IMG/VR virus record: IMGVR_UViG_3300028800_000003
Span: 55,740-119,739 of that record
Direction: 5' to 3' (one strand)
Length of the DNA: 64,000 bases
Source: a virus
The notes beneath the pieces are model-generated. The model did not search any database. It was not told where the DNA came from and worked only from the letters and a program-made list of their open reading frames with translations. Numbering within the stretch: position 1 is the first letter of the stretch; every line of letters begins with the position of its first letter. Both the position numbers and the translations under genes were made by a program. Below, in pieces: positions 1 to 64,000 of the stretch.

Positions 1-328
1 CGGGTATATCGGAGGGGGCAACGACGCCCGCGCTCGCGCGCAAGGTTTGCCGGACTGCGGCGCCTACATGGCCGACCTGTTCGGCTTTGTCGGCAAGGTG
101 GGCCGGGAACTGTGGGTCGCCGCCAACTGGGCGCACATGGGCCACGCCACCGAGCCGCATCCGGGCGCAGTCGCGGTCTGGCGGCATCACGTCGTCAAGA
201 TCGTCGGCGGACAGGACGGCCATGACCGCTGGCTGGTGCAGGACAATCACGGCCGCGGCGGCAGCCACACCTATTACCGCTCGCTGCATGGCGTCATCGC
301 CATCCGCGACATCGGCGGCACGGGCTGA
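1..328 (+). CDS. CHAP/NlpC-P60-like protein, probably 5'-truncated by the window edge
   Basis: DCGAYM...LWVAANW...PGAVAVWRHHV...VQDN gives a Cys/His pattern resembling CHAP-type amidases. The start is uncertain. Confidence 0.45.
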   Translation, partial: GYIGGGNDARARAQGLPDCGAYMADLFGFVGKVGRELWVAANWAHMGHATEPHPGAVAVWRHHVVKIVGGQDGHDRWLVQDNHGRGGSHTYYRSLHGVIAIRDIGGTG

Positions 329-332
329 ACAA

Positions 333-488
333 ATGAAGCGGTTCGGCATGACCGTCGTTCAGCTCGTCTCGCATCTGATCGAGCACGGCTATCCCGCCGA
401 CTTTGCCAGAACCTACGCGCGCAACTGGCACGAGTCTTTCATCAACACGCGTCTGCCGGCGCCAGGGCTCCTCAAGAGACTCCCATGA
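333..488 (+). CDS. small hypothetical protein
   Basis: ATG 4 nt after the upstream stop (MKRFGMTVVQLVSHLIEHG...); ATGA overlap with the next gene. Confidence 0.55.
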   Translation: MKRFGMTVVQLVSHLIEHGYPADFARTYARNWHESFINTRLPAPGLLKRLP

Positions 489-685
489 ACCGCAAACCAA
501 TCTATCACGAGACCAACCCGCGTTTCCGAGTCATCTCTGTGCCAAACGGTCAATGGCAGGCGCAACGTCGCCTCGACGTTCCGTCATCGAATACGGTGGA
601 CCCGTGGGCCAACATCGGCGGCCCTGATCCGATCGATGTCGCGCAGGCGCGGATGCAGGCTGCGGCCGAGACGAAGAAAAAATGA
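485..685 (+). CDS. hypothetical protein
   Basis: 66-aa ORF with ATGA overlaps on both sides. Confidence 0.65.
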   Translation: MNRKPIYHETNPRFRVISVPNGQWQAQRRLDVPSSNTVDPWANIGGPDPIDVAQARMQAAAETKKK

Positions 686-1014
686 CCCGCCGCACGACCG
701 AACGTCTGATCGATCTCCTGGAGACCGTCAACGCCACGGCGATCGACAACGACGGCGGCAAGCCCGGTGAATTTCTCGCCGCGCTCTGCCGCGAGGCAGC
801 GCAGCGTCTGCGCGATCTGCAAAAAGGGCAACGTTTCACGACGGCGCAAGACCGGCACGTTGCCGAACTTGCTGCTCACGTCGAGGAATTGGGTCCGCCG
901 CTGCGTAGCTTCGACGACACATTCAGCGCGACGACCGTCATCATGGACAAATTCTTCCCGCGCCGCAACGACGATGGCATGCCGATCATCAACGAAGGCG
1001 ATCACGGCTGTTGA
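682..1014 (+). CDS. hypothetical protein
   Basis: 110-aa ORF with an ATGA overlap. Confidence 0.65.
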   Translation: MTRRTTERLIDLLETVNATAIDNDGGKPGEFLAALCREAAQRLRDLQKGQRFTTAQDRHVAELAAHVEELGPPLRSFDDTFSATTVIMDKFFPRRNDDGMPIINEGDHGC

Positions 1015-1019
1015 TCTAC

Positions 1020-1174
1020 GGAAGGTAGCATAGACCAGGTTTTAATGCAGGTGCAGTGTATTCCAGTAGGCGAGTGTTTGCCGTCAGCATAGCGGGCATT
1101 CTGTAAAGCGGGACGCCGCGAGCCGAAAAGTAAGCTGCACGTCGAAGAATGGTTCAAGCCCATTCCCTTCCACC
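1020..1174 (+). ncRNA. tRNA-like RNA with an expanded anticodon-arm domain
   Basis: Acceptor GGAAGG(1020-25)/CCTTCC(1166-71) followed by ACC; UA linker; D-stem GCAT/ATGC with GG in the loop; GTGCAG/CTGCAC stem enclosing 78 nt; T-stem GAATGG/CCATTC with loop TTCAAGC; terminator directly downstream. Confidence 0.75.
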
Positions 1175-1178
1175 GAAC

Positions 1179-1219
1179 AAAAAAGAGCCGCCCCAGGGAA
1201 TCCCCGAGGCGGCTTTTTT
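1179..1219. terminator. bidirectional rho-independent terminator
   Basis: AAAAAAGAGCCGCC...GGCGGCTTTTTT hairpin with A and T tracts. Confidence 0.8.
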
Positions 1220-1451
1220 GTCAGATTGTCGCACCCGAAAAGCGCGATGAATTGCGAACTTGTTGCCGCCGACTTTATTTGCTCGACCAGAGAAACACGC
1301 ATGACATCGTGTCAAGGTTTTGCGATCTGATAACGGTTGCTGCGATGTCACGCGGACTTGCGCGCCGAAAACCGACCCGTTTCGCCAATTCCAGATAGTG
1401 CGATGATTATATTAGCAGCATCAACCCCTATCAAAGGAGCAAACAAACAAG

Positions 1452-2153
1452 ATGCTGCACGATCCTATCGTCGACGTGACTCACACGGTCTATTGCGGGC
1501 CGAAAGCGATTGCAATTCTGACCGGCGTTCCGGTGTCACGCATAGAGAAGATGTTGCGGCGCTGCCGTTCCGACAAGGGACGCGATAGCCGCGGCAGAAA
1601 GATACCGATCCGCGGCACATATAGTAGCCAAGTAGTCAAGGTCTTGCGCCGGCTCGGATGCAAGGTGGAGGAGATAAGTCACTGCGAGCCGACGTTGGGC
1701 CGCTTCATCACCGACACCAATACATTCAAGGCGCCATGTCTGGTGATGACGCGGAATCATTTCACGGTGACATTCGATGGCAAGTGTTACGATCACTACG
1801 CCGGCAAGCCGACGGTGCGCGTGGTGAGAGGATGGCGAGTAGAAGCCCCGGCGACGCCGAAATTCACCTGCGGAGCACCGGCACCAGCGAGGAAGCCTAA
1901 GCCCGCGCGTGATCTGCGGGCCGAGCGCCACGCCAAGGTGATGGCCAGGATCAAGAGACTGGAGACCAAGATTAAGCGCGCCACCACGGCGCTGAAAAAG
2001 GCCCAACGACAGGCGCGCTACTATCAGCGCGTCAGTCGCAGCCCCGACCAATCAGACCGTAGTCAACCTCGCTCGGATCGGAATACACCTCCCAGTGCCG
2101 CCATCCTTTCGGGCACCAGAATCCCCAGTCACGAGTCTTCGGTCCCAGCATGA
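1452..2153 (+). CDS. hypothetical protein with a peptidase C39-like N-terminus and basic coiled-coil C-terminus
   Basis: RBS AAGGAG; YCGPKAIAILTG...NHF...YD. The 3' end overlaps the convergent gene by ~120 nt. Confidence 0.6.
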   Translation: MLHDPIVDVTHTVYCGPKAIAILTGVPVSRIEKMLRRCRSDKGRDSRGRKIPIRGTYSSQVVKVLRRLGCKVEEISHCEPTLGRFITDTNTFKAPCLVMTRNHFTVTFDGKCYDHYAGKPTVRVVRGWRVEAPATPKFTCGAPAPARKPKPARDLRAERHAKVMARIKRLETKIKRATTALKKAQRQARYYQRVSRSPDQSDRSQPRSDRNTPPSAAILSGTRIPSHESSVPA

Positions 2154-2550
2154 ACAGCGTGAGCGCTGTCGGCGTCACCAGCTCGATGCGATGCGAGAAT
2201 TTGGCCGATCGGAAGACGACATCACCGGCGCGGATCATCCGCACGCTGTGTTGCTCCTTGTCGCGCGGATCGAAGCCGTTCTGCGCATAGACCTCGCGGT
2301 AGACGCCGTCGAGAATCAGCGACATCGAGGCTCGCGGATGATCGTGCAAGGCGCGATCATCGTCGTCATTCTTGAACAGATGGATATAGGCGTTGGGCAA
2401 TAGCTTCGCCCGCGGCATCGTGATCCAACGCAGCATGTAGGGAGCTTCGCGTGGCCCGATGATGTTGTCAGGCTCACGCGATTCGATGACACGCATGGCG
2501 CGCTTGCGGATTGGATCGAACACCGCCTTCGGCAGATGAACGATCGGCAT
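2032..2550 (-). CDS. cupin-like phage protein
   Basis: DDDRALHDHP...SLILDGVYRE...FSHRIEL...RDWGF. Confidence 0.75.
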   Translation of the reverse strand: MPIVHLPKAVFDPIRKRAMRVIESREPDNIIGPREAPYMLRWITMPRAKLLPNAYIHLFKNDDDDRALHDHPRASMSLILDGVYREVYAQNGFDPRDKEQHSVRMIRAGDVVFRSAKFSHRIELVTPTALTLFMLGPKTRDWGFWCPKGWRHWEVYSDPSEVDYGLIGRGCD

Positions 2551-3056
2551 CAGGCGGCCTCCAGATAGTCGGCCGCAACACGTAGGATAGACGGATCGTC
2601 CTTGGCGTGACCGAGAATGGCATTACAGTTATGGCAAAGCAAACCGCGCACAGCCTTTGTCTTGTGGCAGTGATCAACGAAAAGACTGATGTGCTTTGAA
2701 TTACCGATAGGCGATGGACAGATGGCGCAGTGGCCGCCCTGCTTTTTCAAAAGCGCCTGATAGTCTTCGATGGTGAGGCCGTATCTCGCCAAATTACCCG
2801 ACCGGACAAGCGCCGGATTGGCGGCATACCGCTTGCGCATGTATGAGGCATGCTGAGCCAGTTGTTCTGGCGTTCGCTTCGCCTTCTTCACCGCAGGATT
2901 GCGCTCGACGTATGAACGTCGACACTCGCGCGAACATTCGACGCACTGGCGACTTTGAACGAAGCGAGCTGCAAGATGGCCTTGTAGGCATGGCCGCCCC
3001 GTGCAGTATTGCTTCAAGCCGCGTGACAATGCGTCCTTGCGGGACACAACATTCAT
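2550..3056 (-). CDS. recombination endonuclease VII-family nuclease, possibly a homing endonuclease
   Basis: QGGHCAIC...VDHCHKTKAVRGLLCHNCNAILG; N-terminal YCTGRPCLQGH...CVEC zinc motif; start at MNVVSRK. Confidence 0.85.
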   Translation of the reverse strand: MNVVSRKDALSRGLKQYCTGRPCLQGHLAARFVQSRQCVECSRECRRSYVERNPAVKKAKRTPEQLAQHASYMRKRYAANPALVRSGNLARYGLTIEDYQALLKKQGGHCAICPSPIGNSKHISLFVDHCHKTKAVRGLLCHNCNAILGHAKDDPSILRVAADYLEAA

Positions 3057-3057
3057 C

Positions 3058-4389
3058 CTACGCTGCCTCTTTGAACTCGGTGGCTTTGCGGGCCGCCGAC
3101 GGGATGTTGATGCGGAGACGGCCAATCTCCCCTTCCTCGCGGTGAATTGTGATCGATGAAAGCGATTTTCCAGATGTGTAGCCAGACGCCTCGTGATGCG
3201 CGTCATTGGCCGCGAGCGTCTGGAACGACTCGACCCGCACGTCACCGATCTCCTTTACGGACTCGTGGTGAATGTGCCCGAAATAGAAATAGTGATAGGC
3301 AGTGGAGCCCCAATCTTCGCGAGCACGCACCGCCATCGCCATCGCCATATCCTGCGGTTTGCAGCGGTAGCCATGCGTGGCGCCGATCAGTGTGTTGCCG
3401 AACCGATGGAAAAAGAATTCGGACGGCGAGCCCCACACCTTGACGCGCGGATTGTTGGCGTAGGCTTCGATCAGCGCGACATCGAGGGCGATGCTGGAAT
3501 GCGGGTCGTGGTTGCCGGGAATGTTCACGACCAGCACGTCATGATGCTTCTGGAGCGCCAGATCGACGATGTTCTTCATCAACTGGACGCCGGCCACCAA
3601 AATCTTTCGATAGCGGCTATCGACATCGAGCTTATTCTTGTGGCCTGGAGTGAGGTTGGTGCTGTCGTCTGTGTGCTGCCAGTCGCCGAGGTTGAGAACG
3701 ATGGCCTGACGGCTATGTGGAGCCTGGGAGACCATACGGCTGGCGCACGCCATGAGGCGCTGTTTGCCGATCTCCAGGTCGTAGGGTTCGCCAGTTTCCT
3801 TGCCCCAAGCGAGCAAGCCATTGTGCTGGTCGGCAATCGGGTACACCGAGAGCAGGTCAACATCAGTCAGGTGTGGCGGATGGATTAATGGAACCGGGGC
3901 GATTTCGTCCTTAAAGACCTCCTTGATGGCCTCTACCAGGAAACGATTCTCATCGTCCTTGGTCCGAATCCAGGCCTGTTTGAGAATGCCCTCCGGCGTG
4001 ATGTGGTAGGTGCCCTTGCCGAGCACCTTGCCCTTGGGCATCTCGAAGACAACGCCCTCGCCTTCGTCCGGCGAATTGATCTGGGATACCGTTTGCGCCG
4101 TGACGTTGCCGCTGCCGTCGGTCGTGGTCGAGGTCTTGTTGATGACGAAGCCGGGCAGCACCGGTTTGAAGCCAAGCAGTCCGCGTTCGGCCGCGGCGTA
4201 CAGTCGGCGCCGGAAGCTGGTCTTGGCCATGTTGTTGAGGGAGCGGGCAGCCGCGGCCTTGTTCTGGCCGTTTGCCTCGTAAGCGGCGGCGACGGCTTTA
4301 AGGTCGTCGTCGGAAAAGGATTCACCTTGCAATGGCTTAACTCCGTGGGGGCAGATAGGGGTCGCGGGTATTTTCTGTTTGACCCGCAC
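3058..4389 (-). CDS. calcineurin-like metallophosphoesterase with N-terminal HTH
   Basis: IADQH, LGDWQH, PGNHD, THG and FGHIHH motifs; NKAAAARSL HTH. The true start may be TTG at 4332. Confidence 0.85.
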   Translation of the reverse strand: MRVKQKIPATPICPHGVKPLQGESFSDDDLKAVAAAYEANGQNKAAAARSLNNMAKTSFRRRLYAAAERGLLGFKPVLPGFVINKTSTTTDGSGNVTAQTVSQINSPDEGEGVVFEMPKGKVLGKGTYHITPEGILKQAWIRTKDDENRFLVEAIKEVFKDEIAPVPLIHPPHLTDVDLLSVYPIADQHNGLLAWGKETGEPYDLEIGKQRLMACASRMVSQAPHSRQAIVLNLGDWQHTDDSTNLTPGHKNKLDVDSRYRKILVAGVQLMKNIVDLALQKHHDVLVVNIPGNHDPHSSIALDVALIEAYANNPRVKVWGSPSEFFFHRFGNTLIGATHGYRCKPQDMAMAMAVRAREDWGSTAYHYFYFGHIHHESVKEIGDVRVESFQTLAANDAHHEASGYTSGKSLSSITIHREEGEIGRLRINIPSAARKATEFKEAA

Positions 4390-4423
4390 ATAACCGCATG
4401 ATAGCCGTTCCCGTCAAGCGATT

Positions 4424-4771
4424 TTAATTCAGGGTGTCATCCTTTCTGACGCGGTGGATCAGCTCGCCGAATAGCTGCTGGATCGACACCGTCATCTGGC
4501 TCATTTCCTTGCTGATCTGAGCCATGATCTGGTTGAGAGATTCGGTGAGGCGCTTCTCGACCTCCTGCACCGCTTTGATGGTGGCATAGCTTTGCGCCAC
4601 CTCGATGCGGTGATCTTGAATTGAGGAACGCAGTTCGTTGATGGCGGTGGCCTGCTGGCTCTGTTGGCGGATCACATAGCCAACGATGGCGAGAGCGATC
4701 ATGCCGCCAACGCCAATGAGCGAGCCGAATTCAGTCCAGGTGACGGAGGAGGGGTCAAGCATCTTGGTCAT
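4424..4771 (-). CDS. single-TM coiled-coil protein, holin/lysis accessory candidate
   Basis: Hydrophobic LIGVGGMIALAIVGYVI then coiled coil; directly downstream of the endolysin. Confidence 0.6.
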   Translation of the reverse strand: MTKMLDPSSVTWTEFGSLIGVGGMIALAIVGYVIRQQSQQATAINELRSSIQDHRIEVAQSYATIKAVQEVEKRLTESLNQIMAQISKEMSQMTVSIQQLFGELIHRVRKDDTLN

Positions 4772-4867
4772 CCAAACAAATAAAAAAATTGATCGTTGGC
4801 GGCGCCCGTTGCCAGGCTGCCGCCGACGACCGTCCCCGCGGCGGATCACGCCACGCAAATTAAAAGA

Positions 4868-5746
4868 TTACGCTGCCAGTCCGTAGCGCGGCTTGTAGGA
4901 ATCAAGCCGCGGCACCAAGGTCTCGCCTCCTGATGGCGCTTCCTGTTTGGCACTGAAATTCGCCTGATAGCGACGACGCGCGCTGTAGACACAGAATCCG
5001 ATTGCACCGGCTGCGACCACGCCGGCAGCAACAGCCGCAATGGGCGACACCCCGCCGTGAACCGAAATGGCGTCTGCCGTAGCGACCAGAATACCTGAGC
5101 CGATGGCACCGTCATGACCAGGAGGCGGAAGGATGCCCTTGCCGCGAGGTGCGGCCGCGGTCGGCGGCGTAAAGGCACGGAACGGCATCGTAGGCACAGG
5201 CGCATTGCGCTTGGCGGCCCCAGCCAATTCCAGCGAGAACGATCGCACCTCCTTGACGCGCGTTGTCCAACCGGCGCCGAATTCGCGCCAGGTGTTGAGA
5301 CCGCGCAGGAAATGGATGCGCTCGTTGTTGATGGCGTTGACCATCTGGAACGGATCGCGCTTGGCCAGCGCATCGAGCACGTCTGGCGTAATGCGCCAGG
5401 TGTCGTCTGTCATGCCAAGGACGCGCCGCAAGGTCTTGCCAGAACGTCCGATGCCGCTGTTGAGTCCATAATCAAACACGGTGTCGTCGACACCTGCCGG
5501 CAACGCATCGCAATCGAGAATGTCCCAGTATTTGAACTTGATCACTTTCTCCGCAAACGCCATCGGCATCGCGCGCATATCATGCACGCTCGGATTGGCA
5601 ACCCAGCCGAGTTCCTTACCATAGCGTCGCGCATCGGCGATCGTGATGCCGTAGTTGGTAGGGCCGCCCGGATCGCGAGGGTTGTTGGTGAAGCCGCCTT
5701 CGTGAACAAGCGCGCGGGATTCGCACGCGGCGTAATCATTCAGCAT
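4868..5746 (-). CDS. endolysin, glycoside hydrolase family 108 with PG-binding domain and hydrophobic C-terminal segment
   Basis: HEGGFTNNPRDPGGPTNYGIT; FDYGLNSG; FGAGWTTRV. Confidence 0.92.
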   Translation of the reverse strand: MLNDYAACESRALVHEGGFTNNPRDPGGPTNYGITIADARRYGKELGWVANPSVHDMRAMPMAFAEKVIKFKYWDILDCDALPAGVDDTVFDYGLNSGIGRSGKTLRRVLGMTDDTWRITPDVLDALAKRDPFQMVNAINNERIHFLRGLNTWREFGAGWTTRVKEVRSFSLELAGAAKRNAPVPTMPFRAFTPPTAAAPRGKGILPPPGHDGAIGSGILVATADAISVHGGVSPIAAVAAGVVAAGAIGFCVYSARRRYQANFSAKQEAPSGGETLVPRLDSYKPRYGLAA

Positions 5747-5797
5747 GACAAAGGTCCCTTCGACAATACGGGTATTGCGCGGTTAACGCGCGAATGG

Positions 5798-6919
5798 TCA
5801 AGCGGCCATTGGATAGTTCCGCTTCAACCAGTCGAGATCGGTTCGATCAGATCGCGGGGTGTACCAGCGCTTTCCGGTCTGAGCATCAGCCACGGATTGG
5901 AAATACTCCTCGTACATCGCGCCAACGCGCTCCAAGGAGAAATTCGACGCCGCCCAGTCGCGACAAGCGCGCCGATCAATCTTATGGATGTTCTGCGCCG
6001 CCCAGACGAATTGCTCGAATGTTCGACACCGATAGCCGGTCACGCCATGCAACACGTTCTCGGCGAATGCGCCCCAATCGGTGGTGATCACCGGAGTTCC
6101 AGACAGCATCGCCTCGACCGAAACGCCGCAGAACGGCTCGACGAACATCGACGGCGTCAACACGGCGCGCGCGTTCGATAGAATCTCGCGGCGCTTCTCG
6201 ACGCCAACGAATCCGACCAATTGCGCCGGCGCATGGGCATTGTTCACTGTGCCAGGTCCAGCCATGACCAGTGGCAACCCGACTTCCTTGGCGATCTGCA
6301 TGGCGATGTAGTCGCCCTTGCCTTCGCCGCCGATCGAACGCACGCCGAGGAACGCAAGGTATCCGCCTGGATTATCGTTGAAGGTGAAATCGGCGAGGTC
6401 GTAATAGTTCGGGATCACCGCATCGTACCACCAGGCATTCCCTTGCGCGGTGCCAACGCCCTGCGTGCCGCGATAGGCGTGCAGCAGCGCGTAGGACTCA
6501 AACACCTTGTAGGGCGCAAAGTATCCGCCCGGATAGCCGATGCCGGACTCGACCACGATCAGGCCTGGACACTCATCAGCAATCGACTTGTGCGAGGCCC
6601 AGGCGCACAACAAGAAATCGCCCGGCTGTTTTCGCGCGTTGATTGCCTCGACGGTGTTGTGGTGAAAATTGCCATAGACGGCGCTGTTCACGTCGAACTT
6701 GCCGGAGGTCTCCGGTGGCCCGATGTCGGCCGCATCAGTCACCGTGACATGCTCGGTGCAGACCACATCCGATAGCTCATTGCCATAATGGATGACCTTG
6801 TGGCCACGCTCGGTCAACATCTTGCAAAGGTTGAGAACCTTCTGGGTGAATGCGCAGCACAGATAGTCCTTGTTGGTCGCGGTGTGCGGAATTCCTGGAA
6901 TGTGAAACGTAAAAGACAT
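5798..6919 (-). CDS. glycosyltransferase family 4 (GT-B)
   Basis: EPFCGVSVEAMLSGTPVITTDWGAFAENVLHGVTG. Confidence 0.9.
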   Translation of the reverse strand: MSFTFHIPGIPHTATNKDYLCCAFTQKVLNLCKMLTERGHKVIHYGNELSDVVCTEHVTVTDAADIGPPETSGKFDVNSAVYGNFHHNTVEAINARKQPGDFLLCAWASHKSIADECPGLIVVESGIGYPGGYFAPYKVFESYALLHAYRGTQGVGTAQGNAWWYDAVIPNYYDLADFTFNDNPGGYLAFLGVRSIGGEGKGDYIAMQIAKEVGLPLVMAGPGTVNNAHAPAQLVGFVGVEKRREILSNARAVLTPSMFVEPFCGVSVEAMLSGTPVITTDWGAFAENVLHGVTGYRCRTFEQFVWAAQNIHKIDRRACRDWAASNFSLERVGAMYEEYFQSVADAQTGKRWYTPRSDRTDLDWLKRNYPMAA

Positions 6920-6937
6920 GACCTCGAAATTACTCCT

Positions 6938-6967
6938 GAAAAATAAAAGGCTGCCCGAAGGGCAGCC
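6938..6967 (-). terminator. intrinsic terminator upstream of the GT gene
   Basis: GGCTGCCC-3nt-GGGCAGCC plus a T-rich tail on the minus strand. Confidence 0.6.
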
Positions 6968-6997
6968 AGACGTTTTGCAAAAAGAAGAACGTCGTCA

Positions 6998-11893
<4,896 letters not shown>

Positions 11894-11956
11894 AAAATTT
11901 GGATCGCTTTGAAAAAATCAGGTTCTGAAAATCAGAGGTGCAAACGAACGATAAGA

Positions 11957-12595
11957 TCAGGGGGTGGTTACACCTCCCAGAACAGTCAACGTTGCAGGCC
12001 CTTGCGGGAATAGATTGATCGTGTGGCCGTCGGCCTCGGCCACGATGTCCATGACGTATATGCCTGGTGTGAGCGCGGAATTCTTCAACGTCGATTGCGT
12101 CACATTGAACGCCAGAACGCCAGTCGCACCGCCATTGGTGAAAGACTGATCGGCGGTCTGCGCGGAGATGAACACCTGCGTTCCAATGACTCCGTTGGTC
12201 GATTGGCGCACCTGACAGATGAAATCGATCCCGGTGATGTCGAGGGGCGGTGGCGAGAAAGTCAAGGTCGCCTCGGCATCGGTCTCGGTCGCATTGAGCG
12301 CGGAGCCGGATGCGTTCACCATGTTGAATTGCGTTGCAGAGGTAATGGCGCCGACAAACGCACCGGAAGGAATCCCGGCCGCGCCGGCTATCGTCTGTCC
12401 AGGCACGAGGCCTGCCGTCGAGGATACGGCGACAGCATTCTGCCCTGACGTGATCGAGCAACCCGACAACGTGACCGGCACATTGGGATAGCCGGACTGG
12501 GTAAACTCGATTGTGTCGAGCCAATCGCTATTCAGCACAATCGTGAATGTGCTGGTTGCCGAGAATTTCGGCAGCAACAGGATATTGGTGGTCAT
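11957..12595 (-). CDS. virion structural protein (fibre/baseplate-associated)
   Basis: beta-rich; PLDITGIDFICQVR...PGIYVMDIV resembles BppU-like adaptors. Confidence 0.55.
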   Translation of the reverse strand: MTTNILLLPKFSATSTFTIVLNSDWLDTIEFTQSGYPNVPVTLSGCSITSGQNAVAVSSTAGLVPGQTIAGAAGIPSGAFVGAITSATQFNMVNASGSALNATETDAEATLTFSPPPLDITGIDFICQVRQSTNGVIGTQVFISAQTADQSFTNGGATGVLAFNVTQSTLKNSALTPGIYVMDIVAEADGHTINLFPQGPATLTVLGGVTTP

Positions 12596-13173
12596 GAATT
12601 CACCGGCCAAGCGGGAATGGGAGACGGCGGCGTGTCGACCTGCGCTTGAGTCGCAATGGTCTTGGCGTCGATCGCCTTGTTGACCGCGGCAAATGTTGCG
12701 GTGGCGCCCTGCACGAAGGTGAACAGGCCCGCGAACAACACAACGACCTGGGCCGAGGTCAGAGCAAGGCTATCGCCCTGACCATCCACCCATGAATAGC
12801 TGCCGTTCGGCGTGCCCTGCGCCATCATCGCCATCGCCATCAGATGAACGAGATTCTGCGTGTCGGTCTTGACCTTAACGAAAATCGGGGCTTGCGCCGT
12901 GCCCACATTCACGGACACCCCGCCATCGACCAGCATCTTATGCTTGATCGCCGCGTAGGCTTTCAAATCGCCCGCTTCGGTCAGCACCGGCGCCGCATAG
13001 CGACGATGGTCGCGCTTGCCTTTGGCAGGAGCATCGCCATGACGCGACAGATGCGACATGGATTTGATCGGCACGACGCTGACGTTTGCGCCATAGGCCG
13101 ATGCCGGAATGTTCTGGCTAGAGTCGTGCGTGGCCACCACCACGCCGTTGGCGCAGTATGCAAGCATGGTCAT
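12592..13173 (-). CDS. tail fibre assembly protein (DUF4376-like)
   Basis: LKAYAAIKHKMLVDGGVSV...WVDGQG...LTSAQVVVL; follows the fibre gene. Confidence 0.65.
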   Translation of the reverse strand: MTMLAYCANGVVVATHDSSQNIPASAYGANVSVVPIKSMSHLSRHGDAPAKGKRDHRRYAAPVLTEAGDLKAYAAIKHKMLVDGGVSVNVGTAQAPIFVKVKTDTQNLVHLMAMAMMAQGTPNGSYSWVDGQGDSLALTSAQVVVLFAGLFTFVQGATATFAAVNKAIDAKTIATQAQVDTPPSPIPAWPVNS

Positions 13174-13184
13174 TGCTGAAAACC

Positions 13185-15518
13185 TTAGTTGATGATGATG
13201 GCGTTGTTGTTGCCGACGGTATTCACGCCGGGGCTGGAGTAGCCGGACACGTTGGAAACGCCGGTGAGGTTTACGGTAGAACCGTTCTCAGACAAAACGT
13301 TGCCGTCGCCGTTGTTGGTGCTGAGCTGAACATTCGTTCCGCCGTTGACGCCGGCTGTGTCGAAGGCGGCAATACCCCAGTGTGAGTTTCCGGCGATCGT
13401 GACCGCGTTGTCCAAAAGCGCCAACTGCGAATTCTGAACGTAGAAACCGGCGTCGTCGTTGTAGGAGAATGAGCCGCCGATGATTGCGGCATTGGACCCG
13501 TTCTCGACCAGCATTCCACTGCCGCCATTATACATCGAGTAGATGTTGACAGTTCCAACGTCACCGCCAAAGCCGGCCTGCTGAACGATGATTCCGTTGT
13601 CATCATTGCTGTACGAACAAATTTCGATGTTCTGTCCGACCAGCCCCTGAACGATGAACGATCCCCACGCGGCACCGATACCGGGACCAATGCACCCTGT
13701 CGCGCTGACGAAACCCTGGAATGCCATCAGGCCGCCGTTGGTGGCGATGCCATATCCGCCGCAGCCATGCGCAGAGACGTTGCTCAATGTGATATTTTCA
13801 AGAGCAAAGCACAGCGCAACGTATTCTTCGTTGGCGCCACGGTCTCCGACCAGCAAGATATTATAAAGACCCCAGCCTGGTGACTGAAAATTGAGTCCGC
13901 CGCTTGCCGTGAAATCAAGTTCAGTGTCGTAACAGTTGCGCAATGCCGTCAGGTCGGCGGTACGATCTGTTGCTTTGTTGCCGGTCGTTGAAAAGATCGA
14001 GTGGCTTGGGCTCGATTTCATGCCAGCGCCGAAGATGCCGATGCGATCGGAGTTCGGATGCGACAGAGCGATCTGCGACGATCCTGCTGAAATTTGACCG
14101 GAAGCGAGGTTCAAGCTCACGTATCCATTCGGCGTGATGCGGAACTTGCCGAGATATTCCATTGCCACAGCAAGGCTGGAAAAGTTCGCGCCCTCACCGT
14201 ACACCGAATATGAGACGCTGGAGTCGATAACAAATCCGTTGAACAACTGGAATGCGGAACCGTTGTATACCAGGAATGCGATCTGTCCGGCCGACAACAT
14301 TCCGGCGGCCAGCGGCAAGCCGCTGCAATCAACGATTGGAACCGCAGCCAACGAATTTACGGCAATCGTCGAAGCACCGGTGTTGTTAGCGGCGATCTTG
14401 ACCTCAACCGTAGTGCCGGCTGGCAGCGACGTGATTGCTGGCGTAAATGAAGCGACGACGGTATTGGCCGTGCCAGTGTCCTGCGCATACGGGATGTCGA
14501 TCGTGTAGGTGTTGTTGTTGGTCGTTGACGAGGTAAAGCCCTCGAAGTTCTCAACCTGGAACGCCGAGCCGTCATAGACCAGCGACACAACCATGCCGGC
14601 GTTGATGTCGCCCGAGGAAAGCTGAGCGCCGTTGGCGCGATGCACGGCGACGGTGCCGAGGTTGTTGACGTTTATCGTGGTGACATCGGTGTTGGTGTGG
14701 TTCACCTTCACCGAGAGCCGCATGCCCGGCTCGTATTGCGCCGGTGTCGGCGCAACCGTAACAACCATGTTGTTGACGGTTCCGGTGTCGACCGCATACG
14801 TCCAGGTCTGATTCTGAACACCAGTCGGGATCAGCGGCAGCTTGCCGTTGGTGGCGAGAAACGGCGCCAAATAGTAGGGCAAGATATTGCCGGCCGTGAT
14901 CGAGGTCGCGCCGTTGGCCACCGTGATCGTGAACAGACCGGTCCAGCCCGCATCCGGCGACGGCGCCAATTGCGTGCCGGTCGTGGCCGCGATACCGGCC
15001 TTGATCTGATAGGCGACGCCGCCATAGCGCACGGTGTTCTGTGCGGTGCCGGCATTGGCGGGGCCGGAGAAGGGATCGGATGGATCGGCCGCATCGAAAT
15101 ACGGCAGCACTGTCGCGCCGCCGTCCATGTCCTGATACTGGACCTCGACAAGGAAGACCTGGCTGTAACCGGTCGTGCCTGGAGGCGTGATGCCCATCGT
15201 GACCGACTGGCCGACGCCTGCCGCGGTGCCGTTGGCGACGAACTGGATGCCCTGTTTCAGAATCGAGGTCGCAGTATTCGCCGGAAGCGAAGACCAGATC
15301 GATTGCTCCAGGTTTTCCAACTGATAGATGTTGCCGGGCGTCAGGATGATGTTGAGCGATCCCGGTACGGTCGGAGTCACCGTGAAACCGTCGACAAGCG
15401 TCGGCGTGCCCAGGATCGTTTGCGACAGCTCGGCAAGAGCCACCATCGCGTTTTGCTGGGCTTGCAGCAGGTCTGTTTCGAGCGGAGTCTGACCCGCGTA
15501 AATGGTTTTGCGATCCAT
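13185..15518 (-). CDS. tail fibre/spike protein with C-terminal beta-helix
   Basis: MDRKTIYAGQTPLETDLL baseplate-anchor N-terminus; two YAxDTGTxN repeats; N/G-rich beta-helix repeats. Confidence 0.8.
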   Translation of the reverse strand: MDRKTIYAGQTPLETDLLQAQQNAMVALAELSQTILGTPTLVDGFTVTPTVPGSLNIILTPGNIYQLENLEQSIWSSLPANTATSILKQGIQFVANGTAAGVGQSVTMGITPPGTTGYSQVFLVEVQYQDMDGGATVLPYFDAADPSDPFSGPANAGTAQNTVRYGGVAYQIKAGIAATTGTQLAPSPDAGWTGLFTITVANGATSITAGNILPYYLAPFLATNGKLPLIPTGVQNQTWTYAVDTGTVNNMVVTVAPTPAQYEPGMRLSVKVNHTNTDVTTINVNNLGTVAVHRANGAQLSSGDINAGMVVSLVYDGSAFQVENFEGFTSSTTNNNTYTIDIPYAQDTGTANTVVASFTPAITSLPAGTTVEVKIAANNTGASTIAVNSLAAVPIVDCSGLPLAAGMLSAGQIAFLVYNGSAFQLFNGFVIDSSVSYSVYGEGANFSSLAVAMEYLGKFRITPNGYVSLNLASGQISAGSSQIALSHPNSDRIGIFGAGMKSSPSHSIFSTTGNKATDRTADLTALRNCYDTELDFTASGGLNFQSPGWGLYNILLVGDRGANEEYVALCFALENITLSNVSAHGCGGYGIATNGGLMAFQGFVSATGCIGPGIGAAWGSFIVQGLVGQNIEICSYSNDDNGIIVQQAGFGGDVGTVNIYSMYNGGSGMLVENGSNAAIIGGSFSYNDDAGFYVQNSQLALLDNAVTIAGNSHWGIAAFDTAGVNGGTNVQLSTNNGDGNVLSENGSTVNLTGVSNVSGYSSPGVNTVGNNNAIIIN

Positions 15519-15529
15519 CGCGTCCTCGG

Positions 15530-15556
15530 AAAATAAAAAAGGCGCCACGCGGCGCC
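15530..15556 (-). terminator. intrinsic terminator upstream of the fibre gene
   Basis: GGCGCC-4nt-GGCGCC followed by TTTTTTATTTT. Confidence 0.6.
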
Positions 15557-15587
15557 GGAAAATTCAGGCTGGAATCTGAAACTTGGA

Positions 15588-16199
15588 TTAGACGATCAGA
15601 CTGGCGCCGATCGACGCGCTGAATGACGGCGATGTGCCGCCGATCACTATCGAAATGCGCCAGGTGCGCGGCAGCGGCGCATTGGCAGAGATGTTGGCAG
15701 TGGCAGGCGCGCCCGGATAAACCGTCAGCAGCGTGAAGCCAGCGGTGGTCAATTCCGCGCTTTGCAGCAGCGTGTAGTAAGTGCCGGATGCCGGGTCCTT
15801 ACCCTGGATCGTCACCTGAAACGTCGGCGACGTGCCTGTCGCGGCCGAGATGTTGATGCCGAGTTGCAGACCGCGGTGATTGTAGTTGGTTTGATCCGGC
15901 GAATTTGCGTTGCCGGAAGCATTCGTCACTGTCAGGACCGCCGGCAGATCGACATTGCCGCGCTTACGATCGAATGTGGTGCCGTTGAACACCATCTCGA
16001 TAGCTGCCGCGATTGCCGCATTGACGGCGGATAGTGAGTTGGCGTCTGCCGTTTGTGGCTGCGCGACGGATTGCTTGAGCCCAGATGCCGGATCAGTAAC
16101 GCAAGTCGAACCGACGCGGTTGCCTTCCGCGTCCAGTGTGGTGCTAAAAGGCACCAGCGTCCCCTTGCCGTCTTGCGTGTTGTAGGGAGTATCAGCCAT
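15588..16199 (-). CDS. putative virion protein
   Basis: beta-rich (GTSPTFQVTIQGKDPASG...LPRTWR); located in the tail module. Confidence 0.65.
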   Translation of the reverse strand: MADTPYNTQDGKGTLVPFSTTLDAEGNRVGSTCVTDPASGLKQSVAQPQTADANSLSAVNAAIAAAIEMVFNGTTFDRKRGNVDLPAVLTVTNASGNANSPDQTNYNHRGLQLGINISAATGTSPTFQVTIQGKDPASGTYYTLLQSAELTTAGFTLLTVYPGAPATANISANAPLPRTWRISIVIGGTSPSFSASIGASLIV

Positions 16200-16214
16200 G
16201 AAACAAATCCATGC

Positions 16215-17072
16215 TTAAAAGAAGAAGGGCAACACCGCCAAGATTTGCGTATTCTCGACGTTGCCGAATGATGCGGTGGGAATATCGACGGTGTCAGGCT
16301 GACTCTGAATGCAGGTCCATGCCGTAATACCAGCGGCAACCGTCTTGGCGATCGTCGCGTAGATCGTGGCGTCCGGCACTGCGGCGTCGACCTCGTTCAT
16401 GTCGCCGTATTGACCATAGCCGCCGGAGCCGTAACCGGACTGCGGATTACCGTAGCCGGGAGCGTTGGGAATGCCGCCGCCTGGAGGACGATAGGCCGTG
16501 ACGAAAATCTGATTGTTGAATTTTAGGCTGCCGTACATGCCGGCGACGCCATACCCTTGCTGTCCTGATGTACCGTAAGCGCCGGTGTCTCCTGGATTCC
16601 ACAGCTCGATCAGCTTGGGCGCGGCGCCCGTCAACGCCTCGACGGCCTGAATGATCGCAGCGCGCGTTTGCTTAGGCGCCAAGATGGCGTCCATGATGCG
16701 TGCGCGATAAGCATCGTCCTGCTCATTCACAAGACGCGGCAGATCGTTGCCGAGAAAATCGTATGAGATGCGATCGAGCCAGACTCCGGTGGCGCTGGCG
16801 ATGCGCGACTGGGTCAGCGCATACTTATAGAGCACATAAATCCAGGATAGATTGTAGCCGGTGCCAGACAATGGAATGTTGAGAAGCGGCGCGCCAGGTT
16901 GCGCCATCACCTCGTCTACCTCGGTAGCCCCGGTGCCGAACCATGACGGCGGAATAAGGCCTGCCAGGCGATGGACGAATTCCGTCTGATCGGCATCCAG
17001 CAAGCCGGACAGAACCTGGACGGCAAGTGACGGCGACAGCTCCCCGGCGGTCTCAATATTGTTTGCCGTCAT
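16215..17072 (-). CDS. baseplate wedge protein (P2 gpI-like)
   Basis: SATGVWLDRISYDFLG...EQDDAYRARI; follows the J-like gene. Confidence 0.8.
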   Translation of the reverse strand: MTANNIETAGELSPSLAVQVLSGLLDADQTEFVHRLAGLIPPSWFGTGATEVDEVMAQPGAPLLNIPLSGTGYNLSWIYVLYKYALTQSRIASATGVWLDRISYDFLGNDLPRLVNEQDDAYRARIMDAILAPKQTRAAIIQAVEALTGAAPKLIELWNPGDTGAYGTSGQQGYGVAGMYGSLKFNNQIFVTAYRPPGGGIPNAPGYGNPQSGYGSGGYGQYGDMNEVDAAVPDATIYATIAKTVAAGITAWTCIQSQPDTVDIPTASFGNVENTQILAVLPFFF

Positions 17073-17073
17073 G

Positions 17074-18279
17074 TTAGCCGCCCAGGTTTACGGTCGACGA
17101 TGTGACTTTGATTGTCTGGCCCATGGCCGGCACCAGATCGGCCGCGCCGCTGTTGAGCAATAAGCTGGTGACATTGCTCACGCCCGGACTCGCGCCATAA
17201 GCAATTGCAGCGAGTTGCGAGTAATGCAGCGGATTTTCCAGACCGAGAGAATTAACATAGGCACCTATGGCGTTCGCCACCGCGGCAACAACGGCCGAAG
17301 TGTTGTAGGCAGATGCTACCGTCACTGTCAGGCTGATCGCGGCACCCAGCTTAGACGCACTCACGACCTGCGGCCGCACGCCAGCGGCACGACCCCGCAA
17401 GCCATTCACCGCCGCAAGGGCATTGAGTACAGTCTGTGTCGGTGGAGCACCGGAGCCATCATCAACGAAGATAGTGAAGGCGCCGTAGTCTGTTGCGCCG
17501 TTTGGATCGACATTCTCATGCACCACGCATTGCAGGCCTTGCTGCAACGACAGGATCGCATATTCCAGGGCGCCGACCGTGCCGGCTGCCAGCGACGCGA
17601 TGTAAAGTTTGAAGCGCGCCTTCAACGCGTCGTCGCTTTCCTCGTCGAATCCTGTCGTTATCGGAGCCGGATTTGTCACCGTATCGACGCCGACCGCGGA
17701 AGACTGAATTCGCGTGATGGTGTTAGCGAGAACGTTGCCGCCGGTTCCAGGATTGAGCGCCTGCACATTGACGGACAGCGAGGTTTGTCCGGCCGGAATG
17801 ATGAATCCGCCGCCAGGTACGATGTCTGCCGAATAGGCGTTGTTGGTGGGATCGGCGTAGACCTGATAGACCTGACTGCCGTCAAAGGTGGAGACCAGCG
17901 AGCCGACAGGTACGACGCGCTGATTTTGCGGCGCGAAGCTACTGAATTGAACCACTCCGCTTGCCGGAGTGGCCGGAAGGCGAGGACTGTTTGTGCCATC
18001 CACAGCCGGCATGAAGTCGGCGACGAAGGTATCGACCCACTCGCCTTTCGAGGTTTGCAGGCGCTGGACAATCAACGAAAACAGATAGAGTTTTTGCAGC
18101 CAATCGGCGTTGCCGGCAGTCGCCTCGGCGAGCGCCAAGAACACCGAGCCATCGCTGAAATCTAGCGGATTTTTCGACGCCGCTTGCGCTGCCGCCGCAA
18201 AATCAGCGACGATCTGAGAAAATGGTTTGGTGTACGGGACCGGCGGCAGAGGCAAGCCCGTGCTGTTGGAAGAAGCCAT
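17074..18279 (-). CDS. baseplate J-like protein
   Basis: VQALNPGTGGNV...GFDEESDDALKARF. Confidence 0.9.
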   Translation of the reverse strand: MASSNSTGLPLPPVPYTKPFSQIVADFAAAAQAASKNPLDFSDGSVFLALAEATAGNADWLQKLYLFSLIVQRLQTSKGEWVDTFVADFMPAVDGTNSPRLPATPASGVVQFSSFAPQNQRVVPVGSLVSTFDGSQVYQVYADPTNNAYSADIVPGGGFIIPAGQTSLSVNVQALNPGTGGNVLANTITRIQSSAVGVDTVTNPAPITTGFDEESDDALKARFKLYIASLAAGTVGALEYAILSLQQGLQCVVHENVDPNGATDYGAFTIFVDDGSGAPPTQTVLNALAAVNGLRGRAAGVRPQVVSASKLGAAISLTVTVASAYNTSAVVAAVANAIGAYVNSLGLENPLHYSQLAAIAYGASPGVSNVTSLLLNSGAADLVPAMGQTIKVTSSTVNLGG

Positions 18280-18343
18280 AAATGCCGACGCACGGCGCAA
18301 GCGCCGCGTCCCAAAAATGAATTTGTTGAAAAGCGACGACTGT

Positions 18344-18745
18344 TTACTTGTCGCCTGGCACGTCGAGAACGATCAACGGCGACTGGTTGCCGTCGACATC
18401 GGTGTATTTGATCTTTGCGCTGAACGTTCCGTTCGGATTGGTCGTCACCGTAATGGACGGCTCCGGCGTCTGTGAGACCGACGCCTCGTGATACATCTGG
18501 GTGCGAATGAGTCCCGACATCGCATTGTTGCGAGCAAGACGGCCGACATACCATGGCAACGATCCGCCATAAGTCGGGTGGAAAAGATATTCGGCCTTTT
18601 TGGCGCCGGTATATTTGCCGTTGGTGCAGAGCCGGCGAAAGATTCGTTGATTGCTCTTGGCTATGCCGATAACCAAAGGCAGATCGCCAGATGGCGTGAG
18701 AGGCGAAATATCGTCGCCCCACCAGTGATCGATGTCGTAGGGCAC
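18344..18745 (-). CDS. baseplate wedge protein (gp25/gpW-like)
   Basis: QRIFRRLCTN...YLFHPTYGGSL; lies before J; probable GTG start. Confidence 0.75.
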   Translation of the reverse strand: MPYDIDHWWGDDISPLTPSGDLPLVIGIAKSNQRIFRRLCTNGKYTGAKKAEYLFHPTYGGSLPWYVGRLARNNAMSGLIRTQMYHEASVSQTPEPSITVTTNPNGTFSAKIKYTDVDGNQSPLIVLDVPGDK

Positions 18746-18765
18746 AGCAATTCTTTCCTGGGAAA

Positions 18766-20058
18766 TCAGAACGGCCAACCGGCCGTAGCGTCAAACGAAA
18801 CGACCTGTGAAACCGTGGTCTTTGCGGCAAGCGACGCCAGCAAAGTCTGTCTTGATTGATTGAGTGAGGCACGTCGCGATACGATCGCAGCTACCAGAGC
18901 AGAGTATTCTTCCCCGGTCATGGTCACAGGCGCGCTCTGTCCGATCGGTATCCATTGAACGGAACCGAGAACCGACGACGACTCGTTGTCCAGAGAGACG
19001 CCTTCAATCGACGGAGCAGAGACACCGACGCCAGAAGAACTGATTCCTGGCGAACCGATCTCCCATCCAGAATTTCCTGTGTTGGCGCTGCCGTTTAGCG
19101 TGACCCCGGCAACTGGCACCGACACCTCGTCAGTGATGTTTGGGATGGTGACGACAAACTGAGGATTTCCACTGCTAATCTGTTCTACGTTGTAATTGAT
19201 CGTCCCTTGCAAGGCGCCACCATTGGGGCTGCCGATCGCACTGTTTATCTGGCTGAACGATTGCGAAAATCCACTTGAAAGCGCAGAGTTGATTTCTGAC
19301 ACAAGCGACGAGAAGGCATCGTTGATCGCATTGGCGAGATTTGGAAAGGCTTCTGCGAGACTGCCGATAGTGGACTGCATCCCACTATTTAATTCGTTAT
19401 CGAACTCTTGTAAGGCGTTGGCAGCATTATTCAGCAATGATCCGAGAGCGTTGTTGATGCCGGTTGCAAGAGATGAAAGTGCGGTATTGATCTGACCTTT
19501 TAGGGTCGACAGCGCACCATTGATCGCGTCGACCAGCGAAGAATTCAGGCCAGTGACCGTCGAATTAGTGCCAGACAGGATCGCCGACGCCAGAGCCATG
19601 GACATCGCGTTCAGCGACTCATCTGAGCAATCCCAGTTATAGACGCCGCCTGGACTTGCCGCGACCACGCCGGCATCGTAACCGGCGTCACCTGACGAGA
19701 CGGCGAATTGGATTGCGCTCTGTCGCTTGGAATCGTAGATCGCCTCGATCAGTTCGGCCTTGATCTGCTGCGCTTGCGCCAGGGTTAGAAGCGGGATGGA
19801 CGCCGTTGCTTGCAGTGCCGGAGTCAACGCCAGTCCTGCCGCAGACGACATCCACGCATTGATGGAAGGCTGATACGGCGACGGATCGGAGAACGGCTGA
19901 AAGGTTGGAGCCTCGCCATTGTAGACGATCAGACCGAGTGCGGCTTCCTCCCATTGCACATACTTGACGTTGGTCGCGAGACCGGAAACTGTGAGCGGCT
20001 GAATCTGATAGCCGTCGACGGAAACGACGCTGTCACCTGGGTTGATGTAAAAACGCAT
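18766..20058 (-). CDS. tail-associated protein with DUF4376-like ends and a helical repeat insert
   Basis: N- and C-termini resemble fibre-assembly proteins; central INxALSSL repeats. Confidence 0.6.
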   Translation of the reverse strand: MRFYINPGDSVVSVDGYQIQPLTVSGLATNVKYVQWEEAALGLIVYNGEAPTFQPFSDPSPYQPSINAWMSSAAGLALTPALQATASIPLLTLAQAQQIKAELIEAIYDSKRQSAIQFAVSSGDAGYDAGVVAASPGGVYNWDCSDESLNAMSMALASAILSGTNSTVTGLNSSLVDAINGALSTLKGQINTALSSLATGINNALGSLLNNAANALQEFDNELNSGMQSTIGSLAEAFPNLANAINDAFSSLVSEINSALSSGFSQSFSQINSAIGSPNGGALQGTINYNVEQISSGNPQFVVTIPNITDEVSVPVAGVTLNGSANTGNSGWEIGSPGISSSGVGVSAPSIEGVSLDNESSSVLGSVQWIPIGQSAPVTMTGEEYSALVAAIVSRRASLNQSRQTLLASLAAKTTVSQVVSFDATAGWPF

Positions 20059-20060
20059 CG

Positions 20061-20783
20061 TTATCCCAAATCAGGTTCGGCGCAGAGCGTCTTGGCTACG
20101 CCGCCGTCTGCGAGCGCCACAGGCACGGCCGCGGCGCCCTTCTGCGTGACGCAGTGCGTCTTTTTCGGCTGCGAGATGATGTAGACGATATTGTTGTCAG
20201 ATTGCAGGATCACGTCGCCATTCGGCGCCTCAATCGTCATGCTGCCGTCTGGCGCCATCTTTATAATCTGCTTGCCATTCGGCTGCTGCTGCTGTTGTTG
20301 CTGTTGCTGTTGACCGGTGCCGCCGTTTGATTCAGTCGTCGTGTTCCCTGACTGCGACGTGTTCTGCCCGGTTTTGGTGTAGCCAGGGCCTCCGATCAGG
20401 AGCGTGCCGTCTTGCTGCGCATGAATGGTCGCGCCGTTCTGATGAATGATGGCATGCTCGCCCGCCTGCAATTCAGGCGGCTTGTTTTGATGCGACCAAT
20501 GGCGCGTCATAACGCGCGCTGACAGATGATTGCTTTCCTGGTTATGCACCTCGACCGGATCACCGATGTTCGGCGCCGAAGCGATGCCGTAACCATTGCC
20601 GACGGCAAGACCTGTCAAGGGAATCCACGCCGACTCGGTGCCTTCGGGCTGGTATTGAATCTTAACCGAGTGCGTTTTGGAGTCGTAGCTCGACACCAGG
20701 CCGACACGCGGCGGATTGTGATACTTACGCATGGTGCGCGCGACCTCGCGGCGCATCACGGAGACGAAGGAATCAAGGTACAT
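20061..20783 (-). CDS. baseplate spike (gpV-like)
   Basis: GLVSSYD...QPEGTESAWIP...APNIGDPVEV OB-fold; contains a Q10 tract. Confidence 0.85.
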   Translation of the reverse strand: MYLDSFVSVMRREVARTMRKYHNPPRVGLVSSYDSKTHSVKIQYQPEGTESAWIPLTGLAVGNGYGIASAPNIGDPVEVHNQESNHLSARVMTRHWSHQNKPPELQAGEHAIIHQNGATIHAQQDGTLLIGGPGYTKTGQNTSQSGNTTTESNGGTGQQQQQQQQQQPNGKQIIKMAPDGSMTIEAPNGDVILQSDNNIVYIISQPKKTHCVTQKGAAAVPVALADGGVAKTLCAEPDLG

Positions 20784-20787
20784 TTGA

Positions 20788-21984
20788 TCACACAACGCTG
20801 CCGGTCAGCATCGTGAAGCCTTGCACCGGCGTCTGCTGGAAAGGATTGGTCGGCTGTTTCGGTTGATTCGGATCAGGATTCGGAAGGTCTGGATTTGGCG
20901 AATAGCCAAACGACCATTGCGGAGAATTGTAGCCCGTAATCTCCATGTCGTAGCCGTCGTCATCGTTCATGCGATGCACGACCTCGTACATATAGTAGGT
21001 CATGTCGAACGAGGTCTGCGTTCCAGACAGTGCGATCATCATCGTCGGCTGCACGACCACGTCGCCGCGCATTTGCACCTCGATGGTGTATTCGTGCATC
21101 TGCGCGTAGCGCTGGCCTGCGTTAGCCAGTTGCTGAACTTGTTGCTGGGTCTTATTCGGGATGCGCGCGGCGCCCTGATACTTGCCGGCGCCAGCCATGG
21201 CAGTGTAGGCTTGGTTGTCCGATTGCTTCCAACTCATGACGCCGTACTGGACGCCTTGCCCCAGATCAAAGTTGTGGATGCAGTTCAGTTTTTCCATGTT
21301 GCCGGCATCATAGTCATCGGTGCCGATGCCTGCCTCTGTTTGAGACGAGACCTCTCTGCCGATTTGCGGCGGCCGATAATGAATGGCGTATGTTGAACTG
21401 ACAGCCGTTCCTGGCGCCACGTAATAGAGCGTATTGCCGACAACGAAGGCGACGTAACCATCTTGATGCGCAAGCGTCTGAATGACATCCCACGGCGTTT
21501 CCAGATCGGAATTGAAAACGGTGTTGCCTTGGGCGTCGACATCGCCAGCCATAGAGCCCGGACCTGCGACGACCTGGAGGCCGGCTTGCGACGCCAATTG
21601 AGTCACGATCTGGCTGGTGGTCTGATTTGTCCACGACGCGTCGCTGCGAGTATCGAGCAGCGGGCGGCCTTTGTCGCTCATTTGAGCGGTGACAGTTCGC
21701 GTGCCGAAATCCACCGTGGCGTAATCGATGTAGCCGGTGAGGATCGTCGCCGTGGTCTTCTGCGCGTCGCCGTTGGTGGCGATAAGGGATGCCGGAATGA
21801 GTCCGCCCTGCGACCAGAATTGAGCGCCCGGATTGGTTGGATCATCGACCGCCATCGTAATCTCTGCGGTCGATTGCTGGCCGGCGCTCTGAATCAGGCG
21901 CGCCTCGAAGGCCATGATATTGATGGTGTCGTTACCAATGAGCAGCCACGCGCGCGGCTGGCGCGCGATCCCATTCTCTGCCAT
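20788..21984 (-). CDS. baseplate hub (gpD/Mu gp44-like)
   Basis: NQTTSQIVTQLA...TPWDVIQTLAHQDGY; RBS GAGGAGG. Confidence 0.8.
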   Translation of the reverse strand: MAENGIARQPRAWLLIGNDTINIMAFEARLIQSAGQQSTAEITMAVDDPTNPGAQFWSQGGLIPASLIATNGDAQKTTATILTGYIDYATVDFGTRTVTAQMSDKGRPLLDTRSDASWTNQTTSQIVTQLASQAGLQVVAGPGSMAGDVDAQGNTVFNSDLETPWDVIQTLAHQDGYVAFVVGNTLYYVAPGTAVSSTYAIHYRPPQIGREVSSQTEAGIGTDDYDAGNMEKLNCIHNFDLGQGVQYGVMSWKQSDNQAYTAMAGAGKYQGAARIPNKTQQQVQQLANAGQRYAQMHEYTIEVQMRGDVVVQPTMMIALSGTQTSFDMTYYMYEVVHRMNDDDGYDMEITGYNSPQWSFGYSPNPDLPNPDPNQPKQPTNPFQQTPVQGFTMLTGSVV

Positions 21985-21998
21985 CGCGCCCTCCTCTG

Positions 21999-22238
21999 TT
22001 ATGGCCAGGCCGCGCTTGGATCGACGGCCGGAATTTGCAATGTGCCAGCGAGACGTTGAGCATCGTCGATGGACAGAATGAAATCGGGCGGCTGGCCCGG
22101 AAAACCGTTGAGAGCGGCAATGCGCCACCATTGCGTCGCGTCGTTGAGATACAACTCGGCAATGCGCATGAGATTTTCACCGCCGATCACTTGGATCGTG
22201 GTGACGCCGGCAGGTGTACCGGCTGGAACTGGTGCCAT
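21999..22238 (-). CDS. LysM/gpX-like tail protein
   Basis: GENLMRIAELYLNDATQWWRIAALNG. Confidence 0.85.
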   Translation of the reverse strand: MAPVPAGTPAGVTTIQVIGGENLMRIAELYLNDATQWWRIAALNGFPGQPPDFILSIDDAQRLAGTLQIPAVDPSAAWP

Positions 22239-22240
22239 CG

Positions 22241-23035
22241 TCAGCCTCCAGTGTCGGTGAGATTGGCTATGATGCGACCGAGATAGGCAGTTGCCGTCTC
22301 CATGTCGCTTTCGGCGGCGACGGCGTTGGCTTCTGTTACGAAGGTGGCCACGCCATCGAGCGTTGAGGCTCCAGTGATGGCGTCGAGATTGATGCCGATC
22401 GGAGTTCCAGAGCCTGCGCCGAACGCCGCATATGCGTTTTGGAATGCCGCGATGATAGGTTGCAATTGCGTGAGCGATAGATCGTCCAGCGTGCCTGCAC
22501 CGACGATGCTGGCCATCGTCGATTGCGCCCCAACGAGAGCGGCCGTAGCAGACGATGGAATTACGGCGCCGCTGTTAGCCAGCGCCATGATCGCTGCAAT
22601 GTCTTCGTTGACGACGCTGTTTAGAGACGGCGCTAGATTGGACGCGTTGAATGGTTGCACACCATTGTCAGCAACAACCTTACAGACAATGCGATAGCTG
22701 ATTTGCCATTCGTGCTTGTAGACCGCCTCAAAGTCGGCAACGATGACCTGATATGAGAACGATCCCCATGTCAGAGTTACCTCGGTGCCGGACTGACGCA
22801 ACGTATCGACAGCGCGAGCGCGCTCTGCCGCGGTTCCTGGGATGCCGGCGATCGTATAGAAATGTCCGGCCCAGTGAATGTCGGCCGGGTCTGGACCCAT
22901 GGCGTCGATTGTACGAAAGCCGCCCAGATTTTTGTGAACGGCCATCATCTGCTTGCCACCAAAATTAATGGTGTCGGGGATTTCGCGCTGGAGAAAGGAG
23001 ATGTCTCCCAGCGTGAGAATGGCCGGTTGCGCCAT
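22241..23035 (-). CDS. tail tube initiator (gpU-like)
   Basis: EIPDTINFGGKQMMAVHK...GPDPADIHWAG; follows the tape measure gene. Confidence 0.75.
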   Translation of the reverse strand: MAQPAILTLGDISFLQREIPDTINFGGKQMMAVHKNLGGFRTIDAMGPDPADIHWAGHFYTIAGIPGTAAERARAVDTLRQSGTEVTLTWGSFSYQVIVADFEAVYKHEWQISYRIVCKVVADNGVQPFNASNLAPSLNSVVNEDIAAIMALANSGAVIPSSATAALVGAQSTMASIVGAGTLDDLSLTQLQPIIAAFQNAYAAFGAGSGTPIGINLDAITGASTLDGVATFVTEANAVAAESDMETATAYLGRIIANLTDTGG

Positions 23036-23047
23036 AGCGAATCCCTG

Positions 23048-23078
23048 AAATGAAAAAGGGCGCCGCGTGGCGCCCTTT
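23048..23078 (-). terminator. intrinsic terminator after the tape measure gene
   Basis: AAAGGGCGCC-4nt-GGCGCCCTTT plus a T tract. Confidence 0.65.
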
Positions 23079-23100
23079 GCTGAGATGATGACGACGACTG

Positions 23101-26100
23101 TTAGACCGGCAGCGTCGGCGTATGGGCGTATGGATCGGGCATGCGCGCCCCGCGCGTCGGCTGGTTACCCATTCTCGCCGTATGGCGATGCACCGACTTG
23201 GTGATCGTGCGGCCGTCGAGTTTCGTCGTGTGATGAATGGTCACGTCGTGTCCGGCAGGCTGCGCGATGGCATCCGACGGCGTGTCGCCTGATTCTCCGG
23301 CGTGGGCTTCAAAATCGTGCCGCCACTGCGCAGTACCGCGGCCCGCATTCCAATCGCCGTAGATATTGCCGTGGCCTTTTCCCCAGACGTGGAAATGATT
23401 AAGGATGTAGCGACCGTTTGGATCGCTTACCATTCCCTGGTCGGTGGCGCCCTTGATCGTATCCGAGCCTGCGAGCGCAGCGTCGATGGCGGCATTCATC
23501 TTCGCCATCAGCTTCGGATTATTCCGAAGACGACGCATGAATGCCGGCAACTGTCCGCGATTGATCGGCCCATAGAAGCCGCTGTGCAATGCCTGCATCA
23601 GCGACTTGTGCTGAAATGACGATCGGTTCATTGCCGATTCGGCAGTCTGCGTCGGGTTGCCTTCCGACAAAAGCATTGCGGCAAACTGTAGCCGCTTCTG
23701 AGGATCAGACAATTCCTTGCCGAAACCGGATCGAGCAGCCCTGATGTAAGCGTTGCCGTGAAGACCGGCGAGGCTTGCATCGGTGGCGGCTCCTTGCGCC
23801 GCAGCAGCGGCCGCGGCCGTGCTGGCAGGCAGATGACCGCTCCACTCGAAATGACCAAAGTCAGGATTGCGCCAATCGCCGCCCGAGATCATCCCCCACT
23901 TGTTCAATATCGAGCGGAACTGTGTGGGATGTGATTGAGCCCAGGCACGCAAGCCGGGATCAACGATATTGCGAGCGTGCTGATCGATGTCGATCGCATT
24001 GCCATAGGCGTGCTGCGACTTTCGTGACGAGCCGGCGATATTGCGGTTATTGAAGCCGCCGATGGAATTAATCGGCGCCCCAGCCGCAGCCAGATCGTTG
24101 ACGAACCCGGTGATAGCTCCTGCGGAGTATTTGTTGACTTTGAAATTCTTTCCGCCGGCAGTCACTCCGATGATGTTCGATCCAGGAGCGCCGAACTGAC
24201 CGTGCATGAAATTGACGTGGCCAGCGCCGTAACTCTGCATCGGAATGACAGAGCCCATCGGGTTGGCGCCTGGATTTGTCGTGCCGGCGCGCACGCCAGG
24301 ATTCGTCGTGACCGGGCCAGTTGGATTGCCGCCGCGACCACCGAATGGTCCTACGGCTGCGCCGCCACCAGCACCACCAGGTCCATAATAGATGCCGTTG
24401 CCGAGCGGGTTGCCACCACCACCTTCATACATGGTCGGCGACAGCAACGACGGCGCCACATAAGGAATTGGCTGGAGGTCTCGTAGGCCTTCCTTGATGC
24501 CGTCTTTGGCGCCTTGTTTGGCGCCTTTTTCGCTTCCCTCTTTCGCACCTTCCTTGGTGGCTTTCTGATCGTCTTTTCCTTTGCCGTCCCACCAATATTT
24601 GAGGGCGCCCCAGGCTCCAGAAGCAAGGCCGGTGATCGGATTGCCTGATGCAATTCCCTGACCGTAAGCCTTGCCGACGAATTTGCCGAAGCCGCTATCG
24701 CCGCCTGGAAGAACCTTCCCAAGCATCTTCAACATTTCGTCGAAGCGTTCAAGCGTTCCAATCAAGGGTGGCAACACCACGGTAGCGATGTCCATCAGGA
24801 CATTTCGCAGGTTGGCCCACGATTGATCAAACTGCTGGACCGGCGAGTTGGTGGCGTAGTTTTTGAACAGCGCGCTGCCGCTGCGGAATTTGTTCATGTC
24901 CGCTTGCAGATCAGGCAGCATTTTCAGGATTTTCGGATCGCTCAGGAACGCCATGGCGCCGGAGCCCTGAGAGCCGAACAACTGTTGCATGATGCCGGCG
25001 CGTTGCGCCAGCGGCATGGCCTGCAAATGCGAACTGGCCATTTCCAACAGCTTCACCATGTCTGGTGCGCCGTTGGTGAACCAAGTCGGATTGTTGTTCT
25101 TGTCGACAAGGCCGAGCGCGGCCAACGCCGACTCGTGCTTCATGAAGGCCTGACGAGACATTACGCTCGTGCCAGGAAGCGCGCGCGTGCCCAACTGGCG
25201 CAGCCACGTTCCAGATTTTGTATTCAAGATGCCGCCGCGCATCATCGCGGTTTGCAACATCATGACCTGGAACGGATCGAAGCCAAGTTCGCCGAGAATC
25301 GGAACGGCGTAACCGGACGCGCGCTCCATCTGTTGCAGCTTCGCCGGGTTGACCGTCGACAGATAAGCGAACTTGTCGGCCAATTGCGCGATCTTCTGCG
25401 GATCATAGACCTTGAGCATGTGCGCAAGTCCGATGATCGAATCGACGCCTTCCTTGGTCGAGGTGCCTTTCAACTTGCCTTCGGCCGCGCCATAGGTCAG
25501 GAGTGGACCCAGCACATTCATCTTCTGTTGCCAGGACAGCCCGGTGCCGCCAAGCTGCCGAATTTCGTCGAGCGTGGCCTCGCCGAGATCATCAATGCTG
25601 CCGCCAGTCTTGGAGGCAATGCGCTTGATGATGTCCTGAATGTCCTTCATGTGCGAGGAAGAAACCCCGCCGGTGAAGACGCCCCGATAGGCGTAGTCTT
25701 CGAGCTTGCTTTGTTCGTAGATGCCAACGCCGAGAGCGGCCAGCAGCCCCTGGCCCACCATGGAATGCGTGTGCGCGTGGAAGCCGCCACCAATGTGGGT
25801 GCCGCCAGGACCGCGAAGGCTGATGCCGCCGTAGCCGCCATTGCCACGCCAACCACGGCCACCACCACCGCCAGTTCCACCACCAACTGGCAACGTCGGG
25901 CCGAAGCCGCCGCGACGCGCGCCAGCCAGGATCGAGGCTCTGGTGGCCTTGTCAGTCGCAATTGCGGCAGAGGTTGCCGCGGCGTTCACGTCGCGCCACT
26001 GTCGCGCAAGATTCTGCACGCTGGCGCCTGCCGCGCGTGTCGCGCCGGCCTGGACCCTGATGCTGGCTTCGATTTCATCGTCCAGAGCGACGAACTGATC

Positions 26101-26286
26101 CTGAACCTTTTTTAGGTTGGCATTCAGCTTGTCGAACTGGACGTTGCCCAGCTTTGACAGATTGAGCTGCGCCCATTCGATCTTGTCGTTGAGAGCATCG
26201 ACCGACTTGTTGATGCGGTTGAGGACCGCAGTGGCCTTGTCGATGATCTGAAAGACCGTGGCGACCTCGAAGGATGTCACGGGCAT
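23101..26286 (-). CDS. tape measure protein with C-terminal M15 peptidase domain
   Basis: Helical TMP core (MQQLFGSQG); SQHAYGNAIDID...GGDW...DFGHFE. Confidence 0.88.
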   Translation of the reverse strand: MPVTSFEVATVFQIIDKATAVLNRINKSVDALNDKIEWAQLNLSKLGNVQFDKLNANLKKVQDQFVALDDEIEASIRVQAGATRAAGASVQNLARQWRDVNAAATSAAIATDKATRASILAGARRGGFGPTLPVGGGTGGGGGRGWRGNGGYGGISLRGPGGTHIGGGFHAHTHSMVGQGLLAALGVGIYEQSKLEDYAYRGVFTGGVSSSHMKDIQDIIKRIASKTGGSIDDLGEATLDEIRQLGGTGLSWQQKMNVLGPLLTYGAAEGKLKGTSTKEGVDSIIGLAHMLKVYDPQKIAQLADKFAYLSTVNPAKLQQMERASGYAVPILGELGFDPFQVMMLQTAMMRGGILNTKSGTWLRQLGTRALPGTSVMSRQAFMKHESALAALGLVDKNNNPTWFTNGAPDMVKLLEMASSHLQAMPLAQRAGIMQQLFGSQGSGAMAFLSDPKILKMLPDLQADMNKFRSGSALFKNYATNSPVQQFDQSWANLRNVLMDIATVVLPPLIGTLERFDEMLKMLGKVLPGGDSGFGKFVGKAYGQGIASGNPITGLASGAWGALKYWWDGKGKDDQKATKEGAKEGSEKGAKQGAKDGIKEGLRDLQPIPYVAPSLLSPTMYEGGGGNPLGNGIYYGPGGAGGGAAVGPFGGRGGNPTGPVTTNPGVRAGTTNPGANPMGSVIPMQSYGAGHVNFMHGQFGAPGSNIIGVTAGGKNFKVNKYSAGAITGFVNDLAAAGAPINSIGGFNNRNIAGSSRKSQHAYGNAIDIDQHARNIVDPGLRAWAQSHPTQFRSILNKWGMISGGDWRNPDFGHFEWSGHLPASTAAAAAAAQGAATDASLAGLHGNAYIRAARSGFGKELSDPQKRLQFAAMLLSEGNPTQTAESAMNRSSFQHKSLMQALHSGFYGPINRGQLPAFMRRLRNNPKLMAKMNAAIDAALAGSDTIKGATDQGMVSDPNGRYILNHFHVWGKGHGNIYGDWNAGRGTAQWRHDFEAHAGESGDTPSDAIAQPAGHDVTIHHTTKLDGRTITKSVHRHTARMGNQPTRGARMPDPYAHTPTLPV

Positions 26287-26293
26287 GGCTCAA

Positions 26294-26749
26294 TCAATCC
26301 TTTTTCGTAAAAATTTCGGTCACCGTGCGGGTAATCGTCTTTTCGGCAAACGGCATGACCTCGATCGCCGACATGGCGAGGAAAGGCCGAGGCGGAATGA
26401 GCGCCGTTCCCATTTCCTGATAGAGGGCAACCTTGTCTTTGGAACCGACCTCCAACTGCACGCCGCCCGGCGTCGTGGTGACGCGGGCCTCGATCGTGTC
26501 GCGCATCTCGCCGGTGCGCAGCAGCGGATCGGTCTCTGAGACCTGGCCGGTGTAGCCAAGCCGCTCCTTCTCCTCGATCGTGCGTTCGGCAAGCGGCGGC
26601 CACTCGGGCATTTCCTGCCCGATCATCTTGTAGGCAATGCTGTGTTGCTCGACCCCGATTTCGGTGGCGTCCTTGACCAATTCAGGCCTGACGTTCCTCG
26701 CCGCCCGCGCCAGCATCGCGGAGAACTCGGCGAGCGACATCGCGGCCAT
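26294..26749 (-). CDS. HK97 gp10-like tail completion protein
   Basis: WPPLAERT...PLLRTGEMR...YQEMGTALIPPRPFL. Confidence 0.8.
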   Translation of the reverse strand: MAAMSLAEFSAMLARAARNVRPELVKDATEIGVEQHSIAYKMIGQEMPEWPPLAERTIEEKERLGYTGQVSETDPLLRTGEMRDTIEARVTTTPGGVQLEVGSKDKVALYQEMGTALIPPRPFLAMSAIEVMPFAEKTITRTVTEIFTKKD

Positions 26750-26841
26750 GGGACACCTGTGACCGCCTGCCGCACCGTCCTTGACGGGCGCAGCGCAACG
26801 GCTATGTGGGGGAGTTACAAGGGGGTGGGAAGGAGATCGCT

Positions 26842-27171
26842 ATGGCTCGAATTGCCAGGATCATGGGCGCGCTATGTATAATGTGCGCCGCGATCGCCCC
26901 ATGCCACGCGGCAACGTTGGGCGATTCTGTGCTCGTCTGTCGGTCGCGAACCGTCATGGAGAAGCTGCGCGCCTATGCGGTTGCCCAGGACAACGTCGAT
27001 TTTTTCCGCCTGCTCGGCGCCAGCAACGACATCTGCCAGACGCTCAATCGAGGTGACGATGCAGCCGCGGATGCCGAACAATCATCCGGCGGCTTGATCT
27101 GCGTGCGCACGCCAGACCATCCAGAATGTCGATGGGCAGACGAAAGACAGGCCGGCCAGTCTGGATTATGA
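26842..27171 (+). CDS. small exported Cys-containing protein (moron)
   Basis: RBS AAGGAG; signal-peptide-like N-terminus; on the opposite strand inside the tail operon. Confidence 0.7.
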   Translation: MARIARIMGALCIMCAAIAPCHAATLGDSVLVCRSRTVMEKLRAYAVAQDNVDFFRLLGASNDICQTLNRGDDAAADAEQSSGGLICVRTPDHPECRWADERQAGQSGL

Positions 27172-27390
27172 TCTTGTGTCCGGGTCCTCAAATTTCATTT
27201 TCTGAAAGTTGAATTTGGCACCGTCGAATCGTTGAAGGATCACGCACCAGGCAAAGCGATCCTGCCAAGTCAGCGAGAACGCAACATCAAACGGGACCCC
27301 GTATTTCACGAGCAACAGGCACTCGTTCAATTCGGGGTCCAGAATCAGATTGCGGAGCAGAGATTTCTGGCGCGCGCTGAGTTCACGCTT
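27166..27390 (-). CDS. tail assembly chaperone C-terminal extension (gpGT-like) or small separate ORF
   Basis: VKYGVPFDVAFSL...AWCVIL overlaps the end of the chaperone in another frame; start uncertain. Confidence 0.55.
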   Translation of the reverse strand, partial: KRELSARQKSLLRNLILDPELNECLLLVKYGVPFDVAFSLTWQDRFAWCVILQRFDGAKFNFQKMKFEDPDTRS

Positions 27391-27778
27391 TTTCGCCTTT
27401 GCCATCATCCGACTCGTCGTCTTCGTCGCCAGCATTGGCAGTGCCGAAGTCATCGATCCATGCCGAGGCAACGGCAGCGAGGCCTGCATCATCCAACTCG
27501 GCAATCAACGTATCGAGCTGCCGCTCGGTGTTGACGATCTGTGGCCGGCCGTCGATTTCCTTTACCGACATCGCCAGCATCAGTTCGTTCACCAGACGCT
27601 GATTGAGTGAGGACTCCGGCCCGATCATCTTGAACAGACGAATGCGCATCAGCGCGTTCGGCCGCACAACTCCGATCTTGCGTTTCATGGAATCCGTTTT
27701 GTAGACGATGGCATTGGCGGAATTGACGACGCTTTCGGTCGGCGTTTCAGCAACGCGCATGGCTGCTCGTTGAGCCAT
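27383..27778 (-). CDS. tail assembly chaperone
   Basis: Lies between tube and tape measure; acidic C-terminus; RBS AGGAGG. Confidence 0.75.
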   Translation of the reverse strand: MAQRAAMRVAETPTESVVNSANAIVYKTDSMKRKIGVVRPNALMRIRLFKMIGPESSLNQRLVNELMLAMSVKEIDGRPQIVNTERQLDTLIAELDDAGLAAVASAWIDDFGTANAGDEDDESDDGKGEKA

Positions 27779-27808
27779 TATAGTACCTCCTAATTTTCAG
27801 TAATTGGA

Positions 27809-28270
27809 TTACGCGGCGCTCGACTGCGTAATTTTTCGCTCGCCTGCCGAGAACTCGACACGCTGAACGATATTGCCGTCAGCCTTGTACGAGCCGGGGT
27901 CTTCAACCCAAAACATGCAACCGTTGTACTGGATGACAGTCTGGTTGCCGTTCTCCTCGGTGATCGTTTCTGTCACGATGCCAGACGCCGTATTGGTGCC
28001 CTGCCAGAAATTTCCTTCGATCGTGGCCTGATAGGTGTCGAGCGTCGCATCCATGCGGTCCACCTCGATCGTGCCTTTCCAGCCGTCAGGCATGTAGATC
28101 GGCTGCGGTGGCGAATTAAGCGGACGCGCCCAAACCTCTTTCTTCATCGGCTTGGCGTCGAAGCTCGTGATTTGGTCGGGCGGAATGACCGTGCCGCCAA
28201 CCCCGTTGCCGGTGGGGCTGTTCATCACGATCTGAACGTCACGACCTACGGTATACCCATTGACCGGCAT
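27809..28270 (-). CDS. tail tube protein
   Basis: MPVNGYTVGRD...PDGWKGTIEVDR...TITEENG; follows the sheath. Confidence 0.85.
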   Translation of the reverse strand: MPVNGYTVGRDVQIVMNSPTGNGVGGTVIPPDQITSFDAKPMKKEVWARPLNSPPQPIYMPDGWKGTIEVDRMDATLDTYQATIEGNFWQGTNTASGIVTETITEENGNQTVIQYNGCMFWVEDPGSYKADGNIVQRVEFSAGERKITQSSAA

Positions 28271-28327
28271 ACAACTTCTCCTAACAATAGATTGAAAACC
28301 GGCCGAGCAATCCCAAAATACGGGTAT

Positions 28328-28912
28328 ATGCGGGCGGTCGAAATGATTGGGCGAAAATTCGGAAGGCTAACCGTATTCTCGGAAGCCATGAAAAGGCGCG
28401 ATCAGAATACAGGGCGGTCGCGCCGATTTTTCTTCTGTGAATGCGAATGTGGCACGGTAATAACCGCGCGCGGCTCAGATTTAAGTTCGGCAAACACTAC
28501 TAGCTGCGGATGCGCTCAGATTGAGAGTGTCATCAAAAAGAACACCAAGCACGGTTTAACACCACGCCGTAAAATCAATGCCAAGAAATGGCCTGCGCCT
28601 TACCAACTTTGGGCCAACATGAAAGATCGTTGCAATAATCCCAACCACAAATCCTACAAGGATTACGGCGGGCGCGGCATCAAAGTCTGCGAACGCTGGT
28701 CAAATGGCGAAGACGGATTGAGCGGCTACGAGTGCTTTATCCTCGATGTCGGCAAGCGACCATCGAACAAACATTCGATTGACCGCTATCCAGACAACGA
28801 TGGCGATTATGGCCCGCACAATTTCCGATGGGCTACACGCTTTCAACAAAACACGAACCAGCGACGGAAGACTCCGAAGCTGGTTCATGCAGGTGTCAGA
28901 GTTTTGCCTTAG
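28328..28912 (+). CDS. HNH-family homing-type endonuclease
   Basis: GRKFGRLTV, CECECG, SCGC, MKDRCNNP...YGGRGIKVCERW, SIDR...NDGDY...RWAT. Confidence 0.88.
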   Translation: MRAVEMIGRKFGRLTVFSEAMKRRDQNTGRSRRFFFCECECGTVITARGSDLSSANTTSCGCAQIESVIKKNTKHGLTPRRKINAKKWPAPYQLWANMKDRCNNPNHKSYKDYGGRGIKVCERWSNGEDGLSGYECFILDVGKRPSNKHSIDRYPDNDGDYGPHNFRWATRFQQNTNQRRKTPKLVHAGVRVLP

Positions 28913-30960
28913 CCGGTGATGACGCCGTTGTTGTTGCTGAACCCAGGCGAGGTGGCGCCGGTTGGCAACTGCGACGTGATGGTGACGGTCTGGCCGCCTT
29001 CCAGGTCGACGATGAAATAACGAATCACCGACAGATAGATCACCTTGCAGTATGCGATCTGGTAACCAAGGGCCACCAGCGTCTGCGGATTGTCGGAGTC
29101 GTTCAACACGACCTGATAGCAGGGCGAGCCGTCGGCGGTGCCGATCAGACCCAGCGCTTCCATGTTGGCGAAGAATGCCGCCAGCGTGGTCATGGCCTGC
29201 AAACGCTCGGTCGGCGTTTGCAATTGGCCAACGTAGCTGCCGCAACCCTGGGCGATCGAACGCGCGATGAAATAAGTCATGCGCGTGTAATTGTCGCCAT
29301 TGACCGCGAGATTGCTCGACGTATTAATGCCAAGCCGCAGCGCGAAATACGTACCGCCCGGATTCGGATTGCAGATCACGTCGATGCCGGCCGCAGACAA
29401 CGCCTGGAGATCGGCGTTGGTGTATTGGATTCCGGTCTTCGATTTCTGCGTGCCGACGATGCCGTTCATCGGCTTGTTCATCGGCGTCTGCGACGGGTCC
29501 TGGTTGCCCATGAAGCCAGCCACGAAGCCCTGCGGCGAGATCATGCGCTGGGCACCGGTGACCGGATCATTGATGTAGCACCAGTCTCCAAACATCAGCT
29601 TGAAGGTGAAGTTGTCGATGCCGAACGAGGCCTTGGAGCCCTCAGTGCTGGTCTCGGTGGTCAGATTTGCGGCATTCGGCAAAGTGCCGATCATGTAGAT
29701 GCCTTCCGAGGAACCGAACGCGACCTGTGCAGACCACGTCGTGGCATCGTCGCAATCGACCAGCGCGGCAATCGAGATCAAAGCCGACCGCATCGCATAC
29801 ATGCCGGTGCGCGGCAGCGCGTCCTGGCCAACCAGGGCCGGCGTGCCACTCTGCCCGATCGAGGCCGGATTGGCGCCATCGGTGCCGCCGGACAGCGTGT
29901 AACCGGTTGCCGTAGGCGTCGATGTGCCGCCACCCGCGGTCGCGGAAACGAACTGCGACGGACCACGAAGACCAGACTGGCCATTGTTGATGGCATTGGC
30001 GATGTTAGTCCAATACGCGGTGGACGCGGTGATCGTACCAGCGCTGCCCGTGCCGCCGACGATCGTCACGTTTGGCGCGTCGCCGAAATAGCCGGAGCCG
30101 CCAGTGACCAGGATAGGCTGACCCAGTCCCCAGCCAGTCGGCGTGAGCTTTGCGCCAGTGCCGGCGCCAGTCGTCGAGGTCTGCGACATCGCGCCGGTCG
30201 GCGCAGTCTCGCCCGCCGGCACAGAGCCGGCATTGGTGACACTATAGGTGGCGATGGCGCCGGTGGTGACCGTCTCGACGGCAATTTCGACGCCGTTGGC
30301 AAACACGACATGGTCGCCAACCGCATAGCCCGTCATCGTGCCGCTGATAGTGCCGATGCCGGTCATTGTCAGTTGCGGATACGCGACAGCCTGCACGCCA
30401 TTCGGCAGCGTCGGCGCGTCGATCGTGAGCAGATCGGGGCACGCCGTGTAGTTACCGGCGGTGACCGAGAAACCGACAACGCCTTCGGAGATGCTGTCGA
30501 ACACCTCCGGCACCTGGCCGGGCATTGCCACGACCGCGCGCATGGTGTTTAGCTGCGAACCGGCGCCGAGCGAGAAATTGATGTTGTTGCCGCGCGTGCC
30601 GCTGTAGAGACCATTGACCGTCAGACAATTGGTCTGGATCACAACGGACGCGGCCGTGTCGGTGCCGTCGGTGACGCGCACCAGCCGGAACGCCTGCGCG
30701 CCCTGGAGCGTCGCCGCCCAAGTTGCCGTCATCAGGTCATACTTGCGCGGATTCGGCAGACCGAACTGCACGACGCCGCCCTGATAACCACCGACAACCT
30801 GCGGGACGTTGGTCGGACCCCAGCTTGCGGTGCCGACGAAGCCGACGATGTTGCTCGGGACCCCGTTGATCAAAAGCTGCGGCGGGATGATCTGGACGAT
30901 CAGATCAGGCACATTCAGCGCAGCGAGATTGATCTGGCCCTCTTGGACAATCTGAGGCAT
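28909..30960 (-). CDS. tail sheath protein
   Basis: NGVPSNIVGFVGTASWGP; RVTDGTD; LSGGTDG; DNYTRMTYFI. Confidence 0.92.
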   Translation of the reverse strand: MPQIVQEGQINLAALNVPDLIVQIIPPQLLINGVPSNIVGFVGTASWGPTNVPQVVGGYQGGVVQFGLPNPRKYDLMTATWAATLQGAQAFRLVRVTDGTDTAASVVIQTNCLTVNGLYSGTRGNNINFSLGAGSQLNTMRAVVAMPGQVPEVFDSISEGVVGFSVTAGNYTACPDLLTIDAPTLPNGVQAVAYPQLTMTGIGTISGTMTGYAVGDHVVFANGVEIAVETVTTGAIATYSVTNAGSVPAGETAPTGAMSQTSTTGAGTGAKLTPTGWGLGQPILVTGGSGYFGDAPNVTIVGGTGSAGTITASTAYWTNIANAINNGQSGLRGPSQFVSATAGGGTSTPTATGYTLSGGTDGANPASIGQSGTPALVGQDALPRTGMYAMRSALISIAALVDCDDATTWSAQVAFGSSEGIYMIGTLPNAANLTTETSTEGSKASFGIDNFTFKLMFGDWCYINDPVTGAQRMISPQGFVAGFMGNQDPSQTPMNKPMNGIVGTQKSKTGIQYTNADLQALSAAGIDVICNPNPGGTYFALRLGINTSSNLAVNGDNYTRMTYFIARSIAQGCGSYVGQLQTPTERLQAMTTLAAFFANMEALGLIGTADGSPCYQVVLNDSDNPQTLVALGYQIAYCKVIYLSVIRYFIVDLEGGQTVTITSQLPTGATSPGFSNNNGVITG

Positions 30961-30977
30961 TGAAAAATTTCCCTCGG

Positions 30978-31005
30978 AAAATGAAAAAGGCGCCGAAACG
31001 GCGCC
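30978..31005 (-). terminator. intrinsic terminator upstream of the sheath
   Basis: GGCGCCG-3nt-CGGCGCC followed by TTTTTCATTTT. Confidence 0.6.
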
Positions 31006-31034
31006 AGTAATTGAAAAATCAGGAACGAGACTCG

Positions 31035-31295
31035 TTATTCAGCGACGCGGATCACGTCGAAGCGAAGATCGGGCGGCTTGCTCACCAAGTCTTCTTTGTT
31101 GGTGCTCGGAATGAACTTGAAACCGGCGTCCTTGGCCATGTCGTAGATGTCTGGGCAATGGCGATCGACCAGGTCTTTCAGTGTGTCGCTGTAATAGACA
31201 TTCTGACCGACCGTCGCGAATTGCAGCCGCGTCGACAGCTTTGTCAGTAACTCCATATCGCACTGAATAATCGCCGGGCGCTTTGCCTCCACCAT
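31035..31295 (-). CDS. hypothetical protein
   Basis: RBS AGGAG; co-directional within the operon. Confidence 0.55.
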   Translation of the reverse strand: MVEAKRPAIIQCDMELLTKLSTRLQFATVGQNVYYSDTLKDLVDRHCPDIYDMAKDAGFKFIPSTNKEDLVSKPPDLRFDVIRVAE

Positions 31296-31300
31296 GGCGT

Positions 31301-31522
31301 TTACTCCTGGCCAGCCAAGGCGCCAGACAGCTTGCGCTTATCTGCCAGTTCGGCATCGCTGCGGAAAAAATCGCCGCTGGCGTGCTCGGGCTTCTCAATG
31401 ACGCGCACAACGCTGTGGCGATGCGGGCCGCGGCGCAGCTTTGCGACCAACGCCTGATCGGTGATGATCTGGCCCTTGGCGTATGACTCGAATGGCTGGG
31501 AGACAACAAGATGGATTTTCAC
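31301..31522 (-). CDS. small virion-module protein
   Basis: LVVSQPFESYAKGQIITD, a type typical just before sheath genes. Confidence 0.65.
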   Translation of the reverse strand: MKIHLVVSQPFESYAKGQIITDQALVAKLRRGPHRHSVVRVIEKPEHASGDFFRSDAELADKRKLSGALAGQE

Positions 31523-31536
31523 GGGCGTGATCCTTG

Positions 31537-32463
31537 TTAGGAATTGGTTGTCAGCGTCGGCGCATTGGACGGCACCGGAAGTTTTCCGGTGGGCGACACG
31601 GCGGCCTGGACTTGCTGTTGAGCAGCGCCAATCTCGTGAGCCGTCATGGCTACGGTCTCGGCAAATTCGATCTGGAAAAACAGGTCGCGCCGATAAAGAC
31701 CTTGGGATTGCGCCGTATCGAGAGTGACTGTCCGCTCATAGCGGATCATGGCCCAGACGCCATCAATCATTGAGATGCGGTTGAGATTGCGTAGTGGCGG
31801 GCTGATGATCTTGGAAACGGCAGTGCGCCAGGTGTCGGCGTCTTGATCGGCCACGTTGCACGGAGGTGACCAGATCGTGATCTGGAATTCCTTGCATTGC
31901 TGGCCGACGATTTGAATGGCGGTTCCTGCGGCCGTAACACGCGCTTCAACCGGAAGCGTGCTGTTGACGGTAATGACGGCGCCGCTTGATGTCGTGCCTG
32001 CGAATGATCCCGCAATGAGCGCAGCGAGTCCGCTGGCGATGGAATTGACTGTGTCGGCCGGCTGCACGGCATAGGAAAAGGCCTGCACATCCGCAGACCC
32101 GCCGACCAGCGCAATGACGTTCTGCGGTGTCGCTGTCGTGCCGGCGATAGTGATCTGATTTTTCTGCGAACCGCCAACCGTCGCCGTCAACGTATGGACA
32201 GGCGCCACGGATGGAATCCAGGAAAGCGGCTTGCGCGTGGTGTTGCGTTCAACGCCAATGCGCGTGCAGACTGAAACGATGACCAATCCTGGCATCCCGG
32301 ATGCGGACTGGCTGTTAGCGAGAGTGAAATCTGCCGTCGTTGGCCAGCCGCGAGCGACCTGGCACGGCACGCCGGCCGCGCACGACTGACCGGTGCCGTT
32401 CGGATACAGATAGCCGATGATCATCGATTTGAGCGTATTCTCGACATCAGTTTCGTCGCACAT
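31537..32463 (-). CDS. neck/tail terminator protein
   Basis: YPNGTGQ...VARGWP...LYRRDL; position before the sheath. Confidence 0.7.
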   Translation of the reverse strand: MCDETDVENTLKSMIIGYLYPNGTGQSCAAGVPCQVARGWPTTADFTLANSQSASGMPGLVIVSVCTRIGVERNTTRKPLSWIPSVAPVHTLTATVGGSQKNQITIAGTTATPQNVIALVGGSADVQAFSYAVQPADTVNSIASGLAALIAGSFAGTTSSGAVITVNSTLPVEARVTAAGTAIQIVGQQCKEFQITIWSPPCNVADQDADTWRTAVSKIISPPLRNLNRISMIDGVWAMIRYERTVTLDTAQSQGLYRRDLFFQIEFAETVAMTAHEIGAAQQQVQAAVSPTGKLPVPSNAPTLTTNS

Positions 32464-32472
32464 TGAGCAACC

Positions 32473-32841
32473 TCAGATGTCGAGCAATTCGACCTGCAAT
32501 TCGTATCCCAGCAATTGAAAGTCTGGAGCGGCGACGCGATAGCGCAGACCGACATCGTCAGTGACGATGTCGCCATAGGTGATTGATCCGCACGGAGCAT
32601 TCGCGGCAGGAATCGTGATCAGATAACGTGAGCCGCGAGCATCGGTCGGCAAATCCGCTGGATTGCGCAGATTTGAGCCTCTGTAGGAAACATTGGCCGG
32701 GACGTTGGCGATGATGACGGTTTCGCCTGTCACCGGCGCGTCGCCACGAAAGCCGACATCGCCGACCTGCGGGGTATTACCGCTGGCGGCCGTCTTCATA
32801 CGGCTGACAGAAACGGTGCGCGGATAGAGCAAATTCACCAT
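32473..32841 (-). CDS. head closure/head-tail joining protein
   Basis: YPRTVSVSR...GDIVTDDVGLRYRV. Confidence 0.7.
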   Translation of the reverse strand: MVNLLYPRTVSVSRMKTAASGNTPQVGDVGFRGDAPVTGETVIIANVPANVSYRGSNLRNPADLPTDARGSRYLITIPAANAPCGSITYGDIVTDDVGLRYRVAAPDFQLLGYELQVELLDI

Positions 32842-32859
32842 CCGCGCACCTGTCTTGAT

Positions 32860-33585
32860 TTATTTATGGAAGTAGCCGAGCAGCCAAGAAAGGCCAGGAA
32901 CATGCCACGTCGTGGCGGTATCGTTCGGTGCGATCTGCGGGACGATGACCGAGTCTGTCGCATCTGCTGGGATTGCGAACGGCACGAAATCGCCGAAATC
33001 GCCGTTGGCGACGTGGGTGGTGTCTGGATCGACATCGAGGCCGGCGACCTCGCGATCGGTCAACTGCCGCAGCTCGTAATTGCCGTTGGAGAGCGCATCC
33101 TTGCTACCGCGGAAGCCGCTCGACATGGTCAGCCAGCGATACTTGATCAGGCCGCGAGAAAAGAGCGTCGAGCACACATAACCAGACGCATATGCGCCGA
33201 GCGTGTAATAGCCACCGAGCGCTTCGCCGAACGCGCGGAAATAGTCGACGATGGCGAGGATGTCGGCTGGACCGGCGTCAAAGTCGACCGTGAGATAGAT
33301 CGCGGCGCCCTTTGGCGCGCCTAGCGTCTTGGCATAAGCCAGCGCCCACAGACCATTTTCGCGGCCACGCGCGGCGCCGAGCGTCGCCTCTTTCGCGCCA
33401 CCCTCGTAGATCAGAAAGACGCGCTTATTGACAGCGGCAATGGCTTTCGCCTCTGCCGGCTTGATCACCTTGGCCTCACCTTCAAGGCCGCGGGCGATGT
33501 ATCGGCCGAACGATTCCGTCCCGGCCGCCACGAAACGTGACAGCCGGGGCGTGACATCGTAGTTGGTGTCGATGATCGAGAACAT
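32860..33585 (-). CDS. DUF1906 (Rv2525c-like, GH25-related) peptidoglycan hydrolase
   Basis: FGRYI...LIYE...AIYLTVDFD...GAYASG...VDPD; start at MFSIIDT. Confidence 0.8.
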   Translation of the reverse strand: MFSIIDTNYDVTPRLSRFVAAGTESFGRYIARGLEGEAKVIKPAEAKAIAAVNKRVFLIYEGGAKEATLGAARGRENGLWALAYAKTLGAPKGAAIYLTVDFDAGPADILAIVDYFRAFGEALGGYYTLGAYASGYVCSTLFSRGLIKYRWLTMSSGFRGSKDALSNGNYELRQLTDREVAGLDVDPDTTHVANGDFGDFVPFAIPADATDSVIVPQIAPNDTATTWHVPGLSWLLGYFHK

Positions 33586-33986
33586 TACGCAGCCTTGGCC
33601 GGAGCCGCTGCGGTGGCAGCGACCGCAGCGGCCGTCGAGGCGGCAGCAGCCGCTTGTTTGGCAGCGACATAGCCGGCGACGACCGCCTGCGCGTTGGAAT
33701 TGCCGGCCTTCACGTTGGCGGCGAACACGTTGAGGGCAGCGACCGCGACGTTGGCGGCGTTGATGGAGGCCTGCACCGACGGCGTCAGAATGCCGGCCTG
33801 CTCGACCAGCGACACGACGGTCTGGATGTCGGCCGTAATGCTCGGCGCGTTGGCGGCGATCCATTTCAGCGCAGCGGCTATTTCCGCCTCTGCGACCGCA
33901 GCGCCCTGTTTGACCTTGGCGATGATGGCGACAACATCGGCCTCGGTGGTCTCGAAAATCGCTTCGACGCTGGAAAGAAAGCTCAT
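33585..33986 (-). CDS. Ala-rich hypothetical protein
   Basis: RBS AGGAGGAG; stop overlaps the DUF1906 start (TAATG). Confidence 0.7.
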   Translation of the reverse strand: MSFLSSVEAIFETTEADVVAIIAKVKQGAAVAEAEIAAALKWIAANAPSITADIQTVVSLVEQAGILTPSVQASINAANVAVAALNVFAANVKAGNSNAQAVVAGYVAAKQAAAAASTAAAVAATAAAPAKAA

Positions 33987-34003
33987 TGGATAACTCCTCC
34001 TGG

Positions 34004-34034
34004 AAAATAAAAAAGCCGCCCGTCGGGGCGGCTT
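34004..34034 (-). terminator. intrinsic terminator
   Basis: AAGCCGCCC-4nt-GGGCGGCTT followed by TTTTATTTT. Confidence 0.65.
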
Positions 34035-34058
34035 CGAGAATGGAAATCTGATCTGCGA

Positions 34059-34994
34059 TCAGATGAACTGTAGACAACGGAAATTGTCGATCATGCGTTT
34101 TGTGTCGGCGTCAATCGCCGTCGGGGCGAAACGGGTGATTTCCGTGGTGCCGGTCTTGACCGTCTTCAACTGGCCTTGCAGCACCGTATTGGATGCTATC
34201 GAGTTGACCACGTTAGCCGTGGCCATTTTGATCATTGACGGCAACGCAGCCTGCGAATATCCGCAGACGTAATAGAGGCGCACCGAAGAAAAGTATTGCA
34301 GCAATTCGCCAGCCGGGACCCAAATCTCGCGAGCGGTGGTTGTCACCAATGTGTTCTTGGTGTCGAACGGAATCCACATCGGCGGCCCGCCGAATTCCTG
34401 AATCACCGCCAACAGATTGATGTCGGTATAGAGCCCCTGATCCTGACTGGTGCGACGGCCATAGCCGTATCGGCCGAGGCCGGACATCAATCGCACGATC
34501 GGACGCGACACGCGTGCCAACGAACGTTCGTCCGGGAGCTGTCGTTCCTCGAAAACGGTCATGCCGAAATCGATCGTGCAATTCGCGGCGTGCGTGTTGG
34601 CGACGCTTGTCAGAATGATGACGCCACCAGGCGCAATCGCTTGAACGGTGCAGGCTTCGGCAAGGTTGGCCGTGCCAATGTCGAGGATGACGACGCTGCC
34701 GATTACGTCGTCATTGAGCAATTGCGCTGGCGCCAGTTGGACACTGACTGCGTTGCCGGGATTGATGCCGGCGGGAGCCTTCAAGGTCGCGCGCGGCACG
34801 CCAGGCGGCTGCGGACAGTCGCCAAGCATGTAGGCCGGCTGGCCCAGATAATCGACGCCGTAGACCAGTCCTTCGGGCCGGTTGAGATATGAGTCGATCA
34901 CCAGTGATGCCTGGATGATCTGCGCGGTGGTCGTGCTCGATGGCAGACCGTATGTCGTAAGATCATCTGGAGGTGTCAGATACTGTGAGGGCAT
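34059..34994 (-). CDS. head-tail adaptor protein
   Basis: QASLVIDSYLNR N-terminus; YVCGY...LPSMIKMATA C-terminus. Confidence 0.75.
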   Translation of the reverse strand: MPSQYLTPPDDLTTYGLPSSTTTAQIIQASLVIDSYLNRPEGLVYGVDYLGQPAYMLGDCPQPPGVPRATLKAPAGINPGNAVSVQLAPAQLLNDDVIGSVVILDIGTANLAEACTVQAIAPGGVIILTSVANTHAANCTIDFGMTVFEERQLPDERSLARVSRPIVRLMSGLGRYGYGRRTSQDQGLYTDINLLAVIQEFGGPPMWIPFDTKNTLVTTTAREIWVPAGELLQYFSSVRLYYVCGYSQAALPSMIKMATANVVNSIASNTVLQGQLKTVKTGTTEITRFAPTAIDADTKRMIDNFRCLQFI

Positions 34995-35006
34995 CAGCGC
35001 ACCAGA

Positions 35007-35306
35007 TTAAGATGCAGCCGCAGCCGAGATTGTCCCCTCGGGATCAACGCCGAAATACTCGCCGTGCAGATTCGATCCGAGATAAGCGACGACAATCGGA
35101 CTGCCGCCAGGCGGCGTATAACTGATGGTGCAGGTCGCATCGGCGACTACGCGAATGAACTGGGTCGTCTTCTGGAAAGCGGAAGACGCCGAACCGCCGA
35201 TCGTGACGGTCTGCAATTTGGTATTGGCGTCGAGTTTCCCGAACGGCGGCACGCCGTTCTCGGAAATCACCAGTTCATCGAATTCGGTGACGAAGACAGA
35301 GGACAT
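35007..35306 (-). CDS. small virion protein
   Basis: SSAFQKTTQFIRVVADATC...EYFGV. Confidence 0.65.
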   Translation of the reverse strand: MSSVFVTEFDELVISENGVPPFGKLDANTKLQTVTIGGSASSAFQKTTQFIRVVADATCTISYTPPGGSPIVVAYLGSNLHGEYFGVDPEGTISAAAAS

Positions 35307-35334
35307 TGCCGTTCCTGAAAATGGATTGTTAAGA

Positions 35335-35409
35335 TGGCTCCGGGGGCAGGACTCGAACCTGCGACCATCCGATTAACAGTCGGACGCTCTACCACTGAGC
35401 TACCCCGAA
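35335..35409 (-). tRNA. tRNA-Asn (GTT)
   Basis: TTCGGGGTAGCTCAGTGGTAGAGCG-TCCGA-CTGTTAA-TCGGA-TGGTC-GCAGGTTCGAGTCCTGC-CCCCGGAGCCA; full cloverleaf with CCA. Confidence 0.96.
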
Positions 35410-35426
35410 TCGACTCCGCGGCAAGA

Positions 35427-35645
35427 TCACTTGCCGAGCAGGAGTCGGACTGTCCGTTGTTTGATGGAGAAGGTCTGGCCCGCGTAGATAGCGACCTCGC
35501 CGTCGGTCGGCTTGTCGAGGCTGTAGAGATTGCGCTCGCGATTGAGCAGCGCCTCGTATCGCTTGGCTTCGTCTTGCGTACCTCGCCCGTATAACGTCCT
35601 GGCGCCATGGGCTCGAAAGGCGTGAACGGGAGAGATAGCAGGCAT
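35427..35645 (-). CDS. hypothetical protein
   Basis: ATG 1 nt after the upstream stop. Confidence 0.45.
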   Translation of the reverse strand: MPAISPVHAFRAHGARTLYGRGTQDEAKRYEALLNRERNLYSLDKPTDGEVAIYAGQTFSIKQRTVRLLLGK

Positions 35646-35646
35646 A

Positions 35647-35967
35647 TTAGCGGACGCGGCCAGAAATCAATGAGGCGAGACCGCCCAGCAGAGCATTGCC
35701 GCTGGCACGCACAAGCGGAGTGCGCTGCGCATGGCCGGTCTTGACCAGCCATTCGCCGAGGCGTTCATCGACACTGGCGCGGCCATGCGTAAAGACCACC
35801 TCGAACTGGCGCGGCACCGTCGTCGTGCCATCGGCCGATGGCTGTTTCCACTCGTCAGGAACATCGTTGGCGGACACGCCACCACCGAGACCTGGGACGC
35901 CAGGAGTGACATAGAGAACGTGACGGGGATTGGCGCGTTCTTTTGCGCCAGCGAGGAAAACAAACAC
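35647..35967 (-). CDS. head-module hypothetical protein
   Basis: GGAGG plus GTG start; PRQFEVVFTHGRASVDERLGEWL. An in-frame upstream ATG with RBS lies at 36357. Confidence 0.65.
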   Translation of the reverse strand: MFVFLAGAKERANPRHVLYVTPGVPGLGGGVSANDVPDEWKQPSADGTTTVPRQFEVVFTHGRASVDERLGEWLVKTGHAQRTPLVRASGNALLGGLASLISGRVR

Positions 35968-36522
35968 TTTAGACCTCCGAGTTGACCGTATGGATTTGAG
36001 TTGATGACGCCATTCGCCGAAGCCGGCGAAGGCTCTCTCGCGCCCGGTCCAGCGCGATGAATCAATTCCACTGGAATGCTGGGTTTCAGCGGATGCTGAA
36101 ATCGGCTGACCCAGTAGAGTGGCTTTCAGTCGGTCTGTGCCCGAGACCTGTCGTGGCTTCTCTGACAGCGGCCGATAACGCCGCTGCGGCAACAGATCGA
36201 ATGCAAAGCGCCAGATGTGGCGCCACTGCAATTCACCGACCGGCGCGTAATGGCGCCGTCGCCAACACAGTGTGATAGCGGCATCGTATTGACCGTCAGG
36301 CCCGATGCGGCTCGGCTTGCCGACATTCAACATGCCGAGCCAGAACTTGAAAACCATGCGCGTGCCTCCACGCGGTGTGAATTGAAATGCAGGGCTTGTC
36401 CACCTGCTCCAGCGCACGGAGTCGCCTACCGGACGCAAACAGACGCCACTACCGGTGCTGCACTACTCCCGTCCGGGGGGAGCCTCGCCCATGGGCGAGC
36501 AATTGCGACATCGCGAGATGCG

Positions 36523-36732
36523 TTACACCTTGTGCCAGTGTTCCGCCGCTTCGGCGAACCGCGCGCGCTCGGCGAGTTTCACGTTGGGAGAGTGTGCGGC
36601 CTTCTCGATCTTGGCTTCGGGAATTTTCTTCCCTTGGGCGACGCCAAGGTCTTTATGCAGCAGACCCTTGTGCGACGGCTTGATCGGGCCGCCGGGACCC
36701 CAGGCTTGCGCCTGTTCAATACGTTCGGCCAT
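36523..36732 (-). CDS. small basic phage protein
   Basis: KGLLHKDLGVAQGKKIP...RARFAE, a motif common in phage head modules. Confidence 0.75.
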   Translation of the reverse strand: MAERIEQAQAWGPGGPIKPSHKGLLHKDLGVAQGKKIPEAKIEKAAHSPNVKLAERARFAEAAEHWHKV

Positions 36733-36813
36733 CACGGAAATCCTTCCAAAATAAATAACAGGGAATCTGCACGGCAACAGCAACGCCGTTACCGTGCAGC
36801 CGCTTGTTAGGAA

Positions 36814-37809
36814 TTACGGACGGACGACCGCGACGATCGAGTGGGCGTAGGTCGGACCCTTCGCCAGCACCGCGTTGAAATGCACGGCGACGTACTGGCC
36901 CTGCAAGCCGCCCAGCAAGCCGAGCTGGAAGATGCGGGGCTTGGGGTTGCCCTGACCGCCATCGATGTACGGCATCTCAACCATTCGCTCGGTCATGATG
37001 ACGGCGAAATAGTTGTTGAAGCCGGACGGAGGAGCCGAGAAGCCGAACGCCGCAGCGTTGGTGTAGGGCAGCCAGCGCTCGCTGATCAGAGGCAGGAGGC
37101 CCGCCTCGGTCTGGATCGCGCTCACCTTCACGCCGGCCTTCACTTCCACAGTGTCGAGCACGAGGCCCATGGCCTTGCACTCTTGGGCGATGTAGTTGGC
37201 GAGCTTCGGGTTGACGTAGATCGCCGTCGGGTCCGAGTCGAAATCGGTGCGGGCGATCATCGAGGCGACCTGTGCTTTCAGCCCGTCAACGATCGAGGAA
37301 CCGTTGCCGATGGTGGCCGTCTGCATGATCTGGTTGAGCAGGCCCATGTACTGCTGCGTGGTCGGGTTCGACAGCGACGTGTCGTTGCCGTTCCACACCG
37401 CAGCCGCCTCAAGGCGCAGGATCGCGTTGACGGCGTCCTGAATGTCCTTGGCCTCCAGGTAGGAGAACTGGCCTTGCTGTTTGGTCACGTCCACGTCGAA
37501 CAGCGAGAGGTTCGTCTGGACCGTGATGGCCTTGATGAAGGCCGTGCGCTCGACGCGCTGCGGGCCGGTGGCGGCTGGCGTCAGATTGCGCGGGTCGTTG
37601 AACGCGGCGGTGCCGATGTTCAACTGTTCAAAGTAGCGATGCGGATGGCCGGTAGCCGGCTTGGCAGAAACGCGATTGAGGAAAACGCTCGACCGCACAA
37701 CCTCGTCGACGATCTCGGGCTCGTAGCGGTTGATTTCAATCGCGCCGTTGCCAAGAAAGTCCGCGGCCGCGCTCACGGATTCAAAGCGCGCCTGAAACTT
37801 ATCAGTCAT
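36814..37809 (-). CDS. major capsid protein
   Basis: 331 aa, strongly biased codons, follows the protease/scaffold gene; ATGHPHRYFEQ; PTAIYVNP. Confidence 0.88.
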   Translation of the reverse strand: MTDKFQARFESVSAAADFLGNGAIEINRYEPEIVDEVVRSSVFLNRVSAKPATGHPHRYFEQLNIGTAAFNDPRNLTPAATGPQRVERTAFIKAITVQTNLSLFDVDVTKQQGQFSYLEAKDIQDAVNAILRLEAAAVWNGNDTSLSNPTTQQYMGLLNQIMQTATIGNGSSIVDGLKAQVASMIARTDFDSDPTAIYVNPKLANYIAQECKAMGLVLDTVEVKAGVKVSAIQTEAGLLPLISERWLPYTNAAAFGFSAPPSGFNNYFAVIMTERMVEMPYIDGGQGNPKPRIFQLGLLGGLQGQYVAVHFNAVLAKGPTYAHSIVAVVRP

Positions 37810-37871
37810 TGGGGAAAAATCCTTCACGCGGCGCGGCGAGAAACGACGCACCGATCAAATGGATGGGGTGG

Positions 37872-37898
37872 AAAAAAGCGGGGGCCGAAAAGGCCCCC
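37872..37898 (-). terminator. intrinsic terminator between scaffold and capsid
   Basis: GGGGGCC-5nt-GGCCCCC followed by GCTTTTTT on the minus strand. Confidence 0.5.
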
Positions 37899-37929
37899 TT
37901 GATCAAACAAACCGAATTGTCAGATCGGA

Positions 37930-39288
37930 TTAGTCGATCGCGCCGACGTGGGCGAGAACCGTTTTCAGACGGAAACGATCCTCGGTCGCGAGACCGGCTT
38001 TCGCCATCGCGTCGTTGAGCGTGTTGAGCGGAATCTTGCTGCCGTCCTTGGGCAGTTCGATGCCGGCCTTGGCGATCAGCTTCTCCTCACCGGCGCTGAG
38101 TGCGTAGGCGAGAGTCTGGCGCGCCGGGCGCACGCCCTCGGCCGAAGCCGACAGCGTCTCGATCTTCTTTTCGGCGTCGGCCAGCTTGGTCTTGAGCGAA
38201 GCGACCTCGTCCTTGTGCGCGACTTCCGCCTTTTCGGCAGCAGCCTTCACCTCGGCGATCTGTTTGTCGGCCTCGACCTTCGCCTTCGCCGCAGCGTCTT
38301 CGCCGGCCTTCACCGCGGCCGCGTCGCTCGCCATAAAGCGATCGAACACATGGGACACTTTGCCCACGGCGCCGTCGGCACGAATGCCGTCAGCCATCTT
38401 GCGGAGAATCTGGACGTGGCCGGCGCTGGCATGCAGACCAATGCCTGCATCTTCCAACTTGTTGGCGGCATCCTCCAGTCGCTTCGCGTGCGGCTCGACT
38501 TTTTCGAGCACGTTCGCGGCCTGAACGTTCGCCATCTTCTCCGGCAGCTTCTGCAACTCTGCGATCTGAGTGGCCTGCGCAGTCACTGCGTCAGCGATCT
38601 GTTTGACAGACGCAGCGAGAGCGTCGAAATTCTTTTGGGCTTCTGCATCCATCTTGAAATCTCCTTGATCTGAAAGATGGGCCACTACGTCGGCAGCACG
38701 TTCGGCTGCTTCCTGTGCGGCGTTAATTGACGTTGATTTGTAGGCAGCCTTATTCTTGAAAAGAATTGCTGCACCAGTGAAGACAAGTTCGGTAACAGAA
38801 ACAGGATTCAGCTTGGGATCGTTAGTCCACAAGTTGCGTGCCTCGAAACTCATTCCGAGGTCGTCCTTGTTGGCCTTGATCTCTTTTGCCAACTCCGGGA
38901 AATCGGCAGCGAAGATGTAGCCGTCGACGACGATGGCGTTACGCCCATTCACTTGTTTGATGTCGGCGGCGCTGATCACGCCAATCTTGTTGCGCGGCGC
39001 GTGCGCGGTCAGATCGGCCATGCAGCCGATGCCCATGCCGATCAGAGAGTCGAGCGCGTCGCGCGCGGCGCCCGCTGTCACGAGGATGCGCTTGCCGCCG
39101 GTGCCTTCCGGCGCGGCGTCAGACGGTTCATCGATGTACGTAAGCACACCTGAGAACGGCATCTTGTTTGGATGCGTCTTGATGTCGAAGGCCGCGGCTT
39201 GCAGCGCGACAGTCGAGAGCATCACGGCGCGCTTGTCGTCGCCGTGGCCGGAATCAACCGGAACGTGGTCAGTCATCGCAGTATGCAA
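37930..39288 (-). CDS. prohead protease/scaffold fusion
   Basis: H...KIGVI...LGMSFE...FTGAAIL...AAY protease-like N-terminus; Ala/Lys/Glu coiled-coil C-terminus. Confidence 0.85.
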   Translation of the reverse strand: MHTAMTDHVPVDSGHGDDKRAVMLSTVALQAAAFDIKTHPNKMPFSGVLTYIDEPSDAAPEGTGGKRILVTAGAARDALDSLIGMGIGCMADLTAHAPRNKIGVISAADIKQVNGRNAIVVDGYIFAADFPELAKEIKANKDDLGMSFEARNLWTNDPKLNPVSVTELVFTGAAILFKNKAAYKSTSINAAQEAAERAADVVAHLSDQGDFKMDAEAQKNFDALAASVKQIADAVTAQATQIAELQKLPEKMANVQAANVLEKVEPHAKRLEDAANKLEDAGIGLHASAGHVQILRKMADGIRADGAVGKVSHVFDRFMASDAAAVKAGEDAAAKAKVEADKQIAEVKAAAEKAEVAHKDEVASLKTKLADAEKKIETLSASAEGVRPARQTLAYALSAGEEKLIAKAGIELPKDGSKIPLNTLNDAMAKAGLATEDRFRLKTVLAHVGAID

Positions 39289-39370
39289 CCTGTGCTATAT
39301 GTGCTGGCCGGTTACACGCGACCGGCTTAACCTATTGATTTTGCGAGGATAAAAGCCAGGAAGAATGCCA

Positions 39371-39409
39371 TACCCGCACTTGCGCCCCGCATTTACCCGC
39401 ATATATAAC
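39371..39409 (+). promoter_or_regulatory. sigma70-like promoter with TACCCGCA direct repeats
   Basis: TTGCGC(39380)...TATATAAC; TACCCGCA at 39371 and 39394; precedes the plus-strand operon. Confidence 0.5.
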
Positions 39410-39426
39410 AACATGACGAGAGGAGC

Positions 39427-39666
39427 GTGCTTTTGAAACAGCTCGATCTATTCGGCGAGCCCGTCGCGTCATCCGCGCCGGATGAACCGCCGATCGACGA
39501 TGTCGAATTCAGGTTCGGCAATCGCGGCCTGCGCGTCGTGCGCGTTTACGGCGACGATGATGCAGCGCCCGTAATCGTCGAGGAGCTAAGCAATCGCGTC
39601 ACTCTGCCAGGGCAACTCGCGCTCTGGAGCCGACAGGGCGTCAAGAGAGAACTGGAGAAACGATGA
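39427..39666 (+). CDS. hypothetical protein
   Basis: RBS GAGGAG; first gene of an ATGA-coupled operon. Confidence 0.65.
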   Translation: MLLKQLDLFGEPVASSAPDEPPIDDVEFRFGNRGLRVVRVYGDDDAAPVIVEELSNRVTLPGQLALWSRQGVKRELEKR

Positions 39667-39944
39667 GCAAAAAGTTAGTGCAACCAAAAGAGCGCAAGCG
39701 CGGACTGCCGCCTGATCCTGACGGGCGAGGTCTCCACTATGGCAACGCCGACCGCGCCAAGTGGGCGCTTGCCGCCGTGCAAGAGTTTCAACGGCAGACG
39801 GGCAGCGATAATGACACCGCAGTTGGCGATCTGATCGCCGACCTGATTCATATGTGCGACCGTTATCCAGAGTTCGGACCATTCGGCGCGCAATACGAAA
39901 ACGGCTGTCGACACTATGACGCCGAGACACGGCCAGAACGATGA
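39663..39944 (+). CDS. hypothetical protein
   Basis: NADRAKWA...GDLIADLIHMCD helical phage-type protein; coupled. Confidence 0.7.
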   Translation: MSKKLVQPKERKRGLPPDPDGRGLHYGNADRAKWALAAVQEFQRQTGSDNDTAVGDLIADLIHMCDRYPEFGPFGAQYENGCRHYDAETRPER

Positions 39945-40195
39945 GTCGCACAATGACGACAAAAAGGACTGTCTACGAAACGGTGCCGTCGAAGAATTGG
40001 AACGGAACGCCAGACGGCGGCACGTTTCAGAAACCCGTGACAGAGGTCAAATGCTGCGGCCGGTGGCTGCGCTGCGACCGCTTCACCAACACCTGCGACA
40101 CCTGCAACGCCGACTACAATATGAGCGGTCAGCGACTGGCGCCGCGCGAGCAGTGGGGCGAGGAAACCGGAGAACACTGGACGGAGTGCATATGA
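39941..40195 (+). CDS. small Zn-finger-like protein
   Basis: KCCGRWLRC...NTCDTCNADYNMSGQRLAPREQWGE. Confidence 0.7.
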   Translation: MSRTMTTKRTVYETVPSKNWNGTPDGGTFQKPVTEVKCCGRWLRCDRFTNTCDTCNADYNMSGQRLAPREQWGEETGEHWTECI

Positions 40196-40350
40196 CGCAA
40201 AGCAATCAAGAGAAGATTGCGCACCTGCGCAAGCGAGCCGCACGGCTGCGCGCCAGTCTGCGCCATATCACAGACCCATTTTGGAAGCGCCGCGGCAACG
40301 AACATATAGCTGCGGTGGAACGCGAAATAGAGAGACTGGAGAAGCAATGA
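40192..40350 (+). CDS. hypothetical protein
   Basis: RBS GGAG; ATGA coupling. Confidence 0.6.
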   Translation: MTQSNQEKIAHLRKRAARLRASLRHITDPFWKRRGNEHIAAVEREIERLEKQ

Positions 40351-40577
40351 CGATGACTGAGCGAGAACCACGTTTCGCGATCGGAACGCGATTCAACTAC
40401 AAAACGCGCGTCTGCACCGTCACGGACATTCTGCGCACATACAATAGCGCTGGCGATCTTGTGAAAATTCGCTACGTCGCCGAGCACAAGTTTCTTGGGC
40501 AAATCGTCACTGACAGTGACGTTTGCGAAACCTCGATTGCGCGCGGCAGACCAGTAACCAGGACGGTGCAGCAATGA
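40347..40577 (+). CDS. hypothetical protein
   Basis: PRFAIGTRF...VTDILRTYNSAG...HKFLGQ; coupled. Confidence 0.7.
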   Translation: MTMTEREPRFAIGTRFNYKTRVCTVTDILRTYNSAGDLVKIRYVAEHKFLGQIVTDSDVCETSIARGRPVTRTVQQ

Positions 40578-40789
40578 GAACTTGCACCATAATGACATTC
40601 ACCGACGGCAAGGCATCGCGCTATTGCGTCATGCGCGGCCCGATGTCTGGCAAGGCATTCAACGCTGGCGCGGCCGACATCGTCGCCACAGTCACGCTGC
40701 AAAAGCCAGCAGACGATCAATTCTATTTGGACACGACGGCACGCTACGCAACGCCGGAAGCGCCGCCCGTGTATTGGCAGCGATCATGA
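40574..40789 (+). CDS. hypothetical protein
   Basis: ATGA coupling on both sides. Confidence 0.55.
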   Translation: MRTCTIMTFTDGKASRYCVMRGPMSGKAFNAGAADIVATVTLQKPADDQFYLDTTARYATPEAPPVYWQRS

Positions 40790-40970
40790 GCGCAGTCCCG
40801 AAACTCGAACCGCACTGCAACAATAGCTGGATCGCCGTATCTCGCGAGACCGGCAAGCCGGTGTTTGAGACGTATCGGCGAAAACTGCCGAGCACATCAA
40901 TCAAGAGCGCTACGAGGTCGTAACCGCGCACCAATGGCTTGCGCGCATCACAGAAAGGAAGGGAGCATGA
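40786..40970 (+). pseudogene. small phage gene with an apparent 1-nt frameshift
   Basis: SWIAVSRETGKPVFETY continues as SAKTAEHINQERYEVVTAHQWL in the -1 frame, which ends in an ATGA overlap with the next gene. Confidence 0.55.
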
Positions 40971-41179
40971 TCGATTTGACAATGAAGGCTTACAAGGAAG
41001 GCGATCGTATCGTGCTGGCGGACGACCTTGGCCCGACCGCACTATCTGCATTGCTCGGCGGCAAGCATGGAGTCGTGTATCGCGTCGTCAAAGCGCGTCG
41101 CGTATTCACCGTGAAACTAGAGGACGGCAGATTCTATGACGCGCCACCGTGCGCTCTGCGCCCGGAGACGCAGCAATGA
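40967..41179 (+). CDS. small SH3-like hypothetical protein
   Basis: YKEGDRIVL...GKHGVV...FTVKLEDG; RBS GGGAG. Confidence 0.6.
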   Translation: MIDLTMKAYKEGDRIVLADDLGPTALSALLGGKHGVVYRVVKARRVFTVKLEDGRFYDAPPCALRPETQQ

Positions 41180-42057
41180 GTATCCGCATCCCCATCGTCA
41201 AAATCGATCGCGATTCTGCGCAGCCGCGCAAAGCGTTCGATAACACGCACATCCAGTCACTGGCGGCATCGATCCGCAAGCGCGGCCTATTGCAGCCCAT
41301 TACCGTGCGACCGCGTGACGACGGCCGCTACCAAATCGTGGCCGGCGAATGTCGTTGGCGCGCGCATAAACTCTTGGTCGAGCGCGGCTACAAGCAATTC
41401 GCGGAAATCTCATGCAACGTCGTCGCGATGACTGATCGCGAGAAGAAAATCGCAGCGATCATCGAAAACGTGCAGCGCGCCGACATGAATCCGATCGAGG
41501 AGGCCGAGGGCTATCAATCGCTGATGGACGACGGCATGACGCTCGATCAGGTCGTCGAGGAGACCGGCAAGGGCCGCGATCACGTCCGGCACCGGCTCGA
41601 ACTACTGTCACTTGACGAAGGCATTCGCGGCCTCGTTAAGTCCGGGCAATTGCCGCCGACGATGGGCGTCGTCATTACCTGGGCGCCGAAGCATCATCAC
41701 GCCAATCTGGTGCGCCAGATTGCGGCCGGCAAACTGAAGACGACGGAACACGTCCGCCACGCCGCGATGGCGTTACGTGACGCGGAAGCGCAAGCCGACG
41801 CGTTTGCGTCTGCACCGCCCGCATCAAAAGAGGATCGGCGCAAGCTCGCGTCACTGGAAAACAGGATCGAGCAAGTCGCCAAGCTGGTGCGGTTCGGCTT
41901 CAAAGACGGCGAGTGCGTTGCCGCGAAACGAGTCGATCCGCAACGTATCAAGAAAGCCGCAGACCAGCTCGCGCTGATCCGCAAGCACATACAGCAAATG
42001 GAACATGCACTGCGCTGCGCCGCAGCCCAGGGCGAAATCTTGAAGGAGGCCGCATGA
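41176..42057 (+). CDS. ParB/RepB/Spo0J-family protein
   Basis: QPRKAF...LAASIRKRGLLQPITVR...IVAGECRWRA...ENVQRADMNPIEEA plus HTH. Confidence 0.9.
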   Translation: MSIRIPIVKIDRDSAQPRKAFDNTHIQSLAASIRKRGLLQPITVRPRDDGRYQIVAGECRWRAHKLLVERGYKQFAEISCNVVAMTDREKKIAAIIENVQRADMNPIEEAEGYQSLMDDGMTLDQVVEETGKGRDHVRHRLELLSLDEGIRGLVKSGQLPPTMGVVITWAPKHHHANLVRQIAAGKLKTTEHVRHAAMALRDAEAQADAFASAPPASKEDRRKLASLENRIEQVAKLVRFGFKDGECVAAKRVDPQRIKKAADQLALIRKHIQQMEHALRCAAAQGEILKEAA

Positions 42058-42242
42058 AATATCGCGTCGGACTGACACAACGCGTCATCGAGGAAGCAAC
42101 TGTCGAGGTCGAGGCTAATTCCGCGCAAGAGGCCGAGGATAAAGCCTTGGCGAAAGCGCTATCAGGTGACATCGAGTGGCGCTTTCTCGAAGCCAACGAG
42201 ACCCCGGAGATTTCCGCAGAGCCTGAGGAGATAAAGCCGTGA
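42054..42242 (+). CDS. hypothetical protein
   Basis: MKYRV...VEVEANSAQEAEDKA; RBS AGGAGG. Confidence 0.7.
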   Translation: MKYRVGLTQRVIEEATVEVEANSAQEAEDKALAKALSGDIEWRFLEANETPEISAEPEEIKP

Positions 42243-42700
42243 AGGCGATCAGTCTATGGCAGCCATGGGCATCCCTGTGGCTGTCACCTGCAAAGATTCA
42301 CGAGACCAGAAGCTGGCCGACGAAACATCGCGGCTGGACGCTTGTGCATGCCGCCAAGCGCTCGCCTGATGACTTTCAGGGACAAGACGAACTGGACGAG
42401 GTCTGCAAGCGCGTGCTTGGGGCCGACGCGCCGCTTGGCCCGCGCGGCGCACTGATCGGCATGGTTAATATTGTCGACTGTCAGCGCACCGAGGCCATTC
42501 TCAACGGCTATCAGGAGCCCGACGATTTTGTCTGTGGCGACTATCGTCCTGGCCGTTACGGCTGGCGTCGCAGCGATTACGTGATCTTCAAAAAGCCGAT
42601 CCCGTATCGCGGAATGCAGATGCTTTTCAGCGTGCCGGAATCCGTTCTGCCGCCCGAGGCGAAGGCGCTGATACCGCAGCGCGAACTATTCACGCCGTAA
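42239..42700 (+). CDS. ASCH domain protein
   Basis: KAISLWQPWASL...KIHETRSW...HRG...VHAAK...PIPYRG. Confidence 0.88.
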   Translation: MKAISLWQPWASLWLSPAKIHETRSWPTKHRGWTLVHAAKRSPDDFQGQDELDEVCKRVLGADAPLGPRGALIGMVNIVDCQRTEAILNGYQEPDDFVCGDYRPGRYGWRRSDYVIFKKPIPYRGMQMLFSVPESVLPPEAKALIPQRELFTP

Positions 42701-43799
42701 TGAGTCGTCTGGCCTTGTCGGCATCTTCCGCCGCGGGTCCGATGTAACGAAACACCGCGCACGGCCGCCCGCCGATGCGCGCGCCAAGCGTCGAGGTCGC
42801 ACCGTTGACGTGCGAGAATTTGCCAGGCTTGGCCTCAAGCTGCCAGCATTTCGACTTGTCGAATGACCGGATCAGCGCCGGATGCGCCGGGTATGTGTGC
42901 AGCCGCCGCTTGATGGCGCGATACTGCGCGCCGAGCGTGTCAACCAGGACCATCGCCAAGCCCATGCCCTGATAGTCGGGCAGCGTGACAAGACGCGATA
43001 CGCCATAGATGTCGCTCACGGTCGGATGCGGGCGATACAGCACGCCGGCAAAAGCGGCTGGCTGGCCATCCGCGAACAGCACGTAACACCGGGCCGCGCG
43101 ATGCAGATCGGCGGTCAGATAGTGGAACGGAGCGAACAGCTTCCAAGCCGAATGATCGACGCGCGCGATCTCGACGGCGAGTTCTGGTCGTCGTTGAACC
43201 GCCCTCCACTGGAAAGTCATCGTGGCCGGTTCCAACATCCAATCGGGCTGGAGCCAGTCGATCACGTCATAATGACAGGTGACCGCGACGAATTTCCGCG
43301 CATTGCGCCGAACGTATTTTTGAACCGCGTGCGAACCAATATGGGCGACTTGACGATCAATCACCGAGGTGAATTCGTCGATGACGATCGGGTCGTCGTC
43401 TTCCATCAGATGCCGCGCCAGGTCGACGCGGAATTTCTCTCCCGTGGAGAGCACCGCGTAGGGCTTCATCCATGACGGGATCGTATTGAAACCGACAGCG
43501 GAGCATATCGCCGAGATGTCGGCGATCGAGTGCTTGCCATCAAAATCGTCAATGACCGAACCGGCCTTCCAGTCGAAGGTCTTCGGCTCGCCGAACATCT
43601 GGCGCATCACCGAGGACTTGCCGGCGCCGGACGGCCCAACGATCAGGCCGACATTCCAGTCCTTGGTATCGATCGGAACATCGCCCGACCATTCGCGCTC
43701 CAGCTTCTCGGTCAACGGCACGTCGAACATGCCGGAGAGTTGCTTGACGCGAGGCGTCAACTTGATTTCCGATTTGACTACGAAATCAACGCGCGACAT
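42690..43799 (-). CDS. ABC-type ATPase fused to GNAT acetyltransferase
   Basis: Walker A GPSGAGKS, signature LSTGEKFR, Walker B VIDEF; GNAT motif SRLVTLPDYQGMGLA. Confidence 0.88.
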   Translation of the reverse strand: MSRVDFVVKSEIKLTPRVKQLSGMFDVPLTEKLEREWSGDVPIDTKDWNVGLIVGPSGAGKSSVMRQMFGEPKTFDWKAGSVIDDFDGKHSIADISAICSAVGFNTIPSWMKPYAVLSTGEKFRVDLARHLMEDDDPIVIDEFTSVIDRQVAHIGSHAVQKYVRRNARKFVAVTCHYDVIDWLQPDWMLEPATMTFQWRAVQRRPELAVEIARVDHSAWKLFAPFHYLTADLHRAARCYVLFADGQPAAFAGVLYRPHPTVSDIYGVSRLVTLPDYQGMGLAMVLVDTLGAQYRAIKRRLHTYPAHPALIRSFDKSKCWQLEAKPGKFSHVNGATSTLGARIGGRPCAVFRYIGPAAEDADKARRLITA

Positions 43800-44353
43800 T
43801 CGATGCCCTCCTCCTCGAATTTGGTCAGGAGTCGGGTCTGTTCTTCCTCAGTCTCGCACTCGATGACGATCGAGAACTTGTTTTCGCCGAGTTTGGAGGA
43901 GCCGTCTTCCTCCTCGCGGCCCATCAGCTTGTCGAGTTGCGCGGTCGAGAAGCCGAGGAGATCGAGGTCGAAATTCATCTCCAGCGCGGCACATTCCATG
44001 CCGAGCAATTCCTTGTCCCAGCCGCCGTTCTCGGTCAGCCGATTGTCGGCGATGATGTAGGCGCGCTTCTGCGCATCACTCCAGCCGCGAGCAACGAGGC
44101 ATGGCGCCTTGGTGTAGCCATTCTTCTTGGCGGCGCGGATACGGGCATGACCGGCGAGGATGAAATCATCCTCATCGATCAGGACCGGCATCGTCCAACC
44201 CCACTGCCGCATCGCTTTGCAGATCAGCTTGATCTGCTCGGCGCTATGCGTGCGCGAGTTCTGCGGATGCGGCTTGAGAGCCGCGATGTCGCGCAGCTCG
44301 ATTTTGGTTGCCGGCCAATTCACAGGGTTGGCCGAGCCGTTGACGCCTTCCAT
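43778..44353 (-). CDS. ParB/Srx N-terminal domain protein
   Basis: LKPHPQNSRTHS...GWTMPVLID...ILAGHARIRAA...IADNRL. Confidence 0.88.
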   Translation of the reverse strand: MEGVNGSANPVNWPATKIELRDIAALKPHPQNSRTHSAEQIKLICKAMRQWGWTMPVLIDEDDFILAGHARIRAAKKNGYTKAPCLVARGWSDAQKRAYIIADNRLTENGGWDKELLGMECAALEMNFDLDLLGFSTAQLDKLMGREEEDGSSKLGENKFSIVIECETEEEQTRLLTKFEEEGIECRALIS

Positions 44354-44373
44354 AATTGCCTCTCAGAGAATAA

Positions 44374-44640
44374 TCAGGTGGCAGGCACGATCAGCCGGCC
44401 GTTCTTGCCAAGCTCCATCAGGGCTTTGAACGGTGCGTTGATCATCGAGACGATTTCAGCAAGCGGTAGCGTGCATGTTGCTACGTCGCCGCAGGACTCG
44501 TCTGACTTTTTCGGCCCGCGTACCGTGATCTGGAATTTGCCGTCGACGACATTCATCGACACGAATTCTGGATAGGTTGGGTCCTTGGGATTGTTCGCCG
44601 TGTAAGCGAAAATGTTGACAGGGTTGACAGGCATGGTCAT
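44374..44640 (-). CDS. hypothetical protein
   Basis: NIFAYT...YPEFVSMN; TGATG-coupled. Confidence 0.6.
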   Translation of the reverse strand: MTMPVNPVNIFAYTANNPKDPTYPEFVSMNVVDGKFQITVRGPKKSDESCGDVATCTLPLAEIVSMINAPFKALMELGKNGRLIVPAT

Positions 44641-45299
44641 CAATCGTTCCATTGAAAATTGCTGCCGACCTGCCGACAGACGCGATCGAGCGCGTCCATT
44701 GATTTTTTGTATTCGAGAGCGGTCTTGACCAACGCTGGAACTTGCAGCGGATCGGTCACCACTGACCAGATCACGGCCTCCAGATTGTCGGTGCCGTTGG
44801 CGTTCAATGCGTCAACAACGGCCGGCGGCAGGTTGTCATGCTCGCCATCGGATACCGAGCGCAATGCGGCGAGCGCCAACTTGCGCTCTTTCGCGAATTG
44901 CGCCACGGCGAAGGTTTCGTCGTCGATGACTTGGCAACGCGTCTTGGCGAACAGCGCGTCACGCTCGATCTTGTTATTGGCGGTATTGAAATCGCCCGAT
45001 GACCACCAGCGCACGCCCAGAGCGCCGGTGCATTCGTAAAGCCGCTGCGTCCAGCCGCGGTCTGTCTCGTATTCGCCGTCTGGCGTGTCGACAATGCCGG
45101 CAAGCACCACATCGCCAACGGCGATCGAGGGCGCCAGGCCGCCGCACAGGCCAAGTGAAATGATGGCTCTGGCATTGGACGGCACCGACTTGCGCAGCGC
45201 GTCCACGGTCAGAATACCGGTCAATACCAGAACATCGGCCGCGGCGTATTTCTTGGCGACGCGAAATTCGCTCGCCATGCCGGTCTTGATAACAAGCAT
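44640..45299 (-). CDS. PNP/MTA-SAH nucleosidase family protein, HpnG-like
   Basis: IISLGLCGGLAPSIAVGDVV...IDDETFAVA...LRSVSD...LPPAVVDAL...PLQVPALV. Confidence 0.75.
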   Translation of the reverse strand: MLVIKTGMASEFRVAKKYAAADVLVLTGILTVDALRKSVPSNARAIISLGLCGGLAPSIAVGDVVLAGIVDTPDGEYETDRGWTQRLYECTGALGVRWWSSGDFNTANNKIERDALFAKTRCQVIDDETFAVAQFAKERKLALAALRSVSDGEHDNLPPAVVDALNANGTDNLEAVIWSVVTDPLQVPALVKTALEYKKSMDALDRVCRQVGSNFQWND

Positions 45300-45312
45300 C
45301 TGGATGGTCGCT

Positions 45313-45837
45313 TTACGCTGCAACCGCTTCGGCGATGGCCTGGCGCAATCGCGTCGACATGCCGGTTTCAAGCTGATCGACGGTGTGGCGCACCTCGCCG
45401 CAGAGCAGTTCGAGGCGGCTCATGAAAGCGTGCAACTCGACTTCGCCAGCGACATTCGTGAGATGCTTGCGCAGCGCCTCGCCGAGGATGCCGGCGTCAT
45501 TGTACCAGCGGCCGACAGCCATCAGGGCCGCGGACACGGTGGCGTTGGGATCAGTCGGGGCAGTGGCGGCAATCGGCAACTCCTCGACGGTCTCGCCGAT
45601 GTAGGGCTGCTCGCCATCCTCTGCCATGCCGTTGGCGGCAAGGAAGGCGGCTTCGTCGTCATTGACTGCGCCGGCATCGACGGCATCGAGCGGGTCCTGA
45701 TCGAGCGGATTCTCCAGCGGCTCCTGCCGCAATTCGGCTTCCGCCATGGCCGCCTGTTTGAGCTGCGAAAGCACGCTATTCTGCGGCTGCGTCACGACCA
45801 GGCCGGCCGCGTCTGGAATGCGTTGATCTTCGGCCAC
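45313..45837 (-). CDS. acidic hypothetical protein
   Basis: RBS AGGAGG plus GTG start. Confidence 0.7.
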   Translation of the reverse strand: MAEDQRIPDAAGLVVTQPQNSVLSQLKQAAMAEAELRQEPLENPLDQDPLDAVDAGAVNDDEAAFLAANGMAEDGEQPYIGETVEELPIAATAPTDPNATVSAALMAVGRWYNDAGILGEALRKHLTNVAGEVELHAFMSRLELLCGEVRHTVDQLETGMSTRLRQAIAEAVAA

Positions 45838-45929
45838 GGTTGCCTCCTGTGGATTGAATGGGCAAGGGCGCGGCTGACTAGCCGCTCTTTTGCTGCCGCC
45901 TCACACGGCCAACAACTTGAAGAAATCGG

Positions 45930-46247
45930 TTACGCGATCACCAGCACGTCGAGCGTACCTGCGGAGAGTGCAGAGCCGGCTTCGAGGTTGACGGTGAACC
46001 CGGTCGCCGTCTTGTTGGTGACGTACACCGTCGTACCGGCCGGCTGCGCGCCGCCGAGCGTGACAAACACGCCGTACTTGCCGTTGCCATTGGCATCGGT
46101 CGGCAGGTCAACGAATGACACGGCCACGGCCTTGGTGTCGGCGCCGCCAGTGAAGGCGATGTTGTTCTGGATGCCGAGGATAACCCGATCGCTCCACAGC
46201 GGAGCCGAACCGTCGGCAATCTCGGAAATATGATATTGAACGGGCAT
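45930..46247 (-). CDS. small beta-rich virion protein
   Basis: YGVFVT...VYVTNKTATGFTV; downstream of the portal. Confidence 0.65.
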   Translation of the reverse strand: MPVQYHISEIADGSAPLWSDRVILGIQNNIAFTGGADTKAVAVSFVDLPTDANGNGKYGVFVTLGGAQPAGTTVYVTNKTATGFTVNLEAGSALSAGTLDVLVIA

Positions 46248-46251
46248 GGAA

Positions 46252-47748
46252 TTATTTCCCTGATTTCAGTGTGCGCGAACGCGAAAAGAATGTGCGCTTG
46301 GACGGCCGGGCAATTGACTCGTACATGGCGCTGATCGCGCCATCGATGCCGGCCTCGGCAGCCGAAACTTTCTTCGGTCCCTTCTTGGGTCCGGCAGGCG
46401 GCTGCGGCGGTTGCGGTTCGATCATCGTCGGCAATCGCGGATCGATGACCTCTTTGGCGCCGCGCGCCGCGTCCATAGCGACCTGCACGTCGGCGTTTGT
46501 CAGATCGGCCCACGGCGAGTCATCCATCGGCACTTCACCGAAGCGGTCGCGGATTTCGTTGGGCGTGATCGAATTGGTCTGGTAGCGCTTCTCCAGGATT
46601 TGCATCGTCGCCAGCTCGTCCTCACGGTCGAGACCAACGAAACGAATCATCAATTGCGAGAAGCCCAGCCGCTTCTGGATGCAGTGTCTGGTCAGAGCCC
46701 GCGCGATCTCGATCGCAGCCGGCTTGATGGCCTGATCCCAGTCGCGGTCTTCCGACACCTCTGCGGTGTTGCGATTGACATCGCGCTCCAGGCCGAAATT
46801 CTGCGGCGACAGGCCGAATGCCGCGGCAAGCTCGCGGATCAGAAATTCCTGATACTCCAGGAACAACGCCTTGTCGCCTTCCGGGTAGAGCCGTTGCACG
46901 GCGACCTTTTCAGGCTTGCCGTCGGCGCCGGACTTGCTCGAAATGATGGGCACCATGCCCTGGCCTTCGATGTCATTGCGCCACCAGTGGCGAATGGCTT
47001 CGAGTTCTCCTGCCGGGTAGCCGGGGAAATCCATCAGCACTGAGGAGCGCTGATTTCCAGCGACCTTGGCGGCAAACTTGCCGGTAGAAATCTGGCTGGC
47101 GACCGATTGAAATGCCATCTCCAGCGGGCCAAAACCGAACGGCGTTGCCGTGTTCTGGTTCGGCGCGAGATAAAGCATCTCCTCGTCAAACAGCACCTTG
47201 AACTGGCCGCCGCCGAGCTGCGAGCCGTAGCCTACGGTCTGCGCATAGTGCGGCTTCTTGGGGTTGCCATCCCAGTTCGGGTAAATCTGGATCGAGAATC
47301 CGTCGGTCGGCCAAATCCACAACGGACGCTGCGGATCACTGCCTACCTGGGTCTCCAGCGCGCCGCAGCCGCACAGATAGTCCTCGATGAACCGCTCCAG
47401 CATCGAGGCCCAGTCATCGGTCTCGTTCGGATGCTCGAAGCAATTGGCGACGACTTTAGCCTGGCGCTTTAGCTCGCTATTCCAATCGACATCGCCGATC
47501 GGCACGATCTCCCACTCCATCATCTTGATGGGGTCCTTGATCGCGTTGATGGCGCGGCGTGCCCACGGCGTGCGCGAGAAATAGCGCAGATTGCGCGGGC
47601 TCGGCTTGTAGACCAGGCCCTCGGTCTGATTGACGCGGCCGATCTGGATCAGGTTGGGATACTGAATCGTATCCCGCACTGGCGCCAGCCGGCGACGGCC
47701 GAGGCGCGGCAACTTCAAGCCATCGAAGATGCCCACAGCGCGCCTCAA
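46252..47748 (-). CDS. portal protein (HK97-family)
   Basis: GFGPLE...FLEYQEFLIRELAAAFGLSP...ITPNEIRDRFG. Confidence 0.92.
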   Translation of the reverse strand: MRRAVGIFDGLKLPRLGRRRLAPVRDTIQYPNLIQIGRVNQTEGLVYKPSPRNLRYFSRTPWARRAINAIKDPIKMMEWEIVPIGDVDWNSELKRQAKVVANCFEHPNETDDWASMLERFIEDYLCGCGALETQVGSDPQRPLWIWPTDGFSIQIYPNWDGNPKKPHYAQTVGYGSQLGGGQFKVLFDEEMLYLAPNQNTATPFGFGPLEMAFQSVASQISTGKFAAKVAGNQRSSVLMDFPGYPAGELEAIRHWWRNDIEGQGMVPIISSKSGADGKPEKVAVQRLYPEGDKALFLEYQEFLIRELAAAFGLSPQNFGLERDVNRNTAEVSEDRDWDQAIKPAAIEIARALTRHCIQKRLGFSQLMIRFVGLDREDELATMQILEKRYQTNSITPNEIRDRFGEVPMDDSPWADLTNADVQVAMDAARGAKEVIDPRLPTMIEPQPPQPPAGPKKGPKKVSAAEAGIDGAISAMYESIARPSKRTFFSRSRTLKSGK

Positions 47749-47844
47749 ATTGTTGGTTCAAAAGGTCCGATAGCGCCTCGTTAAAGCGCAGAAATAGCTA
47801 CGTTCGGGCGCCGCAATTGGCGTCACACCCGCCGGCGTGGTAAT

Positions 47845-48540
47845 TCAGGCCAGCACGCCGACGCGATCAAATTCCTTCCAGCACTTTTCGGCCCAGGTCT
47901 TGAGCAGCCCCTTGATGGTGCGCGATTGAGCCGGGTCGTTCATGAAATCGAGGAACGACTCGCCAGCCTTTTCCGGGCCGGACTTCTCCAAGGTCTCGCG
48001 GATGCGATCTTCCATGAACGGAATATCGATCATCATCGGCGCCATGCTCGCCAGGATATCCTTGGTGTCAGACGTGTCCCAGTCGAAATATGAAGCGTCC
48101 GGCGAAATGTGGTTCTTGACCAGCAGATGTCGCACGTTGCCGATGCGCGATGCCGCGGCGCTGATCTCTCCGATCGAGCGCACGGTGGGGCCGAGCACAT
48201 GCAACAACGTCATTTTCATAACGCCGCGCTTCACGTCTTCCAGGAGCCGCGCGTCATCGAGCGTCTGAATTGCGCTCATGAGTCGGCCGGCCGGAAGATC
48301 GACAACCGTAACCGCGTCGTCATTGACGCCATCGAAGACCTTCATCTGATCGTCGATGGAGTCGATGTTGACAATCGAGGCATAGCCGGCAAAGCGAGAC
48401 AGATCGCCGCCGGGATAATCGGCATCGAACGCGCGCAGCTTCATGTTGCGGACCTTCATCAGGTCGAGCAGAAGCCGTGCCGTCATCGTCTTGCCGACGC
48501 CGCCCTTGTCGGCACCGACGAAGATCATCGTGGCGGTCAT
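47845..48540 (-). CDS. ParA/MinD-like P-loop NTPase
   Basis: Deviant Walker A GADKGGVGKT; VVDLPAG. Confidence 0.8.
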   Translation of the reverse strand: MTATMIFVGADKGGVGKTMTARLLLDLMKVRNMKLRAFDADYPGGDLSRFAGYASIVNIDSIDDQMKVFDGVNDDAVTVVDLPAGRLMSAIQTLDDARLLEDVKRGVMKMTLLHVLGPTVRSIGEISAAASRIGNVRHLLVKNHISPDASYFDWDTSDTKDILASMAPMMIDIPFMEDRIRETLEKSGPEKAGESFLDFMNDPAQSRTIKGLLKTWAEKCWKEFDRVGVLA

Positions 48541-48639
48541 CTTGTTGCCTCACAAGAAAAGGAAAGAGCGCGGGCCGGGGCGTAACTCCCGGCGTTGACT
48601 CCCCGTGGGCGAACCACCGTCGGCCGCGCTTTGAAAGAA

Positions 48640-49125
48640 TTACAGCGCGCCGAGCGCCGAATTCAGGATGGCGTGCGTCACCGAATCCTCGGAGTTGGTC
48701 ACGACGTTGTTGAGCAGATAGTTCAGGAGCGCCCGGCTTTCGTTCATCTTGGTCTGAACGAGCTGAACCAGGCCGCGCACGTCGGTGGAATTCGGCGTAG
48801 CGAAGCCGGCAGCGATGTCGGCAGGCTCGAACCCGAATTGGAGAACGTCGCCAGAGGTGATGGCGTTGGCAGCATCGGCCGCCAGCGTCACGTCGACGCC
48901 GCTGATTGAAGCGACCGCGCCGACATACGCGCCAGCCGTCACGTCATACACCGGCATGCCGGCAACGATCCAAGACGGGGCAGCAATCCCGAGCACAACC
49001 GTTTCCGAATTGGTGGCAGTGGCGCCGCCGGCAGCGATCTGGCCAAGGGGCAGACCAGTGACCTGACTCGTGGCCAGCATGCCGTCGGCATTGTAGAGTT
49101 CATTGAGGTAAGCGCTAACGCCCAT
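48640..49125 (-). CDS. putative virion protein
   Basis: IVAGMPVYDVT...VTLAADA...SGDVLQF; RBS AAGGA. Confidence 0.6.
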   Translation of the reverse strand: MGVSAYLNELYNADGMLATSQVTGLPLGQIAAGGATATNSETVVLGIAAPSWIVAGMPVYDVTAGAYVGAVASISGVDVTLAADAANAITSGDVLQFGFEPADIAAGFATPNSTDVRGLVQLVQTKMNESRALLNYLLNNVVTNSEDSVTHAILNSALGAL

Positions 49126-49203
49126 GGAAAAATTCCTTCTCGAAAGAAATTAACGTTGGTCGCAGCGGCTCTTGCCGGCGACAAAAATGATTTGAAGACG
49201 AAT

Positions 49204-49497
49204 TCAGCAGCGAGGACCGCTGCCATATCGCACGCACATGCAAAGGCCGGAGTGCGCGCAAGCCGGACAGCCGGTGCCAAGCGGGATAGCATCGCCCGTG
49301 CGTGGCCATCCAAACGGATCGCCGTAAGGTCGATCCGTCCATGGATCGACTGTGGGCGACGGCATATGCGGCACCACGACAGGGCCGGTCGCCATCGGCG
49401 TAACGTGATCGCACGTCGCGACACCTGGCGCGACACCGCGATTACAGACTGGGCATTGCCAGCCTTTGTTGTCGTTCACGATAGGATCAGCCGCCAT
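49204..49497 (-). CDS. small Cys-rich protein
   Basis: GWQCPVCNRGVAP...C zinc ribbon; RBS AAGG/GAG. Confidence 0.6.
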   Translation of the reverse strand: MAADPIVNDNKGWQCPVCNRGVAPGVATCDHVTPMATGPVVVPHMPSPTVDPWTDRPYGDPFGWPRTGDAIPLGTGCPACAHSGLCMCVRYGSGPRC

Positions 49498-49672
49498 GTT
49501 TGATCTCGCCTTCGTGGCGCTTGATCACGCCGTTGGCTTCGCGAATGGCGAGGCCTTCGTTACCGGTGCGTCGCAGGATGCCGTCGGCGATGTCCGCCCA
49601 CTGGCGTTCTTTTTTGGGATCACCGGCGACCTTGCTGTCGTGTCGCGCTGCATCTCCGGGTTGCCAGGGCAT
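49487..49672 (-). CDS. small ChaB/DUF2188-like phage protein
   Basis: MPW...RQWADIADGIL...EGLAIREANG. Confidence 0.6.
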   Translation of the reverse strand: MPWQPGDAARHDSKVAGDPKKERQWADIADGILRRTGNEGLAIREANGVIKRHEGEIKHGG

Positions 49673-49932
49673 GGTCTTTCACCTTCGCAACAATGGGCAA
49701 ATCCGCAACCGCCGCATTCAGGGCAAAGCAAGTTGCAACCGAAACACGACGGACAGATCACTGAGTATCCAAAAAATTGTCGACAACGCGCGTCACACCG
49801 TAAGGTTCCAGTTATTCCACAACCCTCCGCGTGTAACCTTGTCACGTTGCTTTTGATTATGGGTTGCACTACCAAGGAGAAGCACTTGCAACTCAAGCAA
49901 GCATTTATAGGCCAAGGAAGGAGGACGCCCTT

Positions 49933-50313
49933 ATGGCGAGTAAACGCACAAACGAATTTGACAATATCGTCGCCAAGCGTATCCGCGCACGAAGGCTGTC
50001 GTTGGGCATGAGCCAGGAGACTCTAGCCAATCATCTCGGGATCACGTTTCAGCAGGTACAAAAATACGAACGCGCCGCCAACCGCATCTCGGTCGGACGG
50101 CTGATCGAAATCGGCAAGGCGCTGGAAATCGCGCCCGAATCACTTCTTAAAGGCCTGACACACGCCGGCCACCTCGCCCATAGCGAGAACCGCGGTCTGG
50201 CCTTCCTGCAAACACGCGATGGCATCGGTCTGACCAATGCCATGGAACGAGCGAAGCCAAGGCAGCGAAAAGCTGTACTGCGCTTCCTTCAAGACATGAT
50301 GATGGCTGCTTAA
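49933..50313 (+). CDS. XRE-family HTH regulator (PraR/PhrR-like)
   Basis: RIRARRLSLGMSQETLANHLGITFQQVQKYERAANRIS; RBS AGGAGG. Confidence 0.9.
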   Translation: MASKRTNEFDNIVAKRIRARRLSLGMSQETLANHLGITFQQVQKYERAANRISVGRLIEIGKALEIAPESLLKGLTHAGHLAHSENRGLAFLQTRDGIGLTNAMERAKPRQRKAVLRFLQDMMMAA

Positions 50314-50732
50314 CGCAGCTTGACAACGGTCACCTTGCCGCCGGTGTTGCCATCGAAATCCATCGCGATTTTGATGGCCTCACGCGCGGTCTTGCCGCAA
50401 CTCATCGCCACCAGCGCCGGTATCTTGCCGGAGCCGATCGCGAAATATTTTGCCTTGGTCTCTGTCCAGCCGCCGTCGTCGAGCACCTTAACGACGCCGT
50501 CTGGATAGACGACAATTGCATTGACGCCCTTGGTGATGGCATGGATGCCGTCAGGGTCCTTGCGTATCTTGCGCAGAGACTCCTGAATGTGTCCGAGTGG
50601 GCCAGCAAAGCCGATCAGCATGCCGTTTTTCAGACGGAAAACCTTGCGGACCTCGCCTGGATCAATCAGGTCATCGTCGACCACTCGCGTATCGCCCGCA
50701 AGGATTCCTTCCTTGTAGGCGATCGTTGTCAT
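50310..50732 (-). CDS. HslV/proteasome-beta-like Ntn protease
   Basis: MTTIAY...AGDTR...GFAG...FAIGSG...D.NTGG. Confidence 0.8.
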   Translation of the reverse strand: MTTIAYKEGILAGDTRVVDDDLIDPGEVRKVFRLKNGMLIGFAGPLGHIQESLRKIRKDPDGIHAITKGVNAIVVYPDGVVKVLDDGGWTETKAKYFAIGSGKIPALVAMSCGKTAREAIKIAMDFDGNTGGKVTVVKLR

Positions 50733-50750
50733 GATGATCGACCTTACGTT

Positions 50751-51530
50751 TTATGGACCGATGTTTCCGCTCGGGAGACCTGCAAGCTGCGCCGGCTCGG
50801 GCGCCGGTGGCGTCCATTTCGGCGGGTTCTTCAAGTCCTGGAGAACGACCGTCGACGGCACGACAAAATGAACCGTGCCAGGAAAGATGTTCTGCCCTTG
50901 GATGTTCAGATGTTCGCCGACGACGATGCCGACGACCTCGTCGGTGCCGGCCAGATAAACCGGGCCGCCAGAGTTGCCGTTGGTGAATTCGACATCGAGC
51001 GGCAGCACCCAGTGCCAGGCGATGCCCTGGGATGGATCATTGCCTGCGCTTGCATCGCGCGGCACGCCGGCAACGTGACCCCAGGTATGAATGAAGGTCT
51101 CGCCAAGCGGGTTGCCGACGACCTCGATCTTGGCGCCGATTTCCGGCAGCGCTGGACCGAGGGTGGCAGTGCCGAGCCCCACAGGCACCTTGTCGAGTTT
51201 CAGGGCCGCCAGATCGTGATCCTTGTCGGCCCACAGCACAGTGGCATGGACCTTGTCGCCAGGCTTGCCATTGGCATCGACGATGACCTGATACGAATTC
51301 AGGTCTGGCGTGCCTTCAAGCACCATGTGCCCGGCGGTGATGACGATGCCGTTGCCGATGTAGACGCCGGAGCCGAGCGACGAGCCGCCGCCCTGCTCTT
51401 GCACGGTGATCTCGACATCGGAATTCAGGCGCGCGCGCGGCGCAGTGTAGTTTGCGGCGCCGACGGCGACGGATGCCACGACGGCAACAGCGCCAGCGGC
51501 AGATGCAACCTTATGCAGAGCCGACATCAC
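50751..51530 (-). CDS. exported trypsin-like serine protease
   Basis: Signal-like N-terminus; ITAGH, HDLA and GNSGGP form the triad. Confidence 0.88.
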   Translation of the reverse strand: MMSALHKVASAAGAVAVVASVAVGAANYTAPRARLNSDVEITVQEQGGGSSLGSGVYIGNGIVITAGHMVLEGTPDLNSYQVIVDANGKPGDKVHATVLWADKDHDLAALKLDKVPVGLGTATLGPALPEIGAKIEVVGNPLGETFIHTWGHVAGVPRDASAGNDPSQGIAWHWVLPLDVEFTNGNSGGPVYLAGTDEVVGIVVGEHLNIQGQNIFPGTVHFVVPSTVVLQDLKNPPKWTPPAPEPAQLAGLPSGNIGP

Positions 51531-51538
51531 AAGACCTC

Positions 51539-51721
51539 TCAGGTTTCGGGGCTGTAGTCAGTCCCGAAGCCTTCCAGGTTCGGGTACGAATAGGTGCGGC
51601 GGGGAGCCGGTGCGCATGGGCGTCCACGAAGGGACACAGCCGTTTGCCGGTCGCGGTACTCACGCTGGGCTTGGAGCAATTGCCCTTCCACACGCCGCGC
51701 AGTGACGGGAGGCAACGTCAC
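51539..51721 (-). CDS. hypothetical protein
   Basis: 60-aa co-directional ORF. Confidence 0.35.
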   Translation of the reverse strand: MTLPPVTARRVEGQLLQAQREYRDRQTAVSLRGRPCAPAPRRTYSYPNLEGFGTDYSPET

Positions 51722-51765
51722 TGCATTGCGCAGGTCTCTTGGCGAGACCGCGCGGGGAGCTGAGT

Positions 51766-51987
51766 TCAGTTTGGATTCTCCGGCGCGATTTTTTCCGTGT
51801 CGAAGAAAACATCGGCCGCGTTGAATTGCACGGTCACGATGGAATTGGTGCCGTCATCCATGACGGCGACGCCAGAGACGCCAGCGACCGGTACGTCGCC
51901 AAGATACAGACCGAAGCCGCCACCGCGCATACGGCGCACGGTCATCGGAACCTCCGGCATGGTGAGCAACGCCGGAGCGTCTGTCAT
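51766..51987 (-). CDS. hypothetical protein
   Basis: ATG 3 nt after the upstream stop. Confidence 0.6.
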   Translation of the reverse strand: MTDAPALLTMPEVPMTVRRMRGGGFGLYLGDVPVAGVSGVAVMDDGTNSIVTVQFNAADVFFDTEKIAPENPN

Positions 51988-51990
51988 CTG

Positions 51991-52401
51991 TCAGCCCCCA
52001 AACAGCTTTTTCAGCTTGTCGATATGCTCGTCCTGCAAGCCGACGAACGTGTCGGTCTGGACGAAGCGCGGCAGTTGTTCGGACAGCATGTCAGAGTTGT
52101 CGTCGAGGATCGCGTAGCGATCGACCAGATCAGGGTGGTCGTCGATCCACTTTTTGATCTCGTAGCCGCGCTCGGTGGTGAGCCGCGGCGTCTTATCGAG
52201 CCAGCGAATGCCGGCCTGATGCAGGTGTTCCCACATATCGGGATGATTGCGCCAGGTCGACGACAGCACGATCTGAATGTCGGTCGTTTTCAGCCAGTCG
52301 AGCAGCCGCTTGGACAACTCGCGATCGACACCAAGGAAGCCGTTGCAGCGCTCCTTGGTTTTGTGATGATTGAGGACACCATCGATGTCCAGAAACAGAA
52401 T
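51991..52401 (-). CDS. HAD-domain protein (Swiss-Army-Knife RNA-repair-like) with no in-frame canonical start
   Basis: ILFLDIDGVLN...IVLSSTWR...RGYEIKKW...YAILDD...GL. Confidence 0.75.
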   Translation of the reverse strand: MLFLDIDGVLNHHKTKERCNGFLGVDRELSKRLLDWLKTTDIQIVLSSTWRNHPDMWEHLHQAGIRWLDKTPRLTTERGYEIKKWIDDHPDLVDRYAILDDNSDMLSEQLPRFVQTDTFVGLQDEHIDKLKKLFGG

Positions 52402-52411
52402 GTCGGCCCTG

Positions 52412-52669
52412 TCACGCCGCCATCGCCAGCTTTGCCGGCTCTGGAGAACCAGACACAGGCGCCGGATCGCCTTCCGGCGGCACGGCCTTCAACGCCGCGG
52501 ACGCATGCGCCCAGGCGCAATTCAATTCGATCATGCGCTCGGTGGTCGGGTCTGCGGCAAGTTGTTTGATGCAGAAGGCGACACTGTCGGCGCACTGCCG
52601 CAGTTGCGCGGCGTATTCGGGTTTGCTGCACGCCTTGGCGGCGTTGCGCAGCTCCAGGAGGAACGTCAT
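52412..52669 (-). CDS. hypothetical protein
   Basis: RBS GGAGG; coupled. Confidence 0.65.
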   Translation of the reverse strand: MTFLLELRNAAKACSKPEYAAQLRQCADSVAFCIKQLAADPTTERMIELNCAWAHASAALKAVPPEGDPAPVSGSPEPAKLAMAA

Positions 52670-52896
52670 TGCGCGCCCTCCCCGGTTTCGTCGACAATAT
52701 CGACGTTGAGCACCAGCCGTTCGAATTCATCGGCCATGCTTTCGTCCCACGGCGCTTCGCTGCCGCGGATCATCGCGACAAAGCCGTTGACGACATGACG
52801 CCACGCGAAATCATCGTCGGTGCGGGTCGGGCGCGTGGCGCCGAGCACGCCGGCAATCTGCGCCAGCGTGAGGTTGACATCAGCAAGCCGTCTCAT
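52666..52896 (-). CDS. hypothetical protein
   Basis: ATGA-coupled on both sides. Confidence 0.6.
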   Translation of the reverse strand: MRRLADVNLTLAQIAGVLGATRPTRTDDDFAWRHVVNGFVAMIRGSEAPWDESMADEFERLVLNVDIVDETGEGAQ

Positions 52897-53279
52897 AGCG
52901 GGATACTCGCCATGCAGGTCGGCGTTGCTTCCATGGCCTCGATCTGGCTGCGGCTTTCGCGCACCGCCTGATCCTTGCCGGATGTCTCGCTGATGATCGC
53001 GTGCGCCGAATACGGGTAGAACGAATCCCGCGGCCGCAATTCCGTCACCGAGACGATCTGCGCAATGGCGATCGTCACATGCCGGCCGTCAGGCGCGGTC
53101 AATGTGATGTGCGTCGGCAACTCGCAGGTCTGTCGGACCTCATGATCGCTGGTGAAGCGCTCGGTCGAGATGCCGGGATACTCCACCCAGTCGAATGGCG
53201 ATGCGATCACTGCGCAGACGACGAAGGCGCCGATGACGCCAAGCGCATCCCACACGTAGTCGATAAACGACTTTTTCAT
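52893..53279 (-). CDS. membrane-anchored hypothetical protein
   Basis: N-terminal TM; ITLTAPDGRHVTI...VRESRSQI; RBS GAGG. Confidence 0.65.
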   Translation of the reverse strand: MKKSFIDYVWDALGVIGAFVVCAVIASPFDWVEYPGISTERFTSDHEVRQTCELPTHITLTAPDGRHVTIAIAQIVSVTELRPRDSFYPYSAHAIISETSGKDQAVRESRSQIEAMEATPTCMASIPL

Positions 53280-53336
53280 TGCCTCTTGCTCCAAGGGGTA
53301 TTTCGCCGGCCTTGCCTAAGAGCCGGCGTCGTCCAG

Positions 53337-53516
53337 TTATTTGCTGGCGCGGCCAACGTGACCGGCAGCAAACCAGGTCAGCGCGAACTCGAACGCCGTC
53401 GACGGATCAACCGTCACACCTGGAATCGAAACGCCGAGATAGGCCAGGCCTGCATCGAGCAGCGCCAGCGCGGCGATGCCGTAATGGGCAATCGCAGCCA
53501 GAGTTGTCTTGTTCAT
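53337..53516 (-). CDS. small two-TM membrane protein (59 aa, below the ORF-track cutoff)
   Basis: RBS AAGGA; MNKTTLAAIAHYGIAALALLDAGLAYLGVSIPG...FALTWFAAGHVGRASK. Confidence 0.6.
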   Translation of the reverse strand: MNKTTLAAIAHYGIAALALLDAGLAYLGVSIPGVTVDPSTAFEFALTWFAAGHVGRASK

Positions 53517-53540
53517 TGTTGCTGTCCTTGAAAGGAAGGG

Positions 53541-53792
53541 TCAGCGTGGTCGCCTATCGATCCACGCTTCGATGTATAGAGCGCCACGGCGCGTGTAGAC
53601 CCACAGCCGTTTGCCTTGGCTAAGCGTGAAAGGATCGTTGCCAAGGCGACAGAACAAAAAGCCGATGTGCTTCCACCACGGCCAATGCTGAGATGCAGGG
53701 CCGTGGCAGCATGAGCCGCCTGGCTTGCCGTTCCAGTGCGACGCGCTGGCATGAATGACCAGCGGCCAAGTCCATGGCGTGCGAACGATCAT
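53541..53792 (-). CDS. Trp-rich hypothetical protein
   Basis: MIVRTPWTWP... co-directional ORF. Confidence 0.45.
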   Translation of the reverse strand: MIVRTPWTWPLVIHASASHWNGKPGGSCCHGPASQHWPWWKHIGFLFCRLGNDPFTLSQGKRLWVYTRRGALYIEAWIDRRPR

Positions 53793-53820
53793 GGTTTGAT
53801 CACCAGAAGCCGCGGCATGA

Positions 53821-54012
53821 TCAGAACCAGCCGAGCAGCGCGCCGAGCGGGAAGGCAAAGATGCCGAGGATGCGCACGGCAAACATCGTCGTCACCGGCG
53901 AATTCGCCACGGCGAGATGCACCACGTCGATCAGATTCATGATCCAGCCGGCGACACCGGCGACAACCACGGCCATGTAGACGATAGCGAAAGAACCAAA
54001 CAGCTTACCCAC
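53821..54012 (-). CDS. small membrane protein
   Basis: GGAGG plus GTG; GWIMNL...RILGIFAFPLGALLGWF. Confidence 0.75.
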   Translation of the reverse strand: MGKLFGSFAIVYMAVVVAGVAGWIMNLIDVVHLAVANSPVTTMFAVRILGIFAFPLGALLGWF

Positions 54013-54039
54013 GAATGCCTCCATTCGGTTGGTGGGATT

Positions 54040-54425
54040 GGACGAACGCGGCGACTCAAGGAGCGCCGCGCGGTAGAGAATTCTGGACATCGTCACGCGC
54101 AGCGCTGCATTGGCGCGGCCGCTTCGCTGCGACGAGTCAATAAGAGGCGGCGCCGCGTGATGAAATTCAGCGGTCGCCGCCGGAAATGGGCAGGTCTTAA
54201 AATTAGTTGCGCAGGCGCTGATACCGCCTCGCTCAAAAAGAAACTGCGTGGCGGCCAAAGCCTCTGTCAGGGCTGGCGCGCCACGATGTTTCGCCGATGC
54301 AACTCGGCGGGGTATTAATCGGCCGGAGATCAGCCCGGCCGGCCTGGGAGCGACCCAGGACTTATAGCCGCCAGAACACGGTGTCGACGTGCGGTCGCTT
54401 GTTGCGGCCGCGCCGTGCTGGCGGA
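54040..54425. ncRNA. candidate structured non-coding RNA
   Basis: At least eight consecutive or nested stem-loops in an intergenic block with no convincing CDS. Confidence 0.4.
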
Positions 54426-54427
54426 AT

Positions 54428-54504
54428 TGGTCTGCGTGGCAGGACTCGAACCTGCGACAACTCCGCTCCGAACGGAGGACTCTACCAAGCTGAGCTACAC
54501 GCAG
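54428..54504 (-). tRNA. tRNA-Pro (CGG)
   Basis: CTGCGTG-TA-GCTCAGCTTGGTAGAGT-C-CTCCG-TTCGGAG-CGGAG-TTGTC-GCAGGTTCGAGTCCTGC-CACGCAG-ACCA; C1-G72, A73. Confidence 0.93.
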
Positions 54505-54653
54505 ATATTTGCGTGCGCCGCGAGGCGAGCGAAAAGGATTTACGCCCAGCCTTCGCGGCTGGCGCTTGGGTAGCCATTCACAGGCTTCATCGGAATGTAA
54601 AGGGTCGTGCCGCCATCAATGATGGTCTCGGTGGAAGCCATGACACGATCCCT

Positions 54654-55178
54654 TCAAAATTCGGTGCCGAAGACGCGATCCCACAAGCTCGTAACGACAC
54701 CGTAGTTGGTGTCATCCACGGCATGGTGGATGGCGTGACGCCGTTTCAGACGCCACAGCGGATGACCGCGGCGAATGTCGGCGTAATGGAACAAGGTATG
54801 CAACGCGGCATAGACCACGTAGCCGATCGAGAAGCCGATCATGGCGGCGCTCGACTGCAAGCCGAAGGCCAGCCAGGAGCCGGCATACATCAACGTGGTG
54901 AGCAGCGGATGCAGCGCGATGTAGTCGCGCGGCTCGTCATGGTGCATTGCGTGAAAGCGACGCAGCAACAGCGGCGCCTCGTGTAGCACCCAGCGATGCA
55001 CCACGTATTCGTAGAGGCTCCAGACGAACAGGCCGATGCCTGCCTCGCCGAACCATTTCAATGACACGCCGTGGATGACAGAAAGGATCAGCAAGCCCAG
55101 CGTGGCCGGTGCCGTGATCAGAAAGTCGGCGTAATATTCCCACTTGGTCAGCTTGACCAGCCGCTGAAATTTGATCAT
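54654..55178 (-). CDS. sterol desaturase / fatty acid hydroxylase family protein
   Basis: His boxes HRWVLH, HAMHH, HTLFH and HAIHH; NYGVVTSLWDRVFGT. Confidence 0.9.
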   Translation of the reverse strand: MIKFQRLVKLTKWEYYADFLITAPATLGLLILSVIHGVSLKWFGEAGIGLFVWSLYEYVVHRWVLHEAPLLLRRFHAMHHDEPRDYIALHPLLTTLMYAGSWLAFGLQSSAAMIGFSIGYVVYAALHTLFHYADIRRGHPLWRLKRRHAIHHAVDDTNYGVVTSLWDRVFGTEF

Positions 55179-55376
55179 CCAACGGCTTCCATCTTGGGGC
55201 TAAGCACCTGTGAATATTGCGTTTCCACACTTTCGCGCAAAATAGCGCCGAACTGTGGAAAACCGAAATTGTTGCTCCGTCATCGGGGCCAGAGGCGCGC
55301 GCGTCCGCCCGTTTATCCCGACTTTCTCAATGCACCAGGGCCATTGTCCTGCTGGCTGGTACGGATTTCATGTCTA

Positions 55377-55398
55377 AGCGTAGTTCATGAACTACGCT
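55377..55398. repeat. perfect 22-bp palindrome
   Basis: AGCGTAGTTCA|TGAACTACGCT with no spacer. Confidence 0.9.
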
Positions 55399-55414
55399 CG
55401 ATCACCATTTTCTC

Positions 55415-55624
55415 TTACGCTGCATCAATCCAGTCATCGATGCGCCAGATGGCGGCGTTGATCTTGCGCGCGAGCCAGCGATCCCTGATCGCCCAGGCCA
55501 GCACCTTATCGAGCAGATATGCCGCGCCGCGCAATAGCGCAATCGGTGCATACGCCAGCAACACCGGCAGGGATACAATCACCTGCGCGGCGAAACCCAA
55601 CCACTGACGCGTTTTGCGGCTCAT
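55415..55624 (-). CDS. small membrane protein
   Basis: MSRKTRQWLGFAAQVIVSLPVLLAYAPIALL; ATGA-coupled. Confidence 0.6.
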   Translation of the reverse strand: MSRKTRQWLGFAAQVIVSLPVLLAYAPIALLRGAAYLLDKVLAWAIRDRWLARKINAAIWRIDDWIDAA

Positions 55625-55800
55625 GGCACTGCACCAAGAAGAATGCACTCGGTGCCGAAATGCAGCTTGTTCATCACCTCGATGATCAGGCCTGATTGCT
55701 CGGTGCCGAGATCGAAGCGGCGCCATGTCTCCAGGAGATCGGCGTCATTGTGAAGCCGGTGCGCTGCCAGCTTGAAGACGGCGCGCTCGCGGCGGGTCAT
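55621..55800 (-). CDS. hypothetical protein
   Basis: MTRRERAVFK...; coupled on both sides. Confidence 0.55.
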   Translation of the reverse strand: MTRRERAVFKLAAHRLHNDADLLETWRRFDLGTEQSGLIIEVMNKLHFGTECILLGAVP

Positions 55801-56030
55801 TCGCCACACGAAAAAACGAAAGCCCAACCCATACAGGCAGCAAATCCGAGCCCAAAGGCACCACACAATCCGAAGGCGGAAAACCATGCCCGCCAATAGT
55901 CGACGGCAAGCCAGTAACCGACATGATGCGGATCGATGGCTCCGGCGGCGATATACGACAGCCACAGCAAGCCAGCAGCGAGCCCGCTATAGAGAATGGC
56001 CAGCGCCAGATTGGTCAACTTTCTGCACAT
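55797..56030 (-). CDS. small membrane protein
   Basis: RBS GGAGG; two hydrophobic segments. Confidence 0.6.
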   Translation of the reverse strand: MCRKLTNLALAILYSGLAAGLLWLSYIAAGAIDPHHVGYWLAVDYWRAWFSAFGLCGAFGLGFAACMGWAFVFSCGE

Positions 56031-56049
56031 TCGGTTGCCTCCGAAAGCG

Positions 56050-56271
56050 TTATACGGCCGGCGTCGGAATGCGCCCGATCTGGCCAAGCAAGATGGACAG
56101 GAATTGATTGTCGGCGATCGAGACATCCCAGTTCGGGTCGTTGCAAAGCTGCTCGACCACGTCGACGTTGAGCCATTCGCCCGGCTTGAACCGAGTCGAG
56201 TTGGTGATGGTCTTGACCTCGTATTGGCGAACGCCCCACACCAGACCGATCTTGACTTCCTTCGCTGCCAC
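56050..56271 (-). CDS. hypothetical protein
   Basis: YEVKTITNSTRFKPGEWL. Confidence 0.6.
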   Translation of the reverse strand: MAAKEVKIGLVWGVRQYEVKTITNSTRFKPGEWLNVDVVEQLCNDPNWDVSIADNQFLSILLGQIGRIPTPAV

Positions 56272-56282
56272 CTTGGCGTCTC

Positions 56283-56486
56283 TCAGTAACCGGATTTCAG
56301 ATCAGGCTTTGTGCGCGGGTCATACGGAAAATAGACCCGACATTCAGGTCCGTTCTCGCCGTCGAGATAGGTCTCGTAGACCCATCCCATCCACACGTAT
56401 CGCCCTTGCGCGTATTCCGGCATCCAAGCCCAGTGGCGCGTCACGTAGTACGTTCCATCGGCCGTCTTGGTGAAGACCTCTGGCAT
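56283..56486 (-). CDS. hypothetical protein
   Basis: HWAWMP...GRYVWMGWVYE; TGATG-coupled. Confidence 0.6.
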   Translation of the reverse strand: MPEVFTKTADGTYYVTRHWAWMPEYAQGRYVWMGWVYETYLDGENGPECRVYFPYDPRTKPDLKSGY

Positions 56487-56839
56487 CAGGCGTTGGCCTG
56501 TTGATTGTAGCCGATCGAGCCGCCACCCGTGTTCTCCGGCAGGTACGGCTTCAACGCCGCAAGCTGGTCGGGCGAATACGCGAATTGCGAGAACAGTGCC
56601 TTGGCGACGTTGTCGAGATGTTCAAGCTCGCCGACGGCCGGCGACTTTGGAAACACCTTGGCGAGATTCTTGATAGCGTCCGACACCACCGGGAATTCCT
56701 TGTCGATCGCTTGATAGATCGAGTCGCCGGCCTTCACCGCGTTGACAGCGAGGACGACATCGCTGGCGACGGAAATAACGGCCGGCATCCGGGCGATGAA
56801 CGCCGCGGCGACCGCAAACAGTGCCTCAATCGCTTCCAT
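56486..56839 (-). CDS. hypothetical protein
   Basis: MEAIEALFAVAAAF...; RBS GGAG. Confidence 0.6.
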   Translation of the reverse strand: MEAIEALFAVAAAFIARMPAVISVASDVVLAVNAVKAGDSIYQAIDKEFPVVSDAIKNLAKVFPKSPAVGELEHLDNVAKALFSQFAYSPDQLAALKPYLPENTGGGSIGYNQQANA

Positions 56840-56843
56840 GTCA

Positions 56844-57395
56844 TTACTCCGGAATCCGCATCCACTCGGAACGGTCGATCGCTTCCTGCGGAACCTGGCG
56901 CCCGAGACTGCCAACGTAACCGAGCGTGTCGTTACGACGAAACACGACGGCGGCCTGATACCCAGGAGCACGCCACAAGAATGAGTGCGGCACGTCATCC
57001 CAGTTGAAAGGATGCCATGGCGATGCCGACTTTGCTGCGACGGCATTCTCGACGTGATGGATCGCCGACTTGGTGTGCTCGATCGCAGACATCACATCAC
57101 TGCCGGCCGATTTGACCAACTCAATGGCGTCGGCGACTTTTGCAGCCGCTTCGGAGATTTTCGCCAGCTTGGCCTCGGCTTCGTCCGTCTCGATGTTCAA
57201 CGTGACGGTAAGAATGCCGGGTGCTGCACCAGCAACGGCTTGCAGCCGCTTGGACGCTTCCTTGATCAGGTTAGCGTGCGATGCTTTGAGCGGCACCGTC
57301 CAGAGAATGTTCTCCAGAGCGCGTGCCAATTGCACGTCGTCGGCGCGCTCTGGTGTGCGCTGGATGTCCCAGCAGTTCGGATGCGCCTCGCCCAT
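56844..57395 (-). CDS. hypothetical protein
   Basis: MGEAHPNCW...; RBS GGAG. Confidence 0.6.
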   Translation of the reverse strand: MGEAHPNCWDIQRTPERADDVQLARALENILWTVPLKASHANLIKEASKRLQAVAGAAPGILTVTLNIETDEAEAKLAKISEAAAKVADAIELVKSAGSDVMSAIEHTKSAIHHVENAVAAKSASPWHPFNWDDVPHSFLWRAPGYQAAVVFRRNDTLGYVGSLGRQVPQEAIDRSEWMRIPE

Positions 57396-57400
57396 CGCTG

Positions 57401-58081
57401 TCACTCCCGCACCGGAGCGCCGTGACCCTCCATGCAGGCGACGGCGAGGGCGGCAATCTTGCGAAAGCCGTGCAGCACCTCGATGTTGTTGCCGCGACTC
57501 ACGCGCCAATCTTCGAACGCCTTGTTCAGGTACGTGTGGATCGCCGCCAGATAGTCGCCGACGCCGCTGAGCACGTCGGGCTTGGCATTGCCGCGCTCGG
57601 CCCGCTGATACTGGCGCTCGGCTACGATGGCGTCGAACGATTTCAGGATATTCCAAGTGAAATCGCGCGGCAGATTTTTCAGGTCTTCCGCGAAACGCGC
57701 AATCGAAAAGTCGACCGTGTCGAGCGGATTGGACGCATCACCCATGCGCACGAAATGCAGCATGGTGTACTGATCGGCGAGTGTCAGCGTGCCGTAGGCG
57801 GCGCGCAATTCGTCGGCCAGAACGTCGGACGCATTGTCGAGCGGGCGATCCTGACAGCTATGATTCTCGCTGGCGCGGCCAAGGCATTGATCGAGGCTGA
57901 CCAGTTCGGCACGAATGACAATGGCCCAGCCGAACAACTGGTTGCCATCGGTATAGCGCAGTTCGAGCAGATCGCCCGGCTTCGCCTTCATCCACTTGCC
58001 ACCCTTGCGGGCGGTCGACGTGGCTTTGCCGAACGGAATGTTGGCATTGGCTCGCAGATATAGAATCTCGTGAGTGGCCAT
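57401..58081 (-). CDS. ASCH/PUA-like domain fused to a MazG-like helical NTP-pyrophosphatase-like domain
   Basis: GKATSTARKG...KPGDLLEL N-terminus; IVAERQYQ...RKIAALAVACME C-terminus. Confidence 0.55.
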   Translation of the reverse strand: MATHEILYLRANANIPFGKATSTARKGGKWMKAKPGDLLELRYTDGNQLFGWAIVIRAELVSLDQCLGRASENHSCQDRPLDNASDVLADELRAAYGTLTLADQYTMLHFVRMGDASNPLDTVDFSIARFAEDLKNLPRDFTWNILKSFDAIVAERQYQRAERGNAKPDVLSGVGDYLAAIHTYLNKAFEDWRVSRGNNIEVLHGFRKIAALAVACMEGHGAPVRE

Positions 58082-58086
58082 GTCAG

Positions 58087-58311
58087 TCACTCCGATTTCA
58101 GGAGTGACACGGCGACGCCGGCCAGCGCGACGCTGCCCGCGGTGAAGCCGATGACGGCAGGCCAGCTCTGCGCATGCAGACCCCAGCCATAGATCATGGT
58201 GCCGAAGCCGCACGCAATTGCGCCCAGCCAGATGATAATCCCAGCAAGTGCTGCCACGTTTGCCTCCGTGGTTATTTGCTTTGCGCTCCAGACAAACGAG
58301 CGGGCCGTCAA
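58087..58311 (-). CDS. small membrane protein
   Basis: MIYGWGLHAQSWPAVIG, hydrophobic; true start probably the GTG after GGAGG. Confidence 0.6.
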   Translation of the reverse strand: MTARSFVWSAKQITTEANVAALAGIIIWLGAIACGFGTMIYGWGLHAQSWPAVIGFTAGSVALAGVAVSLLKSE

Positions 58312-58463
58312 CCTGAAAGCGAACAGGTTGACGGCCCTACAGACAGGCTCGGTTGTGGTTATTGAATGTTGCCGTGCTTACTTTCAGTTCGGCATCGGCA
58401 GTTGTTTGTTGCCCGCTTTCGGCGTCAAGGCACGACGGCCGCGCCACGGTGGGGCTGAACCAA

Positions 58464-58793
58464 TTATTCTTCGAGGTCGCCGTATCGGATCGGCTGAACG
58501 ATCGCGCCGGCTTCCATATCGGCAACGGCATCGGTCAGAAGCCGCCGCGGATGATTCGATAGCCGCGACTCTCGCACGGCATGTTCGCCGAACACGTCGG
58601 CGATAGCATCGGCTGCACGCCAGTCGATGAAAATGTCGCCGGCTGGATCAAGATCGTTCGGCCCGGCTTTCAGTTTCTTGACCGCCCCGCCCCGCTCCAG
58701 GAATTTCGCGGTAAGCCGTTCAAGTTCCTCACGTTGCGCGGCCTTGGTATCAATCGCAGATGCCGCGCTCGCGCGGTCCTCAAACGTACTCAT
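58464..58793 (-). CDS. SutA-like RNA-polymerase-binding-domain protein (tentative)
   Basis: KAAQREELERLTAKFLERGGAVKKL resembles the SutA core motif; RBS GAGG. Confidence 0.5.
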   Translation of the reverse strand: MSTFEDRASAASAIDTKAAQREELERLTAKFLERGGAVKKLKAGPNDLDPAGDIFIDWRAADAIADVFGEHAVRESRLSNHPRRLLTDAVADMEAGAIVQPIRYGDLEE

Positions 58794-58813
58794 TTCGCAT
58801 TGCTTTGCCTCTG

Positions 58814-58844
58814 AAATGAAAACGGCGGCCGTTGCTGGCCGCCG
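58814..58844 (-). terminator. terminator-like hairpin in the leader
   Basis: CGGCGGCC-6nt-GGCCGCCG followed by TTTTCATTT. Confidence 0.5.
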
Positions 58845-58870
58845 AGGTCATTTTGTCCATCATGAGGCGC

Positions 58871-58925
58871 AGAGTACCATGCGACGCGGGTATCGTCAAT
58901 ACTTAACCGCATTTTTTTGCGGGTA
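58871..58925 (-). promoter_or_regulatory. sigma70-like promoter with inverted-repeat operator
   Basis: Minus strand TTGACG-N17-TACTCT; TAACCGCA-N6-TGCGGGTA at 58904-58925. Confidence 0.65.
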
Positions 58926-59027
58926 TTCGGCTAAGTGGTTGATTTTGACCAAATAAATCTACATTACCGCCCACTTTGACATGCGACACGTCAGGGTTGA
59001 TACAACCTGATTCCAGGTTGAAAACGA

Positions 59028-59408
59028 TCACTTAAACAACGATTTGCTGCGGGCAAATGCTTCGATGTCCGCCTGAGTGTAGAGCGCAATACCTGCGGCG
59101 GCAGCCGCTTCAACGACACCGAGGCTGGCTTGCGTTACGTTGCGCTCGAACCATTCGCCATGCCGACGATGATGCCGTAGGCAGTGATGCGCCATCCGCT
59201 CCAACTCGCGGGCGATCTGTTCGCTTGGGACATGGAACTCCTTGAACAGGCGCAATTTGATTGGGCTTGACATCTGGAGCTGACGCAATCGCTCCTGAGA
59301 TGCGTTAGTCGTATATCCGATCTTCAATGGACCGCAGGCGCGCGCACCGACGATATAGACCGAGCACCATTGCGGCTTATCAAGAGCGGCAATCGCATGC
59401 TCGCTCAA
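59028..59408 (-). CDS. GIY-YIG (T5orf172/MUG113) family protein
   Basis: VYIVG...LKIGYT...RLRQLQ...LERMAH...RHGEWF. Confidence 0.85.
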   Translation of the reverse strand: MSEHAIAALDKPQWCSVYIVGARACGPLKIGYTTNASQERLRQLQMSSPIKLRLFKEFHVPSEQIARELERMAHHCLRHHRRHGEWFERNVTQASLGVVEAAAAAGIALYTQADIEAFARSKSLFK

Positions 59409-59463
59409 CGCCGGTTCCTTATTCTGAGGCAAATGTGATTTCTGCGCCCAACGCGCCGCCGAC

Positions 59464-59682
59464 TTATACATCCAGCTTCGACTCGAATGCAATGATGTCG
59501 CCGATGTCGGCACGTTGCTTCTCGGTGAACGTCGCGGCGAGCGCCCGTAGCGGCTCTCGATTGATCAGCTTCGGCCGCAGAAAATCCGGCATCGAATAGA
59601 GCACCTTGCCGGTCTCCATCACCTCGACGAGCAATCGCTTGGAGCGCTTGACGACAACAGCGGTGCCACAGAATGCCGTCAT
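59464..59682 (-). CDS. hypothetical protein
   Basis: ATGA-coupled ORF. Confidence 0.55.
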   Translation of the reverse strand: MTAFCGTAVVVKRSKRLLVEVMETGKVLYSMPDFLRPKLINREPLRALAATFTEKQRADIGDIIAFESKLDV

Positions 59683-60083
59683 GCGGCCCGCCGGATAGCT
59701 TCGGCGATTTCCTTTGCTGTCGCAGCCCCATGCAGGTCTTCTGCCATTGAGGTAACGGAACTGCCGCGTTCATACGCGCGGCGATAGCGATCCGCGATCT
59801 GCGCGCATCTCTCGCGCTCTGCGGCTACGGCTGCGTGCGTCGCCCACTGACGGCGACGTTCCTCGGCGCGCTCATGCAGATAGGCGCGCTGATCGTCGGT
59901 CAATTCATCGGCCTGCGGCTTCGGCGGTATCGGCCATGGCGTTGCCGGCCGTATCCAAGGTTGCTCGCGAATGCGACTTGGGCATTCGTGATTGAAGCAA
60001 AACTGCCCCAGCATGGCCAGTGACCACTTGTGGCAGTCTGGACACTTGCCGAAGAATTTGGTGATGGCTTGCCGGAGTCGCAT
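59679..60083 (-). CDS. hypothetical protein
   Basis: CPDC/C..C N-terminus; AERERCAQIA...IAEAIR phage-type motif. Confidence 0.65.
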   Translation of the reverse strand: MRLRQAITKFFGKCPDCHKWSLAMLGQFCFNHECPSRIREQPWIRPATPWPIPPKPQADELTDDQRAYLHERAEERRRQWATHAAVAAERERCAQIADRYRRAYERGSSVTSMAEDLHGAATAKEIAEAIRRAA

Positions 60084-60470
60084 TCAATGGACCCCCTGCT
60101 CAATGCACCGCTCATAGAGTTGCCGCGCTTGATCTGGCGTGCATCCCTTGGCGATAAAGAAGCCGAGCGCAATGCTGCCGAAGTCTTCCTGATCGAAATC
60201 GCCCATATCGAATTTCTCGTAGAATTCTTTCCTCCAGGCGGTAATGAGTTGATCAGAGACTGCTCGTAGCCGTTCAGCATCTGCCCGCAGCCGCTTGATC
60301 TCGTTCCAGCAGCCTGTAACCAGGCCGGCAGGCACCTCGACCATTTTCTCTCGCGGCACCAACTTGTCACCCCAGCCGATCACGACATCGGCAAGGCGAT
60401 CGAGGATGTCCCTGGCCTGATCTTTCTGGATTGCCGCGCGCACGGCGCAGCCTGATAGAACCTCGCTCAT
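60084..60470 (-). CDS. hypothetical protein
   Basis: RBS AGGAGAGAGG; abuts both neighbours. Confidence 0.6.
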   Translation of the reverse strand: MSEVLSGCAVRAAIQKDQARDILDRLADVVIGWGDKLVPREKMVEVPAGLVTGCWNEIKRLRADAERLRAVSDQLITAWRKEFYEKFDMGDFDQEDFGSIALGFFIAKGCTPDQARQLYERCIEQGVH

Positions 60471-60713
60471 TCAACCTCTCTCCTTAACTAACTCCTTGGC
60501 GCGCGCAGTGCGCAGCAGATCGAGCCCAGCCGGCGTCATGGTTACGTAATCCCGGCCGACTATCAGCAGATCACGCTTGATCATCGCGGCAACAATGCCG
60601 CTGCATTTCTCTCCTGCGATGGTCCAGTAGTAATTGCCCTTGTCGTCATACCAGCGGCGCAGCGGGTAGCCGCGGTCCATCCAGCTCAGCACCTCGACCA
60701 TCGTCATGGACAT
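60471..60713 (-). CDS. hypothetical protein
   Basis: MSMTMVEVLSW... Confidence 0.55.
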   Translation of the reverse strand: MSMTMVEVLSWMDRGYPLRRWYDDKGNYYWTIAGEKCSGIVAAMIKRDLLIVGRDYVTMTPAGLDLLRTARAKELVKERG

Positions 60714-60721
60714 GGCGTCTT

Positions 60722-61087
60722 TCACCGGTAATGTGAGATGACGTGACAACCGATCGGCGGCAATGTCACGCCGCTCGGCATGAGGCGCGCTATCTTGAGG
60801 CGCAAATCGACAATTTCGTGCGCATCTTCTATCGTTTCTACAGGCAACGCGGGAAACGTAATCGGCTCCTCGAAACCCTGTCCGTCTTCCGTCTTGGCGA
60901 TCACCTTGCCAATGGCAACGTAGGAGCCATTCATGCCGTCATAGAGAACGCAGAGCCCGTCGTGATGTTTGATGCCATCGAATGCCGAGTCCCTGTACGG
61001 TTCAAGGTGATCATAAGCATCGTCGCCGAACGTGTCCCCAGGAAGGACAACGCCGATCATCGCGTAGGTGTTGACGTGGGTGCTCAC
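60722..61087 (-). CDS. hypothetical protein
   Basis: RBS GGAGGAG; LYDGMNGSYVAIGKVI. Confidence 0.7.
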   Translation of the reverse strand: MSTHVNTYAMIGVVLPGDTFGDDAYDHLEPYRDSAFDGIKHHDGLCVLYDGMNGSYVAIGKVIAKTEDGQGFEEPITFPALPVETIEDAHEIVDLRLKIARLMPSGVTLPPIGCHVISHYR

Positions 61088-61389
61088 TATCTCTCCTCCA
61101 TTGCCGGCGGCAGCCTGGCATAGCTCAAAACGCCCAATCGGCGCGCGCGTTTCAGTTCCTTTTCCCAGGCCGCCAGCATGGCAGTCCAGACAGCGGCATC
61201 ACCGGCGGCGATCATCTGCGGCGTCGGCTTCCTTGGCGTCACGACGTACCCACCGCGCTGGAGCATCTGCAACAACCGTGTCGCATCGTTATCAGGCAGC
61301 GGCGGCAACGGTGTGCGCGGGAATTTTCGCCAATGCAGGCGGGACAACATGCCGGCGCAAAACGCCGAAACGATGTCGTGAGGTGTCAT
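61087..61389 (-). CDS. hypothetical protein
   Basis: GYVVTPRKPTPQMIAAG...WTAMLAA phage-type motif. Confidence 0.6.
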   Translation of the reverse strand: MTPHDIVSAFCAGMLSRLHWRKFPRTPLPPLPDNDATRLLQMLQRGGYVVTPRKPTPQMIAAGDAAVWTAMLAAWEKELKRARRLGVLSYARLPPAMEER

Positions 61390-61558
61390 GCGGCTTGATC
61401 CTGATCAGGTACAGCGGGCGATAGTAGGCGGGCGATGTCGAGCGCAGCAGGCGCACGGCCTCGACGCTGGTAGATGTGTATTCGGTGAAGCGGCTGCCAT
61501 CCTCCAGGCGCTCGCAAATCACCATCGCTTTCGGCAAGGTAATGTCGCGCAGGATCAT
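61292..61558 (-). CDS. hypothetical protein (3' end uncertain)
   Basis: RBS GAGG, ATGA-coupled start; overlaps the next gene by ~100 nt. Confidence 0.45.
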   Translation of the reverse strand: MILRDITLPKAMVICERLEDGSRFTEYTSTSVEAVRLLRSTSPAYYRPLYLIRIKPHDTSRHRFGVLRRHVVPPALAKIPAHTVAAAA

Positions 61559-61815
61559 GTCGCCTCGTCCTCGTCATCACCGCGTCGTTTCCCCAATAGG
61601 TCATGGAACGCCACGTCGTCGTCGCTGATCTTCACCCAGGCCTTGCCGCCGCGGCTCGGATAGACGCAGCCCCAGACCTGTTTACAGCGCTGGCACTCCC
61701 ACACGGCACCGATGCGTTTGTCTTCCGGTCTGCAAGGCACGATCTCGCCGCAGGTGCAGACCCAGAGGTGTTCGATCGTCATGCCGCCAGCGCCATCGGT
61801 GCGGCGGTAGGTCAT
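61555..61815 (-). CDS. Zn-ribbon hypothetical protein
   Basis: WVCTCG...WECQRCKQ. Confidence 0.6.
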   Translation of the reverse strand: MTYRRTDGAGGMTIEHLWVCTCGEIVPCRPEDKRIGAVWECQRCKQVWGCVYPSRGGKAWVKISDDDVAFHDLLGKRRGDDEDEAT

Positions 61816-62006
61816 CGTTAGCGTGTTCCTTCGACCAGCGTATTGCGTACAATGCGGAACGCCTCAATAATTTCGCCAATTGTTAGATCGGGTCGCCGTT
61901 CGCGCTCTCTGTCGATTGCTTTCGCAATGCCGTCAATCAGCATCGGTGATGGCGGCTTTGGTATTGTTGTTCCGGTGGTGGCCATTGGTGTTGCGGTCCT
62001 GTGATG

Positions 62007-62252
62007 TTATCGCGATGGTCGATTGGCCGTGGCGATCATCTTTTTCCACACTCTTTCGACGCCACGCCTGTCGACACATTCCTCAGCGCAGCATCGATTG
62101 CCGGCTACGACCATTTCTTCGTCCGGTTCTCCCAACGCTTTAATGGCGGCGCGCGCCCAACAAGTGGCAATTGTTTGTCGATAGCCAACATCCTCGATGT
62201 GCGTGAACGCCGGAAGGATAGCTTCTGTAACTTTTTCGAGCGCCGTTGTCAT
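62007..62252 (-). CDS. hypothetical protein
   Basis: ARAAIKALGEPDEEMVVAG...VWKKMI phage-type motif. Confidence 0.65.
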   Translation of the reverse strand: MTTALEKVTEAILPAFTHIEDVGYRQTIATCWARAAIKALGEPDEEMVVAGNRCCAEECVDRRGVERVWKKMIATANRPSR

Positions 62253-62387
62253 GACGTTACCGTTCCGGTATCCGCAGCGCGGTTTCACGTCTGCATTGCC
62301 TCTCCTAAAATCGGTGACGCCGCGTCACCGTTAAGACTTCGGCGTGCATCCGCTCGTCCTGCTCTATGGTTGTGGCGTCGGTCATGG

Positions 62388-62750
62388 TCAGAGGTTAATC
62401 TTCGCAATGTTGGTTTGAAACTTGCGCCATGCTCGCTTAAATTCGGCCTTTGAGCACGGCGAATAGTCCTGCATGTGGTAGCTGTGCCGATCGGGCTCGA
62501 CTTCCATTTTGCCGTAACGGTCAGTCTGAAAGTTGAAGGCGTACAGGAAGCCGTCATCGTTCATGCGTGTGCATTTGGCGTATAGCCACCAATAGTCGCT
62601 CGGCTTCTCCGGACACGAATAGCTATTTCGTGTTTTGAAGTAGCGCCCGACCTTTTTATTGTTTGTTTCGCGGCGGGCGGCCGTTTCAATTTCATCGATC
62701 TGTTCGCCGATACGGCGAGCTTCGGCCTTAAGTTCTTTGAGCCGGTTCAT
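62388..62750 (-). CDS. hypothetical protein
   Basis: RBS AAGGAG; 120 aa. Confidence 0.7.
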   Translation of the reverse strand: MNRLKELKAEARRIGEQIDEIETAARRETNNKKVGRYFKTRNSYSCPEKPSDYWWLYAKCTRMNDDGFLYAFNFQTDRYGKMEVEPDRHSYHMQDYSPCSKAEFKRAWRKFQTNIAKINL

Positions 62751-62823
62751 TTCGATTTTGCTCCTTCATCAATCGTGGCGTCGGTCATTGTGGTGGCATG
62801 TCTCGTCGGGCGGAGGTCAGCGC

Positions 62824-63078
62824 TCAGTCGCCGTCCGTTTCGAGCACCTGCTTGGTTGGATCGTCAGGAGGCCCGTAATATCCGATCCACATAGCCTCAT
62901 CGACGGCCTCGCGGATGATCTCAGGCGTCGTATTGAAGGCGAGCGCAGCATCCGCAACTGTCACCTTGTCTTTGTCCTCCGCTACCATGCACGTCCAAAT
63001 GACAAGGGCGCGGCCAAGGTCGCCAATGAACACGCCAGCATCATCGCCTTCTTCACCAAATTGCAAACGAGTAAACAT
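62824..63078 (-). CDS. hypothetical protein (cassette)
   Basis: ATG directly after repeat R1. Confidence 0.7.
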   Translation of the reverse strand: MFTRLQFGEEGDDAGVFIGDLGRALVIWTCMVAEDKDKVTVADAALAFNTTPEIIREAVDEAMWIGYYGPPDDPTKQVLETDGD

Positions 63079-63109
63079 CCCTTCCTCCCTCCTTGATTTT
63101 GCCGCAAGG

Positions 63110-63307
63110 TCACTGCGTTTTGGCGGCCGAGGTGCCGTCGTCGAGTTCGACGGTGAACGTGTTTCCGCTGCCGTAAGAGCCGTTGCCGGTATTGGGCTTC
63201 ACATCCACAACGACGTGGCTCTCCTTGAATGTGGAATCGAGATACATTTGCAGGGCCGCGATCATCGTTGGCTTGTTCAGTTCCACTGTGGTTTTGCCTT
63301 TCAGCAT
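63110..63307 (-). CDS. hypothetical protein (cassette)
   Basis: Fills the interval between R2 and R1. Confidence 0.7.
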   Translation of the reverse strand: MLKGKTTVELNKPTMIAALQMYLDSTFKESHVVVDVKPNTGNGSYGSGNTFTVELDDGTSAAKTQ

Positions 63308-63348
63308 AACTTCCTCCCTCCTTGATTTTGCTACAGGTCGCGGGGTGG

Positions 63349-63633
63349 CTACGCCGGATCGTAAGTTGCGTTGAAGATGTCCGCCTTAATCGGATATAGC
63401 TCGCCTTTTATTCCCCGGATTATCCAGTCGCCAGGCGATGCATAGATTTCGCCTTCCAGAGTTTTAATCGCCATTTTTCCATCGACAAAATTCAGTGCTC
63501 CTAACTCTCCCCGATCAATCGTCCGGGCGGCGGCATACCAGTCGGGTTCTGGTCCATCGATCTCTGTGGAAGCAGTCGCGCCAAGAAAACGCACGGCCTC
63601 AATTTCGACCGGCTTTTTTCTGAATTTAGGCAT
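63349..63633 (-). CDS. conserved phage protein (PGDYG-like; cassette)
   Basis: MPKFRKKPVEIEAV...IKTLEG...PGDWIIRGIKGELYPIKADIFNATY. Confidence 0.85.
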   Translation of the reverse strand: MPKFRKKPVEIEAVRFLGATASTEIDGPEPDWYAAARTIDRGELGALNFVDGKMAIKTLEGEIYASPGDWIIRGIKGELYPIKADIFNATYDPA

Positions 63634-63656
63634 ATCTTCCTCCCTCCTTGATTTTG

Positions 63657-63851
63657 CTACAGGTCGAACTTTTGACGGATGGCCTTAAACCAGCGCAACG
63701 TATTGGCTTGCGGGGACCACTCAGGCCAATCGTGCTTGTCCGGGTCGCCACCTTGCAGCTTGACGATCTCCGCATGCGCACTTTTAAGGTCGCTTTGGGC
63801 CTGCTCCATCACAACACGCAACGTCTCTCGCTCGGTTGCTGGGATGAACAT
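63657..63851 (-). CDS. hypothetical protein (cassette)
   Basis: Starts after R4; its stop codon is supplied by R3 (GACCTGTAG). Confidence 0.7.
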   Translation of the reverse strand: MFIPATERETLRVVMEQAQSDLKSAHAEIVKLQGGDPDKHDWPEWSPQANTLRWFKAIRQKFDL

Positions 63852-64000
63852 ATCTTCCTCCCTCCTTGATTTTGCTACAGGTCGCGGGGTGGGGTTGAGG
63901 GCTAATGCCTTGCGGGCTTCTTCTTTGCATCGGCAAACAAGACCGTCCTCATATTCGCCCCAACAAACAGTAAAAGTCCCGCGATCACAGCCATGCGATT

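What the first reader, a model, noticed from the sequence alone, without database searches (positions are those of the whole stretch)
1020..1174. tRNA-shaped RNA with a 6/6 acceptor-T fold and a 78-nt structured domain replacing the anticodon loop
Seen in sequence: a complete tRNA scaffold. It has a GGAAGG/CCTTCC acceptor, discriminator A plus CC (no encoded final A), UA at the 8-9 positions, a 4-bp D-stem with GG in the loop, and a T-loop TTCAAGC. The acceptor and T stems are 6+6 bp rather than 7+5, which keeps the 12-bp coaxial stack. The anticodon stem GTGCAG/CTGCAC encloses 1057-1134, which folds: GAGTGTTTGC/GCGGGCATTC (10 bp with G.U pairs), GCGG-GACG-CCGC, and GGC/GCC. CTGTAAA (1101-1107), the canonical tRNA-Tyr anticodon loop, sits in a junction, and G1-C72 with A73 are Tyr-like. 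A terminator follows directly. It lacks G3.U70 and a tag ORF, so it is not tmRNA; it is too short for a group I intron; and its ends are free, unlike Y RNA. Inference: an undescribed phage tRNA mimic that could be processed by RNase P and CCA addition, acting as a decoy for synthetases or anticodon nucleases, or as a scaffold for a functional RNA domain.
Basis: partly seen in the sequence, partly recalled or inferred. Interest (0 to 1): 0.85.

Follow-up and report, generated by a model that had tools for sequence, protein, structure and literature searches.

The report
Orphan tRNA-shaped RNA in a prophage
A soil phage that integrates into its host's chromosome carries one 155-base gene that keeps the body of a tRNA but has 78 extra bases where the codon-reading loop should be; I found no relative of it, so its job is unproven.

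Summary
The tRNA scaffold is real. A rule-based tRNA descriptor finds only this locus and the two true tRNAs in the 119,739-bp phage genome, and finds nothing in 60 simulated genomes. A covariance model built from this RNA alone ranks real tRNAs highest, including T4's.

It is not a standard tRNA. ARAGORN and Rfam miss it. None of 1316 in-silico excisions gives an ARAGORN tRNA, against 324 of 1080 in a positive control. It ends in ACC-G, while both phage tRNAs encode CCA.

The 78-nt insert folds no better than shuffled sequence (z -0.15), so "structured domain" is unsupported.

It is not the attachment site. That site is a tRNA-Val 3' half next to the integrase, about 1.8 kb upstream.

I found no homologue in 17 related viral records, 302 sampled genomes of the likely host's order and family, GenBank phages or plasmids. 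Covariation is therefore untestable.

Best reading (0.42): a non-decoding, tRNA-scaffolded stable RNA. The main rival is a disrupted tRNA relic (0.30).

This scan has noted the same design before on other phage DNA; none of those notes matched this sequence.

The parts
1020..1174 (+). tRNA-shaped RNA gene (155 nt), single copy in the phage genome
   Evidence: Sequence. The minimum-energy fold is a cloverleaf. Single copy. Descriptor scan. R1 cross-hits to true tRNAs.
1020..1025 (+). Acceptor stem, 5' strand (6 bp with 1166-1171)
   Evidence: All six pairs are Watson-Crick. Position 3-70 is A-U, not G-U.
1026..1050 (+). U8-A9, 4-bp D stem (1028-1031/1045-1048), 13-nt D loop (A...GG...A), then a 2-nt connector A1049 G1050
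   Evidence: The minimum-energy fold adds a small extra helix inside the D loop; the centroid fold shortens it to 3 bp.
1051..1056 (+). Anticodon-stem equivalent, 5' strand (6 bp with 1135-1140; a U-G pair 1057/1134 extends it)
1057..1134 (+). 78-nt insert in place of the anticodon loop. Predicted helices: 1059-1062/1129-1132, 1069-1071/1122-1124, a 10-bp hairpin 1072-1101 and a 4-bp hairpin 1108-1119. CTGTAAA lies at 1101-1107.
   Evidence: The helices appear in the minimum-energy fold. The insert alone is not more stable than shuffles (z -0.15). No Rfam match.
1141..1146 (+). 6-nt variable region
1147..1165 (+). T arm: 6-bp stem with a 7-nt loop TTCAAGC; the loop-closing pair is G-C
1166..1174 (+). 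Acceptor 3' strand, discriminator A1172, C1173 C1174. The next base is G, so CCA is not encoded.
   Evidence: Both phage tRNAs encode CCA.
1186..1214 (.). Bidirectional intrinsic terminator hairpin, with an A-run before it and a T-run after it
   Evidence: listed on the minus strand.: -24.3 kcal/mol on +, -33.1 on -, with z -4.85 and -7.11.
682..1014 (+). Upstream 110-aa gene whose stop codon ends 5 nt before the RNA. It belongs to a small family with no Pfam or PHROG name. In other elements this family sits next to tRNA-Lys att sites, without this RNA.

Best explanation
This is a tRNA-derived gene for a non-decoding, tRNA-shaped RNA. It keeps the parts of a tRNA that processing enzymes read: a 12-bp acceptor/T stack (here split 6+6), the T loop, the D-loop GG elbow and an A-CC end. 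Where the anticodon loop should be it carries 78 nt of other sequence.

Inferred mechanism (none of these steps is shown):
1. It is transcribed together with the att-proximal operon (secreted RlpA-like protein, a 178-aa protein, the 110-aa gene) up to the bidirectional terminator.
2. Host RNase P cuts at G1020, freeing the RNA and setting the 3' end of the upstream mRNA.
3. The 3' trailer is trimmed, and the host CCA-adding enzyme may complete the end.
4. The tRNA body gives a stable small RNA that cannot read codons. It either presents the insert as cargo or occupies a tRNA-binding protein.
For: The scaffold is specific and intact.
- 22 Watson-Crick pairs across four helices with no mismatch, and U8, A14, GG, A21, G53-C61 and T-loop TTCAA all present.
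- Descriptor scan: 3 of 3 genome hits are this RNA and the two true tRNAs; 0 hits in 60 simulated genomes.
- R1 ranks true tRNAs highest in three unrelated sets of sequence.
- Four G-U pairs in the 10-bp insert hairpin would be C-A mismatches on the other strand, so the fold is specific to the + strand.
- The layout is compact: 5 nt after the upstream stop codon, with a terminator 12 nt after the end.

It cannot decode as it stands.
- There is no 7-nt anticodon loop.
- ARAGORN with default thresholds, with or without introns, finds nothing.
- 0 of 1316 excisions give an ARAGORN tRNA. The same scan on the CcrColossus split tRNA-Phe gives 324 of 1080.

There is precedent for phage tRNA-like stable RNAs and tRNA bodies with inserts.
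- T4 rnaC is annotated as a small stable RNA and has a T arm.
- Two CcrColossus tRNA-Phe bodies carry 200- and 172-nt inserts.
- Lak phage tRNAs have 'enigmatic introns' (PMC6784885, passages).

It is not the att site: attP is the tRNA-Val 3' half beside the integrase.
Against: - No homologue was found, so there is no conservation or covariation evidence.
- The insert folds no better than shuffled sequence.
- No sigma-70-like promoter was found on the + strand in 400-1600.
- CCA is not encoded, although both phage tRNAs encode it, and the phage has no CCA-adding enzyme gene.
- Exact complementary words to the rest of the phage genome are close to the number chance predicts: 26 against 16.7 expected 10-mers, 6 against 4.1 11-mers, 1 against 1.0 12-mers.
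- Relatives of the upstream gene lack the RNA, so it is a recent gain or a loss-prone element.
- The terminator fits the minus strand better.
Confidence: 0.42

Rival explanations
1. It is a relic: a former phage or captured tRNA gene disabled by a 78-nt insertion in its anticodon loop, not yet decayed and without function. It might be a scar of integration or recombination at an anticodon-loop att core.
For: - The insert is not more structured than chance.
- CCA is not encoded, unlike both phage tRNAs.
- The geometry is non-canonical: a 6/6 split, a 2-nt connector and a 6-nt variable region. tRNA finders fail on it.
- No homologue was found.
- It lies in the variable, att-proximal end of a prophage. 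This phage's own crossover lies inside tRNA-Val, about 27 nt into the gene. The neighbouring gene family sits beside tRNA-Lys att fragments in other elements, once in tandem with a tRNA 3' half between two copies.
Against: - All four helices are free of mismatches and all tertiary-contact bases are kept.
- The 6/6 split keeps the 12-bp stack, which looks compensated, not decayed.
- No direct repeat longer than a few bases flanks the insert (by eye).
- No host-lineage tRNA shares its T arm: in 5 genomes the hits at 3 mismatches or fewer are no more than the control. It is therefore not a fresh copy of a host tRNA from those lineages.
Confidence: 0.3
2. It is an intron-bearing decoding tRNA (Tyr-GUA or Leu-UAA). 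The insert would be removed by an unknown cleavage activity and the halves joined by the phage RtcB ligase.
For: - The phage encodes RtcB (Pfam 1.9e-36, PHROG 'tRNA splicing ligase' 5.7e-88).
- Phage tRNAs with unclassified inserts exist.
- At 80% thresholds ARAGORN calls tRNA-Leu(taa) with a 73-nt intron whose 5' exon ends in U and whose intron ends in G.
- GUA triplets lie at 1058-1060 and 1103-1105.
Against: - The ARAGORN call appears only at 80% of default thresholds or lower, and it uses a shifted acceptor with two mismatches.
- 0 of 1316 excisions give a tRNA at default thresholds.
- No group I intron or self-cleaving ribozyme match at E up to 10. 73-78 nt is far below known group I sizes (recalled: about 200 nt and above).
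- No splicing-endonuclease gene (PF01974) in the phage, and no 3-4-3 bulge-helix-bulge in the fold (by eye).
- Candidate spliced loops would have G32 and C38, which pair, or U37 (my reading).
- RtcB in phages is more usually tied to tRNA repair (established knowledge).
Confidence: 0.1
3. It is a cis-acting processing signal, not a trans-acting RNA. A tRNA-like 'punctuation' mark would make RNase P cut off the 3' end of the att-proximal mRNA and so set that mRNA's stability. The released RNA would be a by-product.
For: - It starts 5 nt after the stop codon of the 110-aa gene, and no + strand promoter was found.
- The features RNase P reads are exactly the ones kept.
- RNase P cuts within polycistronic mRNAs and at t-elements (established knowledge; PMC1920247 seen in a listing only).
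Against: A minimal acceptor/T hairpin would suffice. The D arm, a long anticodon arm and 78 extra nt are not needed for this role. Relatives of the gene manage without it.
Confidence: 0.1
4. It is a DNA site: a second attachment site or tRNA-like integration target, for this phage or for a satellite.
For: Integrases often target tRNA genes, and the insert lies at the anticodon loop, a common crossover place (established knowledge).
Against: - The phage has one tyrosine integrase (1 match). Its attP is identified elsewhere: the prophage junction contig is 99.94% identical to the phage from genome position 54922 onward, and the junction lies inside tRNA-Val.
- In that lysogen contig the RNA is intact and identical, 1.8 kb inside the prophage.
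Confidence: 0.03

Closest known systems
Bacteriophage T4 species 1 RNA (rnaC; NC_000866 70908-71046, annotated 'small, stable RNA')
   Same: A phage-encoded small RNA of about 140 nt with a tRNA-type T arm and paired ends, larger than a tRNA, not a decoder and of unknown role.
   Different: No sequence or model similarity: R1 gives 3.1 bits, E 1.6. rnaC lies inside a tRNA cluster of a lytic phage. Mine is solitary, behind a protein gene near the att end of a temperate phage, and keeps a full D arm.
Phage tRNA genes with unclassified inserts: Lak megaphage 'enigmatic introns' (PMC6784885) and the two split tRNA-Phe of Caulobacter phage CcrColossus (JX100810, about 241462-241998)
   Same: A tRNA body interrupted at the anticodon arm by sequence that matches no Rfam family.
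   Different: Those bodies are canonical. ARAGORN -i calls both CcrColossus genes at default thresholds with a Phe anticodon and encoded CCA. Mine fails at default thresholds, has no usable anticodon loop, is split 6/6 and lacks the final A. The CcrColossus pair sits directly before a methyltransferase and a cupin gene on the same strand. My cupin gene is 860 nt away and convergent.
tmRNA (tRNA-like domain with a large insert)
   Same: Acceptor, T arm and D-loop region kept, with the anticodon arm replaced by other RNA.
   Different: Position 3-70 is A-U, not G-U. ARAGORN calls no tmRNA even at 70% thresholds, and Rfam gives no match. At 155 nt it is far shorter than tmRNA (recalled: over 230 nt). 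A D stem is present.
Engineered tRNA scaffolds for recombinant RNA (design recalled from the literature; PMC3401473 seen in a listing only)
   Same: Cargo RNA is placed on the anticodon stem of a tRNA body so that cellular tRNA enzymes process and stabilise it.
   Different: That is an artificial design. Here neither processing nor any cargo function is shown.
YrlA / bacterial and phage Y RNAs
   Same: A tRNA mimic joined to a second module.
   Different: In Y RNAs the ends close the non-tRNA helix and the acceptor is looped (recalled). Here the ends are at the acceptor. The phage has no Ro/TROVE gene and there is no Rfam match.

Membership tests
Canonical tRNA (Rfam RF00005 / ARAGORN) | Detected by a tRNA covariance model or by ARAGORN at default thresholds | tested here: not met
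   Rfam with gathering and with E up to 10 gives no tRNA match at 900-1300. ARAGORN with -t, -m and -i finds none.
Canonical tRNA (Rfam RF00005 / ARAGORN) | 7-nt anticodon loop on a 5-bp stem | tested here: not met
   78 nt lie between the stem strands.
Canonical tRNA (Rfam RF00005 / ARAGORN) | Conserved tertiary-contact bases (U8, A14, G18-G19, A21, G53-C61, T54-T55-C56, A58) | tested here: met
   Read under the 6/6 numbering. The descriptor scan required most of them.
Canonical tRNA (Rfam RF00005 / ARAGORN) | 7/5 acceptor/T split | tested here: not met
   The split is 6/6 in the minimum-energy fold. A 7/5 reading needs a U-C mismatch and leaves one base before the D stem.
Intron-bearing tRNA (group I) | Group I core recognised by Rfam; size of about 200 nt or more | tested here: not met
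   No Intron_gpI match at E up to 10. The insert is 73-78 nt. The size limit is recalled.
Intron-bearing tRNA (protein-spliced, bulge-helix-bulge) | 3-4-3 bulge-helix-bulge motif and a splicing endonuclease | tested here: not met
   No PF01974 in the phage. The fold has a 1-nt bulge, a 4-bp helix and a 6x4 loop. The host genome could not be tested.
Intron-bearing tRNA (any) | Removing some segment leaves a recognisable tRNA | tested here: not met
   0 of 1316 excisions, against 324 of 1080 in the control.
tmRNA | G3-U70, tag reading frame, detection by ARAGORN or Rfam | tested here: not met
   Position 3-70 is A-U. ARAGORN -m at 70% thresholds finds none. No Rfam match. An 8-codon frame ending at TAA 1104-1106 exists but has no support.
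YrlA / Y RNA | Ro (TROVE) partner gene; ends closing the Ro-binding helix | tested here: not met
   No PF05731 in the phage. The ends are at the acceptor.
Cupin/methyltransferase-linked phage tRNA look-alikes (known only from this scan's notes; CcrColossus example checked) | Sits directly upstream, on the same strand, of the methyltransferase and/or cupin gene | tested here: not met
   A cupin-like gene (PHROG 4786, 5.8e-43) lies at 2035-2550 on the minus strand, convergent, with a 233-aa gene between. The closest cupin relatives (41-44% identity) have no RNA beside them.
Cupin/methyltransferase-linked phage tRNA look-alikes (known only from this scan's notes; CcrColossus example checked) | Similarity of the RNA in sequence or model | tested here: not met
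   R1 gives no hit on the CcrColossus RNAs (best hit in L037 is 6.8 bits, elsewhere in the locus).
Phage attP (tRNA 3' fragment) | Identity with a host tRNA ending at the prophage junction | tested here: not met
   The junction lies in tRNA-Val at genome position 54922. The RNA is 1.8 kb inside the prophage and intact.

The most novel reading that the evidence does not exclude
This RNA is a working member of a broad, uncatalogued class of phage RNAs that use the tRNA body as a chassis for processing and stability, with non-decoding RNA in place of the anticodon loop. This one would use a 6/6 acceptor/T split, which I did not see among the configurations named in the passages I read of a review of non-canonical tRNAs (7/5, 8/5, 9/4, 8/4, 9/3; PMC7609411). 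It would be made in lysogens from the att-proximal operon and would act by occupying a tRNA-binding host or defence protein.
Probability: 0.25. Interest if true: 0.7.

Novelty: new variant of a known kind. Interest (0 to 1): 0.4.

Why it matters
If it is expressed and processed, it would be a natural version of the engineered 'tRNA scaffold'. It would also be a tRNA body with an unreported 6/6 helix split, and it would add a temperate alphaproteobacterial phage to the phages that make tRNA look-alikes. That would give a handle on what such RNAs do: protein decoy, RNA cargo or mRNA punctuation.

As it stands it is one sequence with no relatives and no expression data. Its value is as a well-defined candidate, not as a result.

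Tried and rejected
Homologue searches, all negative:
- blastn of 1000-1230 against GenBank phages: no match.
- The same against plasmids: 2 records, matching only the terminator at E 0.7.
- Exact 28-mer of the T arm and acceptor in IMG/VR: 0 matches.
- Gapped D-arm/T-loop pattern in IMG/VR: 2 stretches, both chance. One spans two adjacent tRNAs of a giant virus; the other is AT-rich sequence.
- R1 on 17 viral records reached through the tail sheath (16) and the downstream gene (1): 0 of 17.
- R1 on 2 genomes with integrase relatives: 0 of 2.
- R1 on 151 genomes of that order: 0 of 151.
- R1 on 151 genomes of the family that best matches the host flank: 0 of 151.
- R1 on 13 loci around relatives of the neighbouring genes: only the identical copy in L024.
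All of these are samples, and R1 is a single-sequence model.

Neighbour-gene route:
- The upstream 110-aa protein has 14 relatives besides the window's own.
- Its relatives found in IMG/VR (2 loci) and in JGI metagenomes (8 loci, one of them the same phage) carry no such RNA downstream.
- The closest relative (P0002, 51% identity) is on a Logan contig that I could not fetch.

Sequencing runs: no RNA holder was listed. Six DNA runs from rhizosphere metagenomes hold the stretch. I laid four of them: one near-identical contig spans the whole stretch laid, and the other three give only short pieces, with no difference listed inside the RNA. There is therefore no variation to use.

Antisense idea (as for the P1 C4 and P4 CI RNAs, recalled): exact complementary words are close to the number chance predicts.

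Cupin link (a lead from the scan's notes): 93 GenBank phage records hold a relative of the cupin. Of the six loci I looked at, only CcrColossus has tRNA bodies before it. I rejected this as a link for this RNA.

Host tRNA origin: no T-arm match above the control in 5 genomes.

Rfam on the six cupin loci: 0 matches at E up to 0.01. This also shows that Rfam misses the split tRNA-Phe genes.

Literature:
- Four searches found no description of this design in bacteriophages beyond the items cited.
- I read passages of PMC6784885 and PMC7609411. Other papers were seen only as listings.
- Supplements are closed. The intron sequences of the Lak phages are in supplements I could not see, so I could not compare them.

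A possible 4-bp loop-loop match (CGUC 1082-1085 with GACG 1112-1115) was seen by eye only and is compatible with chance.
Full report
WHAT IS THERE

It has:
- a 6-bp acceptor (1020-1025 with 1166-1171);
- T1026 A1027;
- a 4-bp D stem with a 13-nt loop that starts and ends in A and holds GG;
- two connector bases;
- a 6-bp stem (1051-1056 with 1135-1140) that encloses 78 nt;
- a 6-nt variable region;
- a 6-bp T stem with loop TTCAAGC;
- then A-C-C followed by G.

The unconstrained minimum-energy fold gives this same cloverleaf and the same insert helices (-51.3 kcal/mol, z -2.33, 1 of 200 shuffles as good).

IS THE SCAFFOLD MORE THAN CHANCE?

Yes. I used two tests.

1. A descriptor scan. I wrote a descriptor from general tRNA rules that allows a 7/5 or 6/6 split and an insert of up to 200 nt. 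On both strands of the whole 119,739-bp genome it hits three loci: this RNA and the two ARAGORN tRNAs. In 60 first-order Markov genomes it hits none. The descriptor was written after I had seen the RNA, so it is somewhat fitted to it.

2. A covariance model. Model R1 was built from this sequence alone.
   - In the window plus 15.7 kb upstream, its best non-self hits are the two phage tRNAs, at 16.8 and 14.9 bits.
   - In 13 other loci its best non-self hits are tRNA-Val and two tRNA-Lys.
   - In 2601 bases of phage T4, its top seven hits are seven of the eight annotated tRNAs.
   - One hit of 14.7 bits at window 14706-14787 (-) is not a tRNA, so the model is not perfectly specific.

WHAT IS NOT SUPPORTED

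The insert alone (1057-1134) folds at -20.9 kcal/mol. That is z -0.15, and 82 of 200 shuffles fold as well. The helices can be drawn, but they are no better than random sequence of the same composition gives.

The CTGTAAA 7-mer is there. However, a pyrimidine-U-NNN-purine-N pattern is expected several times in 78 nt by chance, so the Tyr reading has no weight.

The terminator is real but bidirectional, and it is stronger on the minus strand.

CONTEXT

The window is the second half of an IMG/VR virus record with direct terminal repeats. The record encodes:
- a tail sheath and a portal;
- one tyrosine integrase;
- RtcB;
- two tRNAs, Asn and Pro, both with encoded CCA.

A tRNA 3' half lies right after the integrase stop codon. 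A metagenome contig (L024) holds a complete tRNA-Val(cac). From 27 nt into that tRNA onward, it is 99.94% identical to the phage over 3231 bases, and that stretch includes an identical copy of the RNA.

So the phage is temperate and integrates into tRNA-Val. The RNA lies 1.8 kb inside the prophage end, behind genes for a secreted RlpA-like protein, a 178-aa protein with a signal-like N terminus, and a 110-aa protein of no named family. It is therefore not the att site.

The host is probably a large-genome member of the order Hyphomicrobiales.

IS IT A tRNA WITH AN INTRON?

- ARAGORN finds nothing at default thresholds, with or without introns. Only at 80% of the thresholds or lower does it call a tRNA-Leu(taa) with a 73-nt intron, using a shifted acceptor with two mismatches.
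- I removed every segment starting at 1052-1079 and ending at 1095-1141 in silico. ARAGORN called a tRNA in 0 of 1316 cases.
- The same procedure on the first of two split tRNA-Phe genes of Caulobacter phage CcrColossus gave 324 of 1080. ARAGORN -i calls both of those genes at default thresholds. The method works, so the body of my RNA is deviant in itself.
- Rfam gives no group I intron, ribozyme, tmRNA or Y RNA match at E up to 10.
- The phage has no splicing endonuclease, no Ro protein and no CCA-adding enzyme gene.

RELATIVES

I found none. The searches are listed under Tried and rejected. In brief, I searched:
- GenBank phages and plasmids;
- IMG/VR, by two patterns;
- 17 related viral records;
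- 302 sampled genomes of the likely host order and family, plus 2 more genomes;
- 10 loci around relatives of the upstream gene.

The other sequencing runs that hold the phage show no difference within the RNA.

LEADS FROM THE SCAN'S OWN NOTES

Searches list many phage 'tRNA bodies with inserts' on other DNA. Several are said to sit before a cupin and a methyltransferase gene. By sequence, none of these notes matches mine.

I checked the lead as follows.
- My window has a cupin-like gene (PHROG 4786) 860 nt away, but it is convergent, with another gene between.
- The three closest cupin relatives in GenBank phages have no RNA beside them.
- CcrColossus does have two split tRNA-Phe genes directly before a methyltransferase and a cupin gene. 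Those are canonical bodies with a kept anticodon and CCA, and R1 does not hit them.

I conclude that my RNA shares the design but not the family or the gene link.

MECHANISM

What the sequence keeps is what RNase P and the CCA-adding enzyme read: a 12-bp acceptor/T stack, the T loop and elbow, and an unpaired A-CC end (established knowledge of these enzymes). What it lacks is what the ribosome and most synthetases read.

No + strand promoter was found, and the gene starts 5 nt after a stop codon. I therefore infer co-transcription with the att-proximal operon, followed by release by RNase P. The product would be a stable RNA that cannot decode.

I cannot tell whether it acts through its insert, as a protein decoy, or only as an mRNA-end signal. 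I found no antisense target above chance.

The main rival is a disabled tRNA relic.
- In favour of the relic: the unstructured insert, the missing CCA, the lack of relatives, and the position in a variable prophage end.
- Against it: four helices without a mismatch, all tertiary-contact bases kept, and a 6/6 split that preserves the 12-bp stack.

VERDICT

This is a real, tRNA-derived, non-canonical element. It is probably a non-decoding tRNA-shaped RNA (0.42), possibly a relic (0.30), and less likely an intron-bearing tRNA (0.10), a pure processing signal (0.10) or a DNA site (0.03).

The design is not new: T4 rnaC, the Lak phage introns, CcrColossus and many notes in this scan show it. This sequence, its 6/6 split and its setting in a temperate phage are a new variant. 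Interest is moderate (0.4) until expression data or relatives are in hand.

Noticed in passing
window 1180-1434 (-): A strong sigma-70-like promoter on the minus strand (TTGATA-17-TATAAT, 11 of 12 matches, 1434 to 1406) faces the same bidirectional terminator. That gives a promoter-to-terminator cassette of about 210 nt with no convincing ORF. It folds with z -2.43, and 3 of 200 shuffles fold as well. Candidate small RNA, convergent with the tRNA-shaped RNA.
   Followed up: partly
L003 14905-14970 (genome about 54922-54969, upstream of the window); L024 907-981: The phage attP is the 3' part of tRNA-Val(cac), directly after the integrase stop codon. A metagenome contig shows the integrated junction, with host DNA up to 27 nt into the tRNA.
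   Followed up: yes
window 682-1014 (+); L026, L027, L031: The 110-aa protein family has a conserved N-terminal ~45 residues, and many members end in G-D/N-H/R-G-C. In other elements it sits immediately beside tRNA-Lys(ttt) att sites. In L027 two copies flank a tRNA-Lys 3' fragment, which suggests tandem elements. It has no Pfam or PHROG name.
   Followed up: partly
L037 1803-2340 (Caulobacter phage CcrColossus JX100810, about 241462-241998): Two tandem tRNA-Phe(gaa) genes, each with a 172-200-nt insert at position 32, lie in a 675-nt gap that the record leaves unannotated, directly before a 'putative rRNA methyltransferase' and a cupin gene. ARAGORN finds them only with -i, and Rfam finds nothing.
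   Followed up: partly
window 2035-2550 (-): A cupin-like gene (PHROG 4786 'cysteine dioxygenase', E 5.8e-43) with relatives in 93 GenBank phage records, mostly Mycobacterium phages. It is followed upstream on the minus strand by an endonuclease VII gene (2553-3245) and an exonuclease gene (3061-4389).
   Followed up: partly
L003 8628-10067 (genome 48627-50069, upstream of the window): A phage RtcB RNA ligase (Pfam 1.9e-36; PHROG 'tRNA splicing ligase' 5.7e-88), about 6.7 kb from the RNA.
   Followed up: partly
window 1082-1085 and 1112-1115 (+): The loop of the 10-bp insert hairpin begins CGUC, and the tetraloop of the second hairpin is GACG. This is a possible 4-bp loop-loop contact, seen by eye and compatible with chance.
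   Followed up: no
window 14706-14787 (-): Model R1 gives a 14.7-bit, cloverleaf-like hit inside a tail-protein ORF. ARAGORN does not call it. It is probably chance.
   Followed up: no
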